The position numbers and the translations under genes were made by a program. Of a stretch of DNA of 36,485 nt, positions 1 through 36,485 are shown piece by piece; within the stretch, counting starts at the first letter, position 1, and every line of letters starts with the position of its first letter. The notes under the pieces were generated by a model. The model saw only the letters and a list, made by a program, of their open reading frames with translations. It had not been told where the DNA came from and made no database searches. The stretch is from Candidatus Limnocylindrales bacterium. Its GTDB lineage: Bacteria; Chloroflexota; Limnocylindria; Limnocylindrales; CSP1-4. Location of the stretch: NCBI GenBank assembly GCA_036506235.1, contig DASXSA010000135.1, positions 1 to 36,485 on the forward strand, written 5' to 3'.

Positions 1-246
1 GCAAACGTTCGTCGCGATGCGGTACAGCCAGGAGCGAAGGGCCGCTCGGCCCTCGAACTGGCCGTAGGCGCGCCAGGCCCGGACGAAGGTCTCCTGTACC
101 GCATCCTCCGCCTCGAACGCCGAGCCGAGCATCCGGTAGCAATGGCCGGTCAGCTCAACGCGATGCGTCTCGAGCCGGGCGCCCAGCTCAGCCGGAGCTC
201 CGCTGGTTGATTCGCCGACGGTTGGATCGAGAACGAGTTCAGTCAT
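1..246 (-). CDS. ECF-type sigma-70 family RNA polymerase sigma factor, N-terminal part only (gene runs off the left edge)
   Basis: From ATG at 246-244 the minus strand reads [82 protein letters not shown]. This is typical sigma region 2 (AEDAVQEtf.rAW ... [10 protein letters not shown]). It is absent from the ORF track because no stop lies inside the window. Confidence 0.8.
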
Positions 247-498
247 GGGCTTCCCCCTTGGACGCGGTGTGGTTCGCGGGGCTCAGCGGCGCGGTAGCGT
301 GAGCCCGCGGGGCGGGGATGAAGGCGGAGATGGTACCGACAATTTCCGAGAGGGCGGTAGCCCTCCTTGGCCACAGCTCTCGATTCGCGAATATCGCTGG
401 TGCAGACAGCGCGGACAAGCGAGCCCGGGCAGGCGACCCGCATGGCTGTAGCGGCAAGACCGCCGATGAGTTTTCATCGGGAACCTCGTCCAACCAGT

Positions 499-532
499 GG
501 CGCCGGCGAGGGGCTGGCGCCTCCGTCTTTCT
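499..532 (+). terminator. Orphan GC-rich stem-loop with T-rich tail (terminator-like) in the sigma/ArsR intergenic region
   Basis: GGCGCCGGC (499-507) pairs with GCTGGCGCC (513-521), with one G-U pair and a 5-nt loop. It is followed by TCCGTCTTTCT. No plus-strand gene lies upstream of it. Confidence 0.3.
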
Positions 533-581
533 CCCGCCAGTGGGCGGAGCGAGGACCTTACCACCGAATAGGAATCTTGTC

Positions 582-610
582 TTGACAATAAATATTGTCG
601 GTGGCAAAGT
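582..610 (+). promoter_or_regulatory. Putative promoter and operator of the ArsR-family gene
   Basis: This AT-rich island in GC-rich DNA has TTGACA at 582-587. A perfect palindrome GACAATA-AA-TATTGTC sits at 584-599. A weak -10 (CAAAGT) at 605-610 follows after a 17-nt spacer. The ATG at 618 would then be at or near the transcript 5-prime end (leaderless). Confidence 0.4.
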
Positions 611-617
611 GGGTCAC

Positions 618-1214
618 ATGCTGGACGTGGGAGTGATCGAGAACGCCGCCGCGGCGGAAGCATCTCTGGATCCCGTTCGTTCGCGCCTCCTTGCAGCGCT
701 GGCCGAGCCCGCCTCGGCGACCACCCTCGCGACCAGGGTTGGCCTGACCCGCCAGCAGGTGAACTACCACCTGAGGGCGCTGGAGAGGCACGGCCTGGTC
801 GATCTCGTCGAGGAGCGCCGCAAGGGCAACGTGACCGAGCGCGTCATGCGCGCCACGGCGGCCTCATACGTGATCTCGCCGGCGGCGCTCGGCTCGGTCC
901 AGCCCGATCCTGCGCGCTCGCCGGACCGCCTGTCCGCGTTCTGGCTGCTGGCCCTCGCGGCTCGGCTCGTGCGTGACGTGGGCGCGTTGATCAGCGGTGG
1001 GGCCCGCGCACGCCAGCGGGTTGCGACATTCGCCATGGACAGCGAGATCCGCTTCGCAACGGCCGCCGATCGGGCGGCATTTGCGGACGAGCTCGCCCAG
1101 TCCGTCACGGCGCTCGTGGCCAGATACCACGACCAGACGGCAGCGCACGGCCGCGACCATCGCCTGGTCGTGGCGATCCACCCGAGCATCACGCGGGAAA
1201 CGAAGGAGTCCTGA
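618..1214 (+). CDS. ArsR-family winged-HTH transcriptional regulator with C-terminal extension
   Basis: The sequence MLDVGVIENAAAAEASLDPVRSRLLAALAEPASATTLATRVGLTRQQVNYHLRALERHGLV shows the ArsR/SmtB-type HTH. The track ORF starts at 318, but codons before 618 are Arg/Gly-rich and non-coding-like. A GTG at 609 is an alternative start. Confidence 0.8.
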   Translation: MLDVGVIENAAAAEASLDPVRSRLLAALAEPASATTLATRVGLTRQQVNYHLRALERHGLVDLVEERRKGNVTERVMRATAASYVISPAALGSVQPDPARSPDRLSAFWLLALAARLVRDVGALISGGARARQRVATFAMDSEIRFATAADRAAFADELAQSVTALVARYHDQTAAHGRDHRLVVAIHPSITRETKES

Positions 1215-1215
1215 C

Positions 1216-1962
1216 ATGGCCCACCCGTTCGAAGTCCGCAAGCAGATCGAGATCGATGCCAGCCCGGAGGAGATCTGGGAGGCGATCGCCACCGGAAAGG
1301 GGATCGACGGCTGGTTCCTCGGGACCGGGAACGACGTGGAGCCTCGCGAGGGCGGCCGCGTGCTCCTCGACTTCGGCGATGCCGGCAGCGGCGGATCCAC
1401 GGTCACCGCGTGGGACCCGCCGCGGCATTTCGCGCACAAGGGCGACGCAGCACCGGACGGGTCGCTGCACGCAATGGAGTACGTCATCGAGGGGCGAGGG
1501 GGCAGGACCCTCGTCCGGCTCGTGCACAGCGGCTTCCTGGGCGGCGATTGGGAAACGGAGTACGACTCGCTGAGCGAGGGCGACTTCATGTACCTCCACC
1601 AGCTCGGGCAGTACGTCAAGTACTTCCGCGGACGGCGGCCGATCGTCCTCTCGCTGTGGCGGCCGGACGAACCCGATCGCGAGCGGACACTGGCGGCCTT
1701 CGGTGAGGCACTCGGCCTGCCGGCCGACCCTCAGGAAGGCAACCGGGTCCATGCGCTTCCGAGGGGACTGCCGCCGATCGACGGCGTGGTCGACTTCCGG
1801 TCACCAGGAATCATCGGGGTGCGCACCGACGATGCGCTGTACCGTTTCCTGCACACCCCCCAGAAGGTGGCGTTCCTCGGCCACCACATCTACCGGGACG
1901 GCATCGACGCCGACGCGACCAGGCAGGCCTGGCAGTCGTGGTTTGACGAGGCCTTCGCCTGA
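1216..1962 (+). CDS. SRPBCC superfamily protein (AHSA1/activator of Hsp90 ATPase homolog-like) with extra C-terminal domain
   Basis: MAHPFEVRKQIEIDASPEEIWEAIATGKGIDGWF... has the typical AHSA1/START-like N-terminus. The ATG lies 1 nt after the ArsR stop, the classic ArsR-SRPBCC pairing. Confidence 0.8.
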   Translation: MAHPFEVRKQIEIDASPEEIWEAIATGKGIDGWFLGTGNDVEPREGGRVLLDFGDAGSGGSTVTAWDPPRHFAHKGDAAPDGSLHAMEYVIEGRGGRTLVRLVHSGFLGGDWETEYDSLSEGDFMYLHQLGQYVKYFRGRRPIVLSLWRPDEPDRERTLAAFGEALGLPADPQEGNRVHALPRGLPPIDGVVDFRSPGIIGVRTDDALYRFLHTPQKVAFLGHHIYRDGIDADATRQAWQSWFDEAFA

Positions 1963-2011
1963 GCCGGCCGGTCGACCCGAGCAGCAACCAGCCACAAACG
2001 GGAGAACCGCG

Positions 2012-2806
2012 ATGGACAACGCCACACTCAACAAGGTCACCTCGGCAGACGGCACCACGATCGCCTTCGACAGGCTCGGCTCGGGCCCGCCCTTGATCCT
2101 CGTCTGCGGCGGGTCGACCGACCGCGGGGCGAACGTCGGGCTCGCCGAGCAGCTGGCCCCTCAGTTCACCATCTACAACTACGACCGCCGCGGTCGGGGC
2201 GACAGCGGCGACACGCTGCCCTACGCGGTTGCCCGCGAGGTCGAGGACATCGACGCGGTCGTCGGTGCCGCCGGCGGCGCGGCGAACCTCTGGGGTTCAT
2301 CCTCGGGCGCGGTGCTCGCCCTGGAAGCTGCCGCCCAGCTCGGCGAGCGGATCCCCAAGCTGGCGATGTGGGAGCCGCCGTTTATCCAGGACCTTAAGGC
2401 GCGTCCACCGGCCGACCAGATCGAGCAGTACGACCGGATGGTTTCGGAGGGTCGCCGCGGCGACGCAGTCGAGTACTTCATGACGAAGGTGATCGGGATG
2501 CCGGCCGACTTCGTCGCGTATGCCCGAACGCAGCCGTTCTGGGCCGGCCAGGAGAAGATCGCGCACACGCTTGCGTACGACGCCACGATCATGGGCGACT
2601 ATTCGCTCCCGCTCGAGCGGGCCACGGCGATCACCACGCCGACACTGGTCGTCGCCGGGGGCGCCGACTTCCCGTGGATGCGCGAGACCGCGCAGGCGCT
2701 CGCCGACGCGCTGCCCCATGGACAGGTCCGGTTCCTCGATGGGCAGGGCCACAACGTCGATCCGGCCGTGCTGGCGCCCGTACTCGCCGAGTTCTTCAAC
2801 GGCTGA
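2012..2806 (+). CDS. Alpha/beta hydrolase
   Basis: The HG-like oxyanion region (LILVCGGS), the nucleophile elbow G-S-S-S-G (WGSSSGA) and a late GHN histidine are present. GGAGA lies 6 nt upstream of the ATG. Confidence 0.85.
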   Translation: MDNATLNKVTSADGTTIAFDRLGSGPPLILVCGGSTDRGANVGLAEQLAPQFTIYNYDRRGRGDSGDTLPYAVAREVEDIDAVVGAAGGAANLWGSSSGAVLALEAAAQLGERIPKLAMWEPPFIQDLKARPPADQIEQYDRMVSEGRRGDAVEYFMTKVIGMPADFVAYARTQPFWAGQEKIAHTLAYDATIMGDYSLPLERATAITTPTLVVAGGADFPWMRETAQALADALPHGQVRFLDGQGHNVDPAVLAPVLAEFFNG

Positions 2807-2816
2807 TCGGCGACCG

Positions 2817-3266
2817 ATGCGGTTCCACACGACCATCCTGCAGGCCGGCAAGACCGCCACCGGCATCCGTGTCCCGGATGACGTCGTGGAGGCGCTGGGC
2901 GCCGGTCGGCGACCACCCGTCCGCGTGACGATCAACGGCTACACCTACCGCAGCACGATTGCGGTCATGGGCAGCGACTACATGGTCGGCGTCAATGCCG
3001 ACAATCGGCTGGGTGCCGGTGTTGCCGGCGGCGACGAGGTCGACGTCGACATCGAGCTCGATACGGCGCCGCGCGAAGTGTCGGTGCCAGCCGATCTCAG
3101 CACCGCCCTGGATGCCGACCCCAAGGCTCGCGCGACCTTCGACGCCCTCTCCTACAGCAACAAGTCGTGGCACGTGCTACAGCTCGAAGGCGCGAAGACC
3201 GACGAGACCCGAGGGCGACGCCTCGCGAAGTCTGTGGAGGCGCTTCGGGCCGGTCGCCCGCGCTAG
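2817..3266 (+). CDS. DUF1905 / YdeI-OmpD-associated family-like protein
   Basis: MRFHTTILQAGKTATGIRVPDDVVEALGAGRRPPVRVTINGYTYRSTIAVMG... together with the C-terminal ALSYSNKSWHVLQLEGAKTDETRGRRL matches my memory of the DUF1905 plus YdeI architecture. Confidence 0.7.
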   Translation: MRFHTTILQAGKTATGIRVPDDVVEALGAGRRPPVRVTINGYTYRSTIAVMGSDYMVGVNADNRLGAGVAGGDEVDVDIELDTAPREVSVPADLSTALDADPKARATFDALSYSNKSWHVLQLEGAKTDETRGRRLAKSVEALRAGRPR

Positions 3267-3309
3267 GCCGTCGGGTCGCGCAGGGGCGCCAGCGCTCGGG
3301 GTGAGGCCG

Positions 3310-5061
3310 TCAGCTCGCCGTATCGACGAGCTTCGCAAACGTCGCCCTGACCTCCGCCGCAGTTGTGGCAGCGAGCGCCGCCTCGGCCGCCCGCTCGAGC
3401 TCAGTGAGGGAGGCCCCACGGATCGCGCGCCGCACCGCGGGCAGGCTGTGAGCGCCCATGCTCAGAGATCGGATCCCCAGCCCGACGAGTGCGAGGGCCG
3501 CGAGCGGATCGCCGGCCATCTCTCCACAGACGGAGAGTTCGATGCGATGCCGCGCCGCAGCCTCCACGGACAGCTGCACGAGCCGCAGCAGCGCCGGGTG
3601 CAGTGAATCGCGATAGCGCTCGAGCGCCGGATTGCCACGATCGACGGCCAGCGCGTACTGGAGCAGGTCGTTCGTCCCCAGGCTGGCGAACTCGATGTCG
3701 TCGAAATAGGAGTCGGCAACCAGGACCGCCGACGGGATCTCGAGCATGACCCCGAGGTCGACCTCGCCCGCGTCCTGCCCCGTGGCGACGACCTCGTCGC
3801 GGGCGCGTTCCGCGAGCACGCGCAGCGTCGCCGCATCGCCGGCGTCGGCCACCATCGGAGCCATCACCTTGATGCGGCCACGGCCGGCGGCGCGGTAGCA
3901 GGCACGGAGCTGGGTCAGGAACAGGTCGGGGCGCGTATCGGCCAGGCGGAGGGCGCGAACTCCGAGGAAGGGGTTCTGCTCTGCGGGTAGCGACAGGTAC
4001 GGGATGGGCTTGTCGCCGCCGATGTCGAGCAGGCGGACGGTCACCGGGTGCGGCGCGAACGCATCGGCAACCTGGCCGTAGGCGGCAACCTGCTCCTCCT
4101 CTGACGGCGGCTCCGAGCGCTCGAGGAACAGGAACTCGGTGCGGAACAGCCCGACGCCGCGGGCGCCGAGCTCCACCGCATCAGCCGCGTCCGCGGGCGT
4201 TCCGATGTTGGCCAGGAGCGTGATCGTCGTGCCGTCTGTCGTCCGCGCCGGGAGCGTCGCCTCCGCGCGTGCTTGCTGGCGTTCCTGCTGTGCACGCCCG
4301 GCCTGCTCCTGGAAGCGCGCGCCGTCGGCGTCGTCGGGCGCAATGACGATCTCCCCGCTCGACCCGTCGAGCAGCAGCTCGGCGGTCGCGTCGGCCTCCG
4401 CGAGCGCCGCCAGCAGCCCGTTCGCGCCCACCACCGCAGGGATTCCATACGCTCGAGCGAGGATCGAGGCGTGCGCGGTCGGCGAGGAGCCCTCGAGCGC
4501 AATGCCCAGGATCTTCTCGCGCGGGAGGGTCGCCGTCACCGATGGCGGCAGGTCCTCGCCGACCACGACCGACGGCACCGTGAGGCTGACCGCGGCAGCA
4601 GGCGCACCGGCCAGCTCGCGCGCGATCCTGTCCGCGACGTCGACGACGTCGGTTGCCCGCGCGCGAAGCAACTCGTCGTCGAGGCCGAGGAGGAGGTCGG
4701 CGACCGAGCGCGAGGCCGCATGGATGGCGCCCGGCCCGTCCAGCAGCCCGGTCCGGATGTGGTTCGTGGCCGCGTCGATGAGGGCCGGGTCACGGGCCAT
4801 CGCGGCGTGGGCGATGAAGATGTCCGCCTCGTCCCCGTGGCCGGCACTTCGGACATCCTCCGCGAGCTTCTCGGCCGCGACGGCAACCAGTTCGGCGGCG
4901 ACGCTCAGTCGACCGACCTCGGCATCCACCTGGTCCGCAGCGATCTGTCGTTGCACGGGCGCCTTGCCGGGTTCGAAACGCGCCCATGGGCCGCGGGCGA
5001 TTCCTGGTGCGCCCGGCGTCCCCTGGACGACCTTTCGCCCTGGCGCGATTTCGGTAGTCAT
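3310..5061 (-). CDS. ptsI: Phosphoenolpyruvate-protein phosphotransferase (PTS enzyme I)
   Basis: The 583-aa protein has the active-site His region (GSSPTAHASILARAYGIPAVVG), the PEP-utilising TIM barrel (GLFRTEFLF) and the C-terminal CGEMAGDP. Start chosen at ATG 5061, which overlaps the upstream stop as ATGA. Confidence 0.9.
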   Translation of the reverse strand: MTTEIAPGRKVVQGTPGAPGIARGPWARFEPGKAPVQRQIAADQVDAEVGRLSVAAELVAVAAEKLAEDVRSAGHGDEADIFIAHAAMARDPALIDAATNHIRTGLLDGPGAIHAASRSVADLLLGLDDELLRARATDVVDVADRIARELAGAPAAAVSLTVPSVVVGEDLPPSVTATLPREKILGIALEGSSPTAHASILARAYGIPAVVGANGLLAALAEADATAELLLDGSSGEIVIAPDDADGARFQEQAGRAQQERQQARAEATLPARTTDGTTITLLANIGTPADAADAVELGARGVGLFRTEFLFLERSEPPSEEEQVAAYGQVADAFAPHPVTVRLLDIGGDKPIPYLSLPAEQNPFLGVRALRLADTRPDLFLTQLRACYRAAGRGRIKVMAPMVADAGDAATLRVLAERARDEVVATGQDAGEVDLGVMLEIPSAVLVADSYFDDIEFASLGTNDLLQYALAVDRGNPALERYRDSLHPALLRLVQLSVEAAARHRIELSVCGEMAGDPLAALALVGLGIRSLSMGAHSLPAVRRAIRGASLTELERAAEAALAATTAAEVRATFAKLVDTAS

Positions 5062-5987
5062 GCGCTCAGCACTCTGTCGCGGTCGACACGATCGTGCACG
5101 ACCACGGCCCGCCGATCGGCATCGGTCAACGGGAGCATGCGCGTGCCCGGCGAGCGGAGGGCGGCGATCGACCACGCGACGGCCTCCGACAGCGCGGGCG
5201 CCCCCGCGCCTCGCGCGAGGAACCCGGCAAGCAGCGCATCCCCGGCACCGACGTTGTTGACCGCGTCCGGGATCACTGCCTCCGCGTGGACGACCGTTCC
5301 GCCCGAGTCTACCCAGACGGCGCCATGGCGGCCCACGCTCAGCAGGACGGATCCGACGCCGGCCGCGACCGTCTCGCAAGCCGCATCGACCGCCTCGCCG
5401 AGCGTCGTCAGCTTGCGTCCGGCGATGGTCTCCAGCTCCGACAGGTTCGGTTTGATCAACGAAGCTCCTGCACTGGCCGCGGCGGCGAGCGCCTCACCGC
5501 TCGAATCGACGGCGATTCGGCGATCGCTGGATGCAAGCCTTGCGAGCCGCGCGTAGAAGTCAAGAGGCGCCCCGGGCGGCAGAGAGCCACAACCCACGAT
5601 CCAACCCTCGCGGGTGGCGTCCGTTGCGGCGGCGAGGATCGCTTCCGCCTGTGCCTCGGAAAGGATCGGGCCGGGCTCGTTCACCTTCGTGACGGTCCCG
5701 TCGGGCTCGACGAGGCTGACGTTCGTGCGAACCGCCCCTGGGATCGCCACGGTCCGGAGGGGAATCGCACCGGCCAGCAAACCGAGGTAGGTCGCCGCCG
5801 TATCCGATGCCAGCGGCAACACTGCGATCGTTTCGACGCCCTGTTCGGCGAGAGCGCGCGACACGTTGAGCCCCTTGCCCGCTGCCTCGGACGTGGCGCG
5901 TCGCGCCCGGATCAGCCCGCCTCGCTCGATCGCATCGATCGCGATCGTCCGATCGATGCTGGGGTTCGGGGTGACCGTCACGATCAC
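5058..5987 (-). CDS. fruK: PfkB-family sugar-phosphate kinase, 1-phosphofructokinase (FruK)/tagatose-6-P kinase subfamily
   Basis: The N-terminus (M)IVTVTPNPSIDRT, the GKGLNVSR motif and the C-terminal NNVGAGDALLAGF anion hole fit this subfamily. The GTG start overlaps the upstream stop (GTGA at 5984-5987). Confidence 0.8.
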   Translation of the reverse strand: MIVTVTPNPSIDRTIAIDAIERGGLIRARRATSEAAGKGLNVSRALAEQGVETIAVLPLASDTAATYLGLLAGAIPLRTVAIPGAVRTNVSLVEPDGTVTKVNEPGPILSEAQAEAILAAATDATREGWIVGCGSLPPGAPLDFYARLARLASSDRRIAVDSSGEALAAAASAGASLIKPNLSELETIAGRKLTTLGEAVDAACETVAAGVGSVLLSVGRHGAVWVDSGGTVVHAEAVIPDAVNNVGAGDALLAGFLARGAGAPALSEAVAWSIAALRSPGTRMLPLTDADRRAVVVHDRVDRDRVLSA

Positions 5988-7708
5988 CGGTCGGGAGCGG
6001 GCCAGTATTTCGCGAAGAGGACAGCCTCTGCGTCGCGCGTCCAGGTCGGTCCGGGACCGAGGGCCGCCGCGATTGCCGGGTCTCCGGCGGCGAGGTCCTC
6101 GAGTGACGTCAGTGACAGCCCGCGCAGCTGAGGAAAGATGACGATCTTCCCGGCGAATCGGCCGTCGACCATGGCCTGCAGGCCGTCCCGCGCCGCTTCG
6201 ATGCCGCCGACCGCGCCGAGCGCACGCCCCGGGGAAAGCAGGCCGGAGAGCGTCTTGTCGACCACCCGTTGCTGGTCGGCGATCCGCGAACCGGACGTGC
6301 CCGTGTACTGCACGCCGTGCTGGAAGACCGGCGTCAAGTCGAGCGAAGCACGTGTACCGACCGGTACGCCGGCGAACAACACGAGCATCCCGTCCGGCAA
6401 CAAAGCCTCCGATCCGCCCACCACCGCCTTGGGCGTAGGCGCCGTCACGACGACGTCATCGGCGAGGCGCCCGTCGTTCTCCGCCTCGACGATCGACGCG
6501 AGCGTCTCGCCCGCTTGAGGCACGCGGAGCACCAATTCGCGACCGTTGGCCTTCGCAATGGGCTGGAGGCGGGCGGCCGCGGCGGCCAGGCGCTCCTGGT
6601 CGAGGTCGATCCCGATTAGCCGAGCAGGCCCGTCGGGCATCGACAGCGCACGCTCGATGTGCATCTGGCCCATCGGGCCCGCAGCCCCGACGAAGGCGGC
6701 CGTTCCCCCGGATCGGAGCTCGGCACGGTTGCGTTCCTCGCCGTACGCGGACGAGACGTCCAGCTCGGTCGTGCCCACGAAGGCGGTGTAGTGGTAGTGG
6801 AGCCGGCCAATGTCGAGCTCCACCGGGCCGTCGAGCGGCTCATCGGCGACCAGATTCAGCACCCCCCGGAAGGCGAGCAGGTCGGCTGCCTTCGACACCA
6901 CGGCGGCCGAGCGCGGGCCGAGGAGGATGATGTCGTCGAATGGGCCCATCGCCTCGGCCTGCTCGACGACGGTGACGCTTGCCCGGTCCCCAACCCGTCC
7001 ACGGATCTCCGCCAGGAGCTCGTCAGGGAGGTCGGTCAAGACGATCTCCCGCGCGCCGTCGAGGACGTTTCCCATGCGGTACGCGCGCTCGTCGCCGGCG
7101 CGCCCGAGGACCCACGTCCGGCCGCCTGTTGCGGGCGTGAGACGGCGCCGCTGCGTATAAGCGGCCTCGACGCACGCCCAGGGCTCGGTCAGAGCGGTCT
7201 CCGCGTAGCCGAGGCGGTCGTCGACCGGGATGACGTATGCGCCGTCGTCTGCAGCGAGGACCTCCGGGCCGATCAGCTGGTAGCCGATCAGGCCGCCCGG
7301 GATCGTGTAGCCATAGGCCGTGCTCTTCCCGTCCACGTAGATGTCGGGCTGGATCGCCAATCGCTGGCCGGCCCGGAAGCGGTCCGCCAATGTACTGCCC
7401 ACTTCGAGGATCGTGACGGCAGCCTCGTGTCCGAGTCGCGTGGGCTCGCGCGACAGGTCGCGGCCGTACAGCTTGGGATGGTCCCCGCCGAGCCGGATGA
7501 GCTTGACGTCGGAGAAGCACAGCCCGACGGCATCCACCCGGACCAACAGCTGATCTGCCGCGGGCCGACCGACCGGCACCGGCTCGGGTCGGCCGTCACG
7601 GCCGACCGCCTCGATCCCCTTGCCGTAGACGTTCCAGCCCAGGGTCTCCGACGGCAGCCTCGCCGGCACCGCCTGGTAGGCGGCGAAGCGATCCTCGACC
7701 GCGATCAC
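5984..7708 (-). CDS. Atypical 574-aa medium-chain (zinc-type) dehydrogenase/reductase with two Rossmann-like segments
   Basis: The GroES-like domain retains zinc-ligand-like positions (GLC64FSD, GH94E95, TEPWAC179V). A segment of about 120 aa follows without a glycine motif. A second segment carries G341AAGPMG. GTG start at 7708. Confidence 0.8.
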   Translation of the reverse strand: MIAVEDRFAAYQAVPARLPSETLGWNVYGKGIEAVGRDGRPEPVPVGRPAADQLLVRVDAVGLCFSDVKLIRLGGDHPKLYGRDLSREPTRLGHEAAVTILEVGSTLADRFRAGQRLAIQPDIYVDGKSTAYGYTIPGGLIGYQLIGPEVLAADDGAYVIPVDDRLGYAETALTEPWACVEAAYTQRRRLTPATGGRTWVLGRAGDERAYRMGNVLDGAREIVLTDLPDELLAEIRGRVGDRASVTVVEQAEAMGPFDDIILLGPRSAAVVSKAADLLAFRGVLNLVADEPLDGPVELDIGRLHYHYTAFVGTTELDVSSAYGEERNRAELRSGGTAAFVGAAGPMGQMHIERALSMPDGPARLIGIDLDQERLAAAAARLQPIAKANGRELVLRVPQAGETLASIVEAENDGRLADDVVVTAPTPKAVVGGSEALLPDGMLVLFAGVPVGTRASLDLTPVFQHGVQYTGTSGSRIADQQRVVDKTLSGLLSPGRALGAVGGIEAARDGLQAMVDGRFAGKIVIFPQLRGLSLTSLEDLAAGDPAIAAALGPGPTWTRDAEAVLFAKYWPAPDR

Positions 7709-7718
7709 GTCGGACGCC

Positions 7719-8018
7719 TTACTTCGGACGAGGAAGGTCGGCGTTCTTGAGAACCCGCCCAGTGTGGTCGATGATCCCCACCTTCGTGCCGATCGTCAGC
7801 GGGTTCGCGGCGAACAGGTCGCCGCCGTTGATCGCGATCCAGCGGTAGCCGGGCAGCGGGGCGAGCCGCTTGATGGCCGGCCCGATCTCGTTGCCGGTAG
7901 CCGCCACGTTGATCCGGCCCTGCGACGCGACGAGGTCGGCGAGGCCGTCCGGGTCGGGACCGGCCTTGAGCGACGTGGAAATCGCGTTCAGGAGGCCATC
8001 GCGATCGAGACGCGCCAT
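7719..8018 (-). CDS. Hypothetical 99-aa protein embedded in the PTS operon
   Basis: The ATG is preceded by GGAGG with a 6-nt spacer and lies 1 nt after the EIIA-HPr stop. Third codon positions are GC-rich. I recognise no motif. Confidence 0.6.
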   Translation of the reverse strand: MARLDRDGLLNAISTSLKAGPDPDGLADLVASQGRINVAATGNEIGPAIKRLAPLPGYRWIAINGGDLFAANPLTIGTKVGIIDHTGRVLKNADLPRPK

Positions 8019-8019
8019 G

Positions 8020-8754
8020 TCAGGCCTCCGGCCGGTTGGTCAGGACGGCGATGACGGCGTCTGTCGCGCCATCCGCGCCCGGCCCGCGGGCCACCACGCG
8101 CACGCCGTCGCCAACTGCCGCGCCCAGGCTGAGCAGTGCGGTCATGCTCCGCGCATTGGCACGGCGGCCGTTCGCCTCGATGACGATCTCGGCGTCGAAG
8201 CCCCTGATCCGGTCGACGAGCGTCGCGGCCGGCCGTGCGTGCAGCCCGGCCGGATTGGTGATCGTGACGGTCGCCACGATCTCATCGTTTTTTGGCGGAT
8301 GGCCGTTGCCTGGGGGCGCAACGCCATCCGCCGTCAGCGTTCGGTGGATCTCGGCGGCATCGGGAGTTGTCGCCAGGCGACGGCAGAGCTCCTCGTCGCC
8401 GAGGATGTTGGCGAGTCGCGACAGGACCTCGATGTGCTCTTCGGACGTCGCGGCGAGTCCGATCACGAGATATGCGGGCTCCTCTCCCCAGGGCACCCCT
8501 TCCGGGAACTGGGCGACTGCCAGGCCCGTGCGCAGGACGGCGCTCCGCGCCTCGTTCGTGCCGTGGGGCAGCGCGATCCCGTTTCCTAGGTACGTCGAGA
8601 CGATCCGCTCACGCTCGCGCATTTCAGTCACATAGTCGGGCGTGACGCATCCCTCGGCGACGAGTATCGATCCGACGAGATCGATGGCTGCCGTCTGGTC
8701 CGGAGCCCTGGCGCCGACGACGACGGCCGAGGCCGACAGGACCTCGGTCGCCAT
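8020..8754 (-). CDS. PTS EIIA (mannitol/fructose family) fused to an HPr domain
   Basis: The N-terminal half has the EIIA-Mtl phospho-His motif GIALPHGT. The C-terminal half is HPr-like, with the His15 motif ITNPAGLHARPAATLV and the Ser46 region ANARSMTALLSLG. Confidence 0.85.
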   Translation of the reverse strand: MATEVLSASAVVVGARAPDQTAAIDLVGSILVAEGCVTPDYVTEMRERERIVSTYLGNGIALPHGTNEARSAVLRTGLAVAQFPEGVPWGEEPAYLVIGLAATSEEHIEVLSRLANILGDEELCRRLATTPDAAEIHRTLTADGVAPPGNGHPPKNDEIVATVTITNPAGLHARPAATLVDRIRGFDAEIVIEANGRRANARSMTALLSLGAAVGDGVRVVARGPGADGATDAVIAVLTNRPEA

Positions 8755-9080
8755 CAGGATGCCAGCGGTTCGGCGACGTCCTCGCCGGCTGCGAGGCTCC
8801 GAAGCAGATACTCCGACGCGCTGTTGTTCAGGAAGTTCTTGAAGGAGAGGACCACCGCGTTGGGGGCGGCCTTGCGGGCTCGTTCGGACAGTCCCTGATG
8901 CGAGACGACCACGTCCGTATTGGGCGGGATCTCGTTCACCGGTGAGTGGATCACGCGGACATCAAGGCCGAGATCCTTGATCCGCTTCTTGAGCTGGTTC
9001 GCCCCGATGAGGCTCGAGCCCATCCCCGCCTCACAGACGAACACGACGAGCTTCACGTCGGCAGCGCGCTTCACGACCAT
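8754..9080 (-). CDS. PTS EIIB component (mannitol type)
   Basis: KLVVFVCEAGMGSSLIGANQLKKRI matches MtlA EIIB (IVACDAGMGSS, phospho-Cys). Start taken at ATG 9080, with GGAG 6 nt upstream. The track start (GTG 9104) lies inside a strong hairpin. Confidence 0.8.
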   Translation of the reverse strand: MVVKRAADVKLVVFVCEAGMGSSLIGANQLKKRIKDLGLDVRVIHSPVNEIPPNTDVVVSHQGLSERARKAAPNAVVLSFKNFLNNSASEYLLRSLAAGEDVAEPLAS

Positions 9081-9099
9081 GCTGAACTCCAGGGAGGTT

Positions 9100-9134
9100 G
9101 CCACCGGCCGGCAAGAGGGCCGCCGGCCGGTGGC
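9100..9134 (-). promoter_or_regulatory. Perfect 13-bp GC-rich stem-loop between EIIC and EIIB
   Basis: GCCACCGGCCGGC (9100-9112), a 9-nt loop, then GCCGGCCGGTGGC (9122-9134). It sits in the 70-nt EIIC-EIIB spacer, just upstream of the EIIB ribosome-binding site. Confidence 0.6.
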
Positions 9135-9150
9135 CGAGGGACTCGAAGGC

Positions 9151-10254
9151 TCAGGCCGGCTGCGGCGTCGGCGTCACGACCGGGGAAGGAGCCTGGGCCT
9201 GTTCGCCCTCCTCCTCCTTGACCGGCACGAGCCGCAGGATGACCGATCCGACGGCGAACGCGACGATCGCTCCGACCGCCACGCCGCTCAGCACCGGAAT
9301 GTGCTGGCCGGGTGGGGTGACGGCGAGATAGGCAAAGATGCTGCCCGGCGAGGGGGTCGCGACCAGGCCGGCGTTCGTGGTCACGAAGACGATGTCGGCC
9401 GAGATGCCACCCGCCCACATGGCCAGGATCATGATGGGGTGGGACAGGACGTACGGGAAGTAGATCTCGTGGATCCCACCCAAGAAGTGGATCACGATCG
9501 CGCCCGGCGCCGACAGCTTCGCAAGTCCCTTGCCGAAGACCGCGAACGAGAGCAGCAGCCCCAGGCCAGGGCCCGGATTGGTCTCCAGCAGGAACTCGAT
9601 CGCGCGGCCGTTCTTCGCCGCGTCCGCGACACCCAGCGGCGCAAGGACGCCGTGGTTGATGGCGTTGTTCAGGAAGAGCACCTTCCCGACCTCGATCGGG
9701 ATGTCGGCCAGTGGCAGAAGGCCCGCGCTGATCAGGCCGTGAACGAAGTCCCCCAGGGCATTCGAGAACGACGTCAGGAGCGGCCCGATGGCGAGCACGC
9801 CGCCGATGGCAAGCAGCGCGCCGAGGATGCCGGCCGAGAAGTTGTTCATCAACATCTCGAAGCCCATCGGGACGCGCTCGGCAAACGCCTCGTCGAACTT
9901 CTTGATGAGGAACCCGCCGAGGGGGCCGACGATCATCGCGCCGAGGAACATCGGCACGGACGAGCCCACGATGATTCCGGCGGTCACCACTGCCCCGACA
10001 ACGCCACCACGATGCCCGTAGACGAGCTTGCCTCCCGTGTAGCCGAGCAACAACGGAAGCAGGTAGGTGATCATCGGGCCGACCAGCTTGGCCAGCGTCT
10101 CGTTCGGGGTCCAGCCGGTCGGGATCACGAACGCGGTGATCAATCCCCACGCGATGAAGGCCGCGATGTTGGGGATGACGATGGCGGCAAGGTTGCCGCC
10201 CAGCCGTTGGATCCGCTCCTGCACGAGCCTTACCCTCCACTCCGGGTTGTACAT
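9151..10254 (-). CDS. mtlA: PTS EIIC component, mannitol-type permease
   Basis: Long blocks are near-identical to E. coli MtlA as I remember it: [73 protein letters not shown] and [22 protein letters not shown] lies directly upstream of the ATG. Confidence 0.9.
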
Positions 10255-10271
10255 CCTCTCCGGGTTGTACA
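10240..10271 (-). repeat. In-frame 18-nt tandem duplication spanning the EIIC start codon and ribosome-binding site
   Basis: The coding strand reads CTGTACAACCCGGAGAGG then ATGTACAACCCGGAGTGG, 16 of 18 identical. The 14-nt core TGTACAACCCGGAG is exact at 10258-10271 and 10240-10253. Confidence 0.7.
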
Positions 10272-10355
10272 GGGCGGCATGATCCGCGCGGCATCCGCGT
10301 CACAACAAGTCCCCAATGTGGCCGCACCGACTTATGACAATTTCGAACCGTCGAG

Positions 10356-11882
10356 TCAGTGTGTCGGTTCTCCCAGCAACCGGCTGAGGCGCCGGATATC
10401 GCGCTCGCGGAGGAGCGGGCTGACCACGACGGCGGGGACCCCGTCGGCGTCCTCCTCGATCGGGACCGTGCTCACCACGACGTCGGTCGCGATGCCGTCG
10501 GGCCCGCGCTCGAAGGCGGTCTTCGAGACCACTCTCGTTACATCGACCTGCGGAAAGACCGCCAGCAGTCGCGAAACGAGGATCCACGCCGTCGCCATCC
10601 CGGCCGGGCAGACGACGGTGACGCGGATCTTCGGCCGAAGGCGGTTCCGTTCGAGGGAGCCCGCGAGGTACATCGTCAGGAAGCCGATCTCATCGGCCGG
10701 GACGCCGGTATCGCCAAGCGGCGCGACCTCGGCGGCGATCCGGGCTGCGGCCTCATACACGTCGGGGTATCGCTCGCGGACTTCGTGTGCAAGCGGATTG
10801 CTGACGGGCAGGCCGTAGCGCAACCGGACCCGCAGCCTGCGCAGGTGCTCCGCCAGGCTACGGCGGAGCTGGTCGTCATCGGCCAGCGAGGGGTGAAGGT
10901 GCCGTGCGGCCGCCGCGACGAAGCGGTCGATCGGCTCCATCTCATCGTCTTCGGTCCCGGCCGGCCTCTCCCCTACCTCCACGAAGCCCAGGAGGAATTC
11001 GGTGATCGCCGCGACGTCCGAGTCGCCCACCACGCCGCCGCCGGTTCGCTCCATCGCGGCGGCGATGCGGCCGGCGACGTCGGCAACGGGGTGGTCGATG
11101 AGCGATCGAAGCTGGCCGCTCTGGAACTCGGCGGTCCGGCCGGCCTGGATCCGTCTCGCCACGATCGCCAGGTACAGCGTCGCGAGGATCGTGCCCGCCT
11201 CGTTCTCGTCCATCTCGCGGAGCTGGTCGAGCAGGATCGCGCGATGCGCCCCGAGGTCGAGCTGGGCAGTGAAGCTCGCCACCCCGAGAGAGCGGTCCTC
11301 GACCGGTGCGGCCCCCCGCTCGCCACTCGCCTGGCTCAGCAGCACTTCAGGCGGCACCGCCTCGAGCACGAGCGCGAGCAGGCCCTTGCGGACGTCGCTT
11401 TCGGGGCCGCGGACCACGAGACCGACGCCCGGCACGTGCTGCAGATGGAGGTGATGGTTCTCGAGCCAGGCCTCGGCCGCCCGGACGTCGCGCCGCACGG
11501 TCGCTCGCGAGGCTCCCAGCTCCGTCTCGAGGTCGGCCAGGTGGACCGGCTCGGGGGCCCGGTCGAGCAGAACGGCGAGGGCCCGAAGCTTGCGGTCGGC
11601 GGTGCTCAGGACCTGCGGCCCCGCCTCATCGTCGAGGTCCGACAGGAGCTTCGCTCGCCGGTCCTCCTCGCCCTGGATCCAGATGCCAACTCCGCGCCGA
11701 CGGCCAAGGCGCAGTCCGGCGCTACGCAGGTAGGTTTCGATCGACGGGAGGTTGTAGCGCACTACCCGGGTTGTAAGCCGGAGCGCGGTGGCGATCTCCT
11801 CGACGCTCTCGGGTCCGGCCTCGGACAGCAGATGGCGAGCGATCCGCGCCTGGCGGCTGTCGAGTGGCAGCGGCGCGCTCAT
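10356..11882 (-). CDS. mtlR: MtlR/BglG-family PRD-domain transcriptional activator (HTH-PRD-PRD-EIIB-like; no terminal EIIA-like domain)
   Basis: The N-terminal HTH (RQARIARHLLSEAGPESVEEIATALRLTTRVVRYNL) is followed by a second HTH (LGASRATVRRDVRAAEAWL) and PRD-like regions. The EIIB(Gat)-like motif KIRVTVVCPAGMATAW is present. Start chosen at ATG 11882; the upstream part of the 654-aa track ORF is Arg/Ser-rich and looks non-coding. Confidence 0.8.
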   Translation of the reverse strand: MSAPLPLDSRQARIARHLLSEAGPESVEEIATALRLTTRVVRYNLPSIETYLRSAGLRLGRRRGVGIWIQGEEDRRAKLLSDLDDEAGPQVLSTADRKLRALAVLLDRAPEPVHLADLETELGASRATVRRDVRAAEAWLENHHLHLQHVPGVGLVVRGPESDVRKGLLALVLEAVPPEVLLSQASGERGAAPVEDRSLGVASFTAQLDLGAHRAILLDQLREMDENEAGTILATLYLAIVARRIQAGRTAEFQSGQLRSLIDHPVADVAGRIAAAMERTGGGVVGDSDVAAITEFLLGFVEVGERPAGTEDDEMEPIDRFVAAAARHLHPSLADDDQLRRSLAEHLRRLRVRLRYGLPVSNPLAHEVRERYPDVYEAAARIAAEVAPLGDTGVPADEIGFLTMYLAGSLERNRLRPKIRVTVVCPAGMATAWILVSRLLAVFPQVDVTRVVSKTAFERGPDGIATDVVVSTVPIEEDADGVPAVVVSPLLRERDIRRLSRLLGEPTH

Positions 11883-12201
11883 CGTGGACCTCGATTGTCC
11901 AGTTGGTGCTGCACGGCATGAGTATGGCCTTCGCTTTCCCTTCCGCCGTGGGCGCCAGATGCCCTCGTTCCTCGACATCGCCCAGACTGGTACTCCCGCG
12001 CCTGCCAGGACGATTGCGAGCGCAGCAGGCGGAGATCGCGTACGCAATCTCGCCGCCGAACTTCCGACGAGGCAGCCCCGCGCGACCAACGCCCGCACGC
12101 GACCAACCCGCGCCCGTATCGAGCTGACTGGTGACCCACACCTGAGCTCGCCGATGGGCCCCGGCTCGACCCTGCTCCAGCCCGTGGCGTAGCCTCCGGA
12201 C

Positions 12202-13650
12202 GTGACGTCGCGCCGGGAGTTCGACCTCAACATCGAGCGCGTCCTGGAGAACTGGACGGTCGCGCATGCGATCCGCGAGGTGATCGCGAACGCGCTCGAC
12301 GAGGCGGCCCTGACAGGCACCGGGGATCCCGAAATCGCGAAGGACGCCGCGGGTCGCTGGCACGTTCGCGACTTCGGACGCGGGCTCCGCTACGAGCACC
12401 TCACCCAGAAGGAGAACCGGGAGAAGCTGGCCAACCCGGAGAAGGTCGTCGGCAAGTTCGGCGTCGGGCTGAAGGACGCCCTGGCGACGTTCGACCGCCG
12501 GGGGGTCGGTGTCCGCATCCGATCGCGGTTCGGCGACATCACCACAGAGAAGCAGGCCAAGCACGGCTTCACCGACATCACCACACTGCACGCGGTCATC
12601 GACGAGCCGTCTGATCCGGGCATGACGGGCACCGACGTCGAGCTCACCGGTGCGACAGACGAGGACGTGGAAGCGGCCAAGTCCCTGTTCCGCCACTACG
12701 CCGGCGACGAGGTCCTCGAGGAGACCCCGTACGGCGTCGTCCTCGCCCGGCCGAGATGGGCGGCCCGCATCTACGTCAACGGCCTGCGCGTCGCCGAGGA
12801 GCGCAACTACCTCTTCAGCTACGACATCACCTCACCCACGAAGGCTCTGCGGGCCGCGCTCAACCGCGAGCGATCGAACGTCGGCCGGACCGCCTACACG
12901 GACCGGGTCAAGGCGATCGTGCTGGCTGCGACCTCGGAGCGGGTGGCCAGCGCTCTGGCCGAGGATCTCTCGAAGTTCGAGACCGGGCGCTGGCACGACG
13001 AGGTGCAGCTGGTCGACGTCGGAGTGCATGCCTGCCAGGTCCTCAACGCGAGTGGCAAGGTCATCTTCCTCACGCCCCAGGAGCTCAACGCCGCGCGCGA
13101 CTTCGTGGACCGGGCGCGCAACGACGGATATCGGGTTGTGGTCGTACCGCAGAACATCCGGCGCAAGCTCGCCGGGGCGGTCGACATCACCGGTGCGCCG
13201 ATCGTCGACCTCGATCGCTTCAAGGCGCAGTGGAACGAGAGCTTCCAGTTCTCGTTCGTCGACCCGGCCGACCTGTCGCCCGGGGAACGCGCGATCTTCG
13301 ACCGGACGGACGAGATCCTGGCCCTGCGCGGCGGCGGACGGCCGTCCAGGCTCCGGGAGATCCTCGTCTCGACGACGATGCGCCTCGGCGCGAGCGGTTA
13401 TGCAGAGGCTGCCGGCGTGTGGGAACCCAGGGAAGGCCGAATCGTCATCAAGCGCGAGCAGTTGGCTTCGCTCGAGGCGTACGCGGGTACGCTCCTCCAC
13501 GAGGTCGCCCACGCTGTCAGCGGGACGCCGGACGTCAGCGCGGGGTTCGAGGACGCCCTGACCTCCGAGGTCGGGGCGGTCGCGACGACCGCCGTGGGCC
13601 GGGACGGTCAGCCCAAACCAGCGCCGGGGTCGGCGGCGAAGCCGAGGTAG
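12202..13650 (+). CDS. GHKL (Bergerat-fold, HATPase_c_3/MORC-like) ATPase with C-terminal HExxH metallopeptidase-like motif
   Basis: The N box is E26VIAN30ALD33, the G1 box D57FGRG and the G2 box G84KFGVG. The C-terminus has TLLH433EVAH437AVSG (nt 13498-13512) with FEDAL downstream. GTG start. Confidence 0.8.
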   Translation: MTSRREFDLNIERVLENWTVAHAIREVIANALDEAALTGTGDPEIAKDAAGRWHVRDFGRGLRYEHLTQKENREKLANPEKVVGKFGVGLKDALATFDRRGVGVRIRSRFGDITTEKQAKHGFTDITTLHAVIDEPSDPGMTGTDVELTGATDEDVEAAKSLFRHYAGDEVLEETPYGVVLARPRWAARIYVNGLRVAEERNYLFSYDITSPTKALRAALNRERSNVGRTAYTDRVKAIVLAATSERVASALAEDLSKFETGRWHDEVQLVDVGVHACQVLNASGKVIFLTPQELNAARDFVDRARNDGYRVVVVPQNIRRKLAGAVDITGAPIVDLDRFKAQWNESFQFSFVDPADLSPGERAIFDRTDEILALRGGGRPSRLREILVSTTMRLGASGYAEAAGVWEPREGRIVIKREQLASLEAYAGTLLHEVAHAVSGTPDVSAGFEDALTSEVGAVATTAVGRDGQPKPAPGSAAKPR

Positions 13651-13843
13651 ACCGCGCCCGACGCGAACCTGCGGGACGCGATCCGCCGGAGGCCGATCGG
13701 CCGCTCGAGCGACGGGAAGAACGGGACCTCGTCGTCCTGGCGAATGGGTGATACCTTCGACCGACGCTCCCCGCGCCCGGGGCGTCAGGGAACGGTAGCC
13801 CGCACGGCCCACGTCCGCCACCGAGTCGCCAGCGAGGACGGCA

Positions 13844-15241
13844 ATGGTTGGAGAGCTCGCGCCCGCGCTCAACGGCTCCGCGCTCGCATCGTTCCGTGAT
13901 GCGTTCCGGGGACCGATCGTCCTGCCTGCCGACGATGGGTACGACGATGCCCGGCGCGTGTGGAACGGGATGATCGACCGGCGGCCGGCGCTCATCGCCC
14001 GCGCGATCGATGTGGCGGACATCGCGTCCGCGGTGCGGTTCGGCCGGGAGAAGGACTTGCCGATCGCGGTGCGAAGTGGCGGACACAGCCTGCCGGGGCT
14101 CTCGACCTGTGACGATGGCATCGTCATCGACGTCTCGCGTCTGACCGGCGCCAGCGTGGATCCTGACCGACGCACGGCGCGGGTGAACGGCGGGGCGCTG
14201 CTCGGCGAGCTGGACGACGCGGCACAGGCCTACGGGCTTGCCTGCCCGGTGGGGGTCGTCAGCCACACGGGCGTCGCGGGACTGACATTGGGCGGTGGCG
14301 TTGGCCGGCTGCAGCGGAAGCTCGGTCTGACCATCGACAACCTGCGTGCGGTCGAGCTCGTGACGGCTGATGGCCGCCAGGTTCGAGCCAGCGCGGAGGA
14401 CAACGCCGATCTGTTCTGGGGCCTTCGCGGTGCGGGCTGGAACTTCGGGATCGCGACCGGATTCGAATTCGACTTGCATCCCGTCGGCCCGAACCTGACG
14501 CGGGTGCTCCTGATCCATCCGTTCTCCGCCGCGCCCGAGCTGTTCGCGTTCTTCCGCGACTTCGCAGCCACCGCGCCGTGGGAGATTTCCGGCCTCGTCA
14601 CGACCTTTCACGCGCTCCCGGCCGAAGACTTTCCGCCGGAGGTCGCGGGCCAGCTGGTGGCCGCGATCTCGGTTACCTACTGCGGCCGGCCGGAGGACGC
14701 GGACCGAGACCTCGCCCCGCTGACTGCCTTCGGCAAGCCCGTGGTCGCTACGGTCCAGCCGCAGCCCTACCTCGAAGTCCAGCGCATCTTCGACGACGAA
14801 ATGGCGTGGGGCCACCGGGTGTATGCCAAAAGCGTGTACGTCGACTCGGCACCGGACAGATTGATCGGGGCCCTCGTGGACGTGGCGTCCGCCATGCCGA
14901 CCGGCGGCAGCGCGTTCATCGGCGCACTCGGCGGTGCGATCGCGAGCGTGCCCGAGGACGCGACGGCTTACGCAGGACGAAGCGCGGCGTTCGAGGTCGG
15001 CGTCGACTGCACGTGGGACGATCCAGCGCTCGACGCGGACTTCGTCACCTGGGCCCGCACGGCGATGAAAGGCATCGAGCCGTATCGCACGACGGGCGTT
15101 TATGCCAACTCGCTGGGCGACGCCGGTGAGGACATCGCCCGGGCGATCTACGGCGACGCGAAGTACGAACGCCTTCGCGCCCTCAAGCGAACGTGGGACC
15201 CGGACAACGTCTTCCGGCTGAACCAGAACATTCGCCCCTAG
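13844..15241 (+). CDS. FAD-binding oxidoreductase (FAD_binding_4/PCMH type with BBE-like C-terminus)
   Basis: The motifs VRSGGHS, FWGLRGAG.NFGI and the C-terminal YERLRALKRTWDPDNVFRLNQNI are typical of BBE/VAO-family oxidases. Confidence 0.9.
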   Translation: MVGELAPALNGSALASFRDAFRGPIVLPADDGYDDARRVWNGMIDRRPALIARAIDVADIASAVRFGREKDLPIAVRSGGHSLPGLSTCDDGIVIDVSRLTGASVDPDRRTARVNGGALLGELDDAAQAYGLACPVGVVSHTGVAGLTLGGGVGRLQRKLGLTIDNLRAVELVTADGRQVRASAEDNADLFWGLRGAGWNFGIATGFEFDLHPVGPNLTRVLLIHPFSAAPELFAFFRDFAATAPWEISGLVTTFHALPAEDFPPEVAGQLVAAISVTYCGRPEDADRDLAPLTAFGKPVVATVQPQPYLEVQRIFDDEMAWGHRVYAKSVYVDSAPDRLIGALVDVASAMPTGGSAFIGALGGAIASVPEDATAYAGRSAAFEVGVDCTWDDPALDADFVTWARTAMKGIEPYRTTGVYANSLGDAGEDIARAIYGDAKYERLRALKRTWDPDNVFRLNQNIRP

Positions 15242-15337
15242 CGCTCGAGGTCTTGAAAGACCTTTGGCATGCATCTGCGATGCTTCCGTGATCGTCGTGC
15301 GCCGTCGGGGGACGAAGACTGGGCCAAGAGGCCGATC

Positions 15338-15685
15338 GTGCACCCCACTCCGACCCTGGTTGTGAACCCGGCCGATGACCCGCTCTTTGCCCAGTACGCC
15401 CGGATCCTCGTCGATCATGGCGTTTCGTCGATGGAAGAGCTGGAGCGTCGCCTTCACGGCCTGTACCCGACGGCAGCGGTGCACGCACGCGAGCTCACCG
15501 GCGAGGCGAATCTGATCTGGTATCTCTACCGGGACGGACGTTGGGTGCCTCCCGAGAGTGGAGCGCAGGGTATGGGAGACCATCGGCATGACCGACCCCC
15601 GAGACGATCTTCGAGCGACCGAGCAGTCCATTGGCACCGATGCCGAACGGCTGCAATCGCTCGAAGACGAAAAGGCCCGCCTTGA
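15338..15685 (+). CDS. Hypothetical small protein (3-prime third looks non-coding)
   Basis: A GTG start has AAGAGG 6 nt upstream. VHPTPTLVVNPADDPLFAQYARILVDHGVSSMEELERRLHGLYPTAAVHARELTGEANLIWYLYRDGRWVPPE looks protein-like. The frame then turns Arg-rich and overlaps the next ORF. Confidence 0.3.
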   Translation: MHPTPTLVVNPADDPLFAQYARILVDHGVSSMEELERRLHGLYPTAAVHARELTGEANLIWYLYRDGRWVPPESGAQGMGDHRHDRPPRRSSSDRAVHWHRCRTAAIARRRKGPP

Positions 15686-15806
15686 TCCCGCGGATCCTGA
15701 GGTCGCGCGCCTGTCGGAGCAGGCCGAACGGCTGACCGCCGAGTTGAAGGAGAAGGGCACCGCCGAGCGGGAGCTCAGTGAGGAGGTCAGCGGCTCGAGT
15801 CACTGA
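15588..15806 (+). CDS. Hypothetical small coiled-coil-like acidic protein
   Basis: MTDPRDDLRATEQSIGTDAERLQSLEDEKARLDPADPEVARLSEQAERLTAELKEKGTAERELSEEV. An alternative GTG start is at 15558. No family recognised. Confidence 0.35.
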   Translation: MTDPRDDLRATEQSIGTDAERLQSLEDEKARLDPADPEVARLSEQAERLTAELKEKGTAERELSEEVSGSSH

Positions 15807-16056
15807 TCGAGCGAGGCTCATTAGACCACTTCGGCCTTCGCGGCGGCGAGGTCGATCTCGTTCGTCTTGAGCAATGCCAGGTAGATCGGGTACCGCTCGC
15901 GCCACGCGTCAAACTTCCGGTCGATCTGCCCGTCCGGTGACGGCGACGAGACGCTAATTTCGAGCGTAGCCCGGCCAGGTCCGGAGCTATACCGGCCATG
16001 CCCACCGAGCCGCGCGCGTCGGAGCTGGCCTTCGTACGCAGGAGATCAACGCCACA

Positions 16057-17568
16057 ATGGCGCCTGTGTCCGGTCCGGCGGTCCTCCCCTCCGAGCGCCG
16101 CGGCTCACCCGCCGTGCCCTGGCCCGTGCTCCTGGTCGCTGGCCTGATGCTCCTCGGGCTGCTCCTGTTTTCGGGCGCCTATGGGTTCCACGGCGACGAG
16201 ATGTACTTCATCGTGGCGGGCCAGCATCCAGCCTTCGGCTACGTGGACCAGCCGCCACTGACACCGCTGCTCTCGGCCGTCTCCGTGGCACTGCTGGGAA
16301 TCACGCCAACGGCCGTGCGGGTGCTGCCCGCGCTCGAAATGGCGCTCGTCGTCATTGTGGTCGCGCTCATCGCGCGGGACCTGGGCGGTTCGCGACGCGC
16401 GCAGGTGCTCGCGGCCGTGATCGCGGCCGTATCGGGCTATCTGGGCGCAGGCCATCTCGACACCACGACCGAGCCGGACCTGCTGGCCTCGGCGGTCATC
16501 GTGTGGCTCCTCGTGAAGCTCCTCGCGGGCGGAGACCAGCGCCTGTGGATCGTCCTGGGAGTCGTGACGGGGATCGGGCTGGAAAATAAGGACACGCTCC
16601 TGTTCCTCGGTGCAGGGCTCGCGGTCGGAGTGATCGTCGCCCGGCGCTGGGACGTGCTCCGATCACCATGGCCGTGGGCCGCGATCGCGATCGCACTGTT
16701 GTTATGGGCGCCCAACCTCGCGTGGCAGGCGACCAACGGCTGGCCGCAGCTCGCGATGGCTTCTGCGATCGCGAGCTACGCCGGCGACAACCGGGCGCAG
16801 GTGATTCCGCTCATCTGGCTGTTCACCGGGCCTGTGCTCTTCCCGGTGAGTGCAGCTGGCCTGGCGTGGACCCTTGGTGCGAGGGAGGCGGCGCCGTGGC
16901 GGACGATTGGAATCGGCGCCTTGGTTGCGCTCGTACTAGTCGTTGTCACGGGGGGCAAGGCGTACTACGTGATCGGGACGGCGGCGATGTTCATGGCTGC
17001 CGGCGGAATCGTCCTCGACCGATGGCTGGCACGTGGGCATTCGCCTGCCAAGGCGGCAGGCCTGGCTGTCGCGGCGACCTTGTCGGGAGCCCTCATCGCC
17101 CTGCTGACCTTGCCGATCCTGCCAGTCGCCACCTATGCCAGGACGTCTCTACCGGCCGAGGTTCCCGACACTGCGAACCAGATCGGCTGGCCACAGTTTG
17201 TGGCGACAGTCGAGGGCGTGGTTGCTGCACTACCTGCCGACGAGCGCGGGCGGGCAGTCATCCTCGCCAACGATTACAGCGAAGCGAGCCCGCTCATCCT
17301 GCTTGGCCACGGGCTGCCTCCGGTCTATTCCGGCCACAACTCGATGTGGAGTTGGGGACCTCCACCGGCCGACCGCTCGGTGGTTGTCCATGTGGGCGAT
17401 TGGCGCCCGGCCGACTGGAGTGCCTTCTTCGTTGACTGCCGCGACGTCGCGCACATCGACAACGGGCTCGGGATCGAGAACGGGGAGCAAGGGGAGCCGA
17501 TCAGCGTGTGCCTCGGCTTGCGCCAGCCCTGGGCTGCGATGTGGCCGGCGCTTCGGACGATCAGCTAG
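16057..17568 (+). CDS. GT-C fold membrane glycosyltransferase (family 39 / ArnT-PMT-like)
   Basis: The protein is multi-pass and hydrophobic. An early loop (HGDEMYF) carries the acidic DE motif typical of GT39/GT83 enzymes. The C-terminal domain is soluble. Confidence 0.8.
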   Translation: MAPVSGPAVLPSERRGSPAVPWPVLLVAGLMLLGLLLFSGAYGFHGDEMYFIVAGQHPAFGYVDQPPLTPLLSAVSVALLGITPTAVRVLPALEMALVVIVVALIARDLGGSRRAQVLAAVIAAVSGYLGAGHLDTTTEPDLLASAVIVWLLVKLLAGGDQRLWIVLGVVTGIGLENKDTLLFLGAGLAVGVIVARRWDVLRSPWPWAAIAIALLLWAPNLAWQATNGWPQLAMASAIASYAGDNRAQVIPLIWLFTGPVLFPVSAAGLAWTLGAREAAPWRTIGIGALVALVLVVVTGGKAYYVIGTAAMFMAAGGIVLDRWLARGHSPAKAAGLAVAATLSGALIALLTLPILPVATYARTSLPAEVPDTANQIGWPQFVATVEGVVAALPADERGRAVILANDYSEASPLILLGHGLPPVYSGHNSMWSWGPPPADRSVVVHVGDWRPADWSAFFVDCRDVAHIDNGLGIENGEQGEPISVCLGLRQPWAAMWPALRTIS

Positions 17569-17592
17569 CCGCGTCTCGGGCTCGGCCGCAAA

Positions 17593-19023
17593 TCACGCCG
17601 GGGCACGGAACGTCGACAGCGGAACCATGAGGGTGACGACGCCCTTGTTGGCAGCGTAGGCCTCGTCGCTCGCGGAACCGGCCGTCCAGAGGGTCACCGT
17701 CCCGGCCAGGCCGACATCGACCAGGTACGCGAGGCGCCTTGTGCCGGGAGGAAGACCGGACTTGTCCGACGTGCTGGTCGCCTCCACCCGCGCAGCCTGG
17801 AGGCTGTCGACCGTGAGGTCGGCCTTGTCGCTGACGGTCCACGAAGCGGGGTCGGTCGCCGCCGCCAGCGCATCGGCGAATGCTGTCTCCTCGATCGAGG
17901 CGCGGACCGCGGTCTCCAGGGTGCTGGGATCTGACGGGACGGTGATGGACGCCGGGTCGAAGTAGCGGCAGGCGAGCTCCGGAGGTGCAGCGACCGTCGA
18001 CCACGATCCGGGATAGACGAGCGTCGCGACCGAGGCGCCATCGGCTGTCTTGAGCTCGCAGTCCGCGGTCGACACGAGCGGAGCGGAGGGCGCGGGGGAC
18101 TGTCCGGCTGTGGGCTGGGCGGTCGGCTTCGCGGTGGGCTTGGCGGTCGGCGCGGTTGTCGCGGTCTCCGTCGGCGTGGCCTTGACGGTCGGCGACGGGG
18201 AGGGTTCGGTTGTCCGGCTGGCCGACGGCGCCGGGCTCGACGATGGCGACGGCTCGGTTGGTGGCGGAACGAGGGCGACGTTCATGGATCCGGACGAGTC
18301 GGTCAGGTTTACCCCGCTCGCCCGCGTATCGACGAAAGCGGCGCCCTGCAGCGCTTCCAGGAAGCTCGTCTCCTGCTTGGCCAACTCTTCGGGGCACGTA
18401 TTGGAAGTCGTGGCCAGGCGCCCGATGCGAATGATGTTGCCGTTGGTTCCGTACGTGCCACTGAACGAATTGCAGCCGCCAAAGCCGCCGACACTCGCGA
18501 TGCCGAACACCACGTCGAGATCAGAGCCTTCGCGCGGTGCCGCTACCTTGCCGGGTGCCGAGGCAAACGACTCCACTTGCCACGTGCCGCGGACGGGGTT
18601 CCGCGGTGCCGCGTCGAAGACCAGGGTCGTCGAGCCCTCGCCGAAGACGGTAAGAGTCGCGAGACGGGCGGTGTAGAAGCGGCTGCCGTTCAGCTGCGCG
18701 AGATACGCCTGCTCGAGGTTCATGGCCTCTTCGGAACAGGCCGTCTGCGTGGCCGCCGGCTGGGCGATGGTGAGTCGCCGGCCTCCAGCGTGGTAGAGCG
18801 CGTCGAACTCGTTGCAGCCCGCGAACCCGTGCAGCCGGTAATTGTCGAACTCGGCGTCCGCGTACAGCGTGTCTGGGACCAGGGTGAGCGCGCCGTCCTT
18901 CTCGTACGACCGAAGGACCCAATCCGTACCTGCGAGCTCGCCGCCGGAGCCGTCCCCGCCCACACAGGCGGCCGACACCAGTGCCGCGACGGCGATCAGC
19001 GCAAGGATCGACCTCGCGCGCAC
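17593..19023 (-). CDS. Lipoprotein with two tandem META (HslJ-like) domains, a Pro/Thr-rich linker and an unknown C-terminal domain
   Basis: The signal peptide plus lipobox-like sequence is ALVSAAC. META-type motifs occur twice (GFAGCNEF..Y and GFGGCNSFSGTY). The linker reads PSPSSSPAPS...PTAKPTAKPTAQPT. GTG start. Confidence 0.8.
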   Translation of the reverse strand: MRARSILALIAVAALVSAACVGGDGSGGELAGTDWVLRSYEKDGALTLVPDTLYADAEFDNYRLHGFAGCNEFDALYHAGGRRLTIAQPAATQTACSEEAMNLEQAYLAQLNGSRFYTARLATLTVFGEGSTTLVFDAAPRNPVRGTWQVESFASAPGKVAAPREGSDLDVVFGIASVGGFGGCNSFSGTYGTNGNIIRIGRLATTSNTCPEELAKQETSFLEALQGAAFVDTRASGVNLTDSSGSMNVALVPPPTEPSPSSSPAPSASRTTEPSPSPTVKATPTETATTAPTAKPTAKPTAQPTAGQSPAPSAPLVSTADCELKTADGASVATLVYPGSWSTVAAPPELACRYFDPASITVPSDPSTLETAVRASIEETAFADALAAATDPASWTVSDKADLTVDSLQAARVEATSTSDKSGLPPGTRRLAYLVDVGLAGTVTLWTAGSASDEAYAANKGVVTLMVPLSTFRAPA

Positions 19024-19051
19024 TGTCGTCCCCCCGCGCGATGGGACCCTG

Positions 19052-19177
19052 CTACTCGTTCCTGATCGCGACGAATCGGGCCACGAGCCGCGGGAAGCGG
19101 ATGGTTGCCATCCAGCCGATGGCGACGATCAACGCCCCGATCGACGTGAGGCGGAGCGCGTCGACGAGCGAGTCCAT
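19052..19177 (-). CDS. Possible 41-aa single-pass membrane peptide
   Basis: MDSLVDALRLTSIGALIVAIGWMATIRFPRLVARFVAIRNE has GGAG 8 nt upstream. It lies 28 nt upstream of the lipoprotein gene on the same strand. Confidence 0.35.
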   Translation of the reverse strand: MDSLVDALRLTSIGALIVAIGWMATIRFPRLVARFVAIRNE

Positions 19178-19353
19178 GGCGTTCACTCCTATGCGGTTCG
19201 CGCCATTCTTGCGGCGCGAGATCACCGCGGCATCATCAAGAAGGGATGAGGGCGCGAGCGCGATATCGACGCCAGCTGTCCATTTCGGCGCCGCGCATTC
19301 GTAGCGAGTGTGACCGGCGGGACGGACCCGCCGCCACACAGGAGAATTCTGGA

Positions 19354-19725
19354 ATGCCTCATTACATGCTCGCCGCCCATACACGCCAGGAGGACACCGT
19401 CCCGGCTCTTACCGATGAGGAGATGAAGGCTTCGTGGCAGCGGATCCAGCGGGTCGAGGTGGACCTGAAGTCAGCCAACGCGTGGGTCTTCTCCGCCCGG
19501 CTCCACGATCCGGACACGGCAACCGTCGTCCGGGTGTCGAACGGCGACGTCCTCACGACCGACGGGCCGTTCGCCGAGTCGAAGGACCACCTCGGCGGCT
19601 TCTATGTCATTGAGGCCGCCGATCTGGATGAGGCGCTCGCCTGGGCCGCGAAGGTCTCCGAAGCTATCGGCAATCCGATCGAAGTCCGGCCCTTCGCGGG
19701 AGTTGCCTGGGAGCCTGGTGGCTGA
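19354..19725 (+). CDS. YciI/DGPF-domain family protein
   Basis: MPHYMLAAH..., the TTDGPFAESKDHLGGFYVIEA core motif (DGPF) and the EVRPF ending fit this family. GGAGAA lies upstream. Confidence 0.85.
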   Translation: MPHYMLAAHTRQEDTVPALTDEEMKASWQRIQRVEVDLKSANAWVFSARLHDPDTATVVRVSNGDVLTTDGPFAESKDHLGGFYVIEAADLDEALAWAAKVSEAIGNPIEVRPFAGVAWEPGG

Positions 19726-20971
19726 CGGCGGTCGGACGAGCGGGACGCCGAGCCCGATCGATCCCTCTGAGGTCGGCCGGATCTTCCGCGAGGAGTCCGG
19801 CCGATCCATCGCCTCTCTCATCCGGCTCTTCGGCGACATCGACGTCGCCGAGGATGCTGTCCAGGACGCGTTCGCGATCGCCCTTGAGCGCTGGCCGGTC
19901 CACGGCCTCCCGCCAAACCCAGGCGGCTGGGTCACGACCACCGCACGGAACCGCGCCATCGATCGTCTGCGCCGCGCGGCACGAGAGCGGGAGCTGCTGG
20001 GCCAGGCGTCCGTGATGGGCCCGCAGCCCTTCGATCGCGACGTGCCCGAGGAGGTTGGGCCCGTGCAGGACGACCGGCTGCGGCTCATTTTCACCTGCTG
20101 CCACCCCGCGCTCGCGGCCGAGGCCCAGGTCGCGCTGACGCTGCGGCTGCTCGGCGGACTCTCGACCAGCGAGGTCGCCTCAGCTTTCCTTGTCCCTGAG
20201 CCGACGATGGAAAAGCGCCTCGTCAGAGCCAAGCACAAGATCAGGGCCGCACGAGTGCCGTACCGTATTCCCGAAGATCACGAGCTGCCGGCGAGGCTCC
20301 CGCCCGTCCTCGCCGTCTTCTACCTCATCTACAACGCCGGGCTGAACGGACGTGCTCTGTCCGCCTTGTGCGCGGAGGCGATTCGTCTCGCCGCGGTCCT
20401 CGTAGAGCTCATGCCAGACGAAGGCGAGGTTGCAGGCCTTTTGGCCCTGCTGCTCCTGATCGAGGCACGGCGGGCAGCCCGGACCGCGCCCGACGGTTCG
20501 CTCGTTCTCCTGGCGGACCAGGATCGATCGCGCTGGGACCGCGGCCTCATGGCGGAGGGCCACGCGATCGTGCGCGCCTGCCTCCGACGCAACCGGCCCG
20601 GCCCGTACCAGATCCAGGCTGCGATCAACGCGGTGCATGCCGACGCGGCGACCTTCCAGGAGACCGATTGGGCGCAGATCGTCGGCCTCTACGACCAGTT
20701 GCTCGCGATGACCCCGACGCCTGTCGTTGCGCTCAACCGCGCCGTCGCGGTCGGGGAGGTAGCCGGTCCAGCCGCGGCCCTTGCGCTTGTCGAGGACCTG
20801 GAACTCGACGGTTACCACCCGTTCCACGCAACCCGAGCCGACCTCCTCTGGCGGGTGGGCCGAAGGGCGGAGGCTGGCATCGAATTCCAGCGGGCGGCCG
20901 AGGTCGCGCCAACCGAGGCCGAGCGCGAGTTCTTCAGGCTTGGGGGCCGCTGGGGCGCTCGGTCTCGTTGA
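19718..20971 (+). CDS. ECF sigma factor with long C-terminal TPR-like extension (ECF42-type)
   Basis: Region 2 reads DVAEDAVQDAFAIALERW ... GWVTTTARNRAIDRLRR. Region 4 reads RLIFTCCHPAL ... LLGGLSTSEVASAFLVPEPTMEKRLVRAK. An extension of about 200 aa follows. The GTG start overlaps the YciI stop by 8 nt. Confidence 0.85.
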   Translation: MADGGRTSGTPSPIDPSEVGRIFREESGRSIASLIRLFGDIDVAEDAVQDAFAIALERWPVHGLPPNPGGWVTTTARNRAIDRLRRAARERELLGQASVMGPQPFDRDVPEEVGPVQDDRLRLIFTCCHPALAAEAQVALTLRLLGGLSTSEVASAFLVPEPTMEKRLVRAKHKIRAARVPYRIPEDHELPARLPPVLAVFYLIYNAGLNGRALSALCAEAIRLAAVLVELMPDEGEVAGLLALLLLIEARRAARTAPDGSLVLLADQDRSRWDRGLMAEGHAIVRACLRRNRPGPYQIQAAINAVHADAATFQETDWAQIVGLYDQLLAMTPTPVVALNRAVAVGEVAGPAAALALVEDLELDGYHPFHATRADLLWRVGRRAEAGIEFQRAAEVAPTEAEREFFRLGGRWGARSR

Positions 20972-22250
20972 TCGAAGGCCCGGCGGTCGCGTCGGCCAGT
21001 TCACTCGCCTCGAGCTCCCGGGAGACAAACGCCCTGTTTTCAACTGGTGGAGCTCCCCCGAGAGCCCGCAATTCACCGGGCTCCAACAAGCGCGAAACCG
21101 CGACTCCGAGGACAAGCGCCCAGAAAAACGGCCCCAGCCCGAGCAACGTCAGGCTCGACTGGACCACGACGAAGGCGACCAGGGGCCCCAGCACGAGCGG
21201 TCCGGCCACGACCTGCTTGAGTGACGTGGCCAGGACGCCCAGCAGGGCGAGCCCGGCCAATCCCTGGACAAGCGGCCCGGGCAGGAAGGTGACCAGGCCC
21301 ACGGCAACGCCGGCGAACAGCCCGATGACGATGAGAGCAATCCCAGCGGCCGTGGCGGCCCGAACCCGCCTGTCGGACGCACCGCACTCGGGCCCGGCCA
21401 CCAACGGCATGATCGGCAGCGGGACCGAGACGGCATTGGGCCCGAGGAACGACAGGGCGACCGTACCAACGCCACTGACCAGGTCGATCTCACGCTCGGG
21501 CGGGTCGTAGCCCTGGCTCCTGAGAAAGACCAGGGATGGAAGGTTCGCCTGGAGCACCATGATCGCGATCACGATCGGAGTCACGGTCACCAGGGCCTCG
21601 ACGGAGAAGGTCGGCAGCGTGACGGCGAGTTGAGGCAACGAAAAGGTCGGTGGTAAACCCAGCTTGCCGGTTGCCGCGGCGAGAGTCACGCCGACCACGA
21701 GCGCCGGCAGAAGCGGGGTGACCGATGACAGGAACCGGCGACCCAGGAGATAGCCGGCGAGTGCACCGCCGACGACCAGTGGGTCCTGTCCCACGTTCGT
21801 GAACAGGCGGACGACGAACGGCAGTACGGCTCCTGCCAGCAAGCCCACGACGATGGGTGGCGGTACGAGCCGGGTCAGCCTGCGGGTGAGCCCAGCGACC
21901 CCGAGGGCCGCGACGGCGGCGCCGGCAACAACCGACGCGCCGGCAAGCGCGGGAAAGGACACGTGGCGGGCTTCGGACGCGAACAGGATGATGGCGAAGA
22001 CATTCCCCGTTAGGACGAGTGGTTGATGGTGGCGGATCGCGAGCCACAGGCCGAGGATGCCGGGACCGGCGTAGAGCGCGAAAACCCAGCTCGATAGCTG
22101 CCCGGTCGAGAGCCCGAGCGACGGAGCCGCGCTGAGTGGGATCGTGAGTACCGCGAGAAAGACCATGACCGCCGGCAGTGCGGCGGCCACGGAATCAAAG
22201 GCGGCCCGGGGCCCCGTGACGACTCGTTCCGTGCGGTTCGGTGCCTGCAC
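20934..22250 (-). CDS. benE: BenE-family (benzoate/H+ symporter-like) membrane transporter
   Basis: The protein is polytopic, with the overall pattern and length of BenE. This is a family-level call from memory only, and the start is uncertain (GTG 22250 or a downstream Met). Confidence 0.7.
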   Translation of the reverse strand: MQAPNRTERVVTGPRAAFDSVAAALPAVMVFLAVLTIPLSAAPSLGLSTGQLSSWVFALYAGPGILGLWLAIRHHQPLVLTGNVFAIILFASEARHVSFPALAGASVVAGAAVAALGVAGLTRRLTRLVPPPIVVGLLAGAVLPFVVRLFTNVGQDPLVVGGALAGYLLGRRFLSSVTPLLPALVVGVTLAAATGKLGLPPTFSLPQLAVTLPTFSVEALVTVTPIVIAIMVLQANLPSLVFLRSQGYDPPEREIDLVSGVGTVALSFLGPNAVSVPLPIMPLVAGPECGASDRRVRAATAAGIALIVIGLFAGVAVGLVTFLPGPLVQGLAGLALLGVLATSLKQVVAGPLVLGPLVAFVVVQSSLTLLGLGPFFWALVLGVAVSRLLEPGELRALGGAPPVENRAFVSRELEASELADATAGPSINETERPSGPQA

Positions 22251-22319
22251 GGACGTAACTTACTGAGTCGGTCTGGTCCCGAGGCACTGGCGGGCGTTGA
22301 CGGCGGCCTGCCCGTCGGA

Positions 22320-24677
22320 TCAGCCGACCGCGACGGGCTCCAGCCGGCGCCGGAGATGTAGGCCGGTCAGCGAGCCTTCGGTCCGGGCCAGCTCCGCCGG
22401 CGGCCCCTCGAAGATCACCCGCCCGCCGTCGTGGCCCCCGCCGGGCCCCAGGTCAATCACCCAGTCCGCCCGGGCAACGACATCGAGGTTGTGCTCGATG
22501 ACGATGACCGTCCGTCCGCTCTCGACGAGCCGGTCAAGCAGGCCGATGAGGTTGTCGACGTCCTGCAGGTGGAGCCCGGTCGTCGGCTCGTCGAGGACAT
22601 AGACCTCCGTGTCGCCCGACATCTCGATCGCCAGCTTGAGCCGCTGGCGCTCGCCGCCTGAAAGCGTGTCGAGCTCCTGGCCGAGCGAGATGTAGCCAAG
22701 CCCGACGTCGGCCAGGCGGTCCAGCATGACCTTGACGGGCCGCTCGCCGAAGAAGTCGCGCGCCTCCTCGACCGGCAGCGCGAGGGCCTCAACGATGTTC
22801 CGGCCCCGGAGTCGGTACTCGAGGACGTCGTCGGTGAAGCGCCGGCCTTCGCAGACCTCACAGACGCTGACGACCTCGGACATGAACCCGAGGCTGGTGT
22901 AGGTCTTGCCCAGGCCGTTGCAGTTCTGGCACGCGCCCTCGGAGTTCGCGCTGAAGAGCGCCGCCTTGACGCCATTCACCTTCGCGAACGCCGACCGGAT
23001 CGGGTCGAGGATGCCGGTGTACGTCGCGGGGTTCGAGCGCCGCGAGCCCCGGATCGCGGACTGGTCGACGACCGTCACCGACGGGTCGGTCCGGGGCAGA
23101 CAGCCATGGATCAGCGAGCTCTTGCCGGAGCCGGCGACCCCGGTCACCGCGACGAGCAGCCCGAGCGGCACGTCGACCGAGACGTCCTTGAGGTTGTGGA
23201 GCCGGGCGTGCCGGATGGGGATCGAGCCGCGCGCCACGCGCGGCGCCACCTTCAGCTCCTGGCGGGTCTCGAGATGACGGCCCGTGGTGGTTCCGGACGC
23301 GGCGAGGCCGTCAACCGTGCCCTCGAACACGATGGTTCCGCCGTGGGGGCCGGCGCCCGGGCCCATGTCAACGACGTGGTCCGCGATCCGGATCACCTCC
23401 GGGTCGTGCTCGACGACGAGGACCGTGTTGCCCTTGTCGCGGAGACGGCGGAGGAGCGCATTCATCCGCTCGACGTCGTGAGCGTGGAGCCCGATCGTCG
23501 GCTCGTCGAAGACGTAGGTGACGTCGGTCAGCGCCGAGCCGACGTGGCGGATCATCCGCGTCCGTTGCGCTTCGCCGCCGGAGAGGGTGCCCGACGGCCG
23601 GTCCAGGCTCAGGTAGCCGAGGCCGATCGCCACGAAGGCGTCGAGGGTGTCGCGGAGCGTCGCGAGGAGCGGCGCGACCCCCGGGTTATCGAGACCTCGC
23701 ACCCACGCCGCGAGGTCGCTGATCTGCATCGCGCAGGCGTCGGCGATGTTGATGCCGGCGATCCGTGACGATCGGGCCGCCTCGTTGAGCCGCGTGCCGC
23801 CACAGGCGGGGCAGGCGCTGAACGTCACGGCGCGCTCCACGAACGCACGGATGTGGGGCTGGAGCGCATCGACATCCTTGGACAGGAACGCCTTCTGGAC
23901 GCGCGGGACCAGCCCCTCGTAGGTCAGGTTGATCCCGTTGATCCGGACCTTCACGGGCTCCTTGTGGAGGAAGTCGTGGAGCTCGGCCTCGCTGTAGTCC
24001 CGGATCGGCTTGTCCGGGTCGAAGAAGCCGGATTCGCTGAACATCCGCGTCGACCAGCCATCGGCGGTGTAGCCGGGGACGGTGATCGCACCCTGCGCGA
24101 GGGACTTGCTCTCGTCGTAGAGCTGACTCAGGTCGATGTCGTTCGCGAAGCCCATGCCTTCGCAGCGCGGGCACATCCCGCCCGCGACGCTGAAGCTGCG
24201 GCTGATCGTCTCGCCGTCGCCGCGGTCGATCTTCAGCGCACCGGCGCCGCTGACCGAAGGAATGTTGAACGAGAACGCCTGGGGGCCGCCGATATGGGGC
24301 TGGCCGCGACGGGCGAACAGGATTCGGAGGAGGGCATTCGTGTCGGTGACCGTGCCAACCGTCGATCGGACGTTTGCTCCCATTCGCTCCTGGTCGACGA
24401 GGATCGCGGTCGTCAGCCCGTCGAGCGAGTCGACGTCCGGTCGGGCCAGCGTCGGCATGAAGCCCTGGACGAAGGAGCTGTAGGTCTCGTTGATGAGCCG
24501 CTGCGACTCGGCGGCGATCGTCCCGAACACGAGCGAGCTCTTGCCCGAGCCGGAAACGCCGGTGAACACGGTCAGCCGGCGCTTCGGGATATCAAGGCTG
24601 ATGTCGCGGAGATTGTTCTCGCGGGCGCCCCGGACCGCGATGGCTCCGAAGGCGCCCCACCTGCCGTCCGAGGTCAA
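22320..24677 (-). CDS. Class II UvrA paralog (UvrA2/DrrC-like ABC ATPase lacking the UvrB-binding domain)
   Basis: There are two ABC modules: [10 protein letters not shown] and [10 protein letters not shown] Walker A, LSGGEAQR and LSGGERQR signatures. The zinc modules are [24 protein letters not shown] and CEVCEGRRF. Only about 35 aa separate LFARRG from the first Cys module, where E. coli UvrA has about 130 aa. A TTG start at 24677 overlaps the upstream stop (TTGA). Confidence 0.9.
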
Positions 24678-25156
24678 CCCGCAGCCTTCTTGATGAGCTC
24701 GGCGATGCGGTCCTGCACGCCAGGCGTCAGCTCGATCACCGCGAATTCGGTCGCCCACATCTTGCCGTCGTCCAGCGCGGCATCTGGCTGGAAGCCGAAG
24801 GTCGAGTAGCGGACCTTGAACTTCGACTTGGGCTTGTAGAAGGCGATGACCTTGCCGTCCTTGCCGGCCCTCGCGTACGCCGGCATGCCGTAGTACGTCT
24901 TCGGCACGAGGGCCGGCGCGGCGGTCATCACGATCTCGTGGATCCGCTCGCCCATGGCGCGATCGTCGGCGGGCATCTTGGCGAGGCTTTCGCGCAGGTC
25001 GGCCTCGCCGTCCGCGCGCTCCTGGGCGGGGCTGCGGCCAGCGGCCGACTTTCGCTCGCGCGCGGTCGCGGCGACCGCTGCGCGCTCTTCCTCAGTGAAC
25101 ACCTTGTCGTCGTTGCGCGTCACGTAGCGGTTCTTCGTTGCCTGGTTGGTCGGCAT
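24674..25156 (-). CDS. DUF1801 (YdhG-like) domain protein
   Basis: YYGMPAYARAGKDGKVIAFYKPKSKFKVRYSTFGF matches my memory of the YdhG-like fold family. AAGGGAG lies 8 nt upstream of the ATG. Confidence 0.75.
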   Translation of the reverse strand: MPTNQATKNRYVTRNDDKVFTEEERAAVAATARERKSAAGRSPAQERADGEADLRESLAKMPADDRAMGERIHEIVMTAAPALVPKTYYGMPAYARAGKDGKVIAFYKPKSKFKVRYSTFGFQPDAALDDGKMWATEFAVIELTPGVQDRIAELIKKAAG

Positions 25157-25197
25157 CTCGGGTACTCCCTTGTCTGGCGTGATTGTCGTGGGCGGGC

Positions 25198-25629
25198 TCA
25201 GGCCGTCGCCTTCTGGGGGACCTTCCCCTGCTGCAGGATCCGGATCGGGTTCCCGAACGGATCGCGGACGCCCATGTCAGTGCCGTAGAAGTGATCCGTG
25301 GGCTCCTGGGTGAAGTCGGTGACGCCGCGCGACTTGAGCTCCTCGTAGAGGCCGCGGGCATCGTCGGTGATGAACACGAGCCCGCCGAGCGCGCCCTTGG
25401 TGATGAGCTCGCGAAGCTGCGCCGCGGTCGCTTCGTCGTGCAGCGGCGAACCCGGCTGCTCCAGCGAAACCTCGGTGCCCGGCTGGCCCGGGACCCGGAT
25501 GGTCAGCCAGCGGTAGTCACCCTGGCGGACGTCGTTGCCCTTCTCGAGCCCGAGCTTGTTGACGTAGAAGTCGAGCGCCTCCTCCTTGTCGAGGACATAG
25601 ATCGATGCCACGTTGAGCCTGGTGATCAT
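25198..25629 (-). CDS. VOC (glyoxalase/bleomycin-resistance/dioxygenase) family protein
   Basis: The 143-aa protein reads MITRLNVASIYVLDKEEALDFYVNKLGLE ... HFYGTDMGVRDPFGNPIRI, the typical paired beta-alpha-beta-beta-beta pattern. Confidence 0.85.
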   Translation of the reverse strand: MITRLNVASIYVLDKEEALDFYVNKLGLEKGNDVRQGDYRWLTIRVPGQPGTEVSLEQPGSPLHDEATAAQLRELITKGALGGLVFITDDARGLYEELKSRGVTDFTQEPTDHFYGTDMGVRDPFGNPIRILQQGKVPQKATA

Positions 25630-25672
25630 CTCGTGGGTTCTCCTCTGTGTGTGGATGCAAGCGTCACTGACC

Positions 25673-26125
25673 CTAGGGGACTGAGGCCGAAATCGCTTCT
25701 CCAAAACTGCTCGATTGCGCCATCTCTCCGACCGCCGGACGCGGTCGCATCGCGGCCAGCTGGACGCAGTGGGGCGCGATGATCGGCCCATGCCCTTGCC
25801 GGTAGATCGACGGTGGCTCGCCCACGATCTCGTGGAAGGTTCGGCTGAACGTGCCGAGGCTGGTGAAACCGACGTCGAAGCAGATATCGGTGACGCTTCT
25901 CTCGGTCTCGCGCAGCAGGAACATCGAACGCTCGACGCGCCGCCGCTGCAGGTAACGGTGGGGCGTCTCTCCAAAGACCGAGCGAAAGCTGCGGCTGAAA
26001 TGCGCGGGCGAGACGTGGGCCACAGCCGCGACCGTGCGGACGTCCAGCGGCTCCGCGTAGGCGCGGTCCATCGCGTCGCGGGCGCGCAGCAGGCGCCGGT
26101 TGAAGTCCTCGACTTCGCGGGTCAC
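25673..26125 (-). CDS. AraC-family transcriptional regulator, DNA-binding domain only (MarA/SoxS-sized)
   Basis: VAAVAHVSPAHFSRSFRSVFGETPHRYLQRRRVERSMFLL ... DICFDVGFTSLGTFSRTFHEIVGEPPSIY shows the double HTH. GTG start at 26125. Confidence 0.8.
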   Translation of the reverse strand: MTREVEDFNRRLLRARDAMDRAYAEPLDVRTVAAVAHVSPAHFSRSFRSVFGETPHRYLQRRRVERSMFLLRETERSVTDICFDVGFTSLGTFSRTFHEIVGEPPSIYRQGHGPIIAPHCVQLAAMRPRPAVGEMAQSSSFGEAISASVP

Positions 26126-26170
26126 AGTGCAACGATAGCCAGAGTCGCCGGGTACCCGGGTTCGGCGTAC

Positions 26171-26187
26171 CCTCGACTCAGTCGAGG
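26171..26187. promoter_or_regulatory. Perfect inverted repeat in the AraC / DUF4287 divergent intergenic region
   Basis: CCTCGAC-TCA-GTCGAGG. The right arm overlaps the GAGGAGG ribosome-binding site of the gene starting at 26197. Confidence 0.3.
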
Positions 26188-26196
26188 AGGCACGGC

Positions 26197-26817
26197 TTGG
26201 CGACTGTTGAAAGCGCGCTGCAGACCCAGATCCGGAACATCGAGGCCCAGTACGGGCGGTCAATGGGCGAGTGGACCGAGCTCATTCGGGCGAGCGGGCT
26301 CACTCGGCACGGCCAGATCGTCGCGATGCTCAAGCAAGACCACGGGCTGAGCCACGGTTCGGCGAATCGCGTGGCACTCGTCGCGCTGGCGGCGCTGGAC
26401 GGTCAGGGTTCCACCTCGACTCCTGCGGGCTCCGTCGGCAGTGGCGGCTCGCCGTCCGGCGGCGGTTCGACTGCGGTGGCCGATCCCACCGACCAGCTCT
26501 ATTCCGATCGGCCCAAGCTCCGACCGATCCACGACCGTCTGATGACCGAGATCAGGAGCCTCGGCCCCGACATCGAGGTCGCACCGAAGAAGGGTTATCT
26601 CAGCCTCCGCCGCCGGACGCAGTTCGCGATGATCAAGCCGGCGGCCGGGCACATCGACCTCGGTCTGATCCTTCCGGATTCGCCGGTCACCGACCGCTTC
26701 GAGTCAGCGGCAACGTGGAACGCGCTGTTCAGCCACCGGATCAGGGTTCGATCGACCGACGACATCGAGACGGAGCTGTCGATCTGGATCGCGCGCGCAT
26801 ACGACCGCGCCGGCTGA
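26197..26817 (+). CDS. DUF4287 / DUF5655-like protein
   Basis: The N-terminus NIEAQYGRSMGEWTELIRASGLTRHGQIVAMLKQDHGLSHGSANRVAL is followed by a Gly/Ser linker. The C-terminal domain has KKGYLSLRRRTQFAMI. A TTG start lies 6 nt after GAGGAGG. Confidence 0.7.
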   Translation: MATVESALQTQIRNIEAQYGRSMGEWTELIRASGLTRHGQIVAMLKQDHGLSHGSANRVALVALAALDGQGSTSTPAGSVGSGGSPSGGGSTAVADPTDQLYSDRPKLRPIHDRLMTEIRSLGPDIEVAPKKGYLSLRRRTQFAMIKPAAGHIDLGLILPDSPVTDRFESAATWNALFSHRIRVRSTDDIETELSIWIARAYDRAG

Positions 26818-26917
26818 CGGCCATCGTGGCGCCCGCCGCCAAGGCGTAGCCGTTTTTCGGTCCGCACAATCGGAGCCCGTTGCGGCTGCGCCTCACGGAC
26901 CAGCGTAGGCTCCCGTC

Positions 26918-27667
26918 GTGACGGTTGAGAGCGGCCAGGCAACTGGACGAGCGCTGACGATTGAAGAGCTCGCACGTGAGGCCGAGACGACACCCGAATA
27001 CATCGGAAGGCTGCTCGAAGCGGGTGCAATCCAGGCCAACCCCGACGGCTCGCACGACGTCGAAAACCTTCTGCGTGTTCGTTTGACGCTGGCTCTCGCC
27101 GCCGGCGGCATCGATCTCGATGACCTGATGACGGTCATTCGCAGCGGAGCCATGCAACTCGACTGGGTCGCGCGGCTCTGGACCGTCGCCCGCCCCACCG
27201 GCCGAACCTTTGCCGACTTCGCTGATTCACTGGGCGGTCGTGCCTCCCAGTTGCCCGCCATCTACGCGGCATTCGGGCTCGCGGTCCCGCCGCCAGGGAT
27301 GGCCATGCGAGCCGCCACCGCCTTGGGCCTGTGCCGCGCGGCCACGAGACTCGCCGCTACCGTCTCGGGCGAAGGCCCACGGTCGCCAGCTCGGCACGAG
27401 CGAGCCGATCGTGACGCCCCGACGCGAAGTCGCCGAACGGGTCGGGGGAAAACTGCAGGAGCGTCTGGTAGTCAAGGGAATAGAGGGCGCGTGCTGCGAG
27501 AATCTTCTCCGCCATGTGGGGCGAGACCCGCGGCGAACGAGCGACCCGGTGCGCCGCACGAAGCCGACGAAGACGACGCAGTCGCCACGGAACGTACCTC
27601 GACAGCCAGGGGACGAGGGGCACGGCAAGGACCAGGAGCGAAATCACCGCCGCGAGCACGAGGATGA
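26918..27667 (+). CDS. MerR-like HTH N-terminal domain protein; only the first ~125 codons look coding (possible truncated gene)
   Basis: LTIEELAREAETTPEYIGRLLEAGAI fits an HTH. After about nt 27300 the frame becomes Arg/Gly/Pro-rich and overlaps the better-looking convergent gene 27357-27971 by about 310 nt. Confidence 0.35.
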   Translation: MTVESGQATGRALTIEELAREAETTPEYIGRLLEAGAIQANPDGSHDVENLLRVRLTLALAAGGIDLDDLMTVIRSGAMQLDWVARLWTVARPTGRTFADFADSLGGRASQLPAIYAAFGLAVPPPGMAMRAATALGLCRAATRLAATVSGEGPRSPARHERADRDAPTRSRRTGRGKTAGASGSQGNRGRVLRESSPPCGARPAANERPGAPHEADEDDAVATERTSTARGRGARQGPGAKSPPRARG

Positions 27668-27971
27668 GGGTCTCGAGTTCGCTCCCGAAATCGACGAACG
27701 GATTTGCCGCGGCCGTGATCGAGCTCTTGACGACAGCGCTGAGGTTCTCGCCCACGACAGGGACGCCGCTGGTGTTGGCGCTGATCTCGCCGGCCGCAAG
27801 GCGCAGGTTGACGCCGCCGTCGTGGACGAGCCGGGCCGCCTGGGCGAAGCTCGAGATGAGAACGTAGAGCCGCCAGGCGATCGACGCCCAGAAGATCAAC
27901 CACAGGGCCGTAGCAGCATCAGCAACGACCTCGCGGCTCTGCGCCGACGGGAGCTCGCTCCAAATCTTCAC
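27357..27971 (-). CDS. Hypothetical membrane protein
   Basis: The GTG start has GGAGG 7 nt upstream. Two clear hydrophobic segments are present (ALWLIFWASIAWRLYVLI and LILVLAAVISLLVLAVPLVPWL), followed by a basic stretch RLRRLRRLRAAHR. Confidence 0.55.
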   Translation of the reverse strand: MKIWSELPSAQSREVVADAATALWLIFWASIAWRLYVLISSFAQAARLVHDGGVNLRLAAGEISANTSGVPVVGENLSAVVKSSITAAANPFVDFGSELETLILVLAAVISLLVLAVPLVPWLSRYVPWRLRRLRRLRAAHRVARSPRVSPHMAEKILAARALYSLDYQTLLQFSPDPFGDFASGRHDRLARAELATVGLRPRR

Positions 27972-28144
27972 GTTGCCGCCTCCAGCGTCCTTGCATCGGC
28001 GATCCGAATCGCGCGAGCGATGATAGGCGCGGGGTGGCTCGCCAGAACCCTCCTGCTGGAGGCCGCCACGTAGCCTGGCCGACTCTGGGTCAGGCCAGCG
28101 ATCTGCGGAGGATTAGCATTGACAGCACCCTCAGGGTTGCCCTC

Positions 28145-28834
28145 ATGACGAGCTTGGCGCCGCGGTTCTGCCCCCGCTGTGGGACCGCCCGTGTGGCAGA
28201 AATGCCGTTCTGCCCGGGGTGCGGCCTGAACGTCGCCGAGGTTGACGAACATCCGCCAGGCGGGGCTCTTCCAGCGACGCCGAGCGATGTCGCAGCCGAC
28301 GCGTCGACGGCTCCTCCTGGAACCTCGCAAACCTCAACAGTGGGCCCTTGGGCAGCCGGCCCGCCCGCCGATGCAGCCCTACCCACGGCGATCGACCGGT
28401 CAGTTGATCGCGGTTTCCGCGTTCCGCCCATCGTTCTCGTCGGTCTGATCGTCGTCGTTGGGCTGATCGCGCTGGGGCTGCTTACCGGGCTGCGCCTCGG
28501 CGGGAGTCCGGGCTCGGGAGGCCAGGCTGGCCCGGCCGTTGCTTCAGGCGCCCCTTCTGCGGCGATCGTCGGGCTCACCATCCTGAGCCCCACGGACGGT
28601 CAGGCGGTCGCGTCCAAGGACGTGATCGTCATCGGCATTGCGCCGCCCGGGCTGACGATCACGCAGGACATCAGCTTTGGCTTCGATCAGCACACCACCG
28701 TCGACGGCACAGGTCACTGGGCAATCAAGGTCGGCCTCAACGATGGGGACAACAAGCTCACCTTCCGTATCGGCGACGACCACTCGACCCAGAAGACGAT
28801 CCGGGTCATCTACACGCCACCGCAGTCCACGTGA
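28145..28834 (+). CDS. Zinc-ribbon membrane-anchored protein with extracytoplasmic beta-rich domain
   Basis: The N-terminal zinc ribbon is CPRCG...CPGCG. A Pro/Ala-rich linker and one TM segment (IVLVGLIVVVGLIALGLL) follow. The C-terminus is Ig-like. Confidence 0.65.
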   Translation: MTSLAPRFCPRCGTARVAEMPFCPGCGLNVAEVDEHPPGGALPATPSDVAADASTAPPGTSQTSTVGPWAAGPPADAALPTAIDRSVDRGFRVPPIVLVGLIVVVGLIALGLLTGLRLGGSPGSGGQAGPAVASGAPSAAIVGLTILSPTDGQAVASKDVIVIGIAPPGLTITQDISFGFDQHTTVDGTGHWAIKVGLNDGDNKLTFRIGDDHSTQKTIRVIYTPPQST

Positions 28835-28884
28835 GCCGCTTCCGTTTCGCCTATCGGTGATCGGCGGGGACGAAGGTCGCGACC

Positions 28885-29145
28885 TCAAACCGTCCGGCGG
28901 CGACCAGCGACCGCCCGGAAAACGAAGAGCACGATGATGGCCCCGATGACGGAAATGACAATGCTCTGAACGTTGATGCCCGTTGGGTCCTTCAGCCCCA
29001 GGAAAGCGCCGGCGAGCCAACCACCGACGACTGCCCCCACGATACCCAGGAGGATTGTCCCGATCACTCCTTCGCGGCCACCCACGATCATGTTGGCCAG
29101 GAAGCCGGCGATCGCGCCGAGCACGATCCACGCGAGGATGCCCAT
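28885..29145 (-). CDS. GlsB/YeaQ/YmgE-family (transglycosylase-associated) stress membrane protein
   Basis: MGILAWIVLGAIAGFLANMIVGGREGVIGTILLGIVGAVVGGWL is the hallmark sequence of this family. Confidence 0.85.
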   Translation of the reverse strand: MGILAWIVLGAIAGFLANMIVGGREGVIGTILLGIVGAVVGGWLAGAFLGLKDPTGINVQSIVISVIGAIIVLFVFRAVAGRRRTV

Positions 29146-29417
29146 CTTGTCCGTCCTTCCCTACGGCCCGTCAGCCGCCCGAACGCGCTGGGGGCGGCGC
29201 CATCATAGGCGTCTCTTGCCGTGGATTTGGACACTCATGCGGGGACGCCGTCGAGATCGGCAAGCCTAGGGTCGCGTCGGAGGCACCGTGTACGAACCGC
29301 GAGCGCGTGGCGCTGCCTCATCGGCGTCGCCGACGAGCATCGGGATCCCTGACCGCAGGCGATCGCAGTTCTTGAAACCGGCGCCCACACTGGAAACCGC
29401 TCCTTGGAACGGTCGAG

Positions 29418-29957
29418 TCAGTCCTCCTCGTGAAGGCGGTACTCGGCGAGCGCCTGCTCGAACGTGCGCCCGGGGACGATGTCGACCTGGTGGCGCCGGT
29501 CCGCGGAGGCGAATTCCTGGTGGCCGGCGACGAAGGCATCGAAGCGGTCTACATCGGGGAGGGGGACGGCGATCATCAGCCCAGATCGACCATCGGCCAT
29601 CAGTCGTGAGACAGCCTCGAGGTCGGCGTTCTTGAACCCGCTGTCCTTCATGGCCGCGGTGACGGATCCAAGCGCAGCCCCACCGAGAATTGCCCCGACG
29701 CCAATCGGCCCGCTCAAGGCCGCAAGCACAAGGCCGGCAGCTCCGCCCAGTGCGGCGCCTCGAGCGGCTCCGGGGTCGACCGACTTGTCAGTGGTGATCT
29801 TGACGTTGCCGCCTGGCTCGGTGTTGAGCAGCGCCCAGTCCCAGACGACGACGTCCTTCTTCGCAATCCCGCTCTTGAGCGTGTCGCGAACGCTGTTAGC
29901 CGCGGACTCGTCGTCGAAACCCAGAAACACGAGCCGCATTCGTTCAGGCTGGGCCAT
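29418..29957 (-). CDS. DUF1269-like membrane protein
   Basis: A ferredoxin-like N-terminus (RLVFLGFDDESAANSV) is followed by a glycine-zipper hydrophobic core GAARGAALGGAAGLVLAALSGPIGVGAILGGAALG. ATG 29957 has GGAGG upstream. The track start at 30083 was rejected. Confidence 0.65.
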   Translation of the reverse strand: MAQPERMRLVFLGFDDESAANSVRDTLKSGIAKKDVVVWDWALLNTEPGGNVKITTDKSVDPGAARGAALGGAAGLVLAALSGPIGVGAILGGAALGSVTAAMKDSGFKNADLEAVSRLMADGRSGLMIAVPLPDVDRFDAFVAGHQEFASADRRHQVDIVPGRTFEQALAEYRLHEED

Positions 29958-30225
29958 CGTCTGCAACCTCCGACAATCCGTCGCCGGATCAACGGCGTCT
30001 GACGAGCTCATTGTTGGCGCCATCTGCTCGGATGTGATGGGGTGCCCACCCCCGTCTTGCGAGAGGGGTGGCATATGCGCCACAAGGGCGCCGGCCGAAA
30101 AGAACAGCGCTGGCTGCCCGAAGGCAGCAGCGGTTCAGCGCTAAGCCGCCGGGTCGGACCTCTCAGCGAAGTCGCGCAGGAAGTCGATCATCGGGCGCCC
30201 ACGAGGTGACCGGGCCGCCCCGGGG

Positions 30226-30825
30226 TCAGTCGAAGCTCGTCGGACCGCTGATTGGGAGCGCCCAATAGGCAGCGAACAATCCAAAGCCCACAACACTGAG
30301 ATACGGATTGAGGAACGCCAGCAGGGTGATGAAGGCGTAGACCGGCGGGCCGTACCGATACCCTCGCGCCTCAGCTCGCCTGGAAGCTGAGATGTCGGCA
30401 GTGAGGAGACGACCGCCACCGGCGGAGCCATAACGCCAGATGGCGTTGAACATGACCGCGATGGCGGTCATCGTTGCTCCGTAGAGAATCGTCGCCAGGA
30501 GCGCGTCAACGCCACTTCCCAGCCGCTGCGCGAGCACGGCCGTCGGGAAGGGGACGAAGGCAATGAACATCAGAAAGATCACGTTGATCATCGCGAACGT
30601 GGTGTTCGAACGGCGGATCAGGGTGAAGAGGCGGTGATGCTGGACCCACATGATCCCGATCGTGAGGAAGCTGATGAGGTAGGCCACAAACTCGGGCCAT
30701 TGGCGGGCCAGCGCTCGCCCGAGATCCTCGTCCGGGGTCGGTAGCCGGATCGCAAGCACGAGCAACGTGATGGCGATCGCGAAGACGCCGTCTGCAAAGG
30801 TCTCCAGTCGGCCGGTCTCGGTCAC
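30226..30825 (-). CDS. TMEM175-family (DUF1211) potassium channel homolog
   Basis: RLETFADGVFAIAITLLVL is the signature helix-1 motif (FSDGVFAIAITLL). About six TM segments are present. The GTG start overlaps the cyclase stop (GTGA at 30822-30825). Confidence 0.85.
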   Translation of the reverse strand: MTETGRLETFADGVFAIAITLLVLAIRLPTPDEDLGRALARQWPEFVAYLISFLTIGIMWVQHHRLFTLIRRSNTTFAMINVIFLMFIAFVPFPTAVLAQRLGSGVDALLATILYGATMTAIAVMFNAIWRYGSAGGGRLLTADISASRRAEARGYRYGPPVYAFITLLAFLNPYLSVVGFGLFAAYWALPISGPTSFD

Positions 30826-31643
30826 GGTACCGGCTGAGCTCCCGCGCTCGCGAGTTCGAACACGCGGATCGAACCGGAGAACCCCTTCAGGACAAGTTCG
30901 CGACCGTCATCGAACGCAAACCCTCGCTCGACGCCCAGATCACGAACGAGGTCGGACGTCAGGATTCGCCCGGGACCGGCGGCATTACAGATCCGGCTGG
31001 CAAGGGTGACCGTCGACCCGAACAGGTCGTCGTTGCGGTCGACTGGTTCGCCGGCCGCGATCCCGATCCGCACCCGAAGTTCAGGTGTCTGACCCTCGGA
31101 TGCGCGTGCCTCGAACCCGGCCTGGATCGAAATCGAGCACTGCAACGCGCTCGCTACCTCGTCGAACGAGGCCATGATCCCGTCGCCCGTGTGCTTTACC
31201 TCGCGGCCGCGTGAGGCCACCAGTGCTCGCCGGATGATCAAGTCGTGCTCCGTGAGAAGGACCATGAACGCCGCCTGCCCGACCGACTCCAGGATCGATG
31301 TCGAATCCTGCAGGTCCGTGAACAGGATCGTCCGGAAGGGGTTGACCGCTCCAGTTTCGGCGCCGGTCTCGCTCATCCTCCCGAGGAGGCGCAGGACGTT
31401 GTCCTCCGAGACGCTGATGATCTCGTTAGGGATGAGGCCGTGCGTAGCCTTGTGCACCGCCGTCAACGAATCGCCCGTGGGTGCTTTCGCCAGGCAGAAT
31501 GCCTCGCCCTGATCGGCATCGAACCAGTAGGCGAGGAACTGCACCCCGAACTTGGCACCCATGTCGAGGTCGGCCAGATGCGCTTGAGCGACCTGTTCGG
31601 CCGTCACTCCAGGGACGTCATGGCGGTCCATGAACAGCGGCAT
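30822..31643 (-). CDS. DUF4242 (SCO4226-like) domain fused to class III adenylate/guanylate cyclase domain
   Basis: The N-terminus reads MPLFMDRHDVPGVTAEQVAQAHLADLDMGAKFGVQFLAYWFD. The cyclase core has ILFTDLQDST, VKHTGDGIMASF, RIGIAAGEPV and LFGSTVTLASRI. AGGAGAA lies 5 nt upstream of the ATG. Confidence 0.85.
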   Translation of the reverse strand: MPLFMDRHDVPGVTAEQVAQAHLADLDMGAKFGVQFLAYWFDADQGEAFCLAKAPTGDSLTAVHKATHGLIPNEIISVSEDNVLRLLGRMSETGAETGAVNPFRTILFTDLQDSTSILESVGQAAFMVLLTEHDLIIRRALVASRGREVKHTGDGIMASFDEVASALQCSISIQAGFEARASEGQTPELRVRIGIAAGEPVDRNDDLFGSTVTLASRICNAAGPGRILTSDLVRDLGVERGFAFDDGRELVLKGFSGSIRVFELASAGAQPVP

Positions 31644-32338
31644 CTGGATTCTCCTGCGGCGGGCATGATCGTACGGCGTTGGGCTGACGGCCACGCCGGG
31701 AGCGCACGGCGGCAGCGGCGCGGGTGATGTCGTTGGCGGGCCCGGACCAGATGTTCGTGAGCTGGACAACAATTGACCGCCTGGATGGCTCGGATGTGGT
31801 GCTCGAGGAGGACGGAACCTACGAGCCGAGGGGGCTGTCCGGCCGCCGGGTAGTCCTCCGTCTCGTCAAGCCCGACCAGGGCTGCACGCTGACTCGAAGG
31901 GCCCTTGGGAGTCGGGCCCTCGATCGGTCGACTACAAGATCGCGACGGCGGGTACCTCGCGGACGCTCACTACTTCGCCACACCAGCGCCGGTGCGGACG
32001 GCGGCGACCACGTCAATTCGATTGGCCTGAATTTGGCGTTCCGCGCCGGGTCTTGCGGGCGTCGTGCCGGACGTCCAGACTGGCCGCAGGGCTCGGCGAG
32101 GTCCACCCAGACGAGACCGGGCGACGGCCGTCCGGTTGGACGACGGGAGCGCTCCGGCTTCAGCCACTATGCCAGCCGGTTCGTGAAGCTCATCGAGCAG
32201 GCGGCGGCAGCGACGGTCGGCTGATTTCGGACCGCTGTTGGGCACGGCTACGGCGCCGGCCGGGACCTGGTTTTCCTCCCGGCGCCGCCGAGTTCTCAGG
32301 TCTTCGCCCAAAAACAACAATCAAAAGGAGCGTCACCG

Positions 32339-33262
32339 ATGACCACCACGCCTGTGCCGGCGGACGCGCCCGAAGAACCCCAGGCTCAGGGACGAGTGCG
32401 CACGAGAGTCGGTCCGACGTCCATCACCCCACGCGAGCTCAAGCAGATCGAGCGCGCGAACGCGAGCACCGCGACGCCGGTGGTCTTCATCCACGGGCTG
32501 TGGCTGCTGCCCTCGAGCTGGGACCGCTGGGTCGCACTGTTCGAGGAGTCCGGGTTCGTCGCACTGACGCCGAGTTGGCCGGATGATCCCGAAACGGTTG
32601 AAGGCGCCCGGGCGGAACCCGAGGTCCTCGCCAGAAAGACCCTGAAGCAGATCGCCGATCACACGACCCAGATCATCACCGCCCTGGACAAGAAGCCAGC
32701 GCTGATCGGGCACTCCACTGGCGGCTTGCTCGCGGAGATGCTCGCGGGGCGGGGCCTGTCGGCGGCCACCGTGGCGATCGACCCCGGAGTCTTCCGGGGC
32801 GTTCTGCCACTACCGCTCGAGGTGCTCAGGGGAGTCGGCCCGTTCCTGATCAACCCTCTCACGCGCCGCCGCGCGCTCACGCTCACGTTCGACCAGTTCA
32901 AGTACGGCTGGGCGAACGCGCTTGACGAGAAGGAGGCGAGGGAGCTCTACGACACCTACCACGTCGCCGGCTCCGGGATTGCTCTCGTGCAGATGGGCAA
33001 CGCGAACCTCAACCCGTGGACCGAGGCCAAGGTGAACACGAAGAACCCCGCCCGGGGCCCCCTGCTGATCATCGACGGCGAGAAAGACCACACGGTGCCG
33101 TGGGCGATCGCGAACGCCGCCTACAAGCGGCAAAGGCGCAACCCCGGCGTGACGGAGATCGTGAAGATGCCTAACCGAGGCCACTCCCTCACGATCGACC
33201 ACGGCTGGCGCGAGGTCGCCGAGACAGCGCTCGCCTTCGTGAAGCGGTTCGTCAAGCCCTGA
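32339..33262 (+). CDS. Alpha/beta hydrolase
   Basis: FIHGLW, the nucleophile elbow GHSTGG and a late GHS histidine are present. A strong AAGGAG lies 8 nt upstream. Confidence 0.85.
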   Translation: MTTTPVPADAPEEPQAQGRVRTRVGPTSITPRELKQIERANASTATPVVFIHGLWLLPSSWDRWVALFEESGFVALTPSWPDDPETVEGARAEPEVLARKTLKQIADHTTQIITALDKKPALIGHSTGGLLAEMLAGRGLSAATVAIDPGVFRGVLPLPLEVLRGVGPFLINPLTRRRALTLTFDQFKYGWANALDEKEARELYDTYHVAGSGIALVQMGNANLNPWTEAKVNTKNPARGPLLIIDGEKDHTVPWAIANAAYKRQRRNPGVTEIVKMPNRGHSLTIDHGWREVAETALAFVKRFVKP

Positions 33263-33294
33263 GCGAGGGAGCAGGCACACGTCTCCACCCGCGA

Positions 33295-33338
33295 TTGACA
33301 TCCCTCCGATGGCGATGAATACTAAAGCAGATGCTTAA
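33295..33338 (+). promoter_or_regulatory. Promoter and near-palindromic operator of a probably leaderless ArsR gene
   Basis: TTGACA (33295-33300) is followed by a 17-nt spacer and AATACT (33318-33323). The ATG at 33331 is 7 nt downstream of the -10. The near-palindrome TAAAGCAGATGCTTAA (33323-33338) spans the start codon. Confidence 0.4.
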
Positions 33339-33660
33339 CTCTCAGCCCCAGCTGGACCTCGTCTTCCAAGCCCTCTCCGACCCGACGCGACGCGCGATCG
33401 TCGAGCGGCTCGGCCGGGGGCCGGTGTCGGTGAGCCAGCTTGCGCAGCCGTTCGCGATGTCGCTGCCGGCCGTCCTCCAGCACGTCGCCGTCCTCGAGGC
33501 GAGCGGGCTCGTCCGGTCCGAGAAGGTCGGTCGCGTCCGGACCTGCCAGATCGAGAGCCGCGCACTGTCAGTCGCCGGCCGCTGGATCCAGGAGCGACGG
33601 ACGACCTGGGAGCGACGCCTGGATCGACTCGGCGCGGTCCTGACCGAGCAGCCCGACTGA
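33331..33660 (+). CDS. ArsR/SmtB-family transcriptional regulator
   Basis: VFQALSDPTRRAIVERLGRGPVSVSQLAQPFAMSLPAVLQHVAVLEASGLV. Confidence 0.85.
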   Translation: MLNSQPQLDLVFQALSDPTRRAIVERLGRGPVSVSQLAQPFAMSLPAVLQHVAVLEASGLVRSEKVGRVRTCQIESRALSVAGRWIQERRTTWERRLDRLGAVLTEQPD

Positions 33661-33677
33661 CCACGAAGGAGGCTCCG

Positions 33678-34142
33678 ATGCCCGAACGATCCGTCGTCCA
33701 CTCGACATTCACGATCGACCGCACGTATGACCCGCCACCCGCTCTTGTCTTCGCCGCATGGGCCGATCCGGGCCTCAAGTCGCACTGGTTCGGCGGCGGC
33801 ACCGACGACGCGCCGATCGACCTCGACATGGACTTCCGCGTCGGCGGCCGCGAGACGGACCGGGGCGAGCCCGGCGCCTATGAGGCTCGCTACCACGAGA
33901 TCGTCCCCGACGAACGGATTGTGTTCACGTACGACCTGTCGCTCGGCGGCTCGCTCGTGTCGGTGTCCCTCGCGACGGTCGAGTTCCACCCGGCCGACGG
34001 CGGCACCGGCACCCAACTGACCTACACGGAGCACGGCGCCTTCCTCGACGGCCGCGACGACCCGGAATTGCGCAAGAACGGCACCGGCGGCATGCTCGAC
34101 GAGCTGGGCCATTGGCTCGAGCGCCAGGCAGCCACCGCCTGA
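33678..34142 (+). CDS. SRPBCC (AHSA1-like) protein
   Basis: VHSTFTIDRTYDPPPALVFAAWADPGLKSHWF ... YHEIVPDERIVFTY. GGAGG lies upstream. Confidence 0.85.
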   Translation: MPERSVVHSTFTIDRTYDPPPALVFAAWADPGLKSHWFGGGTDDAPIDLDMDFRVGGRETDRGEPGAYEARYHEIVPDERIVFTYDLSLGGSLVSVSLATVEFHPADGGTGTQLTYTEHGAFLDGRDDPELRKNGTGGMLDELGHWLERQAATA

Positions 34143-34339
34143 CCCAGAGGGCCGTCGCCTGCGTCCCGCGTTCAGGCGCCAACTTCCTTCCTTTGCCCTG
34201 CTGGACGGAAGGAGCCGGCCGTCAACGCCCTGACGCCTTCGATCGCTAATCCGCATGGCGTGATCTTGGCCGGCCGTTAAGTGGCTAAACGCGTGCGACA
34301 AAGCGTCATGGGGCCGCCGACCGTCCCACAGACCGTTAG

Positions 34340-34396
34340 GTCAGCGTCGCGGCCGCGGTCTTGAGCGCCGGATCGGAGAAGGCAGCGGCGCACCGG
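34340..34396 (+). pseudogene. Orphan 19-codon fragment of a LuxR/GerE-type HTH gene
   Basis: It encodes VSVAAAVLSAGSEKAAAHR, against VVVVAAVLAAGSEKAAAHR at 35941-35997. My hand alignment gives about 72 percent nt identity. A stop codon lies immediately upstream, and similarity is lost downstream. Confidence 0.35.
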
Positions 34397-34437
34397 CGCG
34401 ACGACGACCGCGCAACGTCTGGATCCTCGGGCCTCGC

Positions 34438-34743
34438 CTACCCGAGCCCGAGCAAACGGCGCACGGAGACAACTATGGCCGCCGCACAGCGGGCGGTGCC
34501 GAAGCGCGGCGCGTCCCCGAGCGCGGCGTCCCACAGCACGTGATCCCAGTCGGGATGGGTCGCGAAGCCCGCGACGACTACCTGTCCCGACGCGCGGAGG
34601 TCGTCCCCGATGCACGCCAGCTCCGTGGTGGTGATCCCGGGATCGACGACCAGCGCGCCGACCCGGCCGTGGACGACGACCGTCAGGTTCCAGAGCAGCT
34701 CGCTCCGGTGGACGAAGACCCCGTCCGCGACCGGTGTCAGCAC
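34438..34743 (-). pseudogene. Truncated MBL-fold metallo-hydrolase (N-terminal ~90 codons only)
   Basis: VFVHRSELLWNLTVVVHGRVGALVVDPGITTTELACIGDDLRASGQVVVAGFATHPDWDHVLWDAALGDAPRFGTARCAA matches the start of an actinobacterial MBL family of about 220-250 aa. The ORF then ends after unrelated residues. Confidence 0.6.
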
Positions 34744-34750
34744 GCGATGC

Positions 34751-35272
34751 CTACCCGCGGGTGCTCGTGCCGAGCTTGACGAGCAGCTCGTCCAGCTGGT
34801 CGAACGTCTCCGGGTTCCAGCTTGTCGCCCCGGACGCGACCGCGGCGTCGAGCGCCTCTTTCGACGGATAGCGGTCGTGGACGACCAGCCGGGTCCCGGC
34901 GCCGTGGTCCTCGAACGTCACGGTGGTCACGACCGTGCCCTCGTCACCTTCCTCGTTCGTCCAGACCAGACGCGTCGGCGGGGTCACCTCGAGGTACCGG
35001 CCAAAGAACGCCATCGGCTCGGCCGTGCCGTTGTCGAAGGTGAGCCGGTAGCCGCCCCCGACCCGCGCATCGATCTCGCACGACAGCAGCTTGATGCCGA
35101 CCGACTTCGGGACCCACCACTGCCGGAACAGCTCGGCATCGGTCCAGGCCTCGAACACGACGTCCCGCGGACCGTCGATCGTTCGGGTCACGACCAGCTC
35201 CTGCTCGGACGTCCGCTCGATCGTCGTGCGATCCATCGTGGTGGTGGCCTCAGCTGCGCTTCGGGTGTCCAT
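34751..35272 (-). CDS. SRPBCC (AHSA1-like) protein
   Basis: ELVVTRTIDGPRDVVFEAWTDAELFRQWW ... GRYLEVTPPTRLVWT. AAGGAG lies 7 nt upstream of ATG 35272. Confidence 0.85.
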   Translation of the reverse strand: MDTRSAAEATTTMDRTTIERTSEQELVVTRTIDGPRDVVFEAWTDAELFRQWWVPKSVGIKLLSCEIDARVGGGYRLTFDNGTAEPMAFFGRYLEVTPPTRLVWTNEEGDEGTVVTTVTFEDHGAGTRLVVHDRYPSKEALDAAVASGATSWNPETFDQLDELLVKLGTSTRG

Positions 35273-35615
35273 CGTTCCGCTCCTTCCATCGTCGCTCCGA
35301 GATGACCTGCTCCAGCACGTCGAACCGGGCGTCCCACAGCCGGCGCTGTTGCTCGATCCACGCGGTCTCGTCCTCGAGTCGCCGCGGGCCGAGCCGGCAC
35401 GTCCGCACCCGCCCGACCTTCTCGGTCGTGACGAGCTCGGCGTGCTCCAGCACCCCGACGTGCTTCCGCATGCCCGTAAGGGTCATGTGGAATGCCTCGG
35501 CCAGATCCGAGATCGACGCGTCGCCTCGTCCGAGCCGCTCCAGGACGCCACGCCGGGTGGCATCGGACAGCGCCGCGAAGGAGGCATCGAGTCGGCCATC
35601 GGGATACTGAACCAT
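35250..35615 (-). CDS. ArsR/SmtB-family transcriptional regulator
   Basis: FAALSDATRRGVLERLGRGDASISDLAEAFHMTLTGMRKHVGVLEHAELV. Confidence 0.85.
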   Translation of the reverse strand: MVQYPDGRLDASFAALSDATRRGVLERLGRGDASISDLAEAFHMTLTGMRKHVGVLEHAELVTTEKVGRVRTCRLGPRRLEDETAWIEQQRRLWDARFDVLEQVISERRWKERNDGHPKRS

Positions 35616-35625
35616 CTAGTTCAGT
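35606..35625. promoter_or_regulatory. Palindromic candidate ArsR operator over the start codon
   Basis: ACTGAAC-N6-GTTCAGT (35606-35612 and 35619-35625) spans ATG 35615. A TATAAA box lies 9 nt upstream of the ATG on the coding strand. Confidence 0.4.
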
Positions 35626-35737
35626 TTATACGCCTGTCTGGACCGGGATGCAAGTCCGATCTCGTGAGCGGGCGCACCGACCCCTGGACACGAGTCAAGA
35701 TGGCGTGGGGCCGGATCACGTCGCAGGGAGGAGGATC

Positions 35738-35905
35738 GTGTCCGTCAGGCTCACTCCGTCGGCATACGCCCGCGGATTCGCGCTCGCGCTGCCCGAAAAG
35801 GTTGCAGTGGCGCGCCCGACAGGTGTTGGACGCGCGATTTCAACCTGCACCATCCCGATCGAGGGCCGGGATGAGTGGCTGGCCGCGGCGAGGCGGCTGG
35901 CGTGA
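35738..35905 (+). CDS. Hypothetical 55-aa protein coupled to the LuxR gene
   Basis: The GTG is preceded by GGGAGGAGGA. VSVRLTPSAYARGFALALPEKVAVARPTGVGRAISTCTIPIEGRDEWLAAARRLA. Its stop overlaps the next start (GTGA at 35902-35905). Confidence 0.4.
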   Translation: MSVRLTPSAYARGFALALPEKVAVARPTGVGRAISTCTIPIEGRDEWLAAARRLA

Positions 35906-36138
35906 GGTTCCGGACTCCAGCCCGGGCGACGGAGCGTGAGGTCGTCGTGGTCGCCGCGGTCCTCGCAGCCGGCTCGGAGAAGGCTGCCGCCCACCGGCTC
36001 GGCCTGTCGCACTCGACCGTCAAGCACCACCTGGCGAATGCGCCGTCGAAGGTGGGCGCGGAGACGACGGCGCAACTCGTGTGGATCCTCGCCCCGCGGC
36101 TGCCGGAACCTGACGATGGCAGCCGAAGGGTCGAGTAG
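35902..36138 (+). CDS. Small LuxR/GerE-type HTH protein
   Basis: TEREVVVVAAVLAAGSEKAAAHRLGLSHSTVKHHLANAPSKVGAETTAQLVWIL is the GerE HTH pattern. The start is uncertain (GTG 35902 or ATG 35875). Confidence 0.7.
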   Translation: MRFRTPARATEREVVVVAAVLAAGSEKAAAHRLGLSHSTVKHHLANAPSKVGAETTAQLVWILAPRLPEPDDGSRRVE

Positions 36139-36299
36139 GGCGGTTTAGGTGAGCGCGCGGTTGGCCTTCGGGTGCGATCGTCCCAGCTGACTACGTGCGC
36201 GGCCACCTGGAGAGAGCCCAAGTGACCAGGTCCGCGCCTCGCGCGTCGATTTCTGCCGGACCCCATGTCGCGTACTTGATTTGGCAGGACTCGCCGCGG

Positions 36300-36355
36300 G
36301 AGTGCGTCGGCCTCCGGAGCCGAAGGTCGCAGGTTCGAATCCGCCGGGCGCGCCA
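36300..36355 (+). tRNA. tRNA-Arg(CCG)-derived 3-prime fragment / pseudo-tRNA (not a complete tRNA)
   Basis: The anticodon arm is perfect: TCGGC-CTCCGGA-GCCGA (36307-36323), anticodon CCG. It is followed by variable loop AGGTC, T-arm 5-prime half GCAGG and T-loop TTCGAAT. The 3-prime T-stem reads CCGCC instead of CCTGC, which looks like a 1-nt deletion. CGGGCGC-G-CCA then follows. No complementary 5-prime acceptor strand or proper D-arm lies upstream. Confidence 0.45.
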
Positions 36356-36373
36356 CCGCGGTTCTGGTGGCGC
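36350..36373 (+). terminator. 8-bp GC stem-loop immediately after the tRNA-like element
   Basis: GCGCCACC (36350-36357), loop GCGGTTCT, then GGTGGCGC (36366-36373). There is no U-tract. Confidence 0.3.
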
Positions 36374-36386
36374 CACGAGGGCCAGG

Positions 36387-36485
36387 CTAGTACCGCACCT
36401 GAAACACGAACGTGCGCAGCCACAGAAACACCAGCAAGAGCCCGGCGATGACGGCAGTCACGACCACGTCGAGGATCCGGGCCGC
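36387..36485 (-). CDS. 3-prime end of a membrane-protein ORF entering from the right edge
   Basis: The minus strand reads ...AARILDVVVTAVIAGLLLVFLWLRTFVFQVRY then a stop (TAG at 36389-36387). A TM helix followed by RTFVFQ resembles the N-terminal anchor region of signal peptidase I. In that case the ORF would be truncated here. Confidence 0.35.
   Translation of the reverse strand, partial: AARILDVVVTAVIAGLLLVFLWLRTFVFQVRY

Follow-up and report, generated by a model that had tools for sequence, protein, structure and literature searches.

Organization of the Locus

The window (the whole 36,485-nt stretch of DNA analyzed) carries eight co-directional genes on the minus strand at positions 3310–11882. 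In order of transcription, these encode a PRD regulator, the PTS components EIIC and EIIB, an EIIA-HPr fusion, a 99-aa protein, a 574-aa MDR dehydrogenase, a PfkB-family kinase, and enzyme I (EI). Proteins encoded in the window are 93–100% identical to those of Candidatus Limnocylindria soil MAGs. We assigned families by Pfam and NCBIfam profile searches of the operon ORFs, while Pfam scans of the ORFs flanking the operon recovered no related gene. The eight-gene minus-strand layout described in the initial annotation is confirmed at every coordinate, and the four junction sequences it quoted are exact on that strand (GTGA at 5984–5987, ATGA at 5058–5061, TGATG at 8752–8756, and TGAcATG at 8016–8022). 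Its description of genes packed with overlaps or gaps of 1–10 nt applies to five of the seven junctions (−1, 1, 10, −4, and −4 nt), but the other two are longer, with spacers of 101 nt between regulator and EIIC and 46 nt between EIIC and EIIB. A repeat search located an inverted repeat in the EIIC–EIIB spacer (9100–9134), with perfect 13-bp arms (GCCACCGGCCGGC and GCCGGCCGGTGGC) and a 9-nt loop, which overlaps the GTG at 9104 and is followed by no T-run.

A Complete Mannitol-Type PTS

The operon encodes a full phosphorelay from PEP through EI-His197, His172 of the HPr domain, EIIA-His64, and EIIB-Cys24 to an EIIC of the mannitol (MtlA/CmtA) family. This permease (9151–10254, minus strand, 367 aa) scores 450.6 bits against the TIGR00851 mtlA model, under the cutoff of 468.4, and 451 bits against PRK15083; its NCBIfam matches are to mannitol models only, without any fructose EIIC model. 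The proposal that the permease is mannitol-type is borne out at the family level, as it shares 55.4% identity with E. coli MtlA and 55.6% with CmtA, although substrate specificity is not readable at ~55%.

The remaining relay proteins, all on the minus strand, are similarly recognizable. The mannitol-type EIIB (8754–9104; PTS_IIB 9.9e-14) corresponds to positions 372–470 of the MtlA IICBA model, shares 37% identity with the IIB region of MtlA, and carries its phospho-acceptor cysteine in the motif VCEAGMGSS; its true start may instead be an internal ATG at ~9080. The 244-aa fusion (8020–8754) combines a Mtl/Fru-type EIIA domain (PTS_EIIA_2 4.9e-31), whose closest relative is MtlA IIA (46% identity), with an HPr domain (PTS-HPr 7.4e-22), each with its phosphorylatable histidine, and scores 196 bits against the FruB model PRK11109. 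EI (3310–5061, 583 aa) scores 440.9 bits against TIGR01417 (cutoff 341.7) and has all three PEP-utiliser domains as well as its active-site histidine. A "private" phosphorelay had been proposed for this operon. EI and an HPr domain are indeed encoded here, but they are more simply read as the organism's general EI and HPr, which probably serve the cell as a whole and are not a pathway-specific duplicate. The mannitol-type PTS beside them may be the organism's sole PTS.

The regulator, placed upstream in the operon (10356–11882, minus strand, 508 aa), is of the MtlR/LicR type and comprises HTH (HTH_11 5.4e-7), Mga-HTH (Mga 0.01), PRD (2.7e-12), and EIIB-like domains, with no C-terminal EIIA domain. 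The PTS_IIB match is weak (0.046); in the Herpetosiphon orthologue it reaches 3.6e-9. Over its full length, the regulator is 98% identical to its counterpart at one related locus (L001).

A Dehydrogenase with a Duplicated Rossmann Domain

The 574-aa dehydrogenase (5984–7708, minus strand) is a zinc MDR of the SorE/YggP family, with matches to ADH_N and, weakly, to ADH_zinc_N. Its closest annotated relatives by BLASTP are SorE (4e-24, 28% identity) and YggP (5e-23, 29% identity), and ordinary MDRs score lower. SorE, which the initial annotation named as a precedent, is the closest characterized relative. The zinc ligands C64, H94, E95, and E175 are intact and invariant in the alignment. The label of "giant" MDR holds insofar as this is a zinc MDR with intact ligands, but the excess size arises because the Rossmann domain is tandemly duplicated within the protein.

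Residues 1–178 (7175–7708) form the GroES-like catalytic lobe with the zinc ligands, identified by alignment and by ADH_N at residues 51–126; alignment and direct reading show that the structural-zinc Cys lobe is missing from it. The first Rossmann-like copy (residues ~179–316; 6761–7174) aligns to the Rossmann domain of SorE and YggP and has lost the glycine-rich motif (VLGRAGDERAY). In the second copy (residues ~317–476; 6281–6760; ADH_zinc_N at residues 362–484), the motif GAAGPMG is intact and an Asp ends beta-2 (IDLD), and residues 164–342 of yeast ADH1 align to residues 328–523. The two copies align to each other by hhalign with a probability of 97.6% (E 2.9e-12, 27% identity). Residues 477–574 (5984–6280) comprise the returning catalytic-domain segment and a C-terminal tail common to YggP, whose alignment extends to residue 568. 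An AF2 model (pLDDT 85.6, pTM 0.83) used in a PDB fold search retrieved ordinary MDRs plus an extra domain. Copy 2 is presumed to be the NAD(P)-binding domain, and the sequence shows a tandemly duplicated cofactor-binding domain with a degenerate first copy and a functional second one. We predict that the enzyme is a hexitol-phosphate dehydrogenase.

Conservation of the Gene Set across Chloroflexota

The reported absence of MtlD from the cluster and its vicinity was upheld by tblastn, as E. coli MtlD (E ≤ 1e-3) matches nothing in either the window or the 83 related loci. Judging from sequence, MtlD's place in the cluster is taken by an NAD(P)-dependent zinc MDR of the SorE/YggP branch. The initial annotation had suggested checking gene order across genomes, and we find that EIIC precedes the dehydrogenase in 55/56 related loci with at least 4.5 kb of upstream sequence, while a kinase lies directly downstream, within 700 nt, in 57/66 loci with at least 1.6 kb of downstream sequence. 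The gene set spans Limnocylindria, Anaerolineae, and Chloroflexia, as well as cultured Herpetosiphon species. This arrangement is not due to chance and has been retained throughout Chloroflexota. No kinase adjoins the dehydrogenase in the Herpetosiphon clusters or in three other loci, and at one Fidelibacterota locus the dehydrogenase and FruK occur with no PTS within 8 kb. More distant long-MDR relatives adjoin a class II aldolase (PF00596) and an SDR in 3/4 loci inspected, and a Deinococcus relative lies beside an FGGY kinase and an SDR; these neighbors represent ketose-1-phosphate or polyol-phosphate chemistry.

The 99-aa protein (7719–8018, minus strand) is confined to Limnocylindria-type clusters, occurring in 25/80 loci and every time between EIIA-HPr and the dehydrogenase. 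It belongs to no Pfam or NCBIfam family, and its 455 homologues, all of ~99 aa, are annotated "hypothetical." Of its five AF2 models, just one was confident, and the PDB search gave no fold match.

A Proposed Route through Fructose-1-Phosphate

We read the operon as serving PTS-dependent catabolism of a hexitol, most likely D-mannitol, in a Limnocylindria (Chloroflexota) soil bacterium, and we lean, with modest confidence, toward conversion of mannitol-1-phosphate to fructose-1-phosphate and then fructose-1,6-bisphosphate as the best interpretation. The permease would deliver mannitol-1-phosphate, the MDR would oxidize C2, adjacent to the phosphorylated carbon, to give fructose-1-phosphate in a SorE-type reaction run in reverse, the FruK-like kinase would form fructose-1,6-bisphosphate, and a housekeeping aldolase would cleave it. 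SorE interconverts L-sorbose-1-phosphate and D-glucitol-6-phosphate at the carbon that neighbors the phosphate ester. L-sorbose and D-fructose are C5 epimers, as are D-glucitol-6-phosphate (that is, L-gulitol-1-phosphate) and D-mannitol-1-phosphate, so the reacting center as well as C3 and C4 would have the same configuration in the proposed reaction. It is because SorE acts beside the phosphate, and L-sorbose and D-fructose differ at C5, that we prefer this route. Fructose-1-phosphate was one of two options in the initial annotation, and it is strengthened by SorE regiochemistry, by phylum-wide co-conservation of MDR and kinase, and by the ketose-1-phosphate-type genomic contexts of distant relatives, but kinase specificity is equivocal. 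The low identity to SorE (28%), the loci that lack an adjacent kinase, and the Fidelibacterota locus with no nearby PTS also weigh against it. If correct, it would constitute a route from mannitol into glycolysis with a zinc MDR and a FruK-like kinase in place of MtlD.

The kinase (5058–5987, minus strand, 309 aa) is a PfkB-family sugar-phosphate kinase with a GAGD catalytic motif (TIGR03168 255.5 bits, cutoff 216.4). Profile scores place it in the FruK/LacC/Pfk-2 subfamily with FruK models on top (TIGR03828 FruK equivalog 251.9 bits, Pfk-2 106 bits, LacC 98 bits), and its best PDB match is also a FruK (2abq, 126 bits). Its designation as FruK-like therefore stands for the subfamily and the best model but does not extend to FruK specificity, since the equivalog score is below the cutoff of 292, identity is 32–35% to E. 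coli FruK and Pfk-2 alike, and a small NJ tree does not group it with FruK. Substrate preference is thus equivocal, so a fructose-6-phosphate route is possible, in which the MDR would be a non-orthologous replacement of MtlD that oxidizes mannitol-1-phosphate at C5 and a Pfk-2-like kinase would produce fructose-1,6-bisphosphate. Several Anaerolineae-type kinases point the same way, as they rank Pfk-2 above FruK in pairwise BLAST and lie near Pfk-2 in the NJ tree, and the lack of an adjacent kinase in Herpetosiphon is as expected for a product that is an ordinary glycolytic intermediate. Furthermore, GatD, itself an MDR, oxidizes the carbon distal to the phosphate, and Cryptococcus neoformans reportedly has an MDR-type zinc mannitol-1-phosphate dehydrogenase that forms fructose-6-phosphate, so the MDR fold is not decisive for regiochemistry. 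We nonetheless consider this route unlikely. Profiles prefer FruK over Pfk-2 both in the window and among relatives (312–322 bits, above the equivalog cutoff, in Anaerolineae-type and Fidelibacterota clusters, versus 147–175 for Pfk-2), FruK ranks first in PDB, the nearest characterized homologue of the MDR acts beside the phosphate, and most loci keep the kinase downstream even though one dedicated to fructose-6-phosphate would be redundant.

The second option in the initial annotation, a galactitol/tagatose-like route, is disfavored because no tagatose-bisphosphate aldolase is present. More broadly, neither the window nor the conserved positions of related loci hold a dedicated aldolase for a non-fructose bisphosphate, which is expected if the bisphosphate product is fructose-1,6-bisphosphate. 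This also weighs against a permease that takes up a different hexitol or a similar polyol, such as D-glucitol with phosphorylation at C1, with the MDR and kinase processing the resulting polyol phosphate. Oxidation of glucitol-1-phosphate would likewise give fructose-1-phosphate, and different ketose phosphates would arise from other polyols. An EIIC equidistant from MtlA and the cryptic CmtA and slightly under the mtlA cutoff is consistent with such a substrate, as is the kinase of one related locus (L027), with similar FruK and LacC scores (182 and 176 bits). Conversely, the EIIA domain is nearest MtlA IIA and every NCBIfam EIIC match is a mannitol model, and we regard another polyol as quite improbable.

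The same EIIC matches bear on a pathway running in the reductive direction, in which the PTS would import fructose as fructose-1-phosphate, the MDR would reduce part of it to mannitol-1-phosphate, serving either as a redox sink or to supply a compatible-solute precursor, and FruK would take the rest. SorE is physiologically a reductase, an operon-encoded FruK is the classical companion of fructose uptake by a PTS, and the EIIA-HPr fusion resembles FruB. However, the permease matches no fructose model, the cluster has no mannitol-1-phosphate phosphatase, and the PRD-type regulator is an activator of the catabolic kind, making this direction highly improbable.

Comparison with Known Systems

Like E. 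coli mtlADR and Firmicute mtlARFD, the operon has an MtlA-family EIIC together with EIIB and EIIA whose phosphorylation residues match, and its PRD/HTH regulator resembles Firmicute MtlR except for the missing EIIA domain. In contrast, canonical mtl operons use MtlD, of the long-chain mannitol dehydrogenase family, where the window pairs a SorE-like MDR with a PfkB kinase, and the window carries EI and HPr inside the operon. The cmtB-cmtA-yggP(-yggF)-yggD-yggC cluster of E. coli and Photobacterium likewise has a SorE-like zinc MDR directly after a mannitol-family PTS and includes a kinase-family protein (YggC). However, YggP has 425 aa and one Rossmann domain, YggC is of the P-loop type, not PfkB, and the cluster is without EI or HPr. 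Our literature search found no paper giving YggP a function, and the cryptic E. coli cmtBA-yggP is an existing, uncharacterized precedent in which a mannitol-type PTS and a SorE-like MDR occur together, a combination that favors the proposed reading.

SorE of the Klebsiella, Serratia, and Lactobacillus sorbose operons has the same zinc ligands, is encoded with a PTS, and has as its substrate a sugar phosphate delivered by that PTS, as predicted for the window MDR. It differs in length (~410 aa), in its single Rossmann domain, in acting as a reductase on L-sorbose-1-phosphate, and in its partners, a mannose-family PTS and an SDR (SorD/F) instead of a mannitol-type PTS and a FruK-like kinase. 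The gat operon (GatABC, GatD, GatYZ) offers the same overall logic of a PTS-derived hexitol phosphate, zinc-MDR oxidation, second phosphorylation, and aldol cleavage, but it uses another PTS family, a standard-length MDR, and a dedicated tagatose-bisphosphate aldolase, which the galactitol pathway requires. Finally, fructose PTS operons of haloarchaea and Corynebacterium carry fruK and ptsI/ptsH, so that EI, HPr, EII, and 1-phosphofructokinase are encoded together as in the window, an arrangement expected in organisms with one or few PTS permeases. Those operons differ in having a fructose-type EIIC that makes fructose-1-phosphate directly and therefore need no dehydrogenase.

A PTS Operon with a Mannitol-Type Permease

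Eight co-directional ORFs occupy the minus strand across window positions 3310-11882, with a third-position GC content of 0.80-0.90 that fits a genome of 69% G+C. Read along that strand, they encode a 508-aa PRD regulator (10356-11882), a mannitol-family EIIC (9151-10254), an EIIB (8754-9104), an EIIA-HPr fusion (8020-8754), a 99-aa protein (7719-8018), a 574-aa zinc MDR dehydrogenase (5984-7708), a PfkB-family kinase (5058-5987), and PTS enzyme I (EI; 3310-5061). The initial annotation had described the genes as packed with overlaps or gaps of 1-10 nt. The four junction strings it quoted (GTGA at 5984-5987, ATGA at 5058-5061, TGATG at 8752-8756, and TGAcATG at 8016-8022) are all exact on re-reading, and the close packing holds for five junctions (-1, 1, 10, -4, and -4 nt) but not for regulator-EIIC (101 nt) or EIIC-EIIB (46 nt). 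A scan for promoters and terminators inside the operon returned nothing exceeding shuffle expectation. The operon's neighbors (among them an ArsR-type regulator, hydrolases, an FAD oxidase, and a glycosyltransferase) have no link to sugar metabolism. Divergent from the regulator lies a 482-aa ORF (window 12202-13650, plus strand) with a GC3 of 0.90, a strong coding signal, and no Pfam family at E ≤ 0.001.

In the EIIC-EIIB spacer (window 9100-9134) is a perfect 13-bp inverted repeat, GCCACCGGCCGGC ... GCCGGCCGGTGGC, with a 9-nt loop and no T-run after it. On the minus strand its 3′ arm overlaps the GTG at 9104, and either the EIIB start is occluded or the true start is an ATG about 24 nt downstream. 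Two copies of the 14-nt string TGTACAACCCGGAG lie 18 nt apart at window 10240-10275 (minus strand), straddling the EIIC start codon (...CTGTACAACCCGGAGAGGATGTACAACCCGGAGTGG...), and the EIIC ribosome-binding region resembles a short tandem duplication of the gene's opening codons.

The PTS components appear complete. The EIIC scores 450.6 bits against the mtlA model TIGR00851 over model positions 1-336 of 340 (curated cutoff 468.4) and is 55% identical to MtlA and to CmtA alike, a little more than the 53% identity between those two. The EIIB and EIIA domains, assigned by profile searches, align with the IIB and IIA regions of MtlA, and all phosphorelay residues are there: EI His197 (PTAHAS), HPr His172, EIIA His64 (GIALPHG), and EIIB Cys24 (VCEAGMGSS). 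EI has three PEP-utilizer domains, an active-site His in place, and 440.9 bits against TIGR01417 (cutoff 341.7). Haloarchaea and corynebacteria have fructose PTS operons in which general EI and HPr proteins are encoded with the PTS. The initial annotation read EI and HPr as a private relay; most simply, they would be the organism's general PTS proteins, lying beside what may be its sole PTS. Profile searches of the regulator detected HTH_11, a weak Mga HTH, one PRD, and a weak PTS_IIB match, and a Pfam-level domain search found no EIIA domain in it; at 508 aa it compares with ~690 aa for the MtlR/LicR type.

We found no canonical mannitol-1-P 5-dehydrogenase with this PTS, as the initial annotation had stated: a tblastn search with E. 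coli MtlD as query matched nothing at E ≤ 1e-3, neither within the window nor within 83 related loci.

A Dehydrogenase with Two Rossmann-Like Copies

[quoted passage not shown] BLASTP matches it to SorE at 4e-24 and to YggP at 5e-23. SorE, cited by the initial annotation as a precedent, is the nearest characterized homologue. In tblastn against annotated plasmids, YggP and SorE score 84-99 bits, above idonate dehydrogenase and other MDRs at 57-72 bits; the best annotated relatives there include a full-length, 39%-identical protein from Deinococcus sp. The C-terminal tail of YggP aligns with the query tail, up to residue 568. The ligands of the catalytic zinc (C64, H94, E95, and E175) do not vary among 40 close homologues, and across 73 long-form representatives their conservation is 90% or higher; the cysteine lobe that would hold a structural zinc is missing. 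A number of basic residues (R57, K69, R116, R187-189, R302, and R326/R328) are also invariant or almost so, in line with an anionic substrate. We also considered a fused DhaK-DhaL dihydroxyacetone kinase, comparable in size and likewise linked to the PTS; this was ruled out, as Pfam and NCBIfam give MDR domains only.

The protein owes its unusual length to a cofactor-binding domain duplicated in tandem. SorE and YggP have ~410-425 aa and one Rossmann domain, whereas the window protein has two tandem Rossmann-like copies: in BLASTP the single domain of SorE/YggP aligns twice on the query, at residues ~176-314 and ~295-470, and profiles built from 40 homologues align copy 1 with copy 2 in hhalign at 97.6% probability (E 2.9e-12, 27% identity over 139 columns). 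The glycine-rich loop is gone in copy 1 (VLGRAGDERAY) and kept in copy 2 (GAAGPMGQMH), and from the Asp closing beta-2 of copy 2 we infer that the enzyme would prefer NAD. Ordinary MDRs in the PDB match the protein by sequence only in the N-terminal 120 residues and in segment 328-523. A confident AlphaFold2 model (pLDDT 85.6, pTM 0.83) retrieves standard 340-360-aa zinc MDRs (sorbitol, threonine, and alcohol dehydrogenases) in Foldseek searches of the PDB, with TM ~0.7 when normalized to the target and ≤0.48 when normalized to the query, which is the pattern predicted for an MDR plus an extra domain. The same fold search found no solved structure with a duplicated-Rossmann MDR architecture in the PDB, making this a structural oddity without a solved representative.

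The long form constitutes a large family. In a 50%-identity library at least 269 clusters match at E ≤ 1e-30, and full-length proteins of 535-605 aa make up ~70 of the best 150 matching clusters, with identity down to 31%. Public pipelines label the family "threonine dehydrogenase-like" or "L-sorbose 1-phosphate reductase". In PMC11519228, SORE is listed only as one branch of the polyol-dehydrogenase MDRs.

Conservation of Gene Order

The association of the dehydrogenase with the PTS is conserved across genomes. Scanning a single genome for each species recovered 191 relatives of the 574-aa protein, and we surveyed gene order by tblastn of the eight window proteins against the best 80 of these. 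Among these 80 loci, a mannitol-type EIIC lies upstream of the dehydrogenase on the same strand in 55/56 whose upstream sequence spans 4.5 kb or more, and a PfkB kinase starts within 700 nt downstream in 57/66 whose downstream sequence spans 1.6 kb or more, so the arrangement noted in the window is widely kept. The top locus, from the soil MAG "Chloroflexi bacterium CF_65", has counterparts of all eight proteins in the same order at 93-100% identity, and the next-ranking loci come from Ca. Limnocylindria and Limnocylindrales MAGs, which assigns the window to this chloroflexotal class.

Two gene orders recur. Limnocylindria-type clusters have the order regulator, EIIC, EIIB, EIIA-HPr, 99-aa protein, dehydrogenase, kinase, EI, while those of Anaerolineae, Chloroflexia, and Herpetosiphon have regulator, EIIC, EIIB, EIIA, HPr(-)EI, dehydrogenase, and usually the kinase next. 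In the cultured Herpetosiphon aurantiacus DSM 785, the dehydrogenase orthologue lies at about 1,782,233-1,783,950 of CP000875, and no kinase adjoins it. In this strain a single 714-aa ORF (L062, 5848-7992) comprises HPr, a linker, and EI, with EIIA as a separate gene; HPr is thus joined to EI there, in contrast to EIIA in the window operon.

Within the best 80 of the 191 relatives, the 99-aa gene is limited to Limnocylindria-type clusters (25 loci), and its 455 database homologues are all ~99 aa and all annotated "hypothetical". Searches of Pfam (E ≤ 10), NCBIfam, homologues, an AlphaFold2 model, and PDB folds assigned the 99-aa protein no family or fold; confidence was reached in one model out of five, and Foldseek gave no E-value below 0.9. 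One 593-aa database dehydrogenase (P0094) has an N-terminal extension matching the middle of the 99-aa protein (LADLVAS.GRI.VAAT...IGPAIKR), which suggests a deletion fusion or a gene-call artefact. In many Anaerolineae-type clusters, a conserved ~125-aa gene lies between dehydrogenase and kinase (e.g., L027, about 9750-10125; likewise L029, L030, L036, L038-L040, L044, L048, L052, L061, L070, and L076). Its product is a predicted multi-pass membrane protein with the motif YxLVGxGLGLYFGLFFRPxREPNF, is unrelated to the 99-aa protein, and gave no match in an NCBIfam search.

Specificity of the Kinase

The kinase belongs securely, on profile and motif evidence, to the FruK/LacC/Pfk-2 subfamily, with 255.5 bits against TIGR03168 (cutoff 216.4) and the PfkB motif GAGD from residue 247. 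Within this subfamily FruK is our best guess. The initial annotation's FruK-like label agrees with rankings in which FruK comes first, both in NCBIfam (FruK TIGR03828 251.9 bits, Pfk-2 106, LacC 98) and against the PDB (B. halodurans FruK 126 bits, E. coli FruK 115, Pfk-2 103, LacC 99). However, the FruK score lies below the equivalog cutoff of 292, pairwise identity is 29-37% to E. coli FruK and Pfk-2 alike, and a small neighbor-joining tree with E. coli FruK, Pfk-2, and PsuK left the placement of the window kinase equivocal. L027, L054, and the Fidelibacterota locus L080 have kinases in the corresponding position that exceed the FruK cutoff, at 312-322 bits; against the PDB, the L027 kinase scores 182 bits to FruK and 176 to LacC, close together.

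Genomic Context of Related Dehydrogenases

Relatives outside these clusters occur in contexts that, by predicted function, all involve enzymes making or using sugar phosphates, several of them ketose-1-phosphates specifically. SorE genes sit in sorbose PTS operons. In a distant long-form clade (Armatimonadota and others), a class II aldolase of PF00596, the fuculose/rhamnulose-1-phosphate aldolase family, lies immediately upstream in 3/4 look-ups with an SDR adjacent or fused; the fourth look-up showed no such arrangement. In L089, L090, and L091 the PF00596 aldolase, SDR, and long MDR form a conserved three-enzyme module, and some SDR-MDR fusions reach ~850-880 aa. The Deinococcus long form is flanked by an SDR and an FGGY sugar kinase.

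Additional arrangements were observed in Fidelibacterota and Gammaproteobacteria. On a Fidelibacterota chromosome (L080, CP070638, 471-10678) the gene for the long dehydrogenase overlaps that for a FruK-equivalog kinase; no PTS was found within 8 kb, and the upstream genes encode a 339-aa MDR dehydrogenase of polyol type and an Fe-ADH, along with a divergently oriented sugar ABC transporter. In E. coli (L083, 5106-10460), yggP comes directly after cmtB-cmtA of the cryptic mannitol-type PTS and is itself followed by yggF, which encodes a paralogue of class II FBPase, then yggD and yggC, the last a kinase-family gene, and Photobacterium (L085, 5078-9509) has the order cmtB-cmtA-yggP-yggD-yggC. 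Linkage kept in two gammaproteobacterial genera suggests that the "cryptic mannitol" system has a dedicated downstream pathway of its own.

A Proposed Route Through Fructose-1-Phosphate

We somewhat favor a route in which the phosphorelay and permease would act as a standard PTS, the dehydrogenase would oxidize mannitol-1-P at C2 to fructose-1-P, and the kinase would phosphorylate fructose-1-P to fructose-1,6-bisphosphate (FBP). SorE, the nearest characterized homologue, acts on the carbon adjoining the phosphate ester. L-Sorbose and D-fructose are C5 epimers, as are D-glucitol-6-P (in its L-gulitol-1-P notation) and D-mannitol-1-P, so the SorE pair and the proposed pair share their C2-C4 configuration, which we count in favor. 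The dehydrogenase is conserved together with a FruK-type kinase, even at L080, which has no PTS close by; the cluster contains no fructose-type EIIC to supply fructose-1-P; its lack of a dedicated aldolase fits FBP as the product; and related enzymes occupy ketose-1-phosphate contexts. It is genomic context that supports the predicted action of the dehydrogenase on a ketose-1-phosphate/hexitol-phosphate pair.

Other observations count against this route. The specificity of the kinase is split between FruK-like and Pfk-2-like signals, Herpetosiphon clusters lack the kinase, and dehydrogenase identity to SorE is low. GatD is an MDR that oxidizes the carbon distal to the phosphate, and so is the zinc mannitol-1-P dehydrogenase of Cryptococcus neoformans, which forms fructose-6-P. 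Formation of fructose-6-P here, with these two enzymes as precedents and the position of SorE's chemistry set against it, is distinctly less probable than the fructose-1-P route. Less probable again is a different hexitol substrate, in favor of which stand the EIIC score just short of the mtlA cutoff and its equal identity to MtlA and the cryptic CmtA. A reductive role of the system, in the manner of SorE, is very improbable. The galactitol/tagatose-6-P-like option raised by the initial annotation is disfavored, with no tagatose-bisphosphate aldolase in the cluster or flanks.

Taken as a whole, our reading falls a little short of an even chance: an undescribed Chloroflexota route from mannitol-1-P through fructose-1-P to FBP, its first step a new activity (mannitol-1-phosphate 2-dehydrogenase) of an unrecognized duplicated-Rossmann MDR whose degenerate copy would have a new role, with the same chemistry explaining cmtBA-yggP. 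If true, it would add an enzyme reaction and a second, MtlD-independent glycolytic entry for PTS-derived mannitol, would assign a function to a large protein family abundant in soil Chloroflexota and Armatimonadota, and would provide a concrete hypothesis for YggP and the cryptic cmt operon.

Comparison with Known Systems

Full-text literature searches turned up no paper that deals with the operon, with what YggP does, or with a mannitol-1-P dehydrogenase forming fructose-1-P. The system is a predicted PTS hexitol operon whose dehydrogenase is non-orthologous, has an unusual architecture, and probably catalyzes a new reaction. Rather than a new kind of system, it is a variation on the well-understood theme in which a PTS feeds a polyol-phosphate dehydrogenase and then glycolysis, and E. 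coli cmtBA-yggP is its unrecognized and uncharacterized parallel.
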